Of a stretch of DNA of 64,000 bases, positions 1 through 64,000 are shown one piece after another. The notes below the pieces were generated by a model, which searched no databases, had not been told where the DNA came from, and worked only from the letters and a program-made list of their open reading frames with translations. Each line of letters starts with the position of its first letter. Position 1 is the first letter of the stretch. The translations under genes and the position numbers were made by a program. Source of the DNA: Gemmatimonadota bacterium (GTDB lineage Bacteria > JBHIER01 > G020348925). The stretch is taken from contig CP070758.1 of NCBI GenBank assembly GCA_020348925.1, positions 124,001-188,000 of the forward strand, in the 5' to 3' direction.

Positions 1-204
1 AATCCTCATGGTGACGATCACGCTCTGTTCATGTGCTTTGCCCCGGCCGATGATCCTGTTATTGCCCTGGCCGTCATCGTTGAGAACGGCGGGAAAGGGG
101 GGCGTGTCGCCGCGCCCTTGGCGAAAAGGGTCATTGAGGCCTATCTGTTTGACAGGTACGAGGAGAAGTACGTCTATGGCCAACCGACGACTGAGAAATT
201 TTGA
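1..204 (+). CDS. mrdA: Penicillin-binding protein 2, C-terminal fragment (5' end outside window)
   Basis: Frame 1 reads NPHGDDHALFMCFAPADDPVIALAVIVENGGKGGRVAAPLAKRVIEAY...TGA, a typical PBP2 C-terminus; lies directly upstream of rodA. Confidence 0.85.
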   Translation, partial: NPHGDDHALFMCFAPADDPVIALAVIVENGGKGGRVAAPLAKRVIEAYLFDRYEEKYVYGQPTTEKF

Positions 205-1402
205 TTTCGTTCTTTCGGTGTCCGTCATCATCCTGGCATGCTTCGGTGTCCTGATTATTTTCAGCGCGACCCATACGAACTCCTCGCCGGCGGAACGGTC
301 ACTCTATCAGAAGCAGATTGTGTGGCTGGTTATCGGCTTTGCGGGATTGGCCCTGATGAGTGCGATTCCCCATAAAATTTTCTACCTCTTGTCGTACATC
401 ATGTATCTCGCCGCGCTGCTGTCGCTGGCCGGTCTGTTTTTCGTTCCGGCATCGTTTTCCGAAGCGTTTCGGTGGTACCGTATTGGTCCGCTGAGCTTTC
501 AACCCTCTGAGCTGGCCAAAATTGCAACGATCTTTGCGGTAGCGCGGTATCTCTCGACGAGAGAAATTGAAAAGGGGAAACTGGGCGACCTCTTTGTCCC
601 TCTTTTTCTCGTGGCCGTTCCGGCCTTACTCGTCCTTCGCCAGCCCGATCTTGGGACGGCGCTCGTGTTCGTTGCCATCCTCTTTCCGATGCTCTACTGG
701 AGCGGACTCGGTGTGGCCCGCCTCTTCTTTCTCGTTTCACCGGGGGTCAATGTTCTGCTCTCCTTTAATTGGATCGCCTGGACGTGTTTTATGTTCGTTC
801 TCTTCGGATCGCTGTATGTCGTAAAGCCGAAGGTGAGCATCATCTTCGCCGTCGTTCTGGTCAATGTCTCCGTTGGTCTCGCCACGCCGTATTTATGGAA
901 CAACGTCCTGCATGAGTACCAACGAAAGCGCGTCATCGCCTTCGTGAACCCGGAGAAGGATCCCCTGGGTATGGGGTATCAGGTTATCCAATCGAAGGTT
1001 GCCGTCGGATCGGGCAGTTTTACGGGAAAAGGATTTTTACAGGGGACGCAGACAAAACTCGACTTCCTTCCGAAACAGCATACCGATTTCATCTTCGCCG
1101 TTGTGGCTGAGGAGTTTGGTTTTCTGGGCTCGGTGTTGATCCTGTCGATCTTCGGATTGATGGTCTATCGCGGGTTGAGGATCGCAGCTCAGGTGCGCAA
1201 CAGTTACGCCAGCCTGGTCGCGATCGGCGTGGTCACTGTCTTCGTGTTCCATATTGTCGTGAACATCGGCATGACCCTGGGGATCATGCCTGTGGTCGGA
1301 TTGCCCTTACCGTTTTTAAGCTACGGCGGATCGTCCCTCCTGGCCAATATGTGTATGGTGGGATTATTGCTGAACATCGGTGTCAGACGATACGCCTACT
1401 GA
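176..1402 (+). CDS. rodA: Rod shape-determining protein RodA (SEDS family)
   Basis: FQPSELAK, QPDLGTA, GYQVIQSKVAVGSG, LPKQHTDFIF and GLPLPFLSYGGSS motifs; ATG 176 follows GAGGAG. Confidence 0.95.
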   Translation: MANRRLRNFDFVLSVSVIILACFGVLIIFSATHTNSSPAERSLYQKQIVWLVIGFAGLALMSAIPHKIFYLLSYIMYLAALLSLAGLFFVPASFSEAFRWYRIGPLSFQPSELAKIATIFAVARYLSTREIEKGKLGDLFVPLFLVAVPALLVLRQPDLGTALVFVAILFPMLYWSGLGVARLFFLVSPGVNVLLSFNWIAWTCFMFVLFGSLYVVKPKVSIIFAVVLVNVSVGLATPYLWNNVLHEYQRKRVIAFVNPEKDPLGMGYQVIQSKVAVGSGSFTGKGFLQGTQTKLDFLPKQHTDFIFAVVAEEFGFLGSVLILSIFGLMVYRGLRIAAQVRNSYASLVAIGVVTVFVFHIVVNIGMTLGIMPVVGLPLPFLSYGGSSLLANMCMVGLLLNIGVRRYAY

Positions 1403-1433
1403 CCTTTGATCGGAAATAATCACGAGGAGTTGT

Positions 1434-2240
1434 ATGCATACGACGTTGTTTCAACTGGGTCCATTCGCGATTCGGAGTTACGGTCTGATGCTGGCCCTCT
1501 CTTTTCTGTGCGGCATTCTTCTGGCCAGACGACGGGTGACAAGGATGGGGATTGACGCTCAACGGATAATGGACCTGGCCGTTGTGGTTATTGTCTCCTC
1601 GATTGTAGGCTCGCGAGCGTTGTACGTCCTCTTTCATCTTGAGGAATTTTCCGCAAATCCTCTGGACATCATTAATCCTTTTCAGAGCTCAGGGGAGGTT
1701 GGTATCCAGGGATTGACCATGTACGGCGGGGTGCTTCTCTCCATCATCGCCAGCCTCTGGTTTCTGCGGCGCCATGGCCTGCCGATCTGGAAGATAGCGG
1801 ATGCGATTGCTCCCTCCATTGCCCTGGGCGTCTTTCTGACGCGAATTGGCTGCTTTTTAAACGGGTGTTGCTTCGGCAAGCCTGGGGACTACCCGTGGTG
1901 CGTCGTGTTTCCCCCTGAAAGTGCCGCCGGTTACTTTTTCCCCCACCAACATATTCACCCGACGCAATTATACGCCTCCCTGTACGGACTTCTTATTTTC
2001 GGACTGCTTCTTTTCTTGGAGCGGTTTAAAAAATTTGACGGCTTCACCTTTTGGCTCTTTCTTCTCCTGTATGCGGTCGCTCGGTTCAGCATCGATTTTG
2101 TGAGGTTTTACGAAGGGTCAATGACGCTGTCTGTACTGGGCATGGTCCTGTCGGTGAACCATGTGATCAGTGCCGCCCTCTTCGTCCTCGCTCTGGGCAT
2201 GATGATCCTTCTCAATCACAAACGTCCCTCCGCAGCATAG
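1434..2240 (+). CDS. lgt: Prolipoprotein diacylglyceryl transferase
   Basis: IRSYGLM, GLTMYGG, RIGCFLNGCCFG and HPTQLY motifs. Confidence 0.93.
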   Translation: MHTTLFQLGPFAIRSYGLMLALSFLCGILLARRRVTRMGIDAQRIMDLAVVVIVSSIVGSRALYVLFHLEEFSANPLDIINPFQSSGEVGIQGLTMYGGVLLSIIASLWFLRRHGLPIWKIADAIAPSIALGVFLTRIGCFLNGCCFGKPGDYPWCVVFPPESAAGYFFPHQHIHPTQLYASLYGLLIFGLLLFLERFKKFDGFTFWLFLLLYAVARFSIDFVRFYEGSMTLSVLGMVLSVNHVISAALFVLALGMMILLNHKRPSAA

Positions 2241-2250
2241 GCCTTTCCAG

Positions 2251-3006
2251 TTGACGAACTTCAAAGCCCACATTCTTCGTTGCGGACGCACCCTGTGGAG
2301 CGACTGTTTGTCTGGTCTCGCCGACTGCATCTTTCCTCCTTTTTGTCTCGTGTGCGAAAAAGGACTCGAGGAGCGAGATCACCTGGTCTGTGGGCGCTGT
2401 TGGAGCGGTTTCGAGATTATTGATCGTCCCGTTTGTGAGGTCTGCGGGGCTCCCCTCCCTAAAGGAGAGCGAAGGTGTCCGGCGTGCAGGGGCAAGGGTT
2501 TCTCTTTCTCAGGTGTCAGAGCCGCGTACTCGTACAGCGCGGATATACGGAAGATCATTCATGCCTTCAAGTTTGGCAGAAAGATATCACTCGCAAAAAG
2601 GTTGGGTCGAATCCTTGCCTTTGTCCTGCTGCAGGATGAACGGTTTCGCCAGGCGGAGTGTATGGTTGCCGTGCCGCTTCATGTCAGCAGGCAACGTGAA
2701 CGAGGATACAATCAGAGCGAACTGTTGGCCCAAGCGGTGTGCGCCGAATTGGGCATGAAATTGGTCAAAGATGCGCTGGTTCGGAGGAAGAGGACGAAAC
2801 CTCAGACGGCCTTGGCTCCCCGGCGACGCACACGGAATGTCGAAAAGGCCTTTCGAGTGACGGATGCCTCCGGCATCGTCGACAGAAAGGTTGTGCTCGT
2901 GGATGATGTGTTCACAACGGGAGCGACAGTTGATGCGTGTGCCAAGGCCCTGCGACGTGCGGGAGCGGTCGACGTCGTCGTCTTGACAGTGACGCGGGCC
3001 ACATGA
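2251..3006 (+). CDS. comF: ComF family protein (double zinc ribbon + PRTase domain)
   Basis: CxxC pairs, VPLH..RQRERGYNQSELLA, VVLVDDVFTTGAT. Confidence 0.88.
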   Translation: MTNFKAHILRCGRTLWSDCLSGLADCIFPPFCLVCEKGLEERDHLVCGRCWSGFEIIDRPVCEVCGAPLPKGERRCPACRGKGFSFSGVRAAYSYSADIRKIIHAFKFGRKISLAKRLGRILAFVLLQDERFRQAECMVAVPLHVSRQRERGYNQSELLAQAVCAELGMKLVKDALVRRKRTKPQTALAPRRRTRNVEKAFRVTDASGIVDRKVVLVDDVFTTGATVDACAKALRRAGAVDVVVLTVTRAT

Positions 3007-3037
3007 GCACTTTCTTTCCGGACGCAACATATTCTGC

Positions 3038-3065
3038 TTGATCGTGTGTTAAAAATTGTTATTTT
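3038..3065 (+). promoter_or_regulatory. Putative sigma70 promoter of the glycolysis operon
   Basis: TTGATC-N16-TATTTT with a TGn extension, in the AT-rich gap before the class II gap gene. Confidence 0.35.
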
Positions 3066-3134
3066 TATGTATCCATCGAAAGAGAAGGTGTTCCTTCAAG
3101 AGGTCCGTTCAATCCTTAAAAGAAAGGGCTGGTT

Positions 3135-4160
3135 ATGGGTGCAAAAGTCGCAATAGTCGGATACGGGACCATCGGGAAAAGGGTCGCAGACGCAGTCGCT
3201 CTGCAGGATGATATGGAAATAGCCGGTGTGGTCAAAACCCGGGTTTCCTTTGAACTCAGTGTCGCAAAGCAGAAGGAGTATCCAATATATGCCAGCGATC
3301 AGAAGAGTCTGTCACTCTTCAGGGGTGTTGGGATTGACGTTCAGGGACGGGTCGAAGAGCTGTTGAAGAGAACGGACATTGTCGTCGATTGTACCCCGAA
3401 ACCTATTGGGGCCAAGAATCGAGAATCATTGTATGAGCCCTATAAAATGAAGGCGATCTATCAGGGAGGCGAGAAAGCGAGTGTGAGTGAGGTCTCTTTT
3501 GTGGCCCAGTGTAATTATAAGGAGGCTTTCGGCAAAAATCATGTACGGGTTGTGAGCTGTAATACGACCGGTATGTCGAGAACGCTCTACGCGCTCCATC
3601 AGGCTTTTGGGATCAAACGGGCCAGAGCGACGCTGGTACGGCGGGGGACGGATCCCGGACAGGTGAAACGGGGACCGATCAATGCCATCGTTCCAACCTT
3701 TGAACTGCCGTCGCATCACGGGCCGGATGTGCGGACCGTCATTCCTGAGATCGAAGTGTTCACAACCTCTCTGGTGGTGCCGACGACGATTATGCACATG
3801 CACGCCCTGAGCGTGCGTCTGGAGAAGGAGGCGACCACGAAAGACGTGCTGGACGTTTTTGCCAATACCCCCCGGGTCAGACTGGTCAAAGCCTGGGATA
3901 ATGTGCACTCCACGGCGGCCATCATGGAAATGTCGAGGGATTTTGGCCACCCCAGGGGTGATATGATGGAGATCTGTGTCTGGGAGGAGGGCGTCGGCTC
4001 CTATCACGACGAACTGTTCTACATGCAAGCGGTCCATCAGGAGAGCAATGTGGTTCCGGAAAATGTCGATGCCATACGGGCCATGCTCGAAATAACCGAC
4101 GATCCTGAGGAAAGTATGAAGAAGACGGATGAATCCTTGGGATTGAAACGCTGGTGGTAA
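3135..4160 (+). CDS. Class II (archaeal-type) phosphorylating glyceraldehyde-3-phosphate dehydrogenase
   Basis: [44 protein letters not shown] and [20 protein letters not shown] are archaeal GAPDH signatures. Confidence 0.92.
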
Positions 4161-4178
4161 CCGGGGGAGGTGGGTCCG

Positions 4179-5102
4179 ATGTCTTTGGCCACGAACAAGG
4201 AGATTCAGGCGGACGCACGGCGTGGAGCCTACGCCGTCGGCGCCTTCAATACGAGCAATCTGGAGATCACACAGGCGATCATTGAGGCGGCCGAGGAGGA
4301 GCGATCGCCGGTCATTGTCGCGACGTCCCAGAGTGCTATCGCCTATGCCGGGATCGAGGTGCTTGCCGCTCTTGTCCGGACGATGGCCCAAAAGATCAGC
4401 GTGCCGGTTTCGTTGCACCTGGATCACGGCACCGACTTCGACGCCATTATGGGATGTATACGTCACGGCTGGACTTCGGTTATGTTCGACGGATCCCACG
4501 AGCCCTTTGCGAAGAACGTCTCCGCCACTCAGGAGATCGTGCGGATCGCCCATTCGGCCGGCCTTTCGGTCGAGGCGGAGCTGGGACGGTTGGTGGGGGT
4601 TGAGGATCAGATCTCCGTGAGCGAAAGGGAGGCCGCTCTGACCGATCCGGAAGAGGCGGTCCGGTTTGTCGCGGAGACGGGCTGTGACACGCTGGCCGTG
4701 GCCATCGGAACGTCCCACGGAGCGTACAAGTTTCAAGGGGAAGCGAAGCTCGATTTCGAGCGCTTGGAGATGATTGCCCGAGGGGTTGCCGCACAGCTCG
4801 TTCTCCACGGCGCATCCAGTGTCATACCGGAGATCCTTGAAAAAGCGAATGCCTACGGGGCTCAGCTGTCAGGGGCGAAAGGCGTCCCACCTGAAGATAT
4901 TCAGAGGGCCGTCCACCTCGGCATCACCAAGGTGAATATTGACACGGATCTCAGATTGGCCTTCACCGCGGCGACGAGGGAATTTTTAGGGACGCACCCA
5001 AAAATCTTCGATCCGAGGAAGATCGCCGGTGCGGGCAGAGAGGCCATGAAGGCGGTCATCAAAGCAAAAATGCAGCTTTTGGGAAGCAGTGGGAAGGGGT
5101 AA
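4179..5102 (+). CDS. fba: Class II fructose-1,6-bisphosphate aldolase
   Basis: AVGAFN, LHLDHG, SVMFDGS, VEAELG, AIGTSHGAYK, LVLHGAS, KVNIDTD; RBS GGAGGTG. Confidence 0.95.
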   Translation: MSLATNKEIQADARRGAYAVGAFNTSNLEITQAIIEAAEEERSPVIVATSQSAIAYAGIEVLAALVRTMAQKISVPVSLHLDHGTDFDAIMGCIRHGWTSVMFDGSHEPFAKNVSATQEIVRIAHSAGLSVEAELGRLVGVEDQISVSEREAALTDPEEAVRFVAETGCDTLAVAIGTSHGAYKFQGEAKLDFERLEMIARGVAAQLVLHGASSVIPEILEKANAYGAQLSGAKGVPPEDIQRAVHLGITKVNIDTDLRLAFTAATREFLGTHPKIFDPRKIAGAGREAMKAVIKAKMQLLGSSGKG

Positions 5103-5156
5103 CAGACTATTTTCTTAAAAGTTTCGAGGATTCATTGAGAAGTGAGGTGAAGACGT

Positions 5157-6824
5157 ATGGCTATTCGAGTAGCAATTAATGGTTTCGGCCGTATCGGGCG
5201 GCTCGTCTGTCGGTTGGGGGCAAAGAACTCGAATATTGAGCTCGTTGCCATCAATGACATTGCGGACATTCATACATCCGCCCATCTGCTCAAACACGAT
5301 TCCGTTCATGGGGTTTTTGACGCCGATGTTCGCGTCGAGGATCATGCCATCGTGATCGATGGGATTCCTATTGCCTATCACTCGGAACGGGAACCCGAGG
5401 CTCTGCCCTGGAAACAGATGAAGGCAGAGCTCGTGGTGGAAGCCACGGGGATCTTCAGAAAGAGGGAACAGCTGGCGAAGCATCTGAAGGCCGGTGCGGA
5501 GAAAGTTATCCTGACAGCTCCTGCCAAGGACGCCGTCGATGCGACCATCGTTTTGGGTGTGAACGACGCCCAGGCGAAGCCGGAGTACAAAATTTTTTCG
5601 AACGCCTCGTGTACGACGAATTGCCTGGCACCGGTGCTGAAGGTGATCAACGATCGCTTCTCCATCCGGCGGGGTTTCATGACCACGGTCCACGCCATCA
5701 CCAACGACCAGCGCATTCTCGATGTCTCCCACGCCGATCCCCGGCGGGCCAGGGCCGCGTCCATGTCCATCATCCCGACGAAGACCGGCGCTGCCTCGGC
5801 CATCAAGCTCGTCCTGCCGGAGCTGGAGGGAAAGATGGAGGCCATCGCGATGAGGGTGCCCATTGCGGACGGCTCCAACATCGATGTGGCCCTGGAGCTG
5901 GACAAGAACACGACGGTTGATGAGGTCAATGCTGCCTTTCAGGAGGCGGCCGAGACCGATGTGGCCCACGGGGGATTGAAGGGCATCCTGGAATACTCGG
6001 AAGCCCCATTGGTCTCGGTGGACATTATCGGCAATCCCCATTCGGCCATCTTCGACAGCCTTTCGACCAGGCTCATCGGGGACAATTTCCTGAAGATCGT
6101 CGCCTGGTACGACAATGAATGGGGCTACTCGAATCGGGTCGTGGACCTCATTGAAAAAGTGAGCGGCGAACATATCGTCCATTACCCCGCCTTTCAGGTT
6201 TTTGAGAATCCCATCGAATTTCAGGAATGTGCTCACTGGCTTGACACCTTGGAGGGGGATCGATGTCTTGTCTCTGATATCATTCACAGCATGACGAGAA
6301 ATCAGGATCTGTCCGTGGATGTCGCCCTGAAATTGTTCTCCCACTTCGGGCGGAACAAGGAGGAGTATGCGCTCTACGTGGATTTCGTCAACAAACGCTG
6401 GCGGGTCTTTCAGGAGAAGCTGAAAGAGGGCAAATGGACCTTCCGCGACATTTACAGCCGGACCGGTATCGAGGAGTACATCTCTGAGAAGAAGGCCCCT
6501 ATGGACAGCGCGGAGGATCCGGCCGATGAGATCAGACACCGCATGGAGACGCTCATCAAATTTCTGGATTACGACAAATACCACATCGGTCTGACGGAGG
6601 ACCGGGTCCACTACAACTTTTTGCTGAAGGCCAATCGAGGGGTCATTGTTGACTTTCCATCGCGGGTCTATTCGAAGTTCGCCTGCGGTCAGGTCATCAC
6701 GGAGCCGTCAAGTATCGATTTCCACGAGCGGCAATTCACAGCGGCCTGGGATGAAATTCCGTCGGAATGGAAGGACAAGAAGAACGTCAAAAAATGGCTC
6801 ACCAAGCAGCTGGACAAAATCTGA
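5157..6824 (+). CDS. gap: Class I glyceraldehyde-3-phosphate dehydrogenase with ~220-aa C-terminal extension
   Basis: INGFGRIGR, SNASCTTNCL, WYDNEWGYSNRVVDL; the ORF continues 220 codons past the normal GAPDH end. Confidence 0.93.
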   Translation: MAIRVAINGFGRIGRLVCRLGAKNSNIELVAINDIADIHTSAHLLKHDSVHGVFDADVRVEDHAIVIDGIPIAYHSEREPEALPWKQMKAELVVEATGIFRKREQLAKHLKAGAEKVILTAPAKDAVDATIVLGVNDAQAKPEYKIFSNASCTTNCLAPVLKVINDRFSIRRGFMTTVHAITNDQRILDVSHADPRRARAASMSIIPTKTGAASAIKLVLPELEGKMEAIAMRVPIADGSNIDVALELDKNTTVDEVNAAFQEAAETDVAHGGLKGILEYSEAPLVSVDIIGNPHSAIFDSLSTRLIGDNFLKIVAWYDNEWGYSNRVVDLIEKVSGEHIVHYPAFQVFENPIEFQECAHWLDTLEGDRCLVSDIIHSMTRNQDLSVDVALKLFSHFGRNKEEYALYVDFVNKRWRVFQEKLKEGKWTFRDIYSRTGIEEYISEKKAPMDSAEDPADEIRHRMETLIKFLDYDKYHIGLTEDRVHYNFLLKANRGVIVDFPSRVYSKFACGQVITEPSSIDFHERQFTAAWDEIPSEWKDKKNVKKWLTKQLDKI

Positions 6825-6885
6825 TGTCCCGTGCAGGTGAGGCTGAGAGCACAACCGGAAGGTGCACATGAGGGGTATTCCTGTT

Positions 6886-8085
6886 ATGGCGAAACTCAGT
6901 GTCGATGATATCGAATTGGAGGGTAAGAGAGCCATTGTTCGGGTCGATTTTAATGTTCCTCTGGACGAGGCTGGAAACGTCCGGGACGATACTCGCATTC
7001 AAGCGGCCCTGCCGACCGTCAAGACGATCCTGGACAGAGGCGGGAAAGCCGTTCTCATGTCACATTTGGGGAGACCGAAGGGAACGGTTGTCGAAAAAAT
7101 GAGGCTTGCGCCTGTGGCTGAGAGACTGGGGCAATTGCTCAAGCGGAGAGTGATCATGGCTCCGGATTGCGTGGGGGAAGAGGTGGAAGGGATGGTCTCG
7201 GAGATGAGGCAGGGCGAGGTGCTGCTTCTGGAGAATCTGCGGTTTCACCCTGAGGAGACAACGAACGACGATACGTTCTCCCAACAATTGGCGCGCTTGG
7301 GCGATGTCTATATCAACGACGCCTTCGGCACGTGCCACAGAGCTCACGCGTCCGTCGTGGGGGTGACCCGATACTTCGAGGAGAGGGCGGCGGGCTATCT
7401 GGTGCTCAAAGAGCTCGCCTTTTTGGGCGAGGCCTTAGCAGATCCGAAGAGACCGTTCGTCGCCGTATTCGGCGGGGCAAAGGTCTCGGACAAGATCGGA
7501 GTCATGCACAACCTTATCAAAAAGGTCGACGGCATCCTTGTGGGCGGGGGGATGGCCTTCACCTTTTTGAAAGCCCAGGGTGTGGAGATCGGCACGTCGA
7601 TCGTTGAGGAGGATAAGATTGAAGTGGCGCAGACCATCATGATGGTGGCGGAGTCCTCCGGTGTGCAGGTGCTTCTTCCACTCGATTGTGTGATCGCCCA
7701 GGAGGTCGAGGAGCGCGCTGAGACTCAGGTGGTGAAATTCAATGAGATCCCCTCGGGTTGGAAAGGGCTTGACATTGGACCTTCCACCGCGAGCCTTTTC
7801 AAAAAGGCCCTTCTGTCTGCCAAGACCGTCCTGTGGAACGGTCCTATGGGTGTCTTCGAGCGAGAGCCCTTTGCCGCGGGCACTGAAACCGTGGCCCGGA
7901 CATTGGCGAAGGTGACACAGGAGGGATGTGTCACAGTCGTCGGTGGGGGGGATACGGTCGCAGCGCTGCGTGTTTTCGAATTGAAGGACCGGATGTCCCA
8001 TGTTTCAACCGGTGGTGGTGCGGCGCTCGAATTCTTGGAGGGGAAGGAACTGCCCGGCATTGCTGCCCTCACCGAGAGATCGTAG
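6886..8085 (+). CDS. pgk: Phosphoglycerate kinase
   Basis: RVDFNVPL, LMSHLGRP, LLENLRF, NDAFGTCHRAHAS, WNGPMGVFE, HVSTGGGAALEFLEG. Confidence 0.97.
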   Translation: MAKLSVDDIELEGKRAIVRVDFNVPLDEAGNVRDDTRIQAALPTVKTILDRGGKAVLMSHLGRPKGTVVEKMRLAPVAERLGQLLKRRVIMAPDCVGEEVEGMVSEMRQGEVLLLENLRFHPEETTNDDTFSQQLARLGDVYINDAFGTCHRAHASVVGVTRYFEERAAGYLVLKELAFLGEALADPKRPFVAVFGGAKVSDKIGVMHNLIKKVDGILVGGGMAFTFLKAQGVEIGTSIVEEDKIEVAQTIMMVAESSGVQVLLPLDCVIAQEVEERAETQVVKFNEIPSGWKGLDIGPSTASLFKKALLSAKTVLWNGPMGVFEREPFAAGTETVARTLAKVTQEGCVTVVGGGDTVAALRVFELKDRMSHVSTGGGAALEFLEGKELPGIAALTERS

Positions 8086-8126
8086 GTTTCTGCGTTGTAT
8101 TGTATTGCATGGTCAAGGATTGAAGA

Positions 8127-8897
8127 ATGAGAAAAGCAATCGTTGCTGGCAATTGGAAGATGAACAAGACGCTTGACGAGGCAATAGCATTGGCAAGGTC
8201 CCTGCGCGATCTTCTTGACGCGGTCCACCATGTCGACATGGTGGTGTGTCCGCCGTATCCCACCCTGTCTGGGGTATCGGAAATCCTGAAGGGGAGCCCA
8301 ATCGGGGTGGGCGCACAGAACATGCACTGGGAGTCCCAGGGCGCGTATACCGGCGAAGTGTCGGCCAAAATGCTATTGACAGCAGGATGTCAGTACGTTA
8401 TATTAGGGCACTCCGAGCGCCGTCTTCACTTCGGGGAGACGGATGACGGGGTGAGAAAGAAGGTGGTCGCTGCTTTGAAATCAGGCCTCGTGCCCATCAT
8501 CTGTGTCGGAGAGCGGCTCGATGAACGCGAAGCCGGTCGGACGGAACAGGTCGTTGCAAAGCAGCTCAGGGGAGCAGTCGGGGGGCTGTCGGCGGAGGAG
8601 TTGTTGAGAGGGATCATCGCCTATGAGCCGGTCTGGGCTATTGGGACGGGCAGGGCGGCCACGCCGGAGATGGCGAACGAGGTGCACACCTTCCTTCGGA
8701 GACTGCTCCGGGAATTGCACGGTGAGGGCGTTGCGTCCGCGGTACGCATACAGTACGGCGGCAGTGTTACCGAGGAGAATGCCGCCTCGCTCTTGAGGCA
8801 ATCGGATATTGATGGGGCTCTCGTCGGCGGGGCGAGTTTGAAGGCCGAGTCGTTCGCCGCCATCGTCAGGGCCGGATCGGAACACACAGGAGGTTGA
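8127..8897 (+). CDS. tpiA: Triosephosphate isomerase
   Basis: AGNWKMN, GHSERR, AYEPVWAIGTG, YGGSV, LVGGASL. Confidence 0.97.
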   Translation: MRKAIVAGNWKMNKTLDEAIALARSLRDLLDAVHHVDMVVCPPYPTLSGVSEILKGSPIGVGAQNMHWESQGAYTGEVSAKMLLTAGCQYVILGHSERRLHFGETDDGVRKKVVAALKSGLVPIICVGERLDEREAGRTEQVVAKQLRGAVGGLSAEELLRGIIAYEPVWAIGTGRAATPEMANEVHTFLRRLLRELHGEGVASAVRIQYGGSVTEENAASLLRQSDIDGALVGGASLKAESFAAIVRAGSEHTGG

Positions 8898-9313
8898 ATG
8901 CAGTGTTTGTCGTAATGATTATTTTGCATATTCTTATCAGTGTTTTTCTTGTTCTTGTCGTTCTGCTGCAGGCGAGTAAGGGAGCCGGCTTGGCCGGAGC
9001 TTTCGGCGGTGGTCTTGGGGGAGGGATGGGTGCCGTTTTCGGAGGGCGTGGGGCCGCCCCCTTCCTGAGCAAGGCCACAACGGTTTTGGCCATCGCCTTT
9101 ATGTTGAGCTGTATTGTTCAGTTGAAAATGTCACCGGCGGTGGGCCGGGCACCGCAAAGTGTTATTCAGCGGGAAGCCGAGGAGAAGGCCCGGAGGCAGC
9201 CGGCAGAAGCACTCCCCATGGTCTCTGAGGAGATGCCGGTGGTGACGCCGCCGGTGGAGGAGGTTGAGACCGAGACACAGCCGGCAGCGGCTACGGATAC
9301 GACTCAGCAGTAA
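8894..9313 (+). CDS. secG: Preprotein translocase subunit SecG
   Basis: TM-LLQASKGAGLAGAFGG-...FLSKATTVLA; conserved tpiA-secG-tRNA-Leu synteny. Confidence 0.9.
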   Translation: MNAVFVVMIILHILISVFLVLVVLLQASKGAGLAGAFGGGLGGGMGAVFGGRGAAPFLSKATTVLAIAFMLSCIVQLKMSPAVGRAPQSVIQREAEEKARRQPAEALPMVSEEMPVVTPPVEEVETETQPAAATDTTQQ

Positions 9314-9347
9314 AAATCGTACTCGTTAATAAATGATCGAGCGAGAG

Positions 9348-9433
9348 GCCGAAGTGGTGGAACTGGCAGACACGCTGTCTTGAGGGGGCAGTGGGGTATC
9401 CCCGTGGGGGTTCAAGTCCCCCCTTCGGCACCA
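9348..9433 (+). tRNA. tRNA-Leu(GAG)
   Basis: GCCGAAG/CTTCGGC acceptor stem, anticodon arm CTGTC-TTGAGGG-GGCAG, long variable arm, GTTCAAGTC T-loop, encoded CCA. Confidence 0.95.
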
Positions 9434-9444
9434 TAGAGATTGAA

Positions 9445-9480
9445 GAGCCACAGTTCGAAAGGAATTGTGGCTTTTTTATT
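9445..9480 (+). terminator. Rho-independent terminator after tRNA-Leu
   Basis: AGCCACAGTTC-GAAAG-GAATTGTGGCT hairpin followed by a T-run. Confidence 0.8.
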
Positions 9481-9547
9481 GCGTTCCATTGTTATCCAAG
9501 GCCGGGGTGGAAGTGTTTTCTCCGGATCGCAGGATTCAAGGGATACG

Positions 9548-9587
9548 AACCTCCTGGGGATTCCCAATCTCCGGGAGGTTTTCTTTT
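9548..9587 (+). terminator. Second terminator-like hairpin
   Basis: AACCTCCTGGGGA-N7-TCTCCGGGAGGTT followed by TTCTTTT. Confidence 0.55.
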
Positions 9588-9795
9588 GTGCGGAATAGAA
9601 ACCGTGGCTCCCTGGGTTGTGCTTACGGGTGTAACGAGAAATCTGTCCCTGGTATAAGCCGGATCTGCAGAGTCCGTTTCACTCCGTGAGAACAATTTTC
9701 AAAGTCTTTGATTCTTTGGAAGTCTCAAAGAACCCGGCCGAACATCGAGAAAATGGATTGTCGTTGAATCACTCAAATGCATATTATCTGAGAAA

Positions 9796-9969
9796 TTTTA
9801 ACCTGGATAATTCATAAAACCACTGCAAACGCAACGTAACATGAATATATTTATGGAATTATAATGAACACTGGTTTTGAGCTTTGTTCCATAGTATCTC
9901 CCACAATTGTATACTCTGTCATTCCGGGTTTATCCCGGAATGACAGCTCATGAATAAACCAGGTTAAAA
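9796..9969. mobile_element. MITE-like element, copy 1 (20-bp imperfect TIRs, internal 13-bp perfect palindrome)
   Basis: TTTTAACCTGGATAATTCAT ... ATGAATAAACCAGGTTAAAA; homologous copy at 48246-48472. Confidence 0.65.
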
Positions 9970-10208
9970 GGTATGGTGAGTGGATGTGAGGGGGTACCCA
10001 AAACTCTTTCGGGTGGACGGCTTGTTATCCCATCATTAGGCAATATGTTAAAGCTTTCTGTTCTTAATTAATTTATTTTTAATAGCTTGCTTTATTAAGA
10101 AATAATGGTGAAGAACTTTTCATACCTACAAGCATAATTTTTATACATAAGTATTTTTGTAAAATATAATTATTTAGAAGAATAATATGAAATTATTCAA
10201 TAAAATAC

Positions 10209-10237
10209 TTGACAATTAGTGAAAAACTGTTTATTTT
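10209..10237 (+). promoter_or_regulatory. Sigma70-type promoter (RNA candidate A)
   Basis: TTGACA-N17-TATTTT preceded by a very AT-rich UP-like tract. Confidence 0.6.
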
Positions 10238-10243
10238 TTAAAA

Positions 10244-10461
10244 ACTGATATCAAACCCAGAATAGGTAGAGGAGCATTTTTGTCAAACTTGTGTCCATGC
10301 AGTTCATATTTCTTTGATCTTACAGCTACTGGGTAACGCACATCTTTAAGTCGTATAGTCTATAGTATAGATGGAGAGATGGTTGTCATTTCCGTCTTTT
10401 CCGATCAAGGTGAACAAGCCCCCATTTCGCCCATTTTCGAATGAGCGAGAGGGGGTTTTTT
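10244..10461 (+). ncRNA. Candidate structured ncRNA/leader A (paralog of 12306-12517)
   Basis: No long ORF between a consensus promoter and a terminator; ACCCAG/CTGGGT stem; motifs shared with copy B. Confidence 0.4.
10416..10461 (+). terminator. Rho-independent terminator
   Basis: AAGCCCCC...GGGGGTTTTTT hairpin. Confidence 0.65.
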
Positions 10462-10591
10462 ATTTAAAAAAGGATTCGAGGGTTCAAGGGGCCAAGGATT
10501 CAAGGGAAAACGGAAAGCGGAGAGTGGAAAGAGGCCGGTCCTGAATTGGAGGGAAAAATCAGACTGTAAGGATGCGACCCTAAATACCATC

Positions 10592-10779
10592 GTCCCCCCT
10601 ATCAAGAGGGGACCACAAAGGGGTGTTAGGAACAGGAGAGACATAACAGAGAGAAGATTAAAGATCAAAGATGTGACCCCAAAATAGACGACCAAATTAG
10701 TCCCCCCTATCAAGGGGGGACTGCAGGGGGGTGTTAGGAATCAAGCGGATGTACCAGAGAGAAGATTAAAGATCAAAGA
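10592..10779. repeat. Two ~80-bp direct repeats (period 108 bp) containing a REP-like GTCCCCCC..GGGGAC palindrome
   Basis: Units at 10592-10671 and 10700-10779 share GTCCCCCCTATCAAG, GGGGTGTTAGGAA and CAGAGAGAAGATTAAAGATCAAAGA. Confidence 0.85.
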
Positions 10780-10797
10780 CCTGTGGCATTTAACCGG

Positions 10798-10833
10798 AAG
10801 CCGCCGAGAGCGCCAACACTCGGCGGCTTTTTT
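10798..10833 (+). terminator. Terminator (twin of 11795-11825)
   Basis: AAGCCGCCGAG-loop-CTCGGCGGCTT plus T-run. Confidence 0.75.
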
Positions 10834-10851
10834 CATAAGAAGTTTCTATCT

Positions 10852-10984
10852 GTCATTGCGAGGAGGGCCAAATGATTGAGATTCCTCACTTCGTCGGAAC
10901 AATCTCTTCACCTCAAACGGCAGGACGAAGGGATCTCTTTGATGGGGTGAGATTGCTTCTCTCCTTTCAGTTGCTCGCAATGAC
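10852..10984. repeat. REP/RPE-like palindromic element
   Basis: Bounded by the inverted repeats GTCATTGCGAG ... CTCGCAATGAC; internal CAATCTC/GAGATTG pair. Confidence 0.6.
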
Positions 10985-11176
10985 TGGTGAGAAGATGGCG
11001 TGAGAACAGCCGTTCACCCCTACGGATGTTTTACGATCTCATGCGTTTCGTGAACATTCCTAAGGGGAAATACACGTTGACAAAGTCCCTTGATTTCGTT
11101 AGATTTAAGTGCTGTTGCCGTTGACAGAGAAATTTCTATTTTGTGCTCTTATCATACAGGCAGAGTGAATTTTTTC

Positions 11177-11205
11177 TTGACTTCTGGTGCTCATTGGTAT
11201 ACTAT
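11177..11205 (+). promoter_or_regulatory. Putative promoter of hicBA
   Basis: TTGACT-N17-TACTAT. Confidence 0.5.
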
Positions 11206-11243
11206 AAAGTTGGCCATTGAGATATCATGGAGGTACGAGAACA

Positions 11244-11504
11244 ATGCTGACAGAATATATCAACAAAGTTATGAAACGGGCGGTATATGAGAAACTGGAG
11301 GACGGGACCTACTGGGGTGAAATTCCTGTTTGTCCCGGAACGAATGCATGTAAGCCCACTCTCATCGAGTGTCAGGAGGAGCTTCGTTCTGTCCTTGAGG
11401 ATTGGATACTCCTGAGCTTGCAGGATGGCGATGAATTACCTGTAATAGATGGTATCGATTTGAACAGGAAGCCCAGGGATGAGCGAGAGGTGGTCTCCGT
11501 GTAA
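11244..11504 (+). CDS. hicB: HicB family antitoxin (short form)
   Basis: MLTEYINKVMKRAVYEKLEDGTYWGEIPVCPG...EELRSVLEDWILLSL..GDELPVIDGI is typical of HicB-like proteins. Confidence 0.85.
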   Translation: MLTEYINKVMKRAVYEKLEDGTYWGEIPVCPGTNACKPTLIECQEELRSVLEDWILLSLQDGDELPVIDGIDLNRKPRDEREVVSV

Positions 11505-11712
11505 GCGAAGAGATTTTATCTCAAAACTGAGGAAGCTCGGTTTCGCTGACCCACATCCGGGTGGCAAGCATCAATTCATGAGAATGAGTAATTATAAACA
11601 GTCAATACCTGGCGATTTTGAATATCCTGTGCCTCAATTGAGAAAATTGTTAAAACAGATAGAGGAAGCTCTCGGAAAGACAATTACAAGAGAGGAATGG
11701 AATCGATTGTGA
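11479..11712 (+). CDS. hicA: HicA family toxin
   Basis: PCKRRDFISKLRKLGF..P.PGGKHQFM (G-x-H motif); overlaps hicB. Confidence 0.85.
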   Translation: MSERWSPCKRRDFISKLRKLGFADPHPGGKHQFMRMSNYKQSIPGDFEYPVPQLRKLLKQIEEALGKTITREEWNRL

Positions 11713-11794
11713 TAGTATAAATGTTCTCCAGATATGTTGGGTGGATGCTGGAGGGAGTCCAACTCCCTCCCGATCATAGTGGATGGTGCTCGTT

Positions 11795-11825
11795 AGCCGC
11801 CGAGATTTCCCTCGGCGGCTTTTTT
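11795..11825 (+). terminator. Terminator downstream of hicBA
   Basis: AGCCGCCGAG-ATTTCC-CTCGGCGGCT plus TTTTT. Confidence 0.75.
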
Positions 11826-12271
11826 CGTTGGCAGTTACTGCCTGTCATTTATTTTATGCCTGTCATTGCTCGCCCCATTTAATAAGAGTGATTCAACAGG
11901 GCGGGGAGGGCCAGATGATTGAGCTTTCTCATTTCGTTGGGGCAGAAGTCGCCCGCCTGTCCTCCCGAACATACCGCACGCCACGCTGGGGGATGTGGGA
12001 GGGAGTCCAACCCCCGCCCGCGCAGACTGCCCTTGAGAGGATTGTGAATCACCGTCAGTCAAGCCGTGTCCCCTTGATATTTTAACCTACAATATAATTA
12101 AAAATTTATCTGTTATTATGTGCGTAGGGGCGCTGTCCACAGCGCGCCTCAAGCGTCACTTTTTGATCCCTTCGATTCTTGAACCGGAAGGTCAAGCATA
12201 AATCACTAATATATAATAAGTTATATTTGTTAATTTTTTTTAAAAAAATACGATTTTTTTTAAAAAAATGC

Positions 12272-12299
12272 TTGACATTTCTATATGACTTCGTATATT
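12272..12299 (+). promoter_or_regulatory. Sigma70-type promoter (RNA candidate B / secreted protein operon)
   Basis: TTGACA-N16-TATATT after an A/T-tract UP-like region. Confidence 0.6.
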
Positions 12300-12305
12300 G
12301 ACAAT

Positions 12306-12517
12306 AAAATATAAGCATATTGGGTAGGCGAGCCGAAAATTGCTTTGAACCTCTGAATCAATCCCAACATTTTTCTGCTCACCGGTCAGTGGCGAAGCCG
12401 TATTCATTAGAGAAATTACGCTTTCGTTTGAGAGGGGAGATGGCATATGCCATCTATCCGTCATTCTTAGAGACGTCCTTATATTGCTCGCGATGAGAGT
12501 GAGCGTGGGGGCGTTTT
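12306..12517 (+). ncRNA. Candidate structured leader RNA B ending in a terminator-like hairpin upstream of the 12656 gene
   Basis: GGTAGGCGAGC/GCTCACC pairing, AGATGGCA-TA-TGCCATCT hairpin, GACGTCCT...GGGGGCGTTTT hairpin. Confidence 0.4.
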
Positions 12518-12655
12518 ATAGTTTCAGGGGGAATATCAAGAGAAGGTAGGTGAACTATGAATCAACCGTTTCTTCATTTTGGTCGCGTCGAGATCAATAC
12601 GTGTTCTGATCATTACATCGGGTGTTGTACCCAAAATCGGAAGGGAGGAAGTCAA

Positions 12656-14650
12656 ATGAAGGCTTTGAAGATTGTTGTGACGGTTGCCCTGATGGGCGTT
12701 CTTTTCGGTGCTGTTTCGACCTTTGCGCAGCCTGACTGTGATCCATACACCATACCGAAGTCCGATAGCACATTCGCACCAGAGGTGCATCATCACCTGC
12801 TCAACTATCAGGGGAAATTGGTGGATTATCAAGGGAAGCTGGTCCATGACACACTGGCCATCACGTTCTCCATTTACGAAGACTCCACAGGCGGTCTTCC
12901 TCTATGGTGGGAGACGCAGCCCGCAGTAATCATATGGGGCGGTGTTTACAGTATCTTGCTGGGCAGCGTTACGCCGATGCCGGATACACTCTTCAAGAAT
13001 TTTCCGGTCGTGAACTGGTTCGATAGGTGGCTGGGCATCACGATTGGCTCGCAATCGGAGATGAAACCCAGGCAGCGTATCGCGATTGTCGGACACTCAA
13101 CCAATGCGGATATGCTTGACGGATTCCACTATTCGGCCGTCATGGAGGAGGTCAAGAGGCTGATAGAGGCCATGGACTGGGGTCGTCCGCAGCGGACCTG
13201 CAGCTTGTATGAGGGCAATTGTCTGCCGGATTGCGACACATTCAGGCCGCTGATCGATATCTATGTCAACGAGGTCGGTCCGGACACGATGGAATTTGAC
13301 GGTTCGACTCCGACATTTCAGGTTTTTAACGATGGTTCTGGAGATGCGGTCTACGGTGAGAGCTATGATGGATGTGGCGGTCACTTCACTTCTACCAACC
13401 ACTATGGTCTCTGCGCCAGCGGCAGTGGAGGCGGCACGAATGACGGGGCGGCGTATTTTGACGGGGATGTTCATGTAACAGGTAACGTGGGTATTGGCAC
13501 AGAGGCTTCGGCTAACTTTTTGGTGAGAGCCACAGATGGCACCAATGACCGTTTCACAGTGAGTAATAGCGGAAGGGTTTATATAAAGAGTAGTGTTACC
13601 GGGGATGATAATAATTCTGGAAGTTATGGACTGCAGCTTGATTCCCCAGATCAAGGCATGTTGATTCGGCTTGACGGCAACCATCCGGATGCAAGCCATA
13701 ATTATATCACTTTCGGCGGTAAAGTCGGCAGCAATTGGTATCCCATGGGTAGAATAGAAGGTCAAAATTGGAGTGACGTTCTAAGCGATCCATGGTATTT
13801 GTTGCATCTAGAACTTTTTGGTATTGATATGGGGCTAGCAGTAGCGGATGAAGTAGCTGCGGCGACCTCTACCACTTTTTGCGGAGGGCTTGGAGCCTGT
13901 GAGACTGTTCCTATTCCCTCTCTTATTGCGGCAGCGGCCGCAAATATTGCACTTGTCGGTACAAAAGAAGGTGTATTTCAGACTTTTTTATGGAAGAACT
14001 TAGGCGTAGCTTTTTCATCGGGAGCAGGTGATTATGCAGAATATCTGGAGCGACTGAACCCGGAAGAGGTGATCGAAGCGGGAGATATCGTCGGGGTGTT
14101 CGGAGGCAAAATAACGAAATCGATCCAGGGCGCCCATCAAATCCTGTGCGTATCAACAGCACCGATTGTCCTCGGCAATATGCCTGAAGAGGATAAGGAA
14201 CACCTGTATGAGAAGGTCTCATTTTTGGGTCAGGTTCCCGTCAAGGTTAATGGCGCTGTCAAGGAAGGGGACTACATCATTCCCTCCGGGTTTGATGATG
14301 GGACTGGCATAGCGGTTTCGCCAGAGTTGATGACGGCCGACGAATTTTCGAAGGTAGTGGGTCGGGCCTGGAGCTGTTCAAACAACCAATCCCTGAAGTG
14401 CGTCAATATGGCAATAGGACTGAACTCAGGGGATGTGGCAGCTATTGTGAAGAAACAGCAAAATGAAAATCAAGAAATCAGAGCGCAGTTGGAGTATCTG
14501 AGATCGCAAGTAGCCGAACTGAAGGTTTTGGATCAAAAGGTGGCCAAGTTGGAAGCAGCCCTGGAAAAGGTCTCCCCGCCTGGACCCGCTGAACAGGCTG
14601 CTTCGGCAACAGAAATGGTACAGGGCAACACGAAGGGTGATATGAAGTAG
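12656..14650 (+). CDS. Secreted tail-fibre-like protein with C-terminal intramolecular-chaperone/autocleavage (Peptidase G2/S74-like) domain and coiled coil
   Basis: Signal peptide MKALKIVV...AQ; LNYQGKL..ITFSIY..LWWETQ..WLGITI domain; GDYAEYL..GDIVGV..VSTAPIVLGN..GQVPVKV.G.VKEGDYII; RBS GGAGG (an alternative in-frame ATG lies at 12557). Confidence 0.7.
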   Translation: MKALKIVVTVALMGVLFGAVSTFAQPDCDPYTIPKSDSTFAPEVHHHLLNYQGKLVDYQGKLVHDTLAITFSIYEDSTGGLPLWWETQPAVIIWGGVYSILLGSVTPMPDTLFKNFPVVNWFDRWLGITIGSQSEMKPRQRIAIVGHSTNADMLDGFHYSAVMEEVKRLIEAMDWGRPQRTCSLYEGNCLPDCDTFRPLIDIYVNEVGPDTMEFDGSTPTFQVFNDGSGDAVYGESYDGCGGHFTSTNHYGLCASGSGGGTNDGAAYFDGDVHVTGNVGIGTEASANFLVRATDGTNDRFTVSNSGRVYIKSSVTGDDNNSGSYGLQLDSPDQGMLIRLDGNHPDASHNYITFGGKVGSNWYPMGRIEGQNWSDVLSDPWYLLHLELFGIDMGLAVADEVAAATSTTFCGGLGACETVPIPSLIAAAAANIALVGTKEGVFQTFLWKNLGVAFSSGAGDYAEYLERLNPEEVIEAGDIVGVFGGKITKSIQGAHQILCVSTAPIVLGNMPEEDKEHLYEKVSFLGQVPVKVNGAVKEGDYIIPSGFDDGTGIAVSPELMTADEFSKVVGRAWSCSNNQSLKCVNMAIGLNSGDVAAIVKKQQNENQEIRAQLEYLRSQVAELKVLDQKVAKLEAALEKVSPPGPAEQAASATEMVQGNTKGDMK

Positions 14651-14888
14651 CAAGGCGAAGGAATTGGGCACCAGATATCGAAAGTGTGTCGAAGGGACCA
14701 CTTCTGGCCACGAACAGACATGAAGGCTGTCCTCACACCAGCGGGAAAGTGGAAATGGAGGTGGAGTATATTCGGTTGGGTTAAAGGACTCGTTCTGAGC
14801 GAAGTCGAAGGGTCGAATGGAAGATCCGACATACGAGACGACAACTATCAGTATAAAGTCTTTGATATATGAGAAAAGGAGTACTACG

Positions 14889-15875
14889 ATGAAAGAGAAC
14901 TTGACATTGAAACTCACTTTATCATGTCTACTGATAATCTCATTTTTGATCGGTGTTTCGAGTGCACAATCATTCGATCCTCAATTTCAGGGCGGGTTCC
15001 CTGGGGGGATCGATTCGGGACCAGTCCCAGCACAAGACGGGGAGAGAATTAAAAAATCAAACATAGCGTCACAAACAGTCTGGCAATATGAGGCAACACC
15101 GGGAAAAGTTCCCGGTGAGATTATTACATCAAACGGTGTGAAGCTCTCTTCTGCCACATTTGATACAAACGGAAATACAATTGAGAAGACAGTATTTCAT
15201 CCCAATGGTAGTGTGAGTCTAGCATCACATTACGTATATGACAGCGAGGGGCTCCTGAGAGAGGCTTCGACGAGTTCATCCGATGAAAGTCATAATCAAA
15301 GATTGATTTATGAATATGACATCAACAATTGGCTGATTGAAGCAGTGAGTTACAAGCCGGACGGAAGTGTTAATGCTACTATGGAGTTCAAATATAATGA
15401 TACTGGAAAGCTATTAGAAACGTCTACGTCTACCCAGGATGGACGTGTCAACATAAAAGTAACTCATTATTATGACGCGGACGGAAAGATTGTTGAATCG
15501 ATTGGCTATGACAATGTAAAAGGGATGGTTTTAACAAGAAAAACGTATAACTATGGTCCAGACGGAATGGAAATGACAACTTTTAGACCGGACGGCAGCA
15601 TTGTGGGTAGAACAAAGAATATCTATGACAGTAGTGAAAATGTGATTGAAGCGATCTCTTTCAATTCAGAAGGAGAAGTGACGTCCCAAACAACCAATAC
15701 ATATGATAACAATGGAAAAACTATTGAAACCGTTACTTCTATTCCGTCTGTGAATATGAAAACAATGGCAACGTTCAAATATGATGCTGAAGGAAACCTG
15801 ATTGAACAAACCAATTATAACAAATTCAACGAGCCAGTTAAGGTTATGAGAAATGTTTATGAGTATTATGAATGA
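14889..15875 (+). CDS. Secreted YD/RHS-like repeat protein
   Basis: Signal peptide; about 10 repeats of Y-x-YD-x-x-G-x-(L/I)-(I/V)-E. Confidence 0.75.
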   Translation: MKENLTLKLTLSCLLIISFLIGVSSAQSFDPQFQGGFPGGIDSGPVPAQDGERIKKSNIASQTVWQYEATPGKVPGEIITSNGVKLSSATFDTNGNTIEKTVFHPNGSVSLASHYVYDSEGLLREASTSSSDESHNQRLIYEYDINNWLIEAVSYKPDGSVNATMEFKYNDTGKLLETSTSTQDGRVNIKVTHYYDADGKIVESIGYDNVKGMVLTRKTYNYGPDGMEMTTFRPDGSIVGRTKNIYDSSENVIEAISFNSEGEVTSQTTNTYDNNGKTIETVTSIPSVNMKTMATFKYDAEGNLIEQTNYNKFNEPVKVMRNVYEYYE

Positions 15876-16016
15876 TTTTGGCCAATGAATGGTGAAAAAA
15901 CGTAAGGAACAGGGTCAACCCTGTCCCTGCACCCCCGGATTGAAATATGAGCATTACAAAATTGAAAAGAATAAACTGCCCAATAAAATGAATGAATTCT
16001 CGTAAGGAGGTTACGT

Positions 16017-16761
16017 ATGAACAGGAAGACGATACCTATCGTCTCGGCAGGAAATATTGTTCTGCTGTTCTGCATAGCGATACACTTTACTACCAACCGG
16101 TGTGATGCCCAATGGTGGAGTTTTGACGGCAAGTATATGCTGACGACTTCGGTCTTCGGTGAGTTAAGTGGCGCATCACATTCTGAGACATACAGACTGA
16201 TCGTCACCTCTGGTGGGCAACCATCGGGCATAGGCTTTTCGTGGTTCGGACCGCACAGGAATTATGGAGGATATCTCTATACGTTGGGTTCACCCGACTT
16301 CACTGACATTCTTCCCGAGGATATTGATCCTTTCTATGGGAATCCTGATTTCTTCATTGAAGCCCTCCCGAAAGAGCGGACAATAGTGCACCCCGAGTCG
16401 CCGCTGAAAGGCTCGATGCTATTGGAGGGCGACTACAGCGAGACGGCGACCTATGAAGTCTGGGTCACTTCCATGAAAGGGTTCGATGATCCCGTGAATC
16501 TGAGCGTTTGCAACCTGTGCTGCGCTCTCAACACGTGCTTCGATCCGAATCCCATAACCCCTCCCCAGGCTGGAAAAGTGAGTTCAACATTGACCATGAG
16601 TGCTTCGGCTTCGACTGAGCTGGGAACGTATCCGCTGATCATTCTCGGAATGGACGATACCGGTATGCTTCATCACACGGCTGAAGTGAGATTGCATGTG
16701 ATAGACAAACCCGATTTCGCCCTTTCTGTAGCTCCTGATCCTTCGGTTGTCCTTCAGCGAG
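16017..16761 (+). CDS. Secreted protein with Ig-like domain(s), truncated by assembly gap
   Basis: Signal peptide; GFDDPVNLSV..PNPITPP..SSTLTMSAS..GTYPLIILG Ig-like motif; runs into the N gap. Confidence 0.6.
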
Positions 16762-16861
16762 NNNNNNNNNNNNNNNNNNNNNNNNNNNNNNNNNNNNNNN
16801 NNNNNNNNNNNNNNNNNNNNNNNNNNNNNNNNNNNNNNNNNNNNNNNNNNNNNNNNNNNNN
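16762..16861. other. Assembly gap (100 N)
   Basis: Run of N. Confidence 1.
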
Positions 16862-19800
16862 CCTGCGATCCGATACCCGATATCCGTCGTCGCATTGAAC
16901 GGATTCGGATAATTCTGAAAGAGGACGAATTCATCCGGACCATACGATCCGGGCTTGAGGACAACAATCTGATCTTCGGGCAGTACCGCCTCTGTGCAAT
17001 CGATAGCCAAAATGACATCGCCCAGCGTCAGGTGAATCGGCTGAAACCTCCTCTCCGAATCCAGAATCCTGATGGGAAAGGTCAGGACGGTCTCATCACC
17101 CGGAAGCAACCTCTGTCCATACGGACTGTATATCAGAACCCTCGTACGGCCCTCGAGATGGTTGGAGGCAACCGTCATATCGGCCGTTCTCACGGAGGGC
17201 TGACATTGGGCCACGTCTATCTCCGAAGGATCGTATCTGAGGGTCAATTGAATCCCTCTCAGGTCAACATCGTTCGAGACGGAGAGCGCAAGGTCAAAAA
17301 TATCTTGACGCCCATTCATGACAGGAGAGGCCTCAATGCGGACCGAGTGTCCGGCGGGTTTCGTTCCCGTTGGGGCAGGCGGACACGCCCCTGTCCCCAG
17401 GATAAGGTTGACAATACCGACAACATCCAGAATATCATTTCCGCCGTCCTCATTGCAGTCGCCTCGACACTCTTCCTCGAACGTCGGAGGCGGTGGAATC
17501 TCCAGAATGATGTTGGCCAATCGAACCACATCAAGAATATCGATGTCATCGTCACCGTTCACATCGCCCAGCGGCGTGCAGGGGCCGGACGCATAGACGT
17601 GCAGATCCACAGGAACAATCTTTACCGGCTCGTCAGGATCGTTGCTGGTGATGATGAGGGTGGCGGAATAGTCGCCTGCAGCCAATAAAGTGGCGTTGAA
17701 TGTCACATCTATGTCGGTTTCATTCCCCGCACTCACGGAGCCCGATGTGGGAAACTCGGACAACCACGGGACATCTTCTGTGTTGACCTCGTTTTCAGAA
17801 CCTTTCCCCTTACGGATGTCGAGACCTTCTTCCTTCCCCGAGCCTGCAGTGGAGCTGCTCTCATTGATATTGAAGGTGAGGGTCGCGCTCCCGTCATTGG
17901 AGATGGTCAGTTCCTCGACGGCTATCCCTCCTTCCGGCAAGACCTTCACAAGCGAAGACGGTGTCACACCGATGTCCGGTTCTGAAATCTCCTCGACATG
18001 CAGATTGACGACAACGGAAACGGTCGGTTCATCGGGATCGTTGGAGGAAACCATTATGTGTGTGGCGTAGTCGCCTGGCGATAACGATGTCGCATTAAAA
18101 GTCACAGTAACATTGTCGCAGAGGCTGGGTCCAACCGTGCCGGCTGTCGAGCTCTCCGACAGCCAGCCGACCGTTTCGCTGAGGGAAAAATTGAGACTCC
18201 CCTGACCGTCATTACAGATATGCAACACATCCGTCGTCCAGTTTCCCTCCGCGACTGTCTTGTCAAAAGACATCGGGTAGACCGTAATGTCGGGGATACC
18301 GGCCTCGACCTTCAAGTGAACCGCTACCATCACCTGCGGCTCGTCCGGATCGTTCGAATCGATCAGGATGAACGGATAGTAATCCCCGGGCGATAGGCCC
18401 GTAGCGTCGAAAGTCACGGCAACGGTATCGCACCTGTACGCATAAATCGAACCTGAGGTCGGAACTTCCGAGAGCCAACCGACTATCGGAGCTTCGGACA
18501 CAGTAAATGTCAGAATTCCGGATGCAGCATTGCACACGATCAAGGTATCGAAGCCGACCTCTCCCTGGGTCAGTGTCATATCGAGAGAGAGTGGATTCAC
18601 GGATATATCAGGCGTTTCGTCGCACGGCTCCCAATTGCCGCTCACATCACCATAAAGTATACCGATAAAATCACCATCCGTTTCCACGGAATCGAGGTCC
18701 GGATAGGAAATACTTTCGGGGAGAAACGCCCAGTCTCCGACAGGAAAGGAATTGATGGCATGGACCGAAAGCTGCTCGATGAGATTGGCGTCGATCATCG
18801 TCACCTGGCCGTTGCCGCTGACATCCGCCGCTATCAACTGTTCAGGAGTCAGGCTGATCTGACCGAGAACATATTGCCTGACAAGTGTCGCGTCGTAATC
18901 GGTGACCGCTCCGCACCAGTTATCGATCTTTGATGGTGTGACGGTGTAATCGTTGCACAGACACAGATCCGGGATCGAGAAGCTCGAAAGGCGGTACTCG
19001 CCGTTTTCATCGGTATTCGCCGAACCCGTCCCATCACCTGACAGTGAAACCACCACATCCGGTACCGGTTCGCCGTTACTGTAATACGTAATCTGCCCCA
19101 GAATGTATATTTCATAGCCGTCCATCGGAGTCAAGGTGGGATCATTACTGGCCGGCGTATCCGGATCATCCGAGGGCTGGCCGCTCATCTGGCTGCTGCC
19201 GAGCCACGCCTGGTTGCCGAGGTACACACCTCCCGGTGGAAGCGGACAGAGACAATCCACTGTTGCCAGAAATGTGATGACGGCCGAGGCGGAAGGAGCC
19301 AACGTGCCCACATCTACTCGCACGTACCAGTTCCAGGCAAAATTCCCCAAAATCACCGAGCCCTGCGTTGTCGTAACGCTGCCAGGAACGAGAGAAATAT
19401 GCGCTCCCGGGGTATCGACCACGGTCACATAGACCGCAGGGACACTATCCACGTTGGTCACCGTGATCTCGTAGTACATCGTATCCAGAGGACTGAGGAC
19501 CGAATTGCCGTCGGCATCGCCGTAAAAACTGTCGGTCTTCTCCACTTCAAATTCAGGCATAACGAGCGGGGTCGTCGTCGGATCGGGTGCCGGACCGGTA
19601 TCCGGATCGTCGGAGGGCTCCTCTGGCGTCTGATTGCTGATGCCCCAGCCCTGATTCTCCACCTGAGTGGTACCGTAGGGCAACGGCGCATTAACTTCCA
19701 CTTGAAACGTCACCGTATCACTATCGCCACCGCCATTAATCGTACCGATACTCACCCAGACGGAAGTGTTTCCGGGAAGATTCCCAAGCAAGATTGATCC

Positions 19801-22800
19801 TTGTGTCGTCGTAACACTTCCGACGATAAGACTCGTATTTACGTCCGGTGTGTCGATAAGGGCCACGCCGGAGATCCCGATGTTTCCTGGGTTTGACAGA
19901 ACGACGGTATAGAGAAGGGTGTCGCCTGGGTTGGTGAAACCCAGTGGCGAGATGTCACCGACGATGCTGTCTTTTTTCGACACCTCAAGAGCGGGTGTCA
20001 CATTCAAAGGTGTGTCGGTCGGATCGTCGTCATCAGGTGTATCGCAGTCATTCGTCCTCACCGGGATCAAGAGAATACATACGGCCTCGCCCTGATTGGA
20101 AATCTCATCAACTCCGACGGGAAGCGGATAATGAATGGCTACCTCAAATTCGATGACGGCGGCACCCCCGTTGGGAATGGTCCCGACATCGACACCCACC
20201 ACAACGTCACCCGGTGTATTCCCCTCGGTGACACTGCCAATTGTTGTCGTCACACTTCCCACGACCAGAGAGCTGTTAACATCCGGTGTATCGGCAAAGG
20301 CTGCACCGAGCGCCACATCATTCCCAATATTTGAGATGGTGACTTCATACAGAAGAGTATCCCCGGGGCTCGGATCCCCGCTCAAATCCGCATCGACCAA
20401 AAGAATATCTCTCTTGCAGGCATCGATACACGGTCCATACAGATACACCGTCTCATCATTTTCAACCTCCGGCACCGGTGTCCCAAACTCATCCAAGGCA
20501 CCGGTGACAGTCGCCGTGTTCACTGTGTTTCCACAGGGGCTGATCGCCTCCAATTCAACCACCACCGTATCGTAGGCACCTGAGGCCAGAGGACCGAGAT
20601 TGTTCCACGTCAATTGTCCGGCAGTTACACTGTTGGGTACAGGACTGGCCGAGACATAATCAAGACACAACGACGGAAATGTATCGGTCAAAGGAAGGGT
20701 CGTAATCGTCGTCGTACCCGTATTGTGCAGGACGATTCTGAACTCGACCGAATCGTTTATCTCCACAGAATCATCAGCCGGATCAACGAGCTCCTTCGAA
20801 ATATCCAGATCGACAATACCCAACTGCACGGACGCGTCATCGGTTCCCTCAGGCAATGGGATCCCAAACTCATCAAAAGCCCCTGACACTGTGGCCGTAT
20901 CGTTTGTCACGCCGCAGGGACTGAGGGCCGTGAAGTTGACCGTCACGGTTTGGGTGGCACTCGGTCCAATAGGACCCACATTGTTCCAGGAAACAGTCCC
21001 AGATGTGAGCAACGATTGCACCGGACTGGCCGAGACGAAACTGAGGCAGCCCGGATCGAAGTCATCCACCAGAGGCACCGTGGTTAATGTCGTCGATCCT
21101 GTGTTCTCAATCTCAATTTCAAAAACCACCGGTTCACCGACATTAGCTATTCCTATTGTTGGGACCGTAAGAGTCTTGGTGACCGTCATTCCGGTCTGAA
21201 CGATGTTCACCTGGGAGGTGTCCGACTGATCCGGCAACGGCGTACCGTACTCATCCTCCGCCCCCTTGACCGTCGCCGTATCGATACTGACACCGCACAG
21301 GGCGATAGCAGTAAACTTTACCAGTACTGTCCAGTTCCCGCCAGGCACGATAGGACCGGCATTATCCCACGTGACGGACCCGGGCGCCTGTGTCGTCTGC
21401 AACGGGCTGGCGGATTCGAAGCTGAGACAGAGGGGATCGTAGCTCTCCGAGAGGGGGACCGTGGTCAAGATTGCCGATCCCGTATTTTCGAGCAGAATTT
21501 CAAACGCCACCGTATCCCCCAATTCGACCGCACCCGCGGGAATCGTTCGCGTCTTCGTCACCTGCAACCCTGTCTGAGCCAGGATTACGGCGGCCGTATC
21601 CGAATCGTCGGGCACCGGCGTACCGAATTCGTCCACAGCCCCGGAGACCTCGGCCGTATCGATCGTGGCACCGCAGGGGGCAAGAGCGGTAAAATTGACC
21701 GTCACTGGTATGGTATTGCCAGGTGCGATGGGGCCGAGGTTCGACCAGAAGATCGCTCCGGCCACCTGTGACGTCTGCACCGGAAGCGCGGAAACGAAGC
21801 TGAGGCAAGCGGAATCGTAGTCATCAATAAGCGGCACCGTCGTCAATGTTGTGGATCCTGTGTTCTGGAGCAGAATTTCAAACGTCACCGCCTCACCGAC
21901 GTTGGCCACTCCCGCCACCGGCACGGTCCTCGACTTCGTCACTGTTACCTCGGCCTCCACAATATCGACAAAAGCCGTGTCCGAGTCACCGGGCACCGGT
22001 GCACCAAACTCGTCCTGGGCACCCACGACCTCGGCTGTATCGATGGTCACCCCACAGGCAGAGACTGTGGTGAAATTGACCGTCACCGTCCTGGAGCCAC
22101 CGGGCACCAGCGGCCCGAGGTTGGACCAGATGAGGGAGCCACCCACATGAATATTGGGCGAGGGGCTGGCCGAGACGTAGCTCAGGCAGCCCGGATCGAA
22201 GAAATCCTCCAAGGGAACCGTTGTGACCGTCTTCGCACCTGTATTCTCCAGCAGGATTTCAAAGGTAACCGGTTCCCCCGCATAGAGCTTCGATACCGAC
22301 GGCACAAGTCTCGTCTTCGTCACCCGAACACCTGGCTCCAATAGTTCAACCGGAGCAGTGGCCGAATCATCGGGCGCTGGAGCACCGAAGGCGTCCTGGG
22401 CTCCGGCAACGATCGCCGTATCAACCGTCACCCCGCAGGGAGCAAAAGCTACGAAATTCAGGATCACAATCGCACTATCGCCCGCCGTAATGGGTCCAAT
22501 ATTGTTCCAAGTGATGACCCCGCTCGATTGGACTGTCTGCACCGGACTGGCGGAATCGAAACCGAGGCAGATCGGATCATATTCGTCTCTCAAAGGCACC
22601 GTTGCCAGACTGGTCGGCCCGGTGTTTTTCACCACGATATGAAACACAACCGGATCTCCCACATTAGCCACACCACCGGACGGGGTGATCAGCGTCTTTC
22701 GCAGACTGAACTCTGGCTGGGCTTCAATGGTCACACCGGCATCATCTTGATCCTGAGGCACTATGAAACCGAATTCGTCAATCGCCCCACTGACAGTAGC

Positions 22801-23273
22801 CAGGTTCAATGCGGGATCACACGGAGCAATCGCCTGGAAAGTCACATCAATGTTTACGCTGTTGGTTGGGGCCAGCGGTCCCAGGTTGTTCCACATGAGT
22901 GCGGACCCGTTGTCACCGTTCCACGGGACCGTGGCACTCACCGGATCGATGCACGTTTCAGGGTAATTGTCGGATAAAGGTAGAAACGTAATTATGGAGT
23001 TTCCTGTGTTCTGAATCGTTATTCGAAAAACGATGGAGTCGCCGGCAACACTGATTCCTCCAGGAGGATCCAGCAGGATCTTGGTAACCTGAACCTCCGG
23101 TCGGATCACATTGACAAATGATGTGTCCTGTCCGTCCGGCACCGGACTGCCGTATTCATCCTGAGCATCCTGCACCAGGGCCGTGTCGATAGTCACACCG
23201 CAGGCGGCGCTGGCCGTGAAGTTGACCGTCACCGTCCGGCTGCCCAGAGGCGCAATCGGACCGAGATTTGCCC
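16862..23273 (-). CDS. Giant surface protein (partial at both ends): DUF11-like repeats, Ig-like domains, dockerins, cohesin, FlgD/T9SS-like C-terminal domain
   Basis: 7 full + 1 partial ~125-aa repeats (TK..P..G.A.VG..V.F.I...NTG...VPL.D.YD..CL), 3 longer DUF11-type repeats, 3 PDI.V.P.S Ig domains, GDVNGDDDIDILDVV dockerin, cohesin-like GIQLTLRYDP, LFQNYPNPFN. Confidence 0.85.
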
Positions 23274-23373
23274 NNNNNNNNNNNNNNNNNNNNNNNNNNN
23301 NNNNNNNNNNNNNNNNNNNNNNNNNNNNNNNNNNNNNNNNNNNNNNNNNNNNNNNNNNNNNNNNNNNNNNNNN
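23274..23373. other. Assembly gap (100 N)
   Basis: Run of N. Confidence 1.
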
Positions 23374-23487
23374 CGCCAAGATATAGTCGAGCCTTACAAG
23401 ACACTGGTGCTGCAACTTCTCTTCCATTAAAAATTAGACAAACCAAATAAAACTTGTTCAAATTACCTGGGCGCCCACTAACCTAAG

Positions 23488-23512
23488 AAAAAAGGCGGCC
23501 CAGGGCCGCCCT
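23488..23512 (-). terminator. Terminator on minus strand
   Basis: GGGCGGCCCTGGGCCGCC plus TTTTTT on the minus strand. Confidence 0.6.
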
Positions 23513-23533
23513 GTTGCGTCAGGTCAGGAGCGC

Positions 23534-23760
23534 TTAGAGAAAATGGAAGCAGATGCCCACCACCACTTTGTGGCTGGTGAAATCGAAGGTGGCCACGCCG
23601 CGCCGCTCGCGTTGGGGGCCGAACAACGGCCGGAGCTTCTGGTGCTCCAGTTCCACATCCCATTGCTGGCTGATCTTATACTCCACAAAGGCGGAGATGT
23701 TCCTGAGTGGATTTTGAAAGGTCCAAGGCATGCCGTGGAAAGAAGATCCGATTTTGAAAC
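23534..23760 (-). pseudogene. 3' remnant of a probable outer-membrane beta-barrel protein
   Basis: [20 protein letters not shown]...[17 protein letters not shown] resembles a beta-barrel C-terminus; no N-terminal part or signal peptide; followed by a terminator. Confidence 0.4.
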
Positions 23761-23820
23761 GTGAGTTTATTATTCGGTGATAAGTGAAGGAAATTCAATG
23801 ATTGTAGCAACAAGAAGAAC

Positions 23821-24363
23821 GTGAAAAAAAGAATAGGCAGAATGGAGAAAGTCTCGATCTCATCTCTTGTTATACTTCTATTCCTTAGTATTATGCATAC
23901 CGGCTGTTTTGTTCCCCGACTGATCTGGCCTCAGGGTGATATACAACAGGGTGAACTGAACGATCCCTCACTCCAGAAGAAGATCCTTGTTGCCGCCCGG
24001 AGTAGTGAATTTAAAGATGCAGTCGTCAAAAAAATAAGAGATGCTTTTAAGGACAAACCCGTATATGTCAAATTCATTGGGATTGATAATTTAAAGGAAG
24101 AGGACGCAACAGATTATTCGGCTGTTGTCCTGATCAGTACCTGTATTGCCTGGAAATTAGATCGCCATGTCAATGGTTTTTTCAATCGACATGAACATCA
24201 TGATAATATGATTGTTCTCACCACATCAGGTGACGGCGATTGGGTGCCAGACAAAAAGGGACGTAACTTCGATGCCATCTCTTCTGCTTCTCAATCGGTT
24301 AAGATCAACGAGGTGGCAGATAGTATTGTAGAGAAAATTGGATCACTCCTTGCGGATGAGTAA
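23821..24363 (+). CDS. Hypothetical lipoprotein (flavodoxin-like fold possible)
   Basis: Hydrophobic leader ending MHTGC; KILVAARSSEFKDAVV...VLTTSGDG..DAISSAS. Confidence 0.65.
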   Translation: MKKRIGRMEKVSISSLVILLFLSIMHTGCFVPRLIWPQGDIQQGELNDPSLQKKILVAARSSEFKDAVVKKIRDAFKDKPVYVKFIGIDNLKEEDATDYSAVVLISTCIAWKLDRHVNGFFNRHEHHDNMIVLTTSGDGDWVPDKKGRNFDAISSASQSVKINEVADSIVEKIGSLLADE

Positions 24364-24413
24364 ACAAGGATATGGTCGGACGTACGAATGAAGATTGGAA
24401 ATCGGAAAGAGAT

Positions 24414-25328
24414 ATGAGCATAATATCAAGAAAAGTTCTAAACGCGATTGAGCCTCAATATGTTCTGGAAGGGGCGGGGGTTCGGCTCCGGCGAGGTTTT
24501 CCTACAGAAGCGTTGGATTATCTTGATCCGTTCCTCTTATTTGACGATTTTAGCTCGAACAATCCTGCTGATTACATGAAGGGATTTCCCATGCATCCAC
24601 ACCGTGGTATAGAAACGGTGACCTATATACTCGCTGGCGAGGTGAATCATCGAGATAGTATCGGGAACGCTGGCAAAATCGGTGCTGGAGATGTGCAGTG
24701 GATGACATCGGGGAGAGGTATTATGCACGAAGAGATGCCCAGTTCCCGCAGCGGAAAATTGATCGGGTTTCAACTGTGGGTCAATCTTCCGGCACAACGC
24801 AAGATGAACGAACCGAGATACCAGGGAATTCTCTCTGCTGACATACCTGAGGTTGAGCTCAACGATGGTGTCAAAGTTCGAGTTATCGCTGGTCGGGTCG
24901 GTCAGGTTGAGGGACCCGTGACCGGAATTGTTGCTGAACCAACATATTTGAATGTGTTCATTCCTTCATACAGTTCATTTACTCACGAAATTGACGAAGA
25001 CCGTACAGCATTTGCCTATGTTTTCGAGGGAGAGGGAATGTTTGAGGTCACCGAGGGTATGGCAAGGCAATTCATACAACATCGCAAGCTCGTTGTTCTT
25101 GGTGCCGGGCATTCTCTCGTGGTGAAAAGTAAGGGGCAATCGATTCGATTTCTTCTTGTGCTCGGAAAGCCAATTCGAGAGCCGATTGCACGATATGGGC
25201 CGTTTGTTATGAATACAAGGGAGGAGATTGAGCAGGCTCTCCGTGATCTCCGTAATGGTACATTCATCGATCCTCAACCCAATAGTGACTCAAACTCTTG
25301 GTACGGTTCCCCAGCGAAAGAAAAATAG
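24414..25328 (+). CDS. Pirin family protein
   Basis: DPFLLFDDF, GFPMHPHRGIETVTY, QWMTSGRGIMHEE, QLWVNLP, GPFVMNT. Confidence 0.93.
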   Translation: MSIISRKVLNAIEPQYVLEGAGVRLRRGFPTEALDYLDPFLLFDDFSSNNPADYMKGFPMHPHRGIETVTYILAGEVNHRDSIGNAGKIGAGDVQWMTSGRGIMHEEMPSSRSGKLIGFQLWVNLPAQRKMNEPRYQGILSADIPEVELNDGVKVRVIAGRVGQVEGPVTGIVAEPTYLNVFIPSYSSFTHEIDEDRTAFAYVFEGEGMFEVTEGMARQFIQHRKLVVLGAGHSLVVKSKGQSIRFLLVLGKPIREPIARYGPFVMNTREEIEQALRDLRNGTFIDPQPNSDSNSWYGSPAKEK

Positions 25329-25430
25329 AACCTCTAATCTTTTCTGGCAATTGATTCTTCTCTAGGAAACCAGAAATAATCTTTACATTTCTCAAGAAAT
25401 ATCTTGGGAGTTGGAACTTCTGCAGCTATA

Positions 25431-25460
25431 TTAAACGCACGTTTAAAACAATTGTTTAAA
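25431..25460. promoter_or_regulatory. Putative TetR operator: tandem AAAC-N4-GTTT palindromes
   Basis: TTAAACGCACGTTTAA overlapping AAACAATTGTTT, just upstream of the TetR gene. Confidence 0.55.
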
Positions 25461-25491
25461 CTGAAGGTTAAGATTTTTGAAAGGAGTGGCA

Positions 25492-26091
25492 ATGAATCAA
25501 GGGGAGCTTTCGGTAAAAGAACAGATCATTCTTGCCACTATCAATTGCATTGAGAAAGTTGGCATCGATTCGATTACTATCCGTGGCATTGCGAAAGAGG
25601 CACAGGTGAACGTCGCTGCCATTAACTACCACTTTGGTTCAAAGCAGGAACTTCTGAATGAAACGTTTAGGAAAACTCTCGATGCTGCCTTCTCCGATTC
25701 GGAAGCAGCGAAGGTCTTGGAGACGGATGATCAAGACTTTCATGTCGCCTTGAAATCGTATCTCATACACATTTTGAATGGTATGTTCAATTATCCGGGT
25801 ATATCAAAAGCGCACTTCTATACCCCTCTCATGCATGGGAACTGTAGAAGTCCGGCCGTAAGGAGATTGAATACATTTCTTAAGAGCCTGTTTGGAAGGG
25901 CGAAAAATCTCATGCCCGAAGAAATGGTTAAGGAAAAGAAATTGTCACTGGTACAAATTATGGCAGCCATTATATTCATAGGCTTCGTTCCCGATTGTTT
26001 CAGGGATTTTACAGGGATCAACTTTAGAGATCCGAGCGAACGGCGAAAATACGTTGACCATTTGTTGAAACACTTTTTGAAAAAAGCGTAG
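25492..26091 (+). CDS. TetR/AcrR family transcriptional regulator
   Basis: ITIRGIAKEAQVNVAAINYHFGSKQEL helix-turn-helix; RBS AAGGAG. Confidence 0.92.
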   Translation: MNQGELSVKEQIILATINCIEKVGIDSITIRGIAKEAQVNVAAINYHFGSKQELLNETFRKTLDAAFSDSEAAKVLETDDQDFHVALKSYLIHILNGMFNYPGISKAHFYTPLMHGNCRSPAVRRLNTFLKSLFGRAKNLMPEEMVKEKKLSLVQIMAAIIFIGFVPDCFRDFTGINFRDPSERRKYVDHLLKHFLKKA

Positions 26092-26193
26092 TACGATGAA
26101 CGGAATAAAATGACACTCTTTTTCAGAACGTTTAAATGGACCATGACACATAAAAACCCTATACCTTGAAAGAACACTACTCGGGAGAAAAAA

Positions 26194-28509
26194 ATGAGAA
26201 CAATATTCGTATTCGTTATTGCTCTTGGGATTCTGTCTATTATCCACAATTCCGACGTTGTGTCGGCACAAGGGAAAGTACGAACAGGTATTCTGAAGGG
26301 TCGCGTCATGGACACGGATACGAAAACTCCTCTTGCCGGGACAAATGTGATCGTTGTCGATACGAAAAAAGGTGCTGCGACAGATAGAGACGGCATCTTC
26401 ATGATACCGGACGTTCCGGTTGGGAGTTATACGCTCCAGTTCCGTTATGTCGGATATGAACCGATGAAGAAAACGGATATCATTGTCCGGTCCGAAAGAA
26501 TCACCTTCGTCCAAGCCGAGCTGAAATTTTCTGTCTTGCAAGGGCAGGAAATTACGGTGACGGCCGGATATTTTTCACAGACACAGGATCAACCGACGAG
26601 TTCCGTCAATTTTTCATTCGAAGAGATCCGTCGGGCTCCCGGATCCGCAGGTGATGTCAGCAGGATTATTATGGGTCTTCCCAGCATTGCCAAGGTAAAT
26701 GATCAAACAAACAGTCTCATTGTCCGAGGGGGAAGTCCCGTCGAGAACGCTTTCTTTATCGATAATATTGAAATACCGAATATCAACCACTTTCCCACTC
26801 AGGGATCTTCCGGTGGACCAATCGGAATGGTGAACGTTGATTTCATCCAAGATGTTAACTTCTATACAGGCGGATTTTCATCCCTCTATGGAGACAAACT
26901 GTCCTCTATTATGGATATTGTTTTTCGTGAGGGAAATCGTGATGAGTTTGACGGTCAATTGGATCTCAACTTCGCGGGCTTTGGCGGGATAGTTGAAGGT
27001 CCGCTCTTTCACAGGAAGGGATCCTGGCTTCTGTCAGTGCGAAGAAGCTTTTTGGATTTACTCGTTGATGCCTTTGATGTAGGAACGAGTGTAGCCCCGC
27101 GATACGGAGACTACCAGGGAAAGGTTGTGTACGATATCCATCCTCGTCACAAGCTCAGCCTACTTGGCGTTTTTGGTGATGATCACAACGATCCCGATAA
27201 AGAGACCGCACAGGAGAACGATATGATCGTCTATGGGAATCAGGATCTCTATGTGCACACCATTGGTATGAACTGGATGGCACTGTGGCATAAAAGCGGT
27301 TACTCAAATACATCTGTGGCATATACTTCCCAGAAGTATGAGGAGGATTTCTACGAAACCACAACAAGCAACCACCTCTTGAGAAACCGGTCCCACGAAG
27401 AGATTCTGAACCTAAGAAACGTAAACCATTGGCGCTTCAACGCAATGCATTCGATGGAATTCGGTTTTGATGCGAAACATCTCATCGCTGATTATGGTAA
27501 TTTCTATGCGGAATATACTGATGCTTTGGGCGACACAGTTCCGGCGTTTACCTTGAACGAAAAGATCGATGCAAACAAGATTGGCGGTTTCGTTCACTAC
27601 ATTTTGAAACCATGTGTTCGTTTCAGGGTTAATTTTGGCCTCAGGGCCGACTATTTCTCCTTGAATAACAATAGAAACATATCACCAAGACTTGCACTCT
27701 CTTACAATGTGACCGATGACACGCGGATTAACGCATCAACCGGAATCTTCTACCAGAGTCTTCCTCTCCTCTTGCTTTCTCAAAACGAGGAGAATGAGAG
27801 CTTGAAAGATCCCAAAGCCGTGCATTATGTTCTCGGAGTCGAGCACCTGCTCACTGAAAATACGAAGCTCACCGTGGAGGTCTATCAGAAGGACTACGAC
27901 CATTTTCCCCTGGATCCCACCCAACCGACCTTATTTCTTATCGATGAACTCTATTATCGCTATGGCTTCTTCTTCAATCATGAACGGCTCATCGATACAG
28001 GACAGGCCTCTTCGCGAGGAATCGAAATCATGCTGCAGAAGAAGCTTGCAGAGAATATTTATGGATTAGCAAGTGCATCGTACTTTCGATCAAAATATAA
28101 AGACAGTCTTGGCACCTGGAGGGAGAGGGTTTTTGACAATCGAGCAATCTTGAGTCTCGAGGGTGGTTATAAACCTAACAATAACTGGGAGTTCAGCTTG
28201 CGATGGATCTATGCTGGTGGTCCCCCCTATACGCCGTTCGATGTCGAAGAATCCCGAAGGCTGAATCGAGAGGTGCTTGATGGAGATCGAATTAACGAGG
28301 TCCGGTATCCCGATTATCACTCGCTGAATATTCGATTCGACCGACGTTTCCATTTCAGTCGTTCGAATCTTGTTTTCTATTTCAGTGTTTGGAATGTCTA
28401 TAACCGCAAGAATATTGCCTCGTATTTCTGGAACGAAATCGATCAAAAAGAGGACGTCATCTACCAGTGGAGCTTGCTGCCCATTTTCGGTTTCGAATTT
28501 GAGTTTTGA
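26194..28509 (+). CDS. TonB-dependent receptor with N-terminal carboxypeptidase-regulatory-like domain
   Basis: Signal peptide, GRVMDTDTKTPLAGTNV, plug IVRGGSPVEN, C-terminal NVYNRKN...FEFEF. Confidence 0.9.
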   Translation: MRTIFVFVIALGILSIIHNSDVVSAQGKVRTGILKGRVMDTDTKTPLAGTNVIVVDTKKGAATDRDGIFMIPDVPVGSYTLQFRYVGYEPMKKTDIIVRSERITFVQAELKFSVLQGQEITVTAGYFSQTQDQPTSSVNFSFEEIRRAPGSAGDVSRIIMGLPSIAKVNDQTNSLIVRGGSPVENAFFIDNIEIPNINHFPTQGSSGGPIGMVNVDFIQDVNFYTGGFSSLYGDKLSSIMDIVFREGNRDEFDGQLDLNFAGFGGIVEGPLFHRKGSWLLSVRRSFLDLLVDAFDVGTSVAPRYGDYQGKVVYDIHPRHKLSLLGVFGDDHNDPDKETAQENDMIVYGNQDLYVHTIGMNWMALWHKSGYSNTSVAYTSQKYEEDFYETTTSNHLLRNRSHEEILNLRNVNHWRFNAMHSMEFGFDAKHLIADYGNFYAEYTDALGDTVPAFTLNEKIDANKIGGFVHYILKPCVRFRVNFGLRADYFSLNNNRNISPRLALSYNVTDDTRINASTGIFYQSLPLLLLSQNEENESLKDPKAVHYVLGVEHLLTENTKLTVEVYQKDYDHFPLDPTQPTLFLIDELYYRYGFFFNHERLIDTGQASSRGIEIMLQKKLAENIYGLASASYFRSKYKDSLGTWRERVFDNRAILSLEGGYKPNNNWEFSLRWIYAGGPPYTPFDVEESRRLNREVLDGDRINEVRYPDYHSLNIRFDRRFHFSRSNLVFYFSVWNVYNRKNIASYFWNEIDQKEDVIYQWSLLPIFGFEFEF

Positions 28510-28712
28510 GATTCGACCGGATGCATGGACCGGATTTCGGTAGCACAATGAATATTGTCTTGCTCTTTCGGCGTATGGACCTATATTAATCAGATTGTAT
28601 TGTACGTTGTTGAAATTGGAAGGGGCGGCGATCGATGAAGTTTACAGGAATATTGAGTTATCCGGAGGATAAGCTGCATTGGGAATTTGTACACAAACGC
28701 TGAGAGGTAATT

Positions 28713-30002
28713 ATGGCTAAAAGAACGCCTTTTCCCGGAGTTTTTTGGGTGGCAAACTCAGTCGAAATTCTCGAACGATTTGCTTACTACGGAATTTATC
28801 TGGGCTTCGGCATTTACATGGAGTACCTCGGTTACACCAAAGCGCAGCTTGGTATTGTGCAGAGTTTATTCTTGTTATTCTCCTATGCTGTTCCGATTAT
28901 ATCCGGCACTTTTGCGGACAGGTTTGGATTCAAGAAAGTACTCATCATCTCTTACTTGGCCTATCTGCCATCCATCTTACTCCTTATTGTCACAAAATCC
29001 TTCTCGGGTATTGCCCTGACTATGTTGAGTATCGCCCTCGCTGCCGGAATCTTCAAACCCCTCATCTCAGGGACGGTTCGAGCTGTTACGGACAAGACTA
29101 ATAAAACGCTCGGTTTCGGAGTTTTCTACGCCATGGTAAACGTCGGTGCATCTTTCGGACCTGTTGTCGCTGGTAAGCTCAGGGCCATATCGTGGAATTA
29201 TGCTTTCTTAGCCGCTGCAATTTCCATCGGCGTTATGTTACTCATCACAATCCTCTTTTATAAAGAGCCCGAAAGAGAAATTGAGGGGGCAACACTCAGC
29301 AAGAAATTCAAGGATCTGGTTATCGCACTATCGGACCTTAAGTTTGCCATCTTTTTAGTATTGCTGGGATTGTTCTTCTGGTTACCTTTATGGGCTTTCT
29401 TCAATGTGCTTGCCATGTATGTTGATCGGAACCTTGATACGGCAAGACTGTACCTGAATGTGAAAAACGTATTCGGGACCGGTATTGCGAACATCGTCTC
29501 CCATGTCGATGAACAGGGAGTGAGGCGGTTACTCGGAGAATCTATCTCGCACACCGGATATATCATCATGATACTTCAGATTTTTGTTTCAAGAATATTT
29601 GAGCGATTTCGAGCTCTGCCTTCATTTTCGTTCGGTCTTTTTGTTGCAGCCCTTGGTTTCATATTCCTTGGGTATGCACATGTTTCCCGTCCTGCATGGG
29701 TATTTGTAGGAATATTATTATTCGCAATAGGTGAAATGATATCATCTCCGCGAATACAGGAGTACATCACATGGATTGCACCGAAAGAGAAAGCCGGTCT
29801 GTATATGGGCTCGAATTTTCTCCCGATGGGTTTGGGTGGTTTTTTAAGTGGTGTTGTCTATACATCGCTTTACGGGCATTTTCGCAGTATGAATCATCCC
29901 GAATATGTGTGGTTTCTTCTTGCTGCAAACACGATTCTGGGAATAATCGCACTTTTCTTATTTACGAAGATGTTGGGAGAATTTCAGGAAATGGAGGAAT
30001 AG
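28713..30002 (+). CDS. MFS transporter (POT/peptide transporter-like)
   Basis: EILERFAYYG (ExxER motif), GTFADRFGFKK, about 12 hydrophobic segments. Confidence 0.88.
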   Translation: MAKRTPFPGVFWVANSVEILERFAYYGIYLGFGIYMEYLGYTKAQLGIVQSLFLLFSYAVPIISGTFADRFGFKKVLIISYLAYLPSILLLIVTKSFSGIALTMLSIALAAGIFKPLISGTVRAVTDKTNKTLGFGVFYAMVNVGASFGPVVAGKLRAISWNYAFLAAAISIGVMLLITILFYKEPEREIEGATLSKKFKDLVIALSDLKFAIFLVLLGLFFWLPLWAFFNVLAMYVDRNLDTARLYLNVKNVFGTGIANIVSHVDEQGVRRLLGESISHTGYIIMILQIFVSRIFERFRALPSFSFGLFVAALGFIFLGYAHVSRPAWVFVGILLFAIGEMISSPRIQEYITWIAPKEKAGLYMGSNFLPMGLGGFLSGVVYTSLYGHFRSMNHPEYVWFLLAANTILGIIALFLFTKMLGEFQEMEE

Positions 30003-30009
30003 TACTTCA

Positions 30010-30145
30010 ACATCTCGGAAATTCTACAATTTTCGAGATGTATCAGGGGGTTTGTGGGAAAGGATGTGCTTTCCCCCAAGGGGTAACAGGATTTCGATGT
30101 GAGCTGGCGCAGCATCGAGATCCGCCATAGGGGCGAAAGCCCCTT
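30010..30145. repeat. Cluster of four hairpins (terminator/REP-like composite)
   Basis: ACATCTCGGAAATT/AATTTTCGAGATGT, GGGAAAG/CTTTCCC, GGATTTCGATG/CATCGAGATCC, AGGGGC-GAAA-GCCCCT. Confidence 0.6.
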
Positions 30146-30234
30146 GGGAACGTTGCGAACGAGGTGAGCTAAGTTCTAGTAAGGTTTGTCACATCTGTAA
30201 CACTCAAGATATACGAAAAAAAGGCAAGGCTGTT

Positions 30235-30846
30235 ATGCTACTTGAACATCAAGGGAAGCGTCCGAAGATACATGAATCCGTTTATATTGCCCCAACAGCA
30301 GTAGTGTGTGGGGATGTCACTATCGGTGAGAACAGTCGTATCCTTTTCGGAGCTGTGATCGTAGCCGAGGGCGGACCCGTAGTTATTGGCTCCCGATGCA
30401 TCATCATGGAGAATGCGGTTATTCGTGCGACTCGTCGACATCCCACCCGCATCGGCTATCATGTATTGATCGGCCCGCGAGCGTATTTAACCGGTTGTAC
30501 TATTGAGGATAATGCATTTCTCGCCACAGGGGCTACGGTATTTAATGAAGCACATATCGGAATGCGAGCCGAAGTGCGTATTAACGGTGTTGTTCATCTC
30601 AAGACAACCATTCCAGAGGATGCTGTCGTGCCGATTGGGTGGATAGCGATTGGTGATCCTGCCGAAATTCTCCCTCCGAAAGAGCATGAAAGAATCTGGA
30701 GTATTCAAGAGCCTTTGAGTTTTCCGCGAACCGTTTTTGGACTGGAGCGGGTTCCAGCCGGAGAATCGATCATGCCCGAACTTACGAACCGCTATACCAG
30801 AGCTTTGGCAAAACATCGAGAGGATCACATCCTGGAGGAAGACTGA
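30235..30846 (+). CDS. Gamma carbonic anhydrase family (hexapeptide-repeat) protein
   Basis: PKIHESVYIAPTAVVCGDVTIGENSRILFGAVI hexapeptide repeats. Confidence 0.85.
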   Translation: MLLEHQGKRPKIHESVYIAPTAVVCGDVTIGENSRILFGAVIVAEGGPVVIGSRCIIMENAVIRATRRHPTRIGYHVLIGPRAYLTGCTIEDNAFLATGATVFNEAHIGMRAEVRINGVVHLKTTIPEDAVVPIGWIAIGDPAEILPPKEHERIWSIQEPLSFPRTVFGLERVPAGESIMPELTNRYTRALAKHREDHILEED

Positions 30847-30937
30847 TTATTGACCGGGAAAAATCTGACGAGCACAACTGCACATGTGCACTCGATCCAG
30901 GAGAGTGAAGTATCGCATAGAAAAAAGGTGATTATGT

Positions 30938-31267
30938 ATGGCATACAATGAACAGATCGAGGCGAGGATCACTAAAATAGTGTCACGGTGGAAAAGCATA
31001 GAGGCTAAAAATATGTTCGGAGGTGTCTGTCATCTGTTGCATGGTATCATGTTTTGTGGAGTCCATAAAAATTTTCTCATTCTTCGTTTGGGTCACCAGC
31101 GTGCTTTCCAGGCACTGAAAGAACCTTATGTGAAATCCTTTGATATTACCGGGAAACCGATGAAAGGATGGGTTATGGTTGAAGAAAAGGGTTTCAAAAG
31201 CGACGAAAAACTGAGAGAATGGCTGCATCAAGCGCGAGATTTTGTAAGAGCGTTACCGTCAAAGTGA
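30938..31267 (+). CDS. TfoX/Sxy N-terminal domain protein
   Basis: KNMFGGVCHLLHGIMFCGV...FDITGKPMKGWVMV. Confidence 0.85.
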   Translation: MAYNEQIEARITKIVSRWKSIEAKNMFGGVCHLLHGIMFCGVHKNFLILRLGHQRAFQALKEPYVKSFDITGKPMKGWVMVEEKGFKSDEKLREWLHQARDFVRALPSK

Positions 31268-31340
31268 GCTGTGTCACTCCCCATGTTTCTCACGAGGCGG
31301 GATTACGGTCAAAAAAATTTCACAGAAGGTGACATGGAAT

Positions 31341-32078
31341 ATGACAGAAGATCCTTTCAGGGAATTCGCAGCGTATTATGACAGAATGATTCAGGAAGAG
31401 CCGGATCGAGTCGAATTTTTCCGGACCTTGTTTAGAAAGCATGGCGTGAAATCAGTGCTTGATTGTGCCTGTGGTACAGGGAATGATTTGATTATGGTGC
31501 ATAATTTCGGTCTGCAGGTTTGCGGTTCCGATATTTCGAAAGCGATGCTTGCTCAAGCTCGCAAGACGCTGACCAAACATCAGATCGAAATCCCCCTCAA
31601 GCACTTGGATTTCCGTGAATTGCCGCAACACTATGATCAACGTTTTGAAGCAGTTCTTTGCCTGACGACTTCACTGCCTCAGCTTCTGGAGGAAAGGGAG
31701 ATTGGAAAGGCTCTGAAAAGTATGCGTGAGGTCTTAAAGCCGAAAGGTATACTCGTTTTGACACAAGGTTTGACTGATGTTCAGTTAAAGACACACGTAC
31801 GATTTGCACCCGCCGTAAATACCCCTGAGTTTTCTCGGATCATGGTAGTGGACTACTACCATGAGGAGTATGAGGTGAACGTTCTCGATCTGGGTCACAC
31901 GCAGGATAATGATGAGTTCGACGTATACGGCGTTCGCTATCGAATCCTCCTTCGAGACGATTACGAGCGGCTTCTCCGGAAAACTGGATACAGCAGAATT
32001 GAATTTTACGGGGATTGGAATTTCAAACGGTACGACAAGGAAGAGAGCGAACTTCTTATTGTAGTGGCTCACAGGTGA
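31341..32078 (+). CDS. Class I SAM-dependent methyltransferase
   Basis: VLDCACGTG, GSDISKAML, LKPKGILV. Confidence 0.88.
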   Translation: MTEDPFREFAAYYDRMIQEEPDRVEFFRTLFRKHGVKSVLDCACGTGNDLIMVHNFGLQVCGSDISKAMLAQARKTLTKHQIEIPLKHLDFRELPQHYDQRFEAVLCLTTSLPQLLEEREIGKALKSMREVLKPKGILVLTQGLTDVQLKTHVRFAPAVNTPEFSRIMVVDYYHEEYEVNVLDLGHTQDNDEFDVYGVRYRILLRDDYERLLRKTGYSRIEFYGDWNFKRYDKEESELLIVVAHR

Positions 32079-32221
32079 GGTCAAGGTTGACTATATGAAG
32101 ATGATTTCTTGGCAGGCATAATTCTCCCTCTGTACAGCCATGAGCTACGGTATATGTTATCCGAATCATTGTGCTTTACTAAGCATTTAGATTACCCTTT
32201 GTCACTTCAAGATTCCATTCT

Positions 32222-32749
32222 TCACAATTCCCTGTGATCACATTTTTGAGCTCGCGCATCACCTTTATCTTTTCGACAAATTATTGGCAACCATTTTCCC
32301 GTTCGTCTCTTATAATGTGTGTACTCCTCTTTAAATCTTGCTTCGAGTAGCTTTTCCTCGTAGCTGGCAATGAAATTGTAGAATACGATTATTATTACGA
32401 GCACAAAGAGAGAGAGAAGCGATGCTGTAAAGACCGTGAGACCGAAGTAAAACAAAATACATGCTAAATATAAAGGATGCCGTACATACCGGAAGACACC
32501 GGACGAAAGCACGCCGATTGGAGGTTCTTCAGGATTGAGAACGACATGTCCGGTTCTGAAGAGGAATATAGCCGTGATGAGTGAAGAACACAGGATAACA
32601 AAACGGATGAAAAGAGGCACGTACTGCGAGGCGAATGTTGATGCCTGAAGAAGGAAAGAATCCATTACCCAGAGAAAAAGAAATACGACAAGTAATATCA
32701 GTTGTCCGGCATCACCGAAAGGGTGCTCACCACTTTTGTCTTTCATCAT
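32222..32749 (-). CDS. Isoprenylcysteine carboxyl methyltransferase family protein
   Basis: GVFRYVRHPLY, EEKLLEARFKEEYTHYKRRT. Confidence 0.85.
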   Translation of the reverse strand: MMKDKSGEHPFGDAGQLILLVVFLFLWVMDSFLLQASTFASQYVPLFIRFVILCSSLITAIFLFRTGHVVLNPEEPPIGVLSSGVFRYVRHPLYLACILFYFGLTVFTASLLSLFVLVIIIVFYNFIASYEEKLLEARFKEEYTHYKRRTGKWLPIICRKDKGDARAQKCDHREL

Positions 32750-33136
32750 TCACACGTTCCTGCCGGCCATCAGACTTACGTGATATGAAGAGCGCAGGAA
32801 AGAGCCATTCGAAGTCCCCGAAGATTGAATATTTTAACCGCCTTTCCTTCGATCTCTATTTCTTTTAATGATAGTACCCTCAATAGTGTCATTCGTAAGA
32901 CCATTGTACCGGATGTTTCATTTTGAACGGAGCCCGTTCGGCTCGCTCTGGTACCCATGATCACTCCGAAGGAGGCAGGATTGAGTCGAGGCAACGGTCA
33001 ATGCGTCTGTCTTTGTTTTCTATTGTATGCTCAGGACAGGTCCTGCGAAGAGTGACATCTCATCTAAAATTCTTCACCCGCTACATCGGACTGAGAAGTA
33101 ACATTGAAGGTATAATGTGTGCAAAGAATCGCGCAG

Positions 33137-33616
33137 TTAGGAATGAATGATATTTACAATGCGCCATTCTTGTTCAATCTTCAACATGTGAAGAAAATCG
33201 ATGACTCGTCGTTTTGAGTCTACGATGAATACTATCTTTACCTGTGCTGCGGATCCTATCTGATCAATCTCCACTATACTGTAATCGAGTTTTTGAAAAG
33301 GCGGATTCTTCGGATCAAATCGCTTGGACCACTTTTCGAGCGTCGTTTGATGAAATTGTCCGTCTCTCCCAGCGCTCATGGTCTTTGCTTCCGGAACACA
33401 GATGGTTCGTATGAGATCGAAATTGCGATTTTGCAAGCCCTTGACATACAATTCTTCGACAATTTTCTCGATCACAAATTCCTCCGCGAGATGACTTTGA
33501 TTCTCTTCCCCTATCGAATGAGCTGAAACTGATCCAGTGTTAATGAATTGATTTGAAGCGCCCATTACAAGAATGAGAATGAAAGTGTTCAAACAAGTGA
33601 AACCCGGTAATTTCAT
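33137..33616 (-). CDS. NTF2-like (putative lumazine-binding family) protein with N-terminal signal
   Basis: AAQVKI...IDFLHMLKIEQEWRIVN; RBS GGAGGTGA. Confidence 0.7.
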   Translation of the reverse strand: MKLPGFTCLNTFILILVMGASNQFINTGSVSAHSIGEENQSHLAEEFVIEKIVEELYVKGLQNRNFDLIRTICVPEAKTMSAGRDGQFHQTTLEKWSKRFDPKNPPFQKLDYSIVEIDQIGSAAQVKIVFIVDSKRRVIDFLHMLKIEQEWRIVNIIHS

Positions 33617-33816
33617 AATATCACCTCCCAATGCGATTCTTGTTATTGATTCCTGGACACATTCATTCACAAACCACGAGGATGCAGAGCATGCGGAGGC
33701 GTTTGTGAATCTTATGTTTCAGTACGTGATCTGAGGCACATGTTGTTTTAACGTTTCATTACGATATGCGTTGTGTTCATCTCTATCATGCCGATTGCAT
33801 GCGTGCGTGTCCACAT

Positions 33817-34803
33817 CTATGGCCAAGCTGACTCGTAGGCTGCGATAATTGTGTCCATCATTCGGTTTAATTCTTCATCCACCACCTGACGGGACGGATC
33901 AGCATCATACCAGGTCATGATTTCCTCAGCACCAAGACTAAAGGGGATAGTTGCCACATAGTCCGGTACGATGCGCTTTATTTTGGTGTTGTCAAAGACC
34001 ATGCTGTGGGCTTTGTCACCCAACAGGTTTGCACCCCATTCTGGATCAAAGGCCGCAATAAACTTCGACGGTATATGAACACTATTGGCCTCTGTGCCTG
34101 CAGCCCGTGCCACGATATCGAGTATATGGTTCCAGGTCAGCGCCTCATCCGAGGTGATGTGAAAGACCTCGCCAAGCGCATGATTGTTGCCCAGCAACCC
34201 GACGAACCCCTTGGCGAAATCGCGATGGTGAGTCAGAACCCACAAAGAGGTGCCATCACCGTGGACGATGACCTTCTTCCCTTTGCGCAGGCGGTCCACG
34301 ACAGTGTATTTACCATACAGAGGCAACGAGGTGCGGTCGTAGGTGTGTGAAGGACGGACAATGGTGATGGGAAATTTTCCCCGGCGATATGCTTGCATCA
34401 GTCTCTCTTCACATGCAATTTTGTCTTGTGAATATGTCCAGTAGGGATTGTATAACGGAGTGGACTCGGTGACTGGCAGGTTCAGTGGTGGTGTCTGGTA
34501 GGCCGAAGCGGAACTGATGAAGATATACTGGTGAGTACGGTCCCGGAAAAGTTCGAGATCCGTCTCGATGTGCTCAGGTGTGAAAGCGATCCAATTGACC
34601 ACTGCATCGAATGTCATTTCTCCCAGCGCTCTTTTGGCTGAGTTTTTATCGCGAATATCACACTGTAAAAGGTGAGCCGCATCCGGCACTGGTCGACGTG
34701 TCTTACCACGATTCAACAGGAAAATATCGATACCGCGATCTACGGCCAGTTGAGTGCAGGCAGAGCTGATTATCCCTGTACCGCCGATGAAGAGAATCCT
34801 CAT
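33817..34803 (-). CDS. NAD-dependent epimerase/dehydratase (extended SDR)
   Basis: ILFIGGTGIISS, FISSASAY, YSQDK, IVRPSHTY. Confidence 0.9.
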   Translation of the reverse strand: MRILFIGGTGIISSACTQLAVDRGIDIFLLNRGKTRRPVPDAAHLLQCDIRDKNSAKRALGEMTFDAVVNWIAFTPEHIETDLELFRDRTHQYIFISSASAYQTPPLNLPVTESTPLYNPYWTYSQDKIACEERLMQAYRRGKFPITIVRPSHTYDRTSLPLYGKYTVVDRLRKGKKVIVHGDGTSLWVLTHHRDFAKGFVGLLGNNHALGEVFHITSDEALTWNHILDIVARAAGTEANSVHIPSKFIAAFDPEWGANLLGDKAHSMVFDNTKIKRIVPDYVATIPFSLGAEEIMTWYDADPSRQVVDEELNRMMDTIIAAYESAWP

Positions 34804-34863
34804 GAGGATTTCTCACTTGAGAGAGGAATAACGTTGAGAAAAGGGGACGGTCCCCATTTTGTG

Positions 34864-36036
34864 CTAAAGCATCTCTGAAACATCCGGATATTTAAGTCCT
34901 GTGCCGGTATTAAAAAGCACAACTCGCTCCTCCGATGAAATCCACCCTTCCTTTCGTAAGATCTCAAGGGCTGCAAGGGTGGCGCCTCCTTCCGGGCAGG
35001 CGAAGATCCCTTCAAGACTGGACATGCGCATTTGAGCTTCGACCAACGCTCTATCGGAAACTGCGAGAGCTGTACCGTTGCTTTCACGAAGAATTCGGAG
35101 TATTAAAAAATCTCCCAAGGCTAAGGGCACGCGGAGACCAGCTGCGACAGTGCGGGCATTTTCCCAGGGTTCCGCATATTCTTCCCCGGCATGAAATGCA
35201 CGGGGAATAGGAGCACACCCTTCGGCTTGCACAGCGACCATACGGGGCCGGTGAGAGTCAATCCAACTCAACTGCTCAAGTTCATGAAATGCTTTCCACA
35301 TACCGATAAGCCCTGTGCCTCCCCCTGTAGGATAAATGATCACATCAGGAAGTTGCCAATTGAGCTGTTCGGCCAATTCATATCCCATCGTCTTTTTGCC
35401 TTCTATGCGATAGGGTTCCTTGAGTGTCGACAGTGAAAACCAGTTGTTCTGCTCGGCTTTTTCCTTCGCCTCAAGACCGCAATCCGTAATATTACCGTCC
35501 ACAAGTGTGACAGACGCACCAAGAGCTCGGCACTCCTGCAGAAAGGAGGACGGTACATCCTTCGGCATGAAAACGTGAGCTTTCATTCCAGCTCTGGCGG
35601 CATATGCGGACATGGCTCCCGCAGCATTGCCTGCTGAAGGTATAATGATCTCCATGACTCCCAGTTCCAAGGCTCGAGCGATAGCCACACACAGCCCTCT
35701 CGCTTTAAAGGAACCCGTGGGATTAAGACCTTCGTCTTTAATGAAAATATGTGGCATTTCCAGAGTTTTACAAAGCCGTTGTGCATGGAGAAGAGGTGTA
35801 TATCCTTCACCCAATCGGATTGCCATGTTTGCATCTCGTAGTGGAAGTACTTCACGATAACGCCACATATCCGGCTCTCGGGTTTGAAGCGACTCACGAT
35901 CCCACGTTTTCTTCACAGCTTCAAAATCGTACCGGACCAGGAGCGGGCGCTGGCAATCAGGGCAGAGAGTATGGAGCTCATCAGCATCGTAATGTCTACC
36001 GCAGAGCGAGCATTCCAAATGTGTCATATTACTCAT
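34864..36036 (-). CDS. thrC: Threonine synthase (PLP-dependent)
   Basis: Zn ribbon, LGEGYTPL, KDEGLNPTGSFKARG, SAGNA, PTGGGTG. Confidence 0.85.
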   Translation of the reverse strand: MSNMTHLECSLCGRHYDADELHTLCPDCQRPLLVRYDFEAVKKTWDRESLQTREPDMWRYREVLPLRDANMAIRLGEGYTPLLHAQRLCKTLEMPHIFIKDEGLNPTGSFKARGLCVAIARALELGVMEIIIPSAGNAAGAMSAYAARAGMKAHVFMPKDVPSSFLQECRALGASVTLVDGNITDCGLEAKEKAEQNNWFSLSTLKEPYRIEGKKTMGYELAEQLNWQLPDVIIYPTGGGTGLIGMWKAFHELEQLSWIDSHRPRMVAVQAEGCAPIPRAFHAGEEYAEPWENARTVAAGLRVPLALGDFLILRILRESNGTALAVSDRALVEAQMRMSSLEGIFACPEGGATLAALEILRKEGWISSEERVVLFNTGTGLKYPDVSEML

Positions 36037-36062
36037 TCAGGAATTCCTTTGAACCGGGACAA

Positions 36063-36092
36063 GTCCCCCTTTTCCAAAGGGGGGATTTAGGG
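36063..36092. repeat. REP-like palindrome (CCCCCTTT..AAAGGGGG family)
   Basis: GTCCCCCTTTTCCAAAGGGGGATTTAGGG; same family as 10592 and 10700. Confidence 0.5.
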
Positions 36093-36134
36093 AAATTTAT
36101 AATCTACAATGTTGTGGCATCTTTTCAACGAAAT

Positions 36135-36482
36135 TTATCCTCGTTTTGACCAGAAATCGAATGACCGCCCCGGGACGAAGATATCGATGCCGGATGACGG
36201 CTGGTCTAACGGATTTGTGACGACATGCGGTTCGCCGCCGGGTATATATGCCGCATCACCCTCGGCAAGTTCTTGCTCCCCGTCAACGTCCGTCATAATT
36301 TTAAGCTTGCCGTCGAGGACAACAAGGATCTGTGCGTTTGGATGCTCGTGGCGAGGCGAAGCATGTTTCGGAGGTTTCACAAAGTGCTCGACGGATATGT
36401 CTTCCTTGCTGCAAAGACTCACTCGCTTCCAGTCCTTCTCCGGCTCATAACTCTCGGCTTCATGAAAATGGGTAACGATCAT
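36135..36482 (-). CDS. Cupin domain protein
   Basis: PRHEHPNAQILVVLDG...GDAAYIPGGEPH. Confidence 0.88.
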   Translation of the reverse strand: MIVTHFHEAESYEPEKDWKRVSLCSKEDISVEHFVKPPKHASPRHEHPNAQILVVLDGKLKIMTDVDGEQELAEGDAAYIPGGEPHVVTNPLDQPSSGIDIFVPGRSFDFWSKRG

Positions 36483-36723
36483 ACGTTTGTCTCCAAGATC
36501 AAGGTTCATTGGTAATTGAATTACAAAGTACATACTGTATCATTCTGCTTAATTTAATATTTTTTCCTCGAAAACCATGGGAAAAATCGCTGGAGAGTTA
36601 AAGTGTGGTTGTACTTCATCCAAAAATATAATATAAATATGAGTACTTCGAAAGACCAAGAACAGTGGTGAGAGGATCAAGATCCGGAATTTGCCCCTGA
36701 TACCCAAGGATTTTAAGTTTTGT

Positions 36724-36751
36724 TTGACAAAGGGGAAATCTGTATTACATT
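36724..36751 (+). promoter_or_regulatory. Putative sigma70 promoter of the ypdA-like gene
   Basis: TTGACA-N16-TACATT. Confidence 0.45.
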
Positions 36752-36867
36752 TTATGAGCTCGAAATAAGAAATGGCAATTTCTCGATGCCGTTTATATGG
36801 AGTTGTATTAAGTAATGAAGTGGGGAATGTGCCGTGTGGGAGATTTAAAAGGGAAGGGTTCTTTCAA

Positions 36868-37848
36868 ATGAGAAATGAACATCCAAAGTATGATGTACTC
36901 ATCGTCGGGGGAGGTCCGATTGGGCTCGCCTGTGGAATAGAAGCTCAAAAAAGATGCCTGTCTCACATCATCGTTGAAAAAGGCTGTCTGGTGAATTCAA
37001 TTTTTCATTACCCGACGAACATGACGTTCTTTTCCACTTCCGACAGGCTGGAAATAGGGGAGGTCCCGTTTATCTCGCATGGGGACAAGCCGACCCGGCG
37101 CGAGGCATTGGAGTATTACCGGCGAGTGACAGGTTCCTGGAAATTGAATATTAGAACATACGAGCGAGTCATCGATGTAAAGGGGGAGGTCGGAAATTTT
37201 GAGGTCGTCTCTGAAAAAGGCGGATATTTCTCCAAGGCTGTAATTGTTGCCACCGGGTATTACGATCGTCCCAACCTGCTCAATATTCCGGGTGAAGAAT
37301 TATCGAAAGTCCGGCACTATTATGACGAACCGCATCCCTATGCGTATCGAAAGGTTGCCGTTGTCGGGGCGTCCAATTCGGCAGTGGATGTTGCCCTGGA
37401 ATTGTATCGTGTCGGGGCTGAGGTTACATTGATTGTTCGGGAATCGAAACTGTGGGAGGGGATAAAATATTGGGTGAAACCGGACATTGAAAACCGTATC
37501 AAAGAAGGGTCGATAAAAGCATATTTTGATTCGAATGTAACTCGCATTTCTGAAAGTGAAATCGAAGTGAAAACAACTGACGGAACAGTTACGTTGGAAA
37601 ACGATTATGTCATGGCGATGACCGGATACCACGCCGATTTTGATTTTTTGTCGCGTATCGGAATTCATTTAGCCGATGATGGATATTTCACACCAGCGTG
37701 TGATTTGGAAACCTTTGAAAGCAACAGGAGTGGAATTTTTCTGGCCGGGGTTGTTTGTGGGGGAATGGAGACTTCCAAATTATTCATAGAGAATTCTCGA
37801 GAGCATGCCGTAAAAATCTTCGACTATATTGATATCATTTTGAAGTGA
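36868..37848 (+). CDS. ypdA: YpdA family putative bacillithiol disulfide reductase
   Basis: GGGPIGLAC, EKGCLVNS...YPTNMTFFST..LEIG, KPTRREALEYYR, KYWVKPDIENRI, FIENSREH. Confidence 0.88.
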   Translation: MRNEHPKYDVLIVGGGPIGLACGIEAQKRCLSHIIVEKGCLVNSIFHYPTNMTFFSTSDRLEIGEVPFISHGDKPTRREALEYYRRVTGSWKLNIRTYERVIDVKGEVGNFEVVSEKGGYFSKAVIVATGYYDRPNLLNIPGEELSKVRHYYDEPHPYAYRKVAVVGASNSAVDVALELYRVGAEVTLIVRESKLWEGIKYWVKPDIENRIKEGSIKAYFDSNVTRISESEIEVKTTDGTVTLENDYVMAMTGYHADFDFLSRIGIHLADDGYFTPACDLETFESNRSGIFLAGVVCGGMETSKLFIENSREHAVKIFDYIDIILK

Positions 37849-37864
37849 GAGATATGAATTAAAT

Positions 37865-38323
37865 TTACTTCTGGGCGGTTGATGTATGATCATGAACGAT
37901 ACGCCAGCCATCGTTCGTTTGTTGAAATATCAGCGTGAACAGTCCCCACGGATGTTCGTTTTCTTTCTGCAGCTCCCATTTTCCAAAAACGAGAGCCGCA
38001 TCTCCCGAAATGACAGAAACATCGATATTCGAAAATTGTAACGTTCCCATCGTCTCCTTATTTGGATACCCGTTTTTATAACGCTCCAGTGTATTTTCCC
38101 ATCCATAGGAAACCTTCCCGCCTGAGGCAAACCGTAATGAATCGGAGCGGTCATATCCGGCCATGTATTGTTCGATATCACCATCATTCCAATATCTCAT
38201 CTGCTCATTGAGAACGGCCATGATCTTCTTTTCAATGTTTTCTTTGTCTATCGTGGTCTTTTGTTGGCATGAAAAAAAGAGGAGGACTAATAGTAAAGCT
38301 GAGAGTGTATAGAATAATTTCAT
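37865..38323 (-). CDS. DUF4440/NTF2-like lipoprotein
   Basis: Lipobox-like FFSC; WNDGDIEQYMAGY...GLFTLIF..GWRIVHDHTS. Confidence 0.82.
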   Translation of the reverse strand: MKLFYTLSALLLVLLFFSCQQKTTIDKENIEKKIMAVLNEQMRYWNDGDIEQYMAGYDRSDSLRFASGGKVSYGWENTLERYKNGYPNKETMGTLQFSNIDVSVISGDAALVFGKWELQKENEHPWGLFTLIFQQTNDGWRIVHDHTSTAQK

Positions 38324-38412
38324 AGGTTTTTATCCATGAATATTTCAGGTGCATCATCCATAATGACCTACATAAAGCAAATCCAGATTTTAAAGTATGC
38401 GACACTCAAAGT

Positions 38413-39108
38413 TTAAGTACTTGTCGTCGCAGCCGCGATGGCGGGTATGATACAGGCCACAGTGACGGCTGCCTGCATGGCCTCTATAGCCTCTTTTGCG
38501 GCTTTGCCCGTCATCTCACCATTAATGACCTGTTTGATCCGCGCTTTGCGACGCTTCAATTCCTTCTTATCGAAGGCATTCTTCAGGAGACCGGCATTGT
38601 GCGCCAGGGAAAGGAGAACGGCTGTTCGTGGATCGACATCCTCGGTGTCAGAAAAGATTGCCTCACGCAGCCGGTCAATTACCCTTTTTTCAGGTCCCGG
38701 ATCGACTTCAGGATAGATCTTTCTGGTGAAGATCAAAAGAACCTTATCCTCGTCGGTCCGGAGAATACCGCGCTTGCACAACTGCTCAGCCAAACGATGT
38801 TTCAGGTTCTTCACACCGGCGAACCGAGAGATCCATGTCTGAAGCGAGGCACGTCGTTTTGCGCGACCGATCTTTCCCAGGCAATCATCAAGTAAAGGTT
38901 CGCCGATCAGTGTGGAATCGACAAGGTTGACGAGTTTTTTCTTCTTCGATTCATCGACACCGATGCGGTTATTCAACAACAGCTCCGCCACAATAGCACC
39001 GCTCACAGCATATTGGTACATACTGCCCGAGGCAATAGTACCTTCCTCGTCCCGCAGAGCCAAGAGAATAATTTCTTCGTGTAAAAAGAGCGTGTTCTGA
39101 GTCGCCAT
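38413..39108 (-). CDS. GPP34/GOLPH3 (Vps74) family protein
   Basis: LFLHEEIILLALRDEEG, GAIVAELLL, LCKRGIL..KVLLIF..YP, DPRTAVLLSL. Confidence 0.85.
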   Translation of the reverse strand: MATQNTLFLHEEIILLALRDEEGTIASGSMYQYAVSGAIVAELLLNNRIGVDESKKKKLVNLVDSTLIGEPLLDDCLGKIGRAKRRASLQTWISRFAGVKNLKHRLAEQLCKRGILRTDEDKVLLIFTRKIYPEVDPGPEKRVIDRLREAIFSDTEDVDPRTAVLLSLAHNAGLLKNAFDKKELKRRKARIKQVINGEMTGKAAKEAIEAMQAAVTVACIIPAIAAATTST

Positions 39109-39171
39109 CTTGAAGGCCTCCTGCCGATGATAAGGGAACAGTTCCCTTTTTGTTCTTGAGAAATTTCGTAG

Positions 39172-40893
39172 CTAATATCCTGCCGCCTGTCCATCCTTTC
39201 TCGATTCGGACGCGCCGTAGTATACGTCATTATCCGCGTCATAGAGGATCGCTTGGTATCCCCCGAAGGAGCCCACGTTCCAACCGACTTCGTGGCCCAT
39301 CTTCACCAGCTCGCGGACTGTCTCGTAATCGAACCCGGTCTCCAGGTAGACCATCCCGCCGTCGGTCATCACCTCACCTGTCGGCTGCGACGAGCCACGG
39401 TGCAGGATCCGCGGCGCGTCTCCGACCTCCTGAAGGTTCATCCCAAAATCGACGAGGTTCACCACAATCTGCACGTGGGCCTGAGGCTGCGTGGCACCAC
39501 CCATTACCCCGAAGCTCACCCATGGCTTATCATCCCGGGTAATAAAGGCGGGGATGATGGTATGAAAAGGGCGCTTGCTCGGTGCATATGCGTTGAACTC
39601 GCCCTCCTTAAGATTGAAGAGCATGCCCCGGTTCTGCAGGCTGAATCCCAGACCGTCTGGGCACATCCCAGAGCCCATACCCCAGTAATTGCTCTGAATC
39701 AGAGAGACCATGTTGCGATCCTTGTCGGCTACGGTCAGGTAGATCGTGTCGCCCTCGTGAAGAGCGGGATTGCCGGCCTCGTAAGCGCGACCGGCGCGCT
39801 TGGGATCGATCAATTTCCGCCGATTTTCAGCGTATGGTTTGGAAATCAATGCCTCGACCGGAATTGTGTTATACGCAGGATCGGCGTAGAACTTCGCCCG
39901 GTCCTCGAAGGCCAGTTTCTTCGCTTCGACGAATCGATGGATATAGTCGATGCTCCCAAATCCCATACCGGTGATGTCGAAACCTTCAAGAATATTGAGG
40001 ATTTGCAACGCGGCGATACCCTGGCCGTTGGGCGGCAGCTCCCACACACGAAAGCCGCGGTACGTCGTCGAGACCGGCTCAACCCACTCGCTCTCATGTG
40101 CGGCAAGATCCTCATAGGATAGAAAACCTCCGTGGTGCTGCATGAATTCAGCGATGGTACGAGCGATCTCACCGCGGTAGAAGGCATCGCGTCCGTCCTG
40201 AGCGATCTTCTCCAGTGTATTGGCGAGCTGCGAGTTGTGCCACATTTCACCCTTGCGCGGCGCGCGGCCGTCAATCGAAAACGTCTCAGGAAAACCCGGA
40301 TACTCCTGGCGAGCCTGCAATCCGAGTTCCCAGTTATAAGCGATCAACTCGCTGACAGGAAATCCCCGTCGGGCATACCGGATGGCCGGTGCCAGCACCT
40401 CTTTCAGGGGCAAATTACCGAACCGCTCGTGCAGTGCGTACCAGCCGTCGACGCAGCCTGGGACTGTTACGGGTAAAGGACCCAAGGGTGGTATGTACTC
40501 CAGGTCGCGTTTCCTGAGCTCAGCCAACGTTAGAGACTGGGGCGACCGACCACTGGCGTTCAAGCCATACAGCTTCTGCGTTTCGGCGCCCCAGATGATG
40601 GCGAACAGATCGCCGCCGATACCGCAGCCCGTCGGTTCCATGAGGCACAGGCAGGCGTTGGCCGCAATGGCCGCGTCCACGGCGTTCCCCCCGGCCTTGA
40701 GGATATCCAGGGCGACCCCTGTGGCCAGCGGTTGGCTTGTGGCCGCCATGCCGTGCCGGGCGATCACCTCCGACCGGGTGGCGAACGACTTCCCGGTAAT
40801 ACGATCAGCCCCCAGGGCGTCCATTGAGAACAGAAGATTCGTAATTATCAGGAGTAAAAAGGGTTTTAACAGGATACTCTTCTCGGTTCTCAT
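39172..40893 (-). CDS. ggt: Gamma-glutamyltransferase
   Basis: GGNAVDAAIA, GIGGDLF, VTVPG, GDTIYLTVAD (autocleavage Thr), KRPFHTIIP, GVMGG..QPQ. Confidence 0.93.
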   Translation of the reverse strand: MRTEKSILLKPFLLLIITNLLFSMDALGADRITGKSFATRSEVIARHGMAATSQPLATGVALDILKAGGNAVDAAIAANACLCLMEPTGCGIGGDLFAIIWGAETQKLYGLNASGRSPQSLTLAELRKRDLEYIPPLGPLPVTVPGCVDGWYALHERFGNLPLKEVLAPAIRYARRGFPVSELIAYNWELGLQARQEYPGFPETFSIDGRAPRKGEMWHNSQLANTLEKIAQDGRDAFYRGEIARTIAEFMQHHGGFLSYEDLAAHESEWVEPVSTTYRGFRVWELPPNGQGIAALQILNILEGFDITGMGFGSIDYIHRFVEAKKLAFEDRAKFYADPAYNTIPVEALISKPYAENRRKLIDPKRAGRAYEAGNPALHEGDTIYLTVADKDRNMVSLIQSNYWGMGSGMCPDGLGFSLQNRGMLFNLKEGEFNAYAPSKRPFHTIIPAFITRDDKPWVSFGVMGGATQPQAHVQIVVNLVDFGMNLQEVGDAPRILHRGSSQPTGEVMTDGGMVYLETGFDYETVRELVKMGHEVGWNVGSFGGYQAILYDADNDVYYGASESRKDGQAAGY

Positions 40894-40994
40894 TGCGGTT
40901 TCCCCTTGCTGAGATATTTTTTAGTGGATTGCAATATCCGTAATGCACAGAAATCGTTTATTAATGAGTATGGTGTCCCCCTATTTCCTCTGTT

Positions 40995-43106
40995 TCACTG
41001 CCTCAGGCTCAGGCTCACTTTTCCTTTTTTCGGATCTACTGCGATGACAAGGATTTGGGGGAGATACTGGTTGACCGACAGAATTTCCAGAGGGTGGGAA
41101 ATCCGTGTACTACTCAGTTGGGAAATATGGATGAGCCCGTCGTTTTTCAGGCCGATATCCACGAATGCACCAAAGTCCACGATGCTCCTTACCACGCCGG
41201 AAACGATGCTGCCCTCTTTCAGCATCGAGATATCGGTCACGTCATCGCGGAAAGGAATCTCCGGCAGCTCCTGCCGCGGGTCGAAGCCGGGCTTTTGCAG
41301 TTCCTTGATAATATCTTCCAGGGTTTCCGGTCCAATTCCAAGCTCCGCGGCAATCCTCTCCGTTTCCTCCTGCCCTATCGCATGGACATCGTAGTGCTTG
41401 AGGAGTTTCCGGGCGGCATCGTAACTTTCGGGGTGAACCCCGGTGTTGTCCAAAATACTTTCACCGTTTCGTATGCGCAAGAACCCGGCGCATTGCTCAA
41501 AAGCTTTCGCTCCCAGGCCTTTTACATTCAATAGGGCCATTTTGCTCATGAAGGGGCCGTTTTTCTCTCGGTGTGCTACAATGCTCTTGGCCATTTTCGG
41601 GCCGATCCCGGCTACATAGGCAAGCAGGGAAGCCGAGGCACTGTTCACGTCCACCCCCACCCGGTTCACCAAGTCTTCCGTGGTTTCGTGGAGTTTCCGT
41701 TCCAACAGTTTCTGGTCCACGTCGTGCTGATATTGCCCGATGCCTAAGGACTTGGGATCGATCTTGACTAGGGCGGCCATAGGATCGCGAAGCCGCTGGG
41801 CGATGGAGATGGCCCCCCGGACGGTCACGTCCAGGTCCGGATACTCCTCCTGGCCCACTTTGGAGGCGGAGTAGACCGACGCTCCTGCCTCGGAGACCAC
41901 CGTGTATTTCAGGCGGCGTCCGTCCTCTCTGTTCAGCCGGGCGAAGAATTCCTGGGTCTCCCGGGAGGCCGTACCGTTGCCGATGGCCACGCCGTTGACG
42001 TTGTACTTTTCTACGAGTTCCAGTACCCGTTTTTTGGAGCCTTCGTAGTCGTTTTGGGGGGAGGTGGGGAAGATGACGCCGTGATCCAAGAATTTTCCGT
42101 TTTCGTCGATGACCGCCAGTTTGCAGCCGGTCCGGTAGGCCGGATCGACTCCCATGATGACCCTGCCCGTCACCGGCGGTGTCATCAGAAGCTGAACAAG
42201 ATTTTTACCGAACAAGGCGATGGCCTGCCGGTCCGCCCGCTCTTTCAAATCCCTGTGCATCTCCCGTTCGAGAGACGGGAGCAGCAAACGTTTCAGTCCA
42301 TCTTGGTATGCCGCAAAAAGCAGCTCGTTTGAGCTCCTGGCGTTTTTCGGTATTTTAAACTTTCGAATATTTTCCTCGATACGCTCCGAGTTCAGGTCGA
42401 TTTTGACGGAAAGCTGTTTTTCCCGCGCTCCACGTGTAATGGCCAGATAGCGGTGTGAGGGGATATGGGCGATCCTTTCACTGTGCTCCTCGTAGTGAGT
42501 ATACCCCCCCTTGGAATCGAACTCCTTGCCCGGTTTCACCTCCAGAACCCCACTGCGCTGGGCCTGTCTCCGAAGAATCTCACGCTCTTTGGCGTCGTCG
42601 CTGTAGCGCTCCGCTACAATGTCCTGAGCCCCCTGGATGGCTTCATCCACGGAAACTACTTCATCATTTACGAATCCCTTCGCCCTGTCCTGAAAGGTTT
42701 CAAGGGTCAGCGCGGCGCTTTGCAGGAGGTCCGCCAGAGGCTCCAAACCCTTGGCCATGGCCAGCCCCGCCCGGGTGTTCTTTTTCTCTTTGTAAGGTCG
42801 GTAAAGATCCTCAAGCTCGGTAAGTGTCGTCGCCTCTTCGATGCTCTTTTGTATCTTCTCGTCCAAACGACCCCGCTCCTCGATAAGCCGGAGGATCTCC
42901 GCTTTTCTCTCCAAGAGTTTTTTGGAATAGGAGTATATCTCATCGAATTCCCGAAGCTGCTCGTCGCTCGCCCCTCCGGTCATCTCCTTCCGGTATCTGG
43001 CGATAAAAGGAATGGTCGCTCCTTCTTCGAGCAGGCTCAGGATGTTACCCACATGTTCGGGCTTGAGATTGGTTTTTTGGGTTAATAAGGGTATCAAGTT
43101 GTTCAT
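40995..43106 (-). CDS. tex: Tex family RNA-binding transcriptional accessory protein
   Basis: GATIPFIARYRKE, GVDPAYRTGCK, VSEAGASVYSAS, IGQYQHDV, C-terminal S1 domain. Confidence 0.95.
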   Translation of the reverse strand: MNNLIPLLTQKTNLKPEHVGNILSLLEEGATIPFIARYRKEMTGGASDEQLREFDEIYSYSKKLLERKAEILRLIEERGRLDEKIQKSIEEATTLTELEDLYRPYKEKKNTRAGLAMAKGLEPLADLLQSAALTLETFQDRAKGFVNDEVVSVDEAIQGAQDIVAERYSDDAKEREILRRQAQRSGVLEVKPGKEFDSKGGYTHYEEHSERIAHIPSHRYLAITRGAREKQLSVKIDLNSERIEENIRKFKIPKNARSSNELLFAAYQDGLKRLLLPSLEREMHRDLKERADRQAIALFGKNLVQLLMTPPVTGRVIMGVDPAYRTGCKLAVIDENGKFLDHGVIFPTSPQNDYEGSKKRVLELVEKYNVNGVAIGNGTASRETQEFFARLNREDGRRLKYTVVSEAGASVYSASKVGQEEYPDLDVTVRGAISIAQRLRDPMAALVKIDPKSLGIGQYQHDVDQKLLERKLHETTEDLVNRVGVDVNSASASLLAYVAGIGPKMAKSIVAHREKNGPFMSKMALLNVKGLGAKAFEQCAGFLRIRNGESILDNTGVHPESYDAARKLLKHYDVHAIGQEETERIAAELGIGPETLEDIIKELQKPGFDPRQELPEIPFRDDVTDISMLKEGSIVSGVVRSIVDFGAFVDIGLKNDGLIHISQLSSTRISHPLEILSVNQYLPQILVIAVDPKKGKVSLSLRQ

Positions 43107-43228
43107 CGGTCAACTGTCAATGTTATGGGAATGACAACAACATGAAAAGAGAAGGAGAAACAATAAGCATGTTCCTTTTAAGACACTCGAGATCCGAACG
43201 CAAATCAGTGAAAAGCATATCTTCTATA

Positions 43229-44641
43229 TTAAAATCCATCATCTTTGATTTCCTTGTCTATTATTTCACCGTACTTTTGGACCGCATGGCGTATCTCTGA
43301 GGCCTTACCGATCAGGACAAACTGCAAGTTGTCCGAGGGGAAATAGTCATCGATAACCTGTCTCGCTTTTTCTAGAGTCATCTCATCGACATTCTTTTGA
43401 AAGTCATTGATAAAAGATTCGTCAAAATCGTATACAAACATGGATGTTAACAGTGAAGCCAGGCTTCCTGCCGTCTCGTATCTCGGTGGGTATTGACCCT
43501 TGATGTAGTTTTTGGCAGATATCAGGGTCTCTTCGTCAAGGCCTTGGGTGTGCAATCGGTCCAATATCTCCAGCGTTACGTCGATGGCTTCAATGGTTGT
43601 CTCTGTCGGGGTGAAACTGCTGATTTGAAAGGTGCCAGTGTCTTTGAGTTCGTTGAAATAACTGTAGACGCCGTAGGTCAATCCTCTATTGATGCGCAGC
43701 TCGTCGTTGAGCCATGAAGTAAATCTTCCGCCTAAGACGGTGTTGACGACCTGGACCGGTACGTAATCCGGATTACTGCGTTTGATCCCGAAACTGCCGA
43801 TCATAAACCTTGTCTCCGTGGCATCTTCCTTGTTTACGAGAAGAAGCCTGTTCGTGCGAATAGATGATATCGGTTCATGCTGTATTGAAAAGGTCATCCC
43901 TTTTCCCTTCCAATTCCGAAAGAGTCTAGTGATATCTTCCTTCATTTTGGACGTCTCAAAGTCACCCACGATGGCTATGGCGGAACCTCCGGGATTGTAA
44001 TGTGCCGCATAGAAATTATTTACATCCTTTACCGAGATATCGGATACGCTCCCTATGATGCCGGAGGTCGGATTTCCATAGGGGTGGTCTTGAAACAGAA
44101 ATTTGTCATAATAGGAACCAATGACTTTAGAGGGCTTTTCCTTTGCCTGTTCCAGTTCGACCAGGAGCCGTTTTTTTCTTTTCAGGAACTCTTCCTCATC
44201 AAAGGTCGGAAGCATCACGATGTCTTTCAATATCGGGAAAACCGTTTCCTGGTCCGTATTGACGAAGGACAGGGAAAGTTTTGCAAATTCTTTGGAAGAT
44301 GACGTTTCATAAGAAGCGCCGATAAAGTCCAGACTCTCTTCGATCTGCTTTTTAGTATAGTTCTGCGTGCCGAACAATAATCCCTCGGCAGTTAGAAAAG
44401 AAAGCCCGTAGGTCTCACCGTCATTGACAACACCGGCGGGGAAGACAAAGGAGACATAGATCAGCGGGACCTCATGCTGTTCCATCAGATAGACCGTCAG
44501 TCCGTTGTCCATGACAAATTTTTCAAAATCGGGCAGACGGAAGGGGCTTCCTGCTTCCGATGCCCGGCAAAAAGATCCTGTCATATCCATCATCAAACAG
44601 AACAGAATGAATGTCAGCAGTGTGAAACCAGGACGCTTCAT
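43229..44641 (-). CDS. M16 family (pitrilysin-like) peptidase, non-catalytic subunit
   Basis: MDNGLTVYL, HPYGNP, LGGRFTSWLNDELRINRGLTYGV; lacks HxxEH. Confidence 0.88.
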   Translation of the reverse strand: MKRPGFTLLTFILFCLMMDMTGSFCRASEAGSPFRLPDFEKFVMDNGLTVYLMEQHEVPLIYVSFVFPAGVVNDGETYGLSFLTAEGLLFGTQNYTKKQIEESLDFIGASYETSSSKEFAKLSLSFVNTDQETVFPILKDIVMLPTFDEEEFLKRKKRLLVELEQAKEKPSKVIGSYYDKFLFQDHPYGNPTSGIIGSVSDISVKDVNNFYAAHYNPGGSAIAIVGDFETSKMKEDITRLFRNWKGKGMTFSIQHEPISSIRTNRLLLVNKEDATETRFMIGSFGIKRSNPDYVPVQVVNTVLGGRFTSWLNDELRINRGLTYGVYSYFNELKDTGTFQISSFTPTETTIEAIDVTLEILDRLHTQGLDEETLISAKNYIKGQYPPRYETAGSLASLLTSMFVYDFDESFINDFQKNVDEMTLEKARQVIDDYFPSDNLQFVLIGKASEIRHAVQKYGEIIDKEIKDDGF

Positions 44642-44642
44642 C

Positions 44643-44897
44643 TTATCCCTCCTCTCCTTTCTTCAAGATGCCTACAGTGCGATTGGATTTTTTCAGGTAT
44701 TTTGCAGCGACCTCTTTAATATCTTCCGCAGTTACGCTCTTATAGTCTTCGGGAGCAGTGAATAGCTTCTTAAAATCTCCGAAAAAGAGTTCGTAGGTTC
44801 CGATCGTGTTCGCTTTGCCGTTGATTTTCTCCATCTCGTGATAGAAATCGACCAGCTTGCGGTTTTTCACTTTTTGCAGTTCCTGCTCGGTTATACC
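44643..44897 (-). CDS. M16 family peptidase, C-terminal fragment (truncated by gap)
   Basis: GITEQELQKVKN...VTAEDIKEVAAKYLKKSNRTVG; adjacent to its M16 partner. Confidence 0.8.
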   Translation of the reverse strand, partial: GITEQELQKVKNRKLVDFYHEMEKINGKANTIGTYELFFGDFKKLFTAPEDYKSVTAEDIKEVAAKYLKKSNRTVGILKKGEEG

Positions 44898-44997
44898 NNN
44901 NNNNNNNNNNNNNNNNNNNNNNNNNNNNNNNNNNNNNNNNNNNNNNNNNNNNNNNNNNNNNNNNNNNNNNNNNNNNNNNNNNNNNNNNNNNNNNNNN
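44898..44997. other. Assembly gap (100 N)
   Basis: Run of N. Confidence 1.
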
Positions 44998-47049
44998 ACG
45001 GATGAAGATAAGCTCACGGCTTTTTTTGGATTTTGGTTGTCAAGCCTCAGTATTGCCTCTCTTTGCATCCAGCTCTTCCTAACCGGCCGCATATTGAGAG
45101 TGTTTGGTGTCATGGCGTCTCTGTCCTTTCTGCCTGTGGGAATTTTCATAGGTGCTGTGGGGATTTTGTTTCAACCGGCATTGTGGTCCGCAGTCTTCAT
45201 CAAGGTGAGTGACGGCAGCTTCAAACATTCCATCTACAAAGCCGGTCTTGAGCTTCTCTATGTCCCAATTTCCAGCAAAGTGAAAAATCGCGTGAAATCT
45301 TTTATAGATATATTTATCGACAGTGCAGCAACCGGTATCGGCGGAATATTGTTAATCGCTTTTACTGCGTATCTGGGATTGCAGGTACAATACATCAGCT
45401 TCATTGTTATTGGATTCATTACTTTTTGGATGTATCTCATCATGAGGGTTCGGCGAGAATATGTCCATTCATTCCGGCAAGCTTTGGAAAAGCGATCTAT
45501 AGATTTGGATGTCCAAATGGTGAATGTCAAAGATGCTTCAGTCGTTGAAAGTCTTGTCAAAGTTTTGGATGGTCAGAATGAACGGCAAATATTATATGCA
45601 CTGCATATCGTTGAGAACGTGAAGAACGAAGAGTTCATTCCGTATTTCAGAAAGCTCCTTCATTCGCCTTCGGCTGAGATTAAAGTTCAAGTCTTGAGAA
45701 TACTGAACAAATATGAAGGTGTTGACTTCTCGACTGAAATTGAACAATTACTTCAAGATGAAAGTTTCGAGGTCAAAGTGCAAGCTCTGTGCTATATGTT
45801 ACACTATTCTCAAAATGGAAGAGAGACATTATTCCGTTTGCTCAATGATTCCGATCATCACGTTCGCAGTGCGGCTTTTCTGTGTATAGCATATGAATAT
45901 CGTGATAATAAAGAATTTCGAGAGCGCATTGATGCCAAGCAGGTCTTCGAGCAATTTGTTGATCAGTGTTATCGTATGGATTTGAATGAGAATGAGTTTC
46001 TTTTTGCGAAAAAAAATATGGCAGAGGTGATTGGAACACTCAAGATCCCCGATCTCTATCCTTTTTTAACGAATTTGCTGAATGACAATTCTCAAGAAGT
46101 GAAACGTGCCGCAATGAGAAGTGCTGGATTCACTCGGAACCTTGAGTTTGTACCTGTTTTGATCAAACATCTGAAAGAGAAACATGTGCGTCTCCATGCA
46201 CGAGATGCACTGAAAGAGTATGGTGAAGAAATCGTAGACATTTTAGCCCGACATTTTGAAGATCAATCCGAGGACAAGAGAATTCGAATCGAAATTATCA
46301 GGCTGTTGGCATCCATAGGTTCCCAGAAGTCGGTCCATGTCCTTGATAACCACCTTGGACACAGTGACCTGCATGTACGATACGAAACCGTAAAAGCGTT
46401 GAACAAATTAAAGGTTCGATTTTCAAATCTTAAATTGGACAATCAATCTCTGCACTCACGCATCATAGATGAGGTAAAGTATTATAACTGGATGGTAGGG
46501 TTATTACCACAACAAAAAGCATTTTCTACAGTTGAGGGAGGGGATAAATCTTCAGATGAATATCCTGACGGTTTCCATCTGGCACGAAATTTGTTAATGA
46601 ATGCTCTCATTGAAAAGCTTGATGTGTATTTGAAATTGATTTTTAGGCTACTGGGTTTGCGATACTCTTCGAAGGAAATATATAACGCATATCTCGGAGT
46701 CGTCAGCAACAAGTCGGATCTGCGGGCAAATGCTGTTGAATTTTTAGACAATATTCTTGATGCAGACTTCAAAAGGTTAATCATTCCGATTATTGAGGAA
46801 ACAGCTCCGAACCTGTTGATCCAGAAAACAAGACACATCCATGATTTTAATCTTGAAATAGAGCAGAAAAGCATTCAATTTCTTTTAAAAGGTGAAGATA
46901 ACTGGCTCAAGGTGTGCGCCTTATATTATATTGCAGAAATGAAGAACGATACGTATCGGGACAAGGTTCTGAAACTTGAAGATGATACGGATTCTCTTGT
47001 CAAGGAGACGGCTCAATATTATCTTGAGAGAATTGACACTCCTGCATAG
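44998..47049 (+). CDS. Npt1/Npt2-like (ATP/ADP translocase family) transporter fused to HEAT repeats, 5' truncated
   Basis: LTAFFG...QLFLTGRILRVFGV...ELLYVPI..VKNRVKSFID followed by HEAT repeats. Confidence 0.82.
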   Translation, partial: TDEDKLTAFFGFWLSSLSIASLCIQLFLTGRILRVFGVMASLSFLPVGIFIGAVGILFQPALWSAVFIKVSDGSFKHSIYKAGLELLYVPISSKVKNRVKSFIDIFIDSAATGIGGILLIAFTAYLGLQVQYISFIVIGFITFWMYLIMRVRREYVHSFRQALEKRSIDLDVQMVNVKDASVVESLVKVLDGQNERQILYALHIVENVKNEEFIPYFRKLLHSPSAEIKVQVLRILNKYEGVDFSTEIEQLLQDESFEVKVQALCYMLHYSQNGRETLFRLLNDSDHHVRSAAFLCIAYEYRDNKEFRERIDAKQVFEQFVDQCYRMDLNENEFLFAKKNMAEVIGTLKIPDLYPFLTNLLNDNSQEVKRAAMRSAGFTRNLEFVPVLIKHLKEKHVRLHARDALKEYGEEIVDILARHFEDQSEDKRIRIEIIRLLASIGSQKSVHVLDNHLGHSDLHVRYETVKALNKLKVRFSNLKLDNQSLHSRIIDEVKYYNWMVGLLPQQKAFSTVEGGDKSSDEYPDGFHLARNLLMNALIEKLDVYLKLIFRLLGLRYSSKEIYNAYLGVVSNKSDLRANAVEFLDNILDADFKRLIIPIIEETAPNLLIQKTRHIHDFNLEIEQKSIQFLLKGEDNWLKVCALYYIAEMKNDTYRDKVLKLEDDTDSLVKETAQYYLERIDTPA

Positions 47050-47121
47050 CGTGACACATGGGAGTGAGTTCTTTATCAAGATGCGAAATGAAACGATATC
47101 GAAAAGAGATGGAGAAGTCTC

Positions 47122-47568
47122 ATGCTGACGACTGTTGAAAGAGTCATCTTCTTACAGGAAATTGATATTTTTGAATATACCTCTACGGAAGATCTTGCCC
47201 ATATCGCGGCAATTACAGACGAAATTGAAATTGGACCGGATCAGGTTATATATAGAGAAGGCGACCCTCCGGACGCAATGTATATTGTTATTGAGGGGAG
47301 AGTCAGTCTGACCAGAGAGGGTCAGGGAGTGATCGAAAATGCGAAGCACAAAGATTATTTCGGTACCTGGGCCCTGTTCGATGATGAGCTCAGAAAATTC
47401 ACCGCTGTCACCCTGGAACAGAGCCGACTTCTCAAGATTGAGAAGGAGGATTTTATTGATTTGATTGCAGACCATGTTCAAATTACGCAAGGGATTCTCA
47501 AGGCGATGGCAAAGAGGCAGCGTCGCTTGATAGAAATAGTAGCAAAACGATATCCACAGAAGACGTAG
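47122..47568 (+). CDS. Cyclic nucleotide-binding domain protein
   Basis: MLTTVERVIFLQEIDIF, IYREGDPPDAMYIVIEGRV, YFGTWALFD. Confidence 0.9.
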   Translation: MLTTVERVIFLQEIDIFEYTSTEDLAHIAAITDEIEIGPDQVIYREGDPPDAMYIVIEGRVSLTREGQGVIENAKHKDYFGTWALFDDELRKFTAVTLEQSRLLKIEKEDFIDLIADHVQITQGILKAMAKRQRRLIEIVAKRYPQKT

Positions 47569-47727
47569 GACAAAACACATCATTAGTATTCTGGATATGG
47601 GAGCTGGATGATTATAATACCGATGACTCTCCACAAAAATGGATCGAAATAATCTTGCAACCTTATTCTTTTTTAACTATTTTATATAATTAATCTTATG
47701 TATGTAAGACATTCTTAGGAGAACAAC

Positions 47728-48210
47728 ATGGCAGATCAAGGTACAGACGAAACAATCGTAATCGTTGACGATGAGGAGATGGTTCTCACCAGCCTCAACT
47801 CTTTCTTGTCTTTAGAAACAGAATATCATGTACGAAATTTCACCTCCGCAAGAGACGCCTTGGAATATGTGACGAACAATAATGTTGATTTGGTCGTGTC
47901 CGATTATCTTATGCCTGAAATGGACGGCATCTCCTTTTTAGCCGAGGTTAAAAAGGTAAAACCGGAAGTCCCGAGGATTATTCTTACCGGATATGCCGAC
48001 AAAGAAAACGCCATAAAGGCGATCAATGAAGTGGGGCTCTTTCAATACATTGAAAAACCGTGGGAAAATGACGATCTTCTCATCATTTTCCGGAACGGTC
48101 TGGAGAAACAACGATTGATGAAACGGCTTCAGAGTAAGATCGAAGAAATTAACAGTGCCTACGGTGAGCTTCAGAATCTCCAGCGAGAAATCGTAAAGAC
48201 GTTTGTCTAA
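47728..48210 (+). CDS. Response regulator (receiver domain + coiled coil)
   Basis: IVIVDDE, VVSDYLMPEMDG, ILTGYAD, YIEKPW. Confidence 0.92.
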   Translation: MADQGTDETIVIVDDEEMVLTSLNSFLSLETEYHVRNFTSARDALEYVTNNNVDLVVSDYLMPEMDGISFLAEVKKVKPEVPRIILTGYADKENAIKAINEVGLFQYIEKPWENDDLLIIFRNGLEKQRLMKRLQSKIEEINSAYGELQNLQREIVKTFV

Positions 48211-48245
48211 TTCTGTAAAGCCATTAGATTACACAATAAAACACA

Positions 48246-48472
48246 TAACCTGGATTATTCGTAAAATCAAAGCAAGCTTAACGCAGAATAAATATATTTA
48301 AAAAGCTAGAATGAGCACAGGTTTTAGACTTTGTTCCATGCCATCTTCCGTAATGAGAAACTCTGTCATTCCGGGTTAATCCCGGAATCTCCCCAATAGA
48401 GAATATGTAACACCAATTGAGGAGATTCCAACACTCCTGCCGGAATGACAATTCATCAATAGGACAGGATAA
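48246..48472. mobile_element. MITE-like element, copy 2
   Basis: TAACCTGGATTATTCGTAAAA...CTCTGTCATTCCGGGTTAATCCCGGAAT...GGAATGACAATTCATCAATAGGACAGGATAA, collinear with 9796-9969. Confidence 0.6.
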
Positions 48473-48546
48473 ATATCTCACCACGAAACGATGTTGGGTT
48501 CATGATCACGCCCCTTTTCCGCGGCATCCTCTCAAGCGGCGGGCGT

Positions 48547-49662
48547 TCACTTCCACTCGTCAGGAATATCGACAACGAGGGCGAAAGGGGGATCCTTCGG
48601 CCATTGATCGTAGATAACGATTAAGCGGTCACCTTCTTCAAGCCAATCAAGCCCCTCCCAGTTTATATTTTCCCATTTTTTTTCTTCGAGTAATGCTGTG
48701 ACTGTTGCCATATGTTTGATCGTCTCGTGGCTCAAATGCGGAGGGATTTTTTCGTTGAATTTTTTTAGGGCCTCTCTTCCGATAGCGTTTAGATGCAAAG
48801 GATCACCGACAGGGTTGCCTTCAAGAGTGAACCGCTGCAGGATTTTTGTCTTAAATTCTTTGGAGATGGTCGTATTGTCGGGAGGTGAGTTTTCCGACGA
48901 TAAAAGAACAATAAATCCTTCCTCAAAGTGTCCCTTCTTTGTATCCCTGGACCAGCTGTGCCAGACCAGGTCAGTGCCGCGAAACCGTTGAGCCCCTGGT
49001 GGGTCGCCGGTAGGCTCGGGTACATTGAGAGGTATGTAGTGCGCGGGATCTTCAATGCATTCTGCTGCATCGCCTCTCTGTAATTCATGGACAATGATGA
49101 TGGGTCTCAACGGGAGTCTTCCCGCTGGTTCGCGGAGGTCCACCGGTACGAGTTCGTATATAGGATACCCGCCCTCCCAGAGTACGGCAATTTTTGAAGT
49201 CCCGTCATCAAGCGGCTTGACAGCGAGCCCCTCCAGGCCTCGGTTCCCGAATTCGGTCACGGTTTTATCATATTCGGCGAGAACCGAAAAGTGGTCGCTT
49301 TTAAGATTTTTCTGTGCTATGAGGCAGTGCAATTGTTCGGACAGTACTGCTATCCGACCGTCCGCCAAAACGTCGATACTTTCAAGATCCATGGCTAACG
49401 CCGCCCCGTGCATGGGTATTTCTTTTACTTTCACAGGATCGATCGGAATGATGGGTCCTATTTGGCCGTTGAGTGGAAATTCAAAATACATGCCATCGGC
49501 ATCGTCTCCGACAATGAGGAGTTTGTCATCGACCCTTGTGATACCGGAGGCTTCTCGGATCACGATGCTCTGTTTCTGTTCAGGAACCTTCGTACAAGTA
49601 AAGAGGGTGACTGTGGCAGAGAGGAGAAGTATCAGGTATTTTGTTGAAAAAGATCCTGTCAT
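48547..49662 (-). CDS. Hypothetical secreted/lipoprotein, probable beta-propeller (DUF3616/phytase-like)
   Basis: Signal ending LFTC; repeated EASGI, DLESI, GLEGL and NWEGL motifs. Confidence 0.6.
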   Translation of the reverse strand: MTGSFSTKYLILLLSATVTLFTCTKVPEQKQSIVIREASGITRVDDKLLIVGDDADGMYFEFPLNGQIGPIIPIDPVKVKEIPMHGAALAMDLESIDVLADGRIAVLSEQLHCLIAQKNLKSDHFSVLAEYDKTVTEFGNRGLEGLAVKPLDDGTSKIAVLWEGGYPIYELVPVDLREPAGRLPLRPIIIVHELQRGDAAECIEDPAHYIPLNVPEPTGDPPGAQRFRGTDLVWHSWSRDTKKGHFEEGFIVLLSSENSPPDNTTISKEFKTKILQRFTLEGNPVGDPLHLNAIGREALKKFNEKIPPHLSHETIKHMATVTALLEEKKWENINWEGLDWLEEGDRLIVIYDQWPKDPPFALVVDIPDEWK

Positions 49663-49866
49663 GCGGGTAAAATAAAATGAAAATATATGAATGCCAAATT
49701 TTTTGTTTTAGGACGGAGTATGTTTTGTTTCTTTCGAAGTGCTTACAATTGGTTTTGCAATTAGAAGAGGTGATGAATCCCCGCACCCCATCGAAATTTT
49801 AACGGCTAACCATACGATCGACACCGGATAGATGTCCCACGCGCTACAATTCATAGTCCCCAAAAT

Positions 49867-49904
49867 AAAAAGGCCACTTCTCATCTGGAGTAAGGGAGTG
49901 ACCT
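49867..49904 (-). terminator. Terminator after the CTD-bearing gene
   Basis: AGGTCACTCCC...GAAGTGGCCT plus T-run on the minus strand. Confidence 0.6.
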
Positions 49905-49930
49905 ATGACAATAAAGTTTCAGGGTGTATC

Positions 49931-52900
49931 CTATTTCAGGAGAACCATGCGTTTCGTCGCTGTGAACTGACCGGCCTTCAATCGATAGAAGTAGATACCA
50001 CTGGAAAGCTCGCGGCCAGCATCGTCCCGCGCATCCCAGGTGACAGTGTAGTAGCCTGCTTCCCTCTCTCTGTCTATTAATGTTTTTACTTCCTCACCGA
50101 GGATATTATGGATCGTTAACGTTACTCTCGCGGGGATTAATAATCCATAGTGGATCGCTGTCGACGTGTTAAAGGGGTTTGGAAAGTTTTGGGACAGTTC
50201 ATATTCAAAAGGCACCGGGTTCATCTGTAAATTATTTATTTGAAAGAAATCCGATTTTCCCACTGCCAGTCGTAACTGCTTTTTGAGTTTTTTACTGAAT
50301 GTAGGAAAACTGTACGTTTGATTTTGTCGAAGGTTTTGCGAAATATTGAGATCATCATCAAGCAAGTAGACTTCAAATTCATCCGGGACAGATTCCACAC
50401 CTTGAACAGTAATTTTGGTCGTTGAATTCAAAACATTCGTTTCGACAACGAAATCCCAAATTTGCCCGTCTATGAAAGGCGGTCTGAAGTCAGTGGTGTA
50501 ATTGTCGGGATATTTCTGCCAATCGTGATGAGGAAAATAAGATGAAACATACTTTCCAATAACTGGCGGAGGTTCAGGGTGATCCAATTTATCCCAGACC
50601 ATGGTTGCCGCCTGATGTGTCCCGATCACATTATACTCATCTGAAAGGTGTTCAGTATGTGTTATCACTCGTATTTTCCAGCCATCAGTGGGATTCTGAG
50701 ATCGTGAGACAAATTTTACTAAGCCACTTGCAGCAATTGGTGGTATTTTCAGAGTAACACTTTCTGAGTTTGGATTTTTAATAAAATAGCCTTTACCTGG
50801 TTCGAGAAATCCGACAGAATCCCAATCCGTGCTGTAACCGTAAATAATATTGATCCCTTATGGGGAACCGGAGGTGTTGAAGATGTCTTCGGTAAGAACT
50901 GTAAAAGCAAAAGGATGGCCAATCTGATTCCAACCCTGATCAAGATCGATACTGAATGTATCCGGTTTGAAAGATTGTCCTGCACCACTATAAAATTTAT
51001 CCTTTACAGCGGCAAGCCAGAAAGATCGACCCTGCGAAAAATCACCTATTTTTACTTTGGTAAATTCACCGTAGTCTTCATCTTCAGTTAACCACATCCA
51101 TAATCGCCATTTATGTGGATCATAAGGGCCTAAGTCATCTAAAACAGCGCTAATTTGAGTGTCATCTAATTTGTATGGAATTGAAATCATCTGGTAAATA
51201 TCTTTGCCTGGTGTCGAGCTAAGGATTTCATGATGAAGGCTGTCGAGGATTACGGGCAGATATTGTGGGTTTTCATCAGTGTAATAAACACGGATATTTG
51301 AATCAGGAGATGTATCCTTTGATCTTATAAAGAATTCTAATCCGCGCTCGTTTATCGCAAAATCATCACCCTCACGCGCTTGTATAGTCGCATTATATTC
51401 ATTTTGAACCCCTGAAGATATTAATTTCTGACTGCGGTAGGTCGTATCGCCACCCATACGATATAAGAGATGATTGATAGTCGGATTATTATCAGTTATT
51501 GTGGCCGTTATAAGTAAATCTTGCCCCTTAATCGGCTCAATACTGTTCACATCAACCATAATCACAGGTGCGTCCGGATCAAAGGCAATTGTAAAAGGAC
51601 CCGAGATATCCCCCGGTCCGTCGCCATCGGTTTCAAAAATTCGTATTTGGCATTTGTTGCTTTGAATGACACGTTCAACCTCCCATTCGTACTGTTCGTC
51701 TGATGCTGTAACATTATCTCCAATTATGACTGAATCTGGAGTCAAATTGATTTTTAACCAAAGGCTCACTGTTGTGACATTGGATTCCTGCCATCTGATA
51801 GTGAATATCTCTCCACCGATTAACGTGTCACCTGCCATTGGAGCTGTTATATTCAAACTCTTTTTAAAAATTTTAAAAGGTTCCGAGATCGTTTCAACCT
51901 GAGGTTTCGTGGTGGAACGGATTCTTAAGCGGCAGTCGGTTGAAGTTGTTGAAGGTACGATCCAGTTATAGCTCCCAGGATATGCCTGCAATCCTTCTTT
52001 TACTAAAATCCAATTATTACCACCGCTCAGAGAGTAATGAATATCAACGAAACTATTGAAAGTGGTTTCAAAGGAAACAACTATAGTATCTCCAATTTCA
52101 AATCTTTCATTTGATGCAATACTATCCTCACTAAATTGAATAGTGCCTTCAGAATAGTAGTTCGCGCCGTTCTCGCCAACAATCCAGTAATTTTCTGTAT
52201 CGATCATGGCAGCATCATTGAAACTACTTGTAAAGCCACTTTCGGCAATCCATGTATTTCCACCATTAGATGTTAAAATCACAGTGCCATTTTCACCGAC
52301 CGCAATTAAGTGAAGAGGATCTATTCCTGTAATTGCGTTCAATCTTTCTGTAGTTGGAGACGATTGGCTAAACCAACTGCTGCCGCCATCCGTCGTTGCT
52401 ATAATTGTACCTGATTGGCCTACTGCCCAACCATAGTCAGGATTGGCAAAATACAATCCGTATAGTCTTACTGTAATACCAGAAGAAAGTTGCTCTGACC
52501 AGGAAAAACCTCCGTTGGTGGTGCGAATAATAACACCGGAATTACCAACAATCCAACCTCTATTTTGATCAATAAAAGTGATATCTCTATATGCCGAACC
52601 AATAGTACTATTCTGAAAATTCAGAACTACTCCACTATTTGATGAATGAAGGATCGTTCTACTAAATCCAGAAATCCAAAGTAAATGAATATTTTGATTA
52701 CTTCCACTAATAGTTGAGATACCACATAGATATAAAGCAGTAGGAGAATTTAATTGGTTCCAGGTTCCCTGTTGATTTCTCTTATAGACACTTCCATTGG
52801 TGCCAACACACCAACCGTCTGCTGCGGATACAAAGCTAACATCATTAAAGTTTTCCGAAACTGGAAGCCCCTTTTCTGCTTCCCAATGATACCCTGCACT

Positions 52901-53065
52901 TGTGAGATGGTAAACAATCCCTTTGTCTCCGACAACCCATCCTTCTTGACTATTTAGCAAAAATATCCCACCTAGCGACTGAGAAAGCGTATCATTTTGA
53001 GTAAACCATTGGGCTTTTCCACTGGCTACAATTATCAACAAAAACATAGCGATTTTGATTTTCAT
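49931..53065 (-). pseudogene. Secreted YCF48-like beta-propeller/Ig protein with FlgD/T9SS-like CTD, interrupted by one in-frame TAA (50858-50860)
   Basis: The two ORFs are in the same frame; reading through gives ...NTSGSP*GINIIYGYSTDWDSVGFLEPGKGYFIKN...LSQNFPNPFN..KRMVLLK. Confidence 0.8.
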
Positions 53066-53082
53066 AACTGCATCCCATTTTA

Positions 53083-53261
53083 TTAAAAATGCAATAATAA
53101 ACCAGCTCTATATTGTAAAAACTGATAGTCTTTGTCTGAAAATAGTAGATGATAAGCACCTGAAATTTCTAAAGAAATATTAGGTAAAACATTGTAAGTT
53201 ATACCTAACCCTCCTGTGGCGCCAAACTTGTTATCAAGAGCTTCAAAAATATAATATCCTG
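53083..53261 (-). CDS. Outer-membrane beta-barrel protein, C-terminal fragment (truncated by gap)
   Basis: FGATGGLGITYNV...LEISGAYH...QYRAGLLLHF, terminal Phe. Confidence 0.65.
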
Positions 53262-53361
53262 NNNNNNNNNNNNNNNNNNNNNNNNNNNNNNNNNNNNNNN
53301 NNNNNNNNNNNNNNNNNNNNNNNNNNNNNNNNNNNNNNNNNNNNNNNNNNNNNNNNNNNNN
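53262..53361. other. Assembly gap (100 N)
   Basis: Run of N. Confidence 1.
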
Positions 53362-53362
53362 A

Positions 53363-53761
53363 GGCAATCCACCCGATAGTTGCACCTCTCAGATGTACCA
53401 ATCCTATACCGAGAACTTGAAAGCGATCTACAAAGAGGTCTTTTCCCTTCGAAATGGACAACCAACCATCATTCGAGCAATTGATTTATACAATCCAGTC
53501 ATCAATGAGCATCGTAAACGCTACATGGAGATTGAGTGCACACATTGTCAGGAAATTTTTAATACAGCAATCCTAAATGCAGCCGATGAATTCAGCATAC
53601 CACTTGTGAGTGTCTACGATGCATTTAATGGACCTGATCATAATGAAGATCCCAGAGAAAAAGGATATATCGGGAATGATGGTATACATACATCGGAAAT
53701 AGGACAACAAATAATTGCTGACCTTCTGAGTGAGACTGGATACGAACCGATAAGACAATAA
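53363..53761 (+). CDS. SGNH/GDSL hydrolase, C-terminal fragment
   Basis: IDLYNP, FNTAILNAA, DGIHTSEIGQQIIA (DxxH block V). Confidence 0.78.
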   Translation, partial: GNPPDSCTSQMYQSYTENLKAIYKEVFSLRNGQPTIIRAIDLYNPVINEHRKRYMEIECTHCQEIFNTAILNAADEFSIPLVSVYDAFNGPDHNEDPREKGYIGNDGIHTSEIGQQIIADLLSETGYEPIRQ

Positions 53762-53777
53762 TCTAATTTAATTTACC

Positions 53778-53795
53778 GGCTAACCGTTGTTTGGC
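53778..53795 (+). mobile_element. Collapsed attC-like site
   Basis: GGCTAAC-CGTT-GTTTGGC, 17 bp after the stop codon. Confidence 0.35.
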
Positions 53796-53909
53796 ATAGG
53801 ATTGCACCTCTTCTTGAATTCAGCTAATTTTGGTTAAAACATACAGTGTTACTAAATATTATAAATTGAAGAATATCTTCGAACATGTACCTTTTGAAAG
53901 GAGTATTTC

Positions 53910-54335
53910 ATGATTGGAGCCATTATTGCTAAGAAAGCCATAGCTGATGCTTTTGAGGCCATGAACAGACACGACCTTTCCAAGTTTATGTCAAGTTGGC
54001 GAGATGATGGAGTATTCGTTTACCCAGGTGAAATACCTGAAAGTGGCACTTTCGAAGGAAAGAGTGCTATTGAAAGTTGGTTCCGAAAATTTTTCGAACA
54101 ATTCCCAAAAATCCAATTTAATATTCGAGACATATGCGTTCGAAACATCTTTGCTCTTACTGGGAACAATGTAGTTGCTGTACATTGGAATATACAAGTC
54201 ACGAATAGAGATGGGAGGGAAGGTCAAAATAGTGGCGTTACTATAATAAGTATCAAAGGTGGTAAAGTATTCCAGGTTAAGGATTTCATCTTTGATCTCA
54301 GTGAGAATTTCAAGCTTAATTGGAGCGCAACATAG
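53910..54335 (+). CDS. SnoaL-like/NTF2 family protein (probable gene cassette)
   Basis: AFEAMNRHDL..WRDDGVFVYPG..GKSAIESWF; RBS AAGGAG. Confidence 0.85.
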   Translation: MIGAIIAKKAIADAFEAMNRHDLSKFMSSWRDDGVFVYPGEIPESGTFEGKSAIESWFRKFFEQFPKIQFNIRDICVRNIFALTGNNVVAVHWNIQVTNRDGREGQNSGVTIISIKGGKVFQVKDFIFDLSENFKLNWSAT

Positions 54336-54366
54336 ACTATGTATTCAACATGGTCTATTACAGGTG

Positions 54367-54500
54367 GGCTAACCATTGCATTCAGTTGATCGAAACCGCA
54401 CTGTACGAATCAGTAGGGCTGGATATCCGCAAGTAGTTTATTTAATAATCAATCGTTAAATGCACCGAATGGTATTGACAACTGATGCATGTCGTTCGTG
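54367..54500 (+). mobile_element. attC-like integron cassette recombination site (134 bp)
   Basis: R'' GGCTAAC, L'' CATTCAGT / L' ACTGATG with two unpaired bases, R' GTTCGTG. Confidence 0.65.
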
Positions 54501-54563
54501 GCGGTTAACATCTCTTCTTGAATTTTATCAATTTTGGCTGAAACAGTGAATTATTAGGAAAAA

Positions 54564-54606
54564 CCCAAAGTCAATGTTTTCTTTGATGACCCACACTTTT
54601 GGGGGA
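54564..54606. repeat. ~43-bp palindromic repeat, copy 1
   Basis: CCCAAAGTCAATGTTTTCTTTGATGACCCACACTTTTGGGGGA; similar to 57828-57870. Confidence 0.55.
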
Positions 54607-54736
54607 CGAATCGGAAAATAATTTTGAAAAATCACGAATAACAAAAGAATAACCTTCACTTTGGATTTTCTTAAAAACTCAATATTTCAACTAAAATTAA
54701 CAGAACTTGCTATCTCTCATCATCCAATTGGTTTTT

Positions 54737-57658
54737 TCAACTTTTTTGTGTCAATCTTGCCAACCTCGATTTGGCATCTTCCACCTCTTCAATCCCCGAG
54801 TCTGCATCTTTCCAGATGTCGAGGAATTCCTCGTATTGCTCAACCGCTTTCGTGTTCCAGCCTGATTTCTCGTACGCTAAGCCCAAGAGGTAATGGGCTT
54901 TCACTGCCCAACTTACAAAAAATGCCCTGTATTCGTCATGCCTTGTAAGTACCCTCTCAAACTCAGCTACCGCCTCCCCCAGCCTGCCACTCTGAAGGTA
55001 AGCTTTTGCAAGCGGATAGAGTACCCAAAAATACCTGACATCTTTGGCAGCTTTTTCAAAGCTCGTTACCGATGCTTCAACATTACCCCGGGCCTTTTCA
55101 ATCCATCCCAGGGCACACCAGTAATCATACATCTGGGATGGATCATTTTCTTCATAATATTCCCTCAATGCCTCAGCTACCTCTTCAGCCTTCTCAAAAT
55201 CACCATTCTCCGCTAAAAGCCAAGCATAAGAAGCTCTTTCAAAGTTCTTACCCTCAGGATTATACTTACCATAAATCTCTATTGACTTTTCAAGTTCCGT
55301 CAAAGCTAAATTCAGATTCCCCTTCTCCTCATAAACAATTGTCTTCAATACATATTTAAGTGCATTGTACCATCCTCCAGCCTGCTCCATTCTGTCTGCG
55401 GCAATGCCGTCGTCCAAAACCTGAAGAGTTCGTTCAAGCTTCCCCTGATGAAGAGGAATAAAAGCCAGTAAGAGTCTCCCCCTTGACCGGATATCTTTAT
55501 CAGTGCTGGAGCAAAGTTTCTGGTAAAAGCTTTCTGCTCTGGGATACTCCCTTTGAAAGAGATACATATGTCCCAGTTTAGCAAGTGACACATAGAAGTC
55601 GGATTTTATCTCTAAAGCTTTTTTGTAGGATTCAATCGCCTGGTCTATCTTGCCGTTATACGCGTACAGATCGGCTCGGCTGTCATAGGGATTGGCTTCA
55701 TCAGGTGCTAAGGATATGTATTTATTTATGGCCCAGATAGATTTCTCGAAATCACCGACATCATCGTAGAGATAGGCAAGCGCCTTATATATGTTCTTGT
55801 AGAGAGGATCTATCTCGATGGCTTTGCTGTAAGAGCGAATAGCCTGCTCAGATTGTCGCAGATGATTATCGTAATAATATCCCAGCCATAAAAATGCCTC
55901 TTTTTCCTCGGGATATCGCTCCACTATCTTCTGAAGTTCTTCAATCGCCCGAATGTAATCGCCTGATGCATACGCCTCCCGAGTTTTTATATACTTTTTT
56001 TCCTTCCAGCTTACTTTATCCGAGTATGCCACTGCTTTGGCTATCATTTCTTTCTTCTCCGAACCACCCTTTAAGATGGACAATCTGTAATATGCCATGG
56101 CAAAGGTGGAATCATATTCCAGAGCCTTCTCAAAGCTTTTCTCCGCCTCTATGTCATATAATTTGGAATTGTAATCCATTCCCTCCAGGTAGTAACGATA
56201 GGCTTGCGGTGAATGGGTGGTGACATCGGCAACCGGCCGGTCCGGTTCTTCCCGGGCTGCATCAGGCAAGGTAAGGTCATTCTTGATTTCCACTGTCAAC
56301 TTATCAACCAGGGTGAATATGTTATCATCGGCTGCTCCGGTGATTCGCTGTGAAGCGATAGCACTGCCACTTCCCACATCAACCAACTGGGATGTGATAA
56401 TGATCTGCGGTTTGACCTGAAGAATACTCCCCAACAACATCCATCGGCTTCCGGCCTTCCTTGCCACCTCGGTGGCCACATCCCTGTCGATTCTCTTCTC
56501 ACCTTCTCTCCCCAACAGTTTGAGAATATCGTACAGCCTCTGGCTCGAAACGACGTCCAGATAGTGCGATTCCGTCAGATCGGTTATCAACAAATTTGCA
56601 GCAATTTCACCCAGCTTATCGCTATCCTCAGGTTCAGCCAGATTATTGAAATACATGATCGCCAGACGGTTCTCCTCAGCTACAACCTCCCTCTGCGGAC
56701 CTATTTCAATCTGGAACGGTTTGAATATGAAGAAGAGTATGACAAAAATGAAGACAATAGCAGTAGGTACTATAAAAGGCGAGAGTTTCTTTCTCGTTTT
56801 CTTCACGTGTCCCGGTGATAGTTGTCCGCTCTTCAGATATTCTGATTGCCTTCTCTCACGTCTCAAATCTGTCAACAATTCATCGGCGTGCTGGTATCGA
56901 TCATCAGGATGCTTTGCCAGAGCCTTGTTCACAATCCGCTCCAGTTCCATGGGCACGCCGGTGCGTATCCCAGTTATCGGTTCCGGATCTTCATTCATAA
57001 TGGAATAGATTATTGCCTGTTCATAGTCTCCTTCGAACGGATTACGGCCCGTCATCATCTCGTAGAGTATAACACCAAGCGACCAAATATCCGTGCGATG
57101 GTCAACTTCCTCTCCACGCGCTTGCTCCGGTGACATATAGGCTACTGTTCCTAATGTTGTCCCTTCTTTGGTAATCTTTGGTCGTCCTTTCAGCTTGGCC
57201 AGACCGAAGTCCAGGATCTTGACTACACCGTCTTCAGTTATAAATATATTCGCCGGCTTGATGTCACGATGGATAATCTCCTTTTCATGGGCTTTGGAAA
57301 GTCCTTGAGCGATCTGTGAGGCAATATCGACGGCTTCGTTGATATTCAAGGGACCACGTCCAATCTTCTTATCCAGCGACTCCCCGTCGTAACAGGCCAT
57401 GACCATGAAGGTTTGTCCCTCAATGGTCTCATCAATCTCGTGGATATTGCAGACAGTATGATGCTACAGAGCTGATGCTGCTCGGGCCTCATGGATGAAG
57501 CGCTCTTTCGCCTCTGGATCACGGGTCAGTTCGAGAGGTAAAAACTTAATGGCCACCGTACGCTGAAGTTTTATGTCCTCGGCCTTATACACAACACCCA
57601 TGCCGCCTTCACCGATTTTTTCGAGGATTCTATAGTGGGAGATAGTCTTGTTGATCAT
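54737..57658 (-). pseudogene. Hanks-type Ser/Thr kinase-TM-TolB_N-like-TPR protein interrupted by one in-frame TAG (57464-57466)
   Basis: [60 protein letters not shown], all in one frame. Confidence 0.85.
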
Positions 57659-57827
57659 GACCTGTCTTCAAACCTCCTATCGAGAGGAATGGATACATCA
57701 TAGGTAAGTTACATAGGTTTGTGTGAGAACGCAAGGACAAAAGTGAAGCAGGAGGAAGGAGTCAAATGAGGCCAGGAGCAGGGGAATTTCTTTGATTCTT
57801 GGAAGAATTTGAAACCTCTCTCTACAA

Positions 57828-57870
57828 CTCAAAAGTGAATATTTTCTTTGATAACATTCACTTTGGGGGA
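57828..57870. repeat. ~43-bp palindromic repeat, copy 2
   Basis: CTCAAAAGTGAATATTTTCTTTGATAACATTCACTTTGGGGGA. Confidence 0.55.
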
Positions 57871-58092
57871 AAGGATTGATTTCGTATCCTCCGACACTTC
57901 CAAGGAGTTATCCATTGAAAAACCCTCGGGTAAGTCTGAGTCAACAAATTCATCTCCGGAGAGTGGATGAAGGTTTTGAAATCATTTCATAAGGTACACA
58001 CTTTAAATCCGAAATCCCGAACTCATAATCCAAAAGAGTGTGGAACAAAGAGAATCTCTGTGCCCTCCGTACCTCTCTTGAGAAAAAATGAC

Positions 58093-58121
58093 TTGACGAC
58101 ACCATTTCAGCTTTTTAAATT
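58093..58121 (+). promoter_or_regulatory. Putative tRNA promoter
   Basis: TTGACG-N17-TAAATT, 10 bp before the tRNA. Confidence 0.5.
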
Positions 58122-58130
58122 TGAATTCAC

Positions 58131-58204
58131 GGGCCCATAGCTCAAGTGGTTAGAGCAACTGACTCATAATCAGTAGGTTCAAGGTTCGAGTCCTTGTGGG
58201 CCCA
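58131..58204 (+). tRNA. tRNA with CAT anticodon, probably tRNA-Ile2 (lysidine); CCA not encoded
   Basis: GGGCCCA/TGGGCCC acceptor stem, ACTGA-CTCATAA-TCAGT arm, GGTTCGAGTCC; paired 1-72 and no GGG/CCC anticodon stem argue against an initiator tRNA. Confidence 0.9.
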
Positions 58205-58469
58205 CTTTTCTTAAAATCCGAAATCCGAATTCATGAAACCTGTTCCGACTGAAATCGAACGATCCGAAACAGATTCAAACGCCAAAATTCCAGATCCGTC
58301 GTTCAATGACGTCTGGCGTCATATCCACCACCTCAATACACAGACCCTGTACTGAAAATGCTTGCATAACCGACGATAATTTCATACATTTGACACATAT
58401 TTCATGCTTCAATACGAGCAAGACGTGATTGATTCTTCATTCTTTATTTTGTAACGTTGAATATTCTAT

Positions 58470-59564
58470 ATGGTGAAAAAGTTATCAGAGATCGCCGAAT
58501 TTCTTGGCGGCGAAGTTGAGGGCGATGGTTCGATACCCATCGAGGGGCTGGCTGATATAGAGCAGGCCCAGAAGGGGCAACTGGCCTTTGTCAGCAACCA
58601 AAGCTATACGAAATTGATGAAGACCACACAGGCCTCCGCCCTGGTCGTATTCAAAGAGGCTCCCTCTTGTGACAAACCCGTTATCAGAGTGGACAAACCC
58701 AATCTCGCCTTTCTCAAAGCCGCTCAGCTCTTCAGTCCCGAATCCCTCCACTCCCCGCCGGGCATCCACGAAACAGCCGTCATAGGCCGCGATGTTGACC
58801 TCGGTCAGGGGGTATCCATACAGGCGTACGCAGTTATTGGCGACAGGGTGAAGATAGACAGCGGTGCCATCATCTATCCGGGCGTCGTCATCGGAAACGA
58901 CTGCGACATCGGTTCGCATTCGATCCTCTATGCCAATGTGACCGTCAGGGAAAAGACAACGATCGGCAAGAATGTCATCGTACACAGCGGTACCGTTATC
59001 GGCAGCGATGGGTTCGGATATATCCAGGACGGAGCCGCTCACCTCAAGATCCCCCAGATCGGTCGCGTCGTCATCGAAGACGACGTCGAGATCGGGGCCA
59101 ACGTTGCCATCGACCGGGCGACCCTTGGAGAGACAAGGATCAAACGAGGCACAAAACTTGACAACTTGATCCACGTCGGGCACAACGTCACCATTGGGCA
59201 ACATGTCGTTATGGCGGGCCAAGTCGGAATCTCAGGATCGACCGAAATTGGCGACGGCGTCATGGTCGGCGGACAGGTGGGCTTCGTCGACCACATTAAA
59301 GTGGGCTCACACACCATGATCGGCGCCCAATCAGGCGTCTCCAAATCATTGCCGGCGGATTCGGTCTATTTGGGATCTCCGGCCCGCCCCATCGGTGAGG
59401 AGAAACGCATCTTGGCGAGCCATTCAAAATTGCCCGAACTGTTGAAACTCGTTCGGGAACAGCAGAAACGCATTGAGGATCTCGAAAAAAAACTGGCGCT
59501 CCAAGCAACAACACGCGTCTCTCCGGACAATAAAGAAACGGAACGAACACATGACACGTCCTGA
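58470..59564 (+). CDS. lpxD: UDP-3-O-acylglucosamine N-acyltransferase
   Basis: Hexapeptide repeats, GSDGFGY, KIPQIGRV, IDRATLGET, KLDNLIHVGHNV. Confidence 0.95.
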   Translation: MVKKLSEIAEFLGGEVEGDGSIPIEGLADIEQAQKGQLAFVSNQSYTKLMKTTQASALVVFKEAPSCDKPVIRVDKPNLAFLKAAQLFSPESLHSPPGIHETAVIGRDVDLGQGVSIQAYAVIGDRVKIDSGAIIYPGVVIGNDCDIGSHSILYANVTVREKTTIGKNVIVHSGTVIGSDGFGYIQDGAAHLKIPQIGRVVIEDDVEIGANVAIDRATLGETRIKRGTKLDNLIHVGHNVTIGQHVVMAGQVGISGSTEIGDGVMVGGQVGFVDHIKVGSHTMIGAQSGVSKSLPADSVYLGSPARPIGEEKRILASHSKLPELLKLVREQQKRIEDLEKKLALQATTRVSPDNKETERTHDTS

Positions 59565-59677
59565 TGGACGACATCCGAAATCTGAACCAGGATTTCCGAG
59601 ACACGATCCCCATCTCAAAACCTGTTCCGAGCATGTCGAAGGATCGAAATATTCATAATGATTTGCAAGGTGGTATC

Positions 59678-61072
59678 ATGTTAAAGCAGCAACAGACAAT
59701 CAAAGAACCCGTGTCCTACAAAGGCATTGGACTCCACACCGGCAAGCCTGTGACCATGACCTTTCGACCATCGGACATCAACACAGGGGTTCGATTTGTA
59801 CGACTGGATCTGCCGGACAGGCCCAACATCCAGGCGGACATCGATCATGTTATCGATGTCTCCAGAGGGACAACCTTAGGGGACGGAGATGTTCGCGTCT
59901 CCACAGTGGAGCACGTCCTGTCAGCTCTGGCCGGTCTGCAGATTGACAACATTCTTGTGGAACTCGACAGCGAGGAAGCCCCGGTTGGCGATGGGAGCGC
60001 CCTGCCCATCGTTGAGGTTCTCCTCAAGAACGGTCTCCAGGAGCAGGATTCGCCCAAGGACTACCTCATCATTGAGGACACCATCTCCTTTACGGACAAG
60101 GAGAGAGGTGTGGACATCGTCGTGCTCCCCTCGGATGATTATCGAATCACGTTTATGATCGATTATAAGAATCCGGCTCTTGGCACCCAGTACACCTCCA
60201 TGTACTCTCTGGAGGAAGAGTTCGTCAAGGAATATGCTGCCGCCAGAACCTTCAGTTTCTTGAGTGAGGTCGAGGCACTGCGCGAGGAGGGGCTCATTCA
60301 GGGCGGGAGTCTCGAAAATGCCATCGTCATTGTTGACAAGGAAGTCGACGAAAAAGAGCTGACCTATTTTAAAGACCTGTTCGGTATCAAAAAACGCGTC
60401 TTCGTCGGAACGAACGGGACCATCAACAATGTCACGCTTCGCTTCGAGAACGAATTCGTCCGGCACAAAACCCTTGATCTCATCGGCGACCTCTTCCTTT
60501 TGGGTGTGCCCTTGCAGGGCCACGTGCTGGCTGCACGGTCCGGCCACGCGGCCAATGTCGAACTTGTGAAAAAGATCCGCCAGGTCTACGAGAAAAAGCA
60601 GATCACCAGCAAATACCAGGAGAAAGGCGAACGGGGATTTTTTCTGGACATCAGAGCCATCCAGAAAATCATGCCCCACCGCTATCCCTTTCTTTTGGTC
60701 GACCGCATCATCGATCTCGAACCGAGGAAGCGGGTTATCGGCCTGAAGAACGTCACCATCAACGAGCCTTTCTTCAACGGTCACTTTCCCGAACACCCCA
60801 TCATGCCCGGCGTCCTCATTGTTGAGGCTATGGCCCAGGTCGGAGGCGTCCTCCTCCTCAACACCGTGGAAAACCCTGAGACAAAGCTCGTCTATTTCAT
60901 GGGTCTCGATGGAGTCCGTTTCCGGAAACCGGTCCATCCTGGGGATCAGATCCGTTTCGAATTGGAAATGGTCAAATTCCGGCGCAACACCTGCAAAATG
61001 GAAGGCAAGGCTTTTGTCTCCGGAGACCTTGTAGCCGAAGCGACGCTCATGGCTTCTGTTGTGGACAAATAA
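59678..61072 (+). CDS. lpxC-fabZ: Bifunctional LpxC/FabZ
   Basis: [26 protein letters not shown] (LpxC) fused to [33 protein letters not shown] (FabZ). Confidence 0.95.
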
Positions 61073-61140
61073 CCCGAGGCTTAGGCTAAGGCCAAGAAGA
61101 GGGTTATTTTCGCTCAATAAGAATCACATTGAAGGAGAAC

Positions 61141-61917
61141 GTGCTGAATAAAATTCATCCAACCGCCATCGTCGATCCGAAAGCCGAGCTCGGAGCAAAG
61201 GTTGCCATCGGGCCGTGCACCCTTATCGAGGGTGACGTCACTATCGGAGACGGCACAAAGATCGGAGCCCACTGTGTCATCCTCGGCGGGACCCGGATTG
61301 GCCGTGACTGTAATATCCATCATCACGTCATCTTAGGCGATACGCCGCAGGATCTCAAATACAAAGGCGAACCAACGACGCTGGAGATAGGCGACCGGAA
61401 CATCATCCGAGAGTTCTGCTGTTTTCATCGGGGGACCAGGGAAAGCATGAAAACAGTGATCGGCAGCGATTGTTTTCTCATGGCCTATATCCATATTGCC
61501 CACGATTGCCGCATCGGGAATCATGTCATCCTCGCCAATGCTGTCAACATGGGGGGACACACTGAGATCCACGATTACGCCAATGTCGGGGGCGTCGTCG
61601 CCATCCACCAGTTCATCAAAATCGGATGCCACTCCATCACTGGGGGCGGTTATCGGGTGCCCAAAGACATCCCACCGTACATCAAGGCTGGCGGTTATCC
61701 TCTCAAGGTGATCGGGCTCAACCTGATCGGCCTCAAACGCCGCGGTTTTTCCGAGGAAACAATCCGTCATTTGAAAAAAGCACACCATATCCTTTTTCGA
61801 TCGAAGCTGAACGTCTCGCAGGCCGTACAGCGGTTGAAAGAACAGATCGAGCTCACCCAGGAGGTTCAGACAATCATCACCTTCATCGAACGAAGCGAGC
61901 GGGGTATCATACGATAA
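61141..61917 (+). CDS. lpxA: Acyl-ACP--UDP-N-acetylglucosamine O-acyltransferase
   Basis: IHPTAIVDP, PQDLKYKGE, HIAHDC, GLNLIGLKRRGF; GTG start after GAAGGAG. Confidence 0.95.
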   Translation: MLNKIHPTAIVDPKAELGAKVAIGPCTLIEGDVTIGDGTKIGAHCVILGGTRIGRDCNIHHHVILGDTPQDLKYKGEPTTLEIGDRNIIREFCCFHRGTRESMKTVIGSDCFLMAYIHIAHDCRIGNHVILANAVNMGGHTEIHDYANVGGVVAIHQFIKIGCHSITGGGYRVPKDIPPYIKAGGYPLKVIGLNLIGLKRRGFSEETIRHLKKAHHILFRSKLNVSQAVQRLKEQIELTQEVQTIITFIERSERGIIR

Positions 61918-62029
61918 CCGAGGATGGACCGTATCACACCGGGTATCCGTTTCAAAACCGCTGAGCATCGAGACGATCTTTGTCCGGTTTTTCACTATTT
62001 TTAAAATTAAAATTATACTGAGAAAGTAT

Positions 62030-62058
62030 TTGACATATTTATATGTATCGCCTATTTT
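62030..62058 (+). promoter_or_regulatory. Internal sigma70 promoter
   Basis: TTGACA-N17-TATTTT in the AT-rich lpxA-gfo gap. Confidence 0.55.
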
Positions 62059-62161
62059 AAATGACCTTATCATACGGAATTTCTTCGTCCTGGGCTTTTC
62101 TTCCGCGCAATGACAGGCACCAGCGAGAGACCAGGACCATGCGCACAGGATACAGTATTCG

Positions 62162-63178
62162 ATGACGAAAATAAAAGTTGGCGTCGTGGGTCTTGGCCAC
62201 TTGGGCCGCCATCACATCAGAATCTATTCAGAGCTCAAGGAGGCCGAGCTCATCGGCGGATATGATATCGATCGAGCATTGGCCGAGGAGCGGTGCGGTG
62301 CGCTGGGCACGGTACCATTTTCGAGTTACGAGGAACTCCTGAATGAGATCGATGCGCTGAATATCGTTGTGCCCACCGTCTCCCATTACGAAGTGGCACT
62401 GCCTGCTCTGAAGAGGGGGATCCATGTCCTCATTGAAAAACCCATCAGCCGCACAGTCGAGGAGGCCGACTCCCTCATTAAGGAGGCAAAAAAGCAGAAT
62501 TGTGTCCTGCAGGTCGGGCACATCGAACGGTTCAACAGGGCCATGCGGGCCGTGCGCAATCTGGACATCCAACCGCTGTTCATTGAATCCCAGCGGCTCG
62601 CTCCCTTCAATCCCCGAGGTACCGACGTCAGTGTTGTTCACGATCTCATGATTCACGATGTTGATATCGTTCTGAGTTTCGTCCGGAGTCCCCTCGAGCG
62701 GATCGATGCCGTCGGTGCCCGCGTGGTTTCCCGGCACGAAGATATCGCCAACGCCAGACTTCGCTTTAAAAACGGGTGTGTCGCCAATATCACCGCCAGC
62801 CGCATCGCCAGAAAGCGCATCCGTAAGATGAGGATCTTTCAGCACGACACCTACATCCATCTGGATTTCGCCGAAGGTCGGACAGAGCTGTTCCGTCTTA
62901 TCGACGGCGACACCGTTTCCCAAAACGAGGGCACCATCTGCCGTGAATTCGGACAGGTTGAGCTCGGAGCACAAGGAAAGCGGATCCTGCTCGAACACCC
63001 CGCGATCGAAGAGAATGGCGACGCCCTTACATTGGAATTGAAATCGTTTCTCCACGCCATCGGCACAGGCGGGCCTCCCCTTGTCTCCGGTGAGGACGGA
63101 CGCCAGGCCCTCGATGTTGTCCACAGAATCATTGAAGGGGCGCACGAGCATGCAGCCGATGTCCATAACCTCTTCTAA
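62162..63178 (+). CDS. Gfo/Idh/MocA oxidoreductase, probable UDP-GlcNAc 3-dehydrogenase (GnnA-like)
   Basis: GVVGLGHLGRHH, LIEKP, QVGHIERFN, DLMIHDVD; located between lpxA and lpxB. Confidence 0.85.
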   Translation: MTKIKVGVVGLGHLGRHHIRIYSELKEAELIGGYDIDRALAEERCGALGTVPFSSYEELLNEIDALNIVVPTVSHYEVALPALKRGIHVLIEKPISRTVEEADSLIKEAKKQNCVLQVGHIERFNRAMRAVRNLDIQPLFIESQRLAPFNPRGTDVSVVHDLMIHDVDIVLSFVRSPLERIDAVGARVVSRHEDIANARLRFKNGCVANITASRIARKRIRKMRIFQHDTYIHLDFAEGRTELFRLIDGDTVSQNEGTICREFGQVELGAQGKRILLEHPAIEENGDALTLELKSFLHAIGTGGPPLVSGEDGRQALDVVHRIIEGAHEHAADVHNLF

Positions 63179-63187
63179 TACAAAGGA

Positions 63188-64000
63188 ATGATGCCCTCCA
63201 TTCTCATTTCAGCCGGAGAAGTTTCAGGAGATCTTCACGGGGCTTTTCTGGTCCAAGAGATGCAAAGACACTCTCCCAACCTCCGGTTCTTCGGCATTGG
63301 CGGAAACGAGATGAAGGCCGCCGGCGTGGAATTGCGATATCACATCGACCGCATGGGCATCCTGGGCATCACAGAAGCTCTGAGACATCTCGGTTTTATC
63401 AGACGGGTCCTCAAGGAGCTTCGCGGTCAGATGGAGGAACGGCCTCCGGATTTGGTCATCCTCATCGACTACCCCGGATTCAACCTGCGGTTGGCCAAGA
63501 TTGCCTCGCAGCTGTCGGTTCCTGTTCTGTACTATATCGCACCCCAAGTCTGGGCCTGGGGTGCGCGGCGCATCAAGACCATCGCCCGCTACGTCGATAC
63601 CGTTGCCGTTATTCTCCCCTTCGAGAAGGAACTGTACACCAAGGCAGGTCTCGAGGCCGAGTTCGTCGGTCACCCACTCCTGGAGCGTCTCGACCCTCAC
63701 ATCGAAAAAACGGCGTTCATGGACCGATACGGCTTCGAGAACTCGAGGCCCATCGTCGGGCTTCTCCCCGGAAGTCGCTCCACGGAGATCCGACGACTGT
63801 TACCCGTTATGCTCGAAACTGCGAAGCGCATGAGGGCTGATCTCGACACGCTTCAGATTGCGTTAGCGACGGTACCTTCGACGAAAATGGACCGCATGAA
63901 CGAGATTCTTCATCGACACAACATGTCTGTTCCAGTCATCCAGGGAGCGACCCAGGCTGTAATCAACGCTTCCGATCTCCTCCTCATCGCCTCGGGGACG
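63188..64000 (+). CDS. lpxB: Lipid-A-disaccharide synthase (3' end outside window)
   Basis: ILISAGEVSGDLHG, IDYPGFNLRL, YYIAPQVWAWG, ILPFE, FVGHPL, LLPGSR, ASGT. Confidence 0.95.
   Translation, partial: MMPSILISAGEVSGDLHGAFLVQEMQRHSPNLRFFGIGGNEMKAAGVELRYHIDRMGILGITEALRHLGFIRRVLKELRGQMEERPPDLVILIDYPGFNLRLAKIASQLSVPVLYYIAPQVWAWGARRIKTIARYVDTVAVILPFEKELYTKAGLEAEFVGHPLLERLDPHIEKTAFMDRYGFENSRPIVGLLPGSRSTEIRRLLPVMLETAKRMRADLDTLQIALATVPSTKMDRMNEILHRHNMSVPVIQGATQAVINASDLLLIASGT

Follow-up and report, generated by a model that had tools for sequence, protein, structure and literature searches.

A type I GAPDH extended by a predicted non-catalytic phospholipase-D-like domain in the glycolytic operon of a sediment bacterium

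The window, i.e. the whole stretch of 64,000 nucleotides of DNA that was analysed, originates from an almost unknown sediment bacterium of a candidate phylum. The fusion gene studied here lies in the gene order gapII-fba-[gap-X]-pgk-tpiA-secG (Table 1). Its reading frame of 555 codons stays open for 220 codons past ...NRVVDLIEKV and ends with the stop codon TGA at positions 6822–6824. We refer to the 220-amino acid C-terminal extension as X and to the fusion protein as GAPDH-X. X contains three Cys residues (X positions 23, 35 and 175). A distance of 61 nt separates the stop codon from the ATG at 6886, which is most likely the start of pgk, since the alignment with the NCBIfam model begins at residue 1. 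A consensus scan listed no terminator-like site between the fusion and pgk (6825–6885), while the sites it listed inside genes are short, with 5–6 pairs. A preliminary description of the locus had reported a GAPDH followed by an open frame of about 220 codons with three Cys, ending about 60 bp before pgk, and a class II GAPDH working alongside; the frame is as described and the gene of the class II enzyme is indeed part of the same operon.

Table 1 Position of the fusion gene, its parts and the neighbouring features in the window
Feature	Position	Strand	Evidence
Class II (archaeal-type) phosphorylating GAPDH	3135..4160	+	NF003251 496 bits; TIGR01546 454 bits
Class II fructose-bisphosphate aldolase	4170..5102	+	TIGR01859 361 bits (cut-off 343)
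Fusion ORF GAPDH-X	5157..6824	+	ORF list and translation: single frame, 555 aa and stop; co-linear 555-aa ORF in second genome (G001)
Type I (bacterial/eukaryotic-type) GAPDH domain, aa 1–335	5157..6161	+	TIGR01534; PF00044 and PF02800; catalytic motifs intact
X domain, 220 aa, predicted PLD-superfamily fold without HKD motif	6162..6821	+	AF2, VIA-align, Foldseek, motif mapping
Junction/linker, first ~10 residues of X	6162..6191	+	Mean pLDDT 59 (X model residues 1–10)
Phosphoglycerate kinase (pgk)	6886..8085	+	PGK half of NF010569, E 1.4e-174
Triose-phosphate isomerase	8127..8897	+	TIGR00419 202 bits (cut-off 130.6)
secG	8894..9313	+	TIGR00810 70 bits (cut-off 30.85)
Strongest terminator-like hairpin, 16 pairs and T run, after secG	9547..9581	+	Consensus scan

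Judged by its motifs, the N-terminal part is a full type I GAPDH that is predicted to be catalytically intact. It matched TIGR01534 with 419 bits (cut-off 367.2; aa 4–330 on model positions 1–330) and the Pfam families Gp_dh_N (PF00044) and Gp_dh_C (PF02800) with E values of 1.6e-35 and 1.4e-60. The active-site stretches SNASCTTNC and TVHAITNDQ are unchanged compared to a consensus built from 27 other GAPDHs, and the NAD-binding loop N-G-F-G-R-I-G-R is identical to this consensus as well. In the full-length AF2 model, pLDDT values of the GAPDH part are at least 95 over most of its length; for the X part, which was represented by only two alignment rows, they range from 30 to 58, and at a pTM of 0.64 this model does not inform on the packing of the domains.

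The available sample of the phylum consists of two genomes, the one harbouring the window (G000) and an independently assembled one from another genus (G001). Both encode the fusion, and both encode a class II GAPDH. In G000, the fusion is the sole TIGR01534 match above the cut-off, while G001 also encodes an additional, unfused type I GAPDH. The fusion ORF of G001 has 555 aa and is co-linear, with zero indels. X shares 70% identity between the two genomes, and identities by codon position are 0.81, 0.86 and 0.54, a third-position-biased divergence that indicates selection on the frame. The NG86 omega is 0.105 for X (bootstrap 0.061–0.178) and 0.072 for the GAPDH part. X evolves under purifying selection, with an omega of about 0.1. 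Its GC3 of 0.71 is the same as in the neighbouring genes (0.69–0.73), so that it is no recent graft.

At the level of the assembly, a 3278-bp contig of run X2 (record 4), a second sample taken in the same study, spans positions 6101–6900, including the junction, with 0 gaps. The coverage in runs X3, X5 and X7 was limited to conserved GAPDH pieces that evidently belong to other organisms. That the extension is an artefact, be it an assembly error, a lost stop codon or a decaying read-through without function, is hardly credible. The two known carriers are both metagenome-derived, which would suit such an origin, but the same indel-free frame with its third-position-biased divergence occurs in the independent assembly of another genus, the junction is bridged by a contig from the second sample, and X folds with a pLDDT of 91 and has 44 homologues. 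A second genome with the same fusion and selective constraint on the extension had both been named as checks in the preliminary description, and both were found.

The fusion is known from these two related genomes only. A search of 31 genomes with TIGR01534 yielded frames of 556–557 aa exclusively in G000 and G001, with the other type I GAPDH frames ranging from 332 to 395 aa. No second copy of X was found in its own genome, and a homologue search with aa 336–555 recovered only the query itself among 410 candidates. When the X-family alignment was compared with 8000 candidate proteins of near length, at least 10 matches were listed and GAPDH domains occurred in the window's protein only, which is weak evidence; against proteins of 1001–2855 aa there was no match. 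Searches for the fusion in genome contigs and in metagenome contigs relied on very specific patterns that distant fusions would escape, and returned the contig of G001 and no match, respectively.

By sequence, X could not be assigned to any named family. An hmmscan against Pfam at E ≤ 10 returned zero families, no NCBIfam family matched either, and a search of a protein atlas led to unnamed clusters only, at 0.94. The AF2 model of X alone has a pLDDT of 91.4 and a pTM of 0.88, with a first strand at X positions 11–14 and a long helix at 66–89. VIA-align found 24 PLD-superfamily chains with Z scores of 7.2–12.6 over 127–181 residues (next score 5.8), the top value of 12.6 being shared by NucT and TrmBL2. 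All 12 Foldseek matches at E ≤ 1e-3 were PLD-like. In both comparisons, the non-catalytic TrmBL2, TrmB and FAM83 scored level with nucleases. X is therefore confidently modelled as a member of the phospholipase-D superfamily with the PLD alpha/beta sandwich. This fold was missed in the preliminary description, which had proposed AlphaFold and Foldseek for the extension and had rightly called it globular and neither a CP12-like tail nor PGK or TPI. Its suggestion of a DUF5753/DUF6879-type domain found no support: X has no Pfam match at E ≤ 10, and neither family is among the matches listed for 46 members of the X family (at E ≤ 0.001 and at E ≤ 1, in the latter case the best 25 of 94 families).

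The catalytic signature of the superfamily is missing. The sole PDB sequence match of X, MitoPLD, is weak (E 0.39), and the HMMER alignment with it, to be read as a mapping guide only, places H150/N152/A157 of X opposite the H/K/D of the motif and D164-F-P-S167 opposite GSxN. The G001 protein has Y150, and position 157 is A/S across the two genomes. Among the relatives, position 150 is mostly occupied by other residues (P17/E7/D4/T3) and position 152 by K9/N8 (K in 9/43). The HxK(x)4D...GSxN motif is absent from X and from all 44 relatives, and PLDc is not among the Pfam matches listed for X and the family members. From model and alignment, X is predicted to be a non-catalytic 'pseudo-PLD' domain.

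Only R79 of X is near-invariant in the family (41/42). Residues conserved across the family are mostly kept in GAPDH-X, including R34, R46, Y72, R79, Y106 and E123 as well as Y140, K156, F192, W196 and K206; exceptions include F188 -> H and E28 -> D. Several of the conserved residues form opposite-charge pairs and could have a purely structural role. The redox switch envisaged earlier found no support, given that only two of the three Cys are kept in G001 (C35 is lost) and that none of them, C23 and C175 included, is conserved across the wider family.

The relatives of X provide its functional context. The family comprised 46 members in the Pfam scans, and 44 relatives were counted for architecture and motif. 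X is the C-terminal module in 44/44 of them, and GAPDH is the partner in none. The N-terminal parts are TIR-like in nine relatives, consist of one to three hydrophobic segments in 14, are of the HTH type in seven and contain EAD11 in one. The genes for TIR-X and TM-X are known from short contigs. TIR-like-X proteins are the best sequence relatives (E 6.7e-22 to 2e-10); the profile of their N-terminal part matches PycTIR (8jsj, E 6.5e-5) and Cap12 (7un8, E 1.2e-3), and Pfam CAP12-PCTIR_TIR was detected in 5/46 family members at E ≤ 1e-3. In the HTH-type cluster, Pfam HTH_3 is significant in two to three proteins. A complete type II CBASS operon, with an Abi_C gene in the vicinity, is oriented divergently to one of the HTH-X genes. 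In another group of HTH-X genes (family f56), a gene for a Ppx/GppA-family phosphatase is next in 8/8 loci, which are kin, so that this linkage counts as one observation. The single EAD11-X protein (1/44) would suit an effector role of X rather than a sensor role. As far as can be read from these proteins, the X family is rare, unnamed and otherwise always located C-terminally to N-terminal modules of the output type. The likeness to C-terminal domains of XRE-type regulators noted earlier is thus correct in spirit for the HTH-type members, while the majority of the relatives are linked to TIR, membrane segments or EAD11.

In the fusion, X has an acidic pI of 5.5–5.9, whereas the X of the nearest TIR-like relatives is basic (pI 9.0–9.5 in four of the five computed), so that the two may have different ligands or partners. 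Binding of nucleic acid by charge was dropped as a candidate function because of this acidity.

Since its relatives are parts of immune-type proteins and of regulators, a built-in role in sensing or docking is probable for X, as its predicted fold and the architecture of its relatives suggest. The explanation that we favour, though tentatively, is that X was recruited from conflict or signalling proteins and regulates GAPDH as a sensor or binding module without catalysis of its own. The only type I GAPDH of the organism is permanently joined to X via a linker of about 10 residues. X would be the input module, and its partners in the relatives (Cap12/PycTIR-type TIR, membrane helices, XRE-type HTH) would be output modules. 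We infer that X binds a small anionic or phosphorylated ligand or a partner, with a nucleotide-type signal as the likeliest class, and that this binding alters the activity or the assembly state of the GAPDH tetramer. The glycolytic step would then be under direct post-translational control. The term 'ligand-sensing module' used in the preliminary description is compatible with this explanation.

It is improbable that X is itself an enzyme, i.e. a phosphodiesterase, nuclease or phosphotransferase whose PLD scaffold harbours a non-canonical active site, making the protein bifunctional. No conservation is seen at the positions that correspond to the catalytic His, Lys and Asn, one residue only is near-invariant across 44 relatives, and TIR-X and TM-X would become double effectors lacking a sensor. 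The notion draws on the fold, which is that of a hydrolase/transferase superfamily, and on PPK C-domains, which match X at Z 10.3 and 8.6 and are catalytic though they lack the classical HKD motif. The conserved residues of X include polar or aromatic ones (R79, K156, E123 and Y140), and EAD11-X puts X at the usual position of an effector.

It is possible, if rather doubtful, that X is a dimerising or partner-docking pseudo-PLD that senses no small molecule but builds higher-order GAPDH assemblies or tethers GAPDH to a protein, a membrane or a polymer. The best structural matches include single-domain PLD-fold proteins as well as pseudo-PLDs (TrmBL2 Z 12.6, FAM83B Z 11.7, MITD1 Z 5.8); the PLD-like domains of TrmBL2, FAM83 (DUF1669) and MITD1 act via binding of proteins or membranes or via dimerisation. 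GAPDH is a tetramer, so that cross-linking by paired C-terminal domains could occur, and the conserved residues of X are few and partly charge pairs. Such a scaffold leaves unexplained why X is constantly paired with TIR, TM and HTH output modules and why HTH-X genes neighbour a CBASS operon in one case and a Ppx/GppA gene in another, and next to the fusion there is no conserved partner gene apart from the glycolytic ones. The predicted complex of two X copies reached scores of 0.30 and 0.29, compared to a mark of 0.42, which speaks neither for nor against a homodimer.

The regulatory role that we favour can be specified further by analogy, in a form that we regard as unlikely: X could be the signal receiver of TIR, membrane or HTH immune or stress effectors that in this phylum was moved onto the main GAPDH, where an alarm or second-messenger signal of the nucleotide type would throttle glycolysis directly at the GAPDH step. 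If true, this would be a metabolic 'effector' wired like a CBASS or Pycsar effector, and the first case of a defence-type sensor domain gating a glycolytic enzyme. That the protein is primarily a device for immunity or stress, with the GAPDH moiety as effector or NAD sensor in defence and the class II enzyme carrying the bulk carbon flux, is quite improbable. In that case an NAD+-binding GAPDH would stand where the nearest relatives have an NAD+-cleaving TIR, which would fit the class II enzyme in both genomes and the extra unfused type I GAPDH in G001. However, the gene resides within a conserved gap-pgk-tpi operon and encodes the only type I GAPDH of G000, all catalytic motifs are kept under strong constraint (omega 0.07), and no defence genes adjoining the fusion were identified in the examined stretch of the window.

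The architecture of GAPDH-X appears to be undescribed. To our knowledge, the regulatory appendages of GAPDH comprise short tails, as in GapB and CP12, and extensions at the N-terminus. GAPDH is among the most conserved and best-studied enzymes, and here its type I form carries a full extra domain from a family that is otherwise found on TIR, membrane-anchored and HTH proteins. The pseudo-PLD family of X recurs in defence-type proteins. Neither the fusion nor X was found in the literature, supplementary files aside, on GAPDH fusions and extensions, TrmB, EAD11, DUF5919 and PLD-like TIR sensors; the main text of PMC7159879 does not mention PLD or EAD11. If X senses a ligand, this would be a new mode of control of central carbon flux, and GAPDH activity would offer an easy read-out for the ligand of an uncharacterised family of pseudo-PLD sensors. 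If X is merely a scaffold, the architecture would still be new for GAPDH, and X would add a new, unnamed branch to the PLD superfamily.

Among known systems, GapB carries a C-terminal regulatory appendage and CP12 is bound by GAPDH; the appendage is about 30 aa long, disordered and works via a Cys pair. Because the C-terminus of GAPDH is located close to the coenzyme site, an addition at this end can gate activity. The fusion resembles these systems as a phosphorylating type I GAPDH with a C-terminal appendage, but with its 220 aa X is a folded domain of the PLD-like type that has no conserved Cys, and the sequences are unrelated. Single-HKD nucleases (Nuc 1bys, NucT 6ehi, Zucchini/MitoPLD) are the best overall folds (Z 12.6, 11.7 and 10.2–10.6); X differs from them in the missing HxK(x)4D...GSxN motif and is about 60 aa longer than their chains of about 150–160 aa. 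With DUF5919 (PF19319), a C-terminal domain of actinobacterial HTH regulators, X shares by eye a strand-turn-strand and a C-terminal F..F..W helix pattern. An hhalign comparison of the X family with 16 near-clonal DUF5919 sequences covered 18 columns (E 0.061, probability 0.9%), and a six-frame search of both genomes with PF19319 gave no match.

PycTIR and Cap12 are sensor-coupled effectors. The TIR of the nearest X relatives matches that of Cap12 TIR-STING and PycTIR, and X sits in the place of their signal sensor, which is an architectural analogy; the predicted fold of X is unrelated to STING, SAVED and cNMP-binding domains, and the partner in the fusion is GAPDH instead of TIR.

In regulators of sugar metabolism, the TrmB-type PLD-like domain serves sensing or oligomerisation, and the sugar is held mainly by a further C-terminal barrel subdomain. 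TrmB/TrmBL2 (2f5t, 3qph, 5bpd) are similar to X in having a non-catalytic PLD-like fold on another module (Z scores of 12.6, 11.4 and 11.0, with a Foldseek E of 8e-5). They differ in that no sequence similarity and no Pfam match was detected, that the matched part comprises only residues ~105–244 of the TrmB chain, and that X stops with the PLD-like fold. TrmB targets transcription, whereas X rides on an enzyme. Haloarchaeal gapII is reported to be regulated by TrmB (PMC11023807). FAM83 DUF1669 (5lzk, 4urj, 5qhm) is eukaryotic, has no sequence similarity to X and joins other partners, but shares the PLD fold (Z 11.7 and 10.4). In these proteins, the PLD fold has no catalytic function and serves as a docking module.

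The fusion is encoded by a single open reading frame of 555 codons. Its type I GAPDH part is complete over residues 1–335 (TIGR01534, 419 bits; cut-off 367.2) and comprises the Pfam domains Gp_dh_N (aa 3–102) and Gp_dh_C (aa 157–318), with the NGFGRIGR loop, SNASCTTNC and TVHAITNDQ matching the consensus of 27 other GAPDHs. As stated in the preliminary description, the frame continues past the normal end (...NRVVDLIEKV) for 220 codons with three Cys, up to a TGA stop 61 nt 5' of the most likely pgk start (about 60 bp had been reported). In a simple consensus scan, no terminator-like site was listed between the fusion and pgk, and the strongest terminator-like hairpin was located 3' of secG. 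A class II archaeal-type phosphorylating GAPDH (NF003251, 496 bits) is the first gene of this bacterial glycolytic operon, directly 5' of fba, which is followed by the fused type I GAPDH; the order is the same in G001, the second genome of the phylum. The glycolytic genes have a GC content of 0.52–0.60 and a GC3 of about 0.63–0.73, while the GC content of the whole window (1–64000) averages 0.484.

Coordinates of the fusion, its operon neighbours and related loci (positions in the window unless a locus is named)
Feature	Position	Remark
Class II archaeal-type GAPDH	3135–4160	operon neighbour
Class II aldolase	4170–5102	operon neighbour
GAPDH fusion gene	5157–6824 (+)
C-terminal extension (X)	6162–6821	220 codons
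pgk	6886	most likely start; neighbour
tpiA		neighbour
secG		neighbour
Glycolytic genes	3135–8897	range used for GC
G001 class II GAPDH	L009 2560–3612
G001 extra unfused type I GAPDH	L009 6684–7697	337 aa
HTH-X gene and CBASS operon (genome G173)	L022 5029–11879

The genome of the window is a single contig of 5.04 Mb. In the genome set, the phylum consists of this genome and one other species genome of a different genus (G001), and every other relative is labelled as same domain only. Both genomes carry the fusion. The frame of G001 is likewise 555 aa long and aligns without gaps; the GAPDH parts are 86% identical and the X parts 70%. Identities at the three codon positions of X are 0.81/0.86/0.54, i.e. 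divergence is mostly found at third positions. The Nei–Gojobori omega of X is 0.105 (bootstrap 0.061–0.178) compared to 0.072 for GAPDH, with dS near saturation and the exact value therefore soft; the raw pN/pS of 0.24 (0.18–0.31) is well under one. X has the GC3 of the neighbouring genes. A contig of a second sample spans the junction gap-free. The other type I GAPDH frames in the 31 genomes searched are all 332–395 aa long. Taken together, these findings make an artefact or a decaying read-through very unlikely, an artefact as such being hardly credible. The second genome and the selective constraint, on which the preliminary description had made its proposal depend, were thus both found. 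Runs containing this stretch are sediment metagenomes and one estuary metagenome. No second type I GAPDH was found in the genome of the window, whereas G001 has an extra unfused one, 59% identical to the fused enzyme, between the fusion and pgk. Since the genome of the window is without this copy, the fused enzyme is the sole type I GAPDH on which it relies.

X gave no Pfam match at E ≤ 10, and its only NCBIfam match was noise (18 bits, cut-off 225). An exhaustive phmmer search against 1.84 billion cluster representatives yielded 44 relatives at E ≤ 1e-3 (best E 6.7e-22, 34% identity). As none reached 1e-30, the fusion's own cluster seems to be absent from that library. AlphaFold2, with the 44 relatives as alignment, predicted a confident fold (mean pLDDT 91.4, pTM 0.88). 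All 12 Foldseek matches at E ≤ 1e-3 are PLD-like (TrmBL2, bacterial PLD, FAM83, phosphatidylserine synthase). The top scores of an exhaustive VIA-align search were those of NucT and TrmBL2 (both Z 12.6), the SauUSI nuclease domain (12.0), FAM83B and Nuc (both 11.7) and TrmB (11.4); 24 PLD-superfamily chains score at Z ≥ 7.2, after which the score falls to 5.8. Both fold searches agree on a PLD-superfamily fold for the predicted structure.

Judged by sequence, the catalytic motif of this superfamily is absent from X. The sole PDB sequence match was MitoPLD, which is insignificant (E 0.39); its HMMER alignment places H150/N152/A157 of X on H/K/D and D164-F-P-S167 on G-S-x-N. Position 150 is Y in G001 and P, E, D or T in the 44 relatives, and K occupies position 152 in only 9 of 43. 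The best-kept family residues lie away from the motif, namely R79 (41/42), Y140 (39/44), F192, I97, L144, W196, an acidic residue at 28, R34, K156, Y106, E123 and Y72. Almost all of the best-conserved ones are retained in the fusion. The PLD fold, the absent motif and conservation elsewhere thus identify X as a new, unnamed branch of the superfamily, which is non-catalytic by the canonical mechanism. That X, having the fold without the motif, is a non-canonical enzyme is improbable.

X is C-terminal in all 44 relatives, with a following tail of at most 83 aa. A TIR-like BLAST cluster precedes it in nine, including the five best phmmer matches, and an HTH-type cluster in seven; 14 have 1–3 hydrophobic segments (crude Kyte–Doolittle scan), one has EAD11 (E 7.7e-12), four have an unassigned N-terminal part and nine, possibly fragments, have little or none. 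GAPDH is the N-terminal part in 0/44. TIR-X representatives and those with hydrophobic segments are singleton clusters on short contigs. Pfam matches at E ≤ 1e-3 among 46 family members were CAP12-PCTIR_TIR (5/46), TIR_2 (2/46) and TIR (1/46); PADLOC assigned one member to ThsB1 (E 2.9e-43) and two to capH. A profile of the nine TIR-like-X proteins matched PycTIR (8jsj, E 6.5e-5) and Cap12 (7un8, E 1.2e-3) in the PDB. PycTIR and Cap12 are TIR effectors turned on via a fused nucleotide-sensing domain. For comparison, see bioRxiv 10.1101/2022.05.04.490601. In the alignment of these nine proteins (P0005, P0006, P0008, P0009, P0012, P0021, P0022, P0027, P0037), the TIR-like domain has an invariant N-x-x-x-E-x-G motif and three invariant Cys (C15/C75/C79, P0005 numbering), making a metal site possible in this TIR of the Cap12/PycTIR type.

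The family profile covers the X part in 6/401 genomes, i.e. the two phylum members and four more. G173 carries an HTH-X gene (344 aa) in divergent orientation to a complete type II CBASS operon (CD-NTase, E1-E2, JAB, patatin-like effector). A gene with an Abi_C domain lies two genes downstream. The HTH-X protein may serve as a CBASS regulator with an X domain. In the genome family f56, a conserved protein of about 500 aa with a weak HTH_3 match followed by X occurs in 10/18 genomes. A gene for a Ppx/GppA-family phosphatase (277–292 aa) follows within 0–36 nt at all eight loci with a readable downstream gene (L012, L013, L024–L029; two genera), which, coming from kin genomes, count as one observation. 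At L020 and L021, an operon encoding unknown proteins of 109–130, about 193, 194–210 (Yip1 domain), 921–939 and 310–322 aa lies in divergent orientation to the f56 HTH-X gene. It is highly improbable that the GAPDH-X protein as a whole serves mainly in immunity.

An intact, constrained GAPDH, joined via about 10 low-confidence residues to a constrained, folded pseudo-PLD, and the constancy of X behind variable output modules form the observed base of our reading. We tentatively propose that X is a putative input module, a sensor or docking domain, and would regulate GAPDH. The PLD scaffold presumably binds phosphodiester or phosphate in its active members; because of this, the adjacency of X relatives to machinery of nucleotide signals (CBASS, Ppx/GppA), and the occurrence of X on Cap12/PycTIR-type TIRs, a phosphorylated, nucleotide-type ligand is favoured. 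In GAPDH, the C-terminus belongs to the NAD-binding domain and is close to the coenzyme cleft, which is the basis of GapB and CP12 regulation. A domain joined to it could therefore control access of the coenzyme or alter the assembly state. Against this reading stand the acidic character of the fusion's X, compared to the basic X of its nearest relatives, and the single near-invariant residue of the family. X as a pure scaffold or dimerisation module is less likely. The EAD11-X protein fits an effector role of X and counts against an input module.

In full-text literature searches, neither a fusion of GAPDH with a PLD-like domain nor the X family was found described. Within the reach of the searches, which were weak for distant fusions, the fusion is confined to the two genomes of a single candidate phylum. 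The novelty lies in a GAPDH with a putative regulatory appendage and in a new pseudo-PLD family. The fusion is real, comes as a surprise in an enzyme of such conservation and is open to experiments; the mechanism is a proposal.

The likeness to DUF5753/DUF6879 suggested in the preliminary description was not borne out, as X has no Pfam match at E ≤ 10 and neither family is among the matches listed for family members. PF19319 (DUF5919) had no match in either phylum genome; hhalign of the X family with 16 DUF5919 sequences aligned only the last helix (E 0.061), the DUF5919 alignment being nearly clonal. In one large-genome family (L060, L063–L091), a DUF5919 protein is single-copy and highly conserved in 61/61 genomes (217–296 bits), with the domain at the extreme C-terminus of frames open for at least 416 aa. 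In structure, X is as close to the HKD nucleases, whose motif it lacks, as to the non-catalytic domains of TrmB/TrmBL2 and FAM83, which resemble X in fold only, with no sequence match. Although X, as a folded domain of 220 aa with no conserved Cys pair, lies outside the definition of the GapB/CP12 tail, this tail is its nearest functional precedent.
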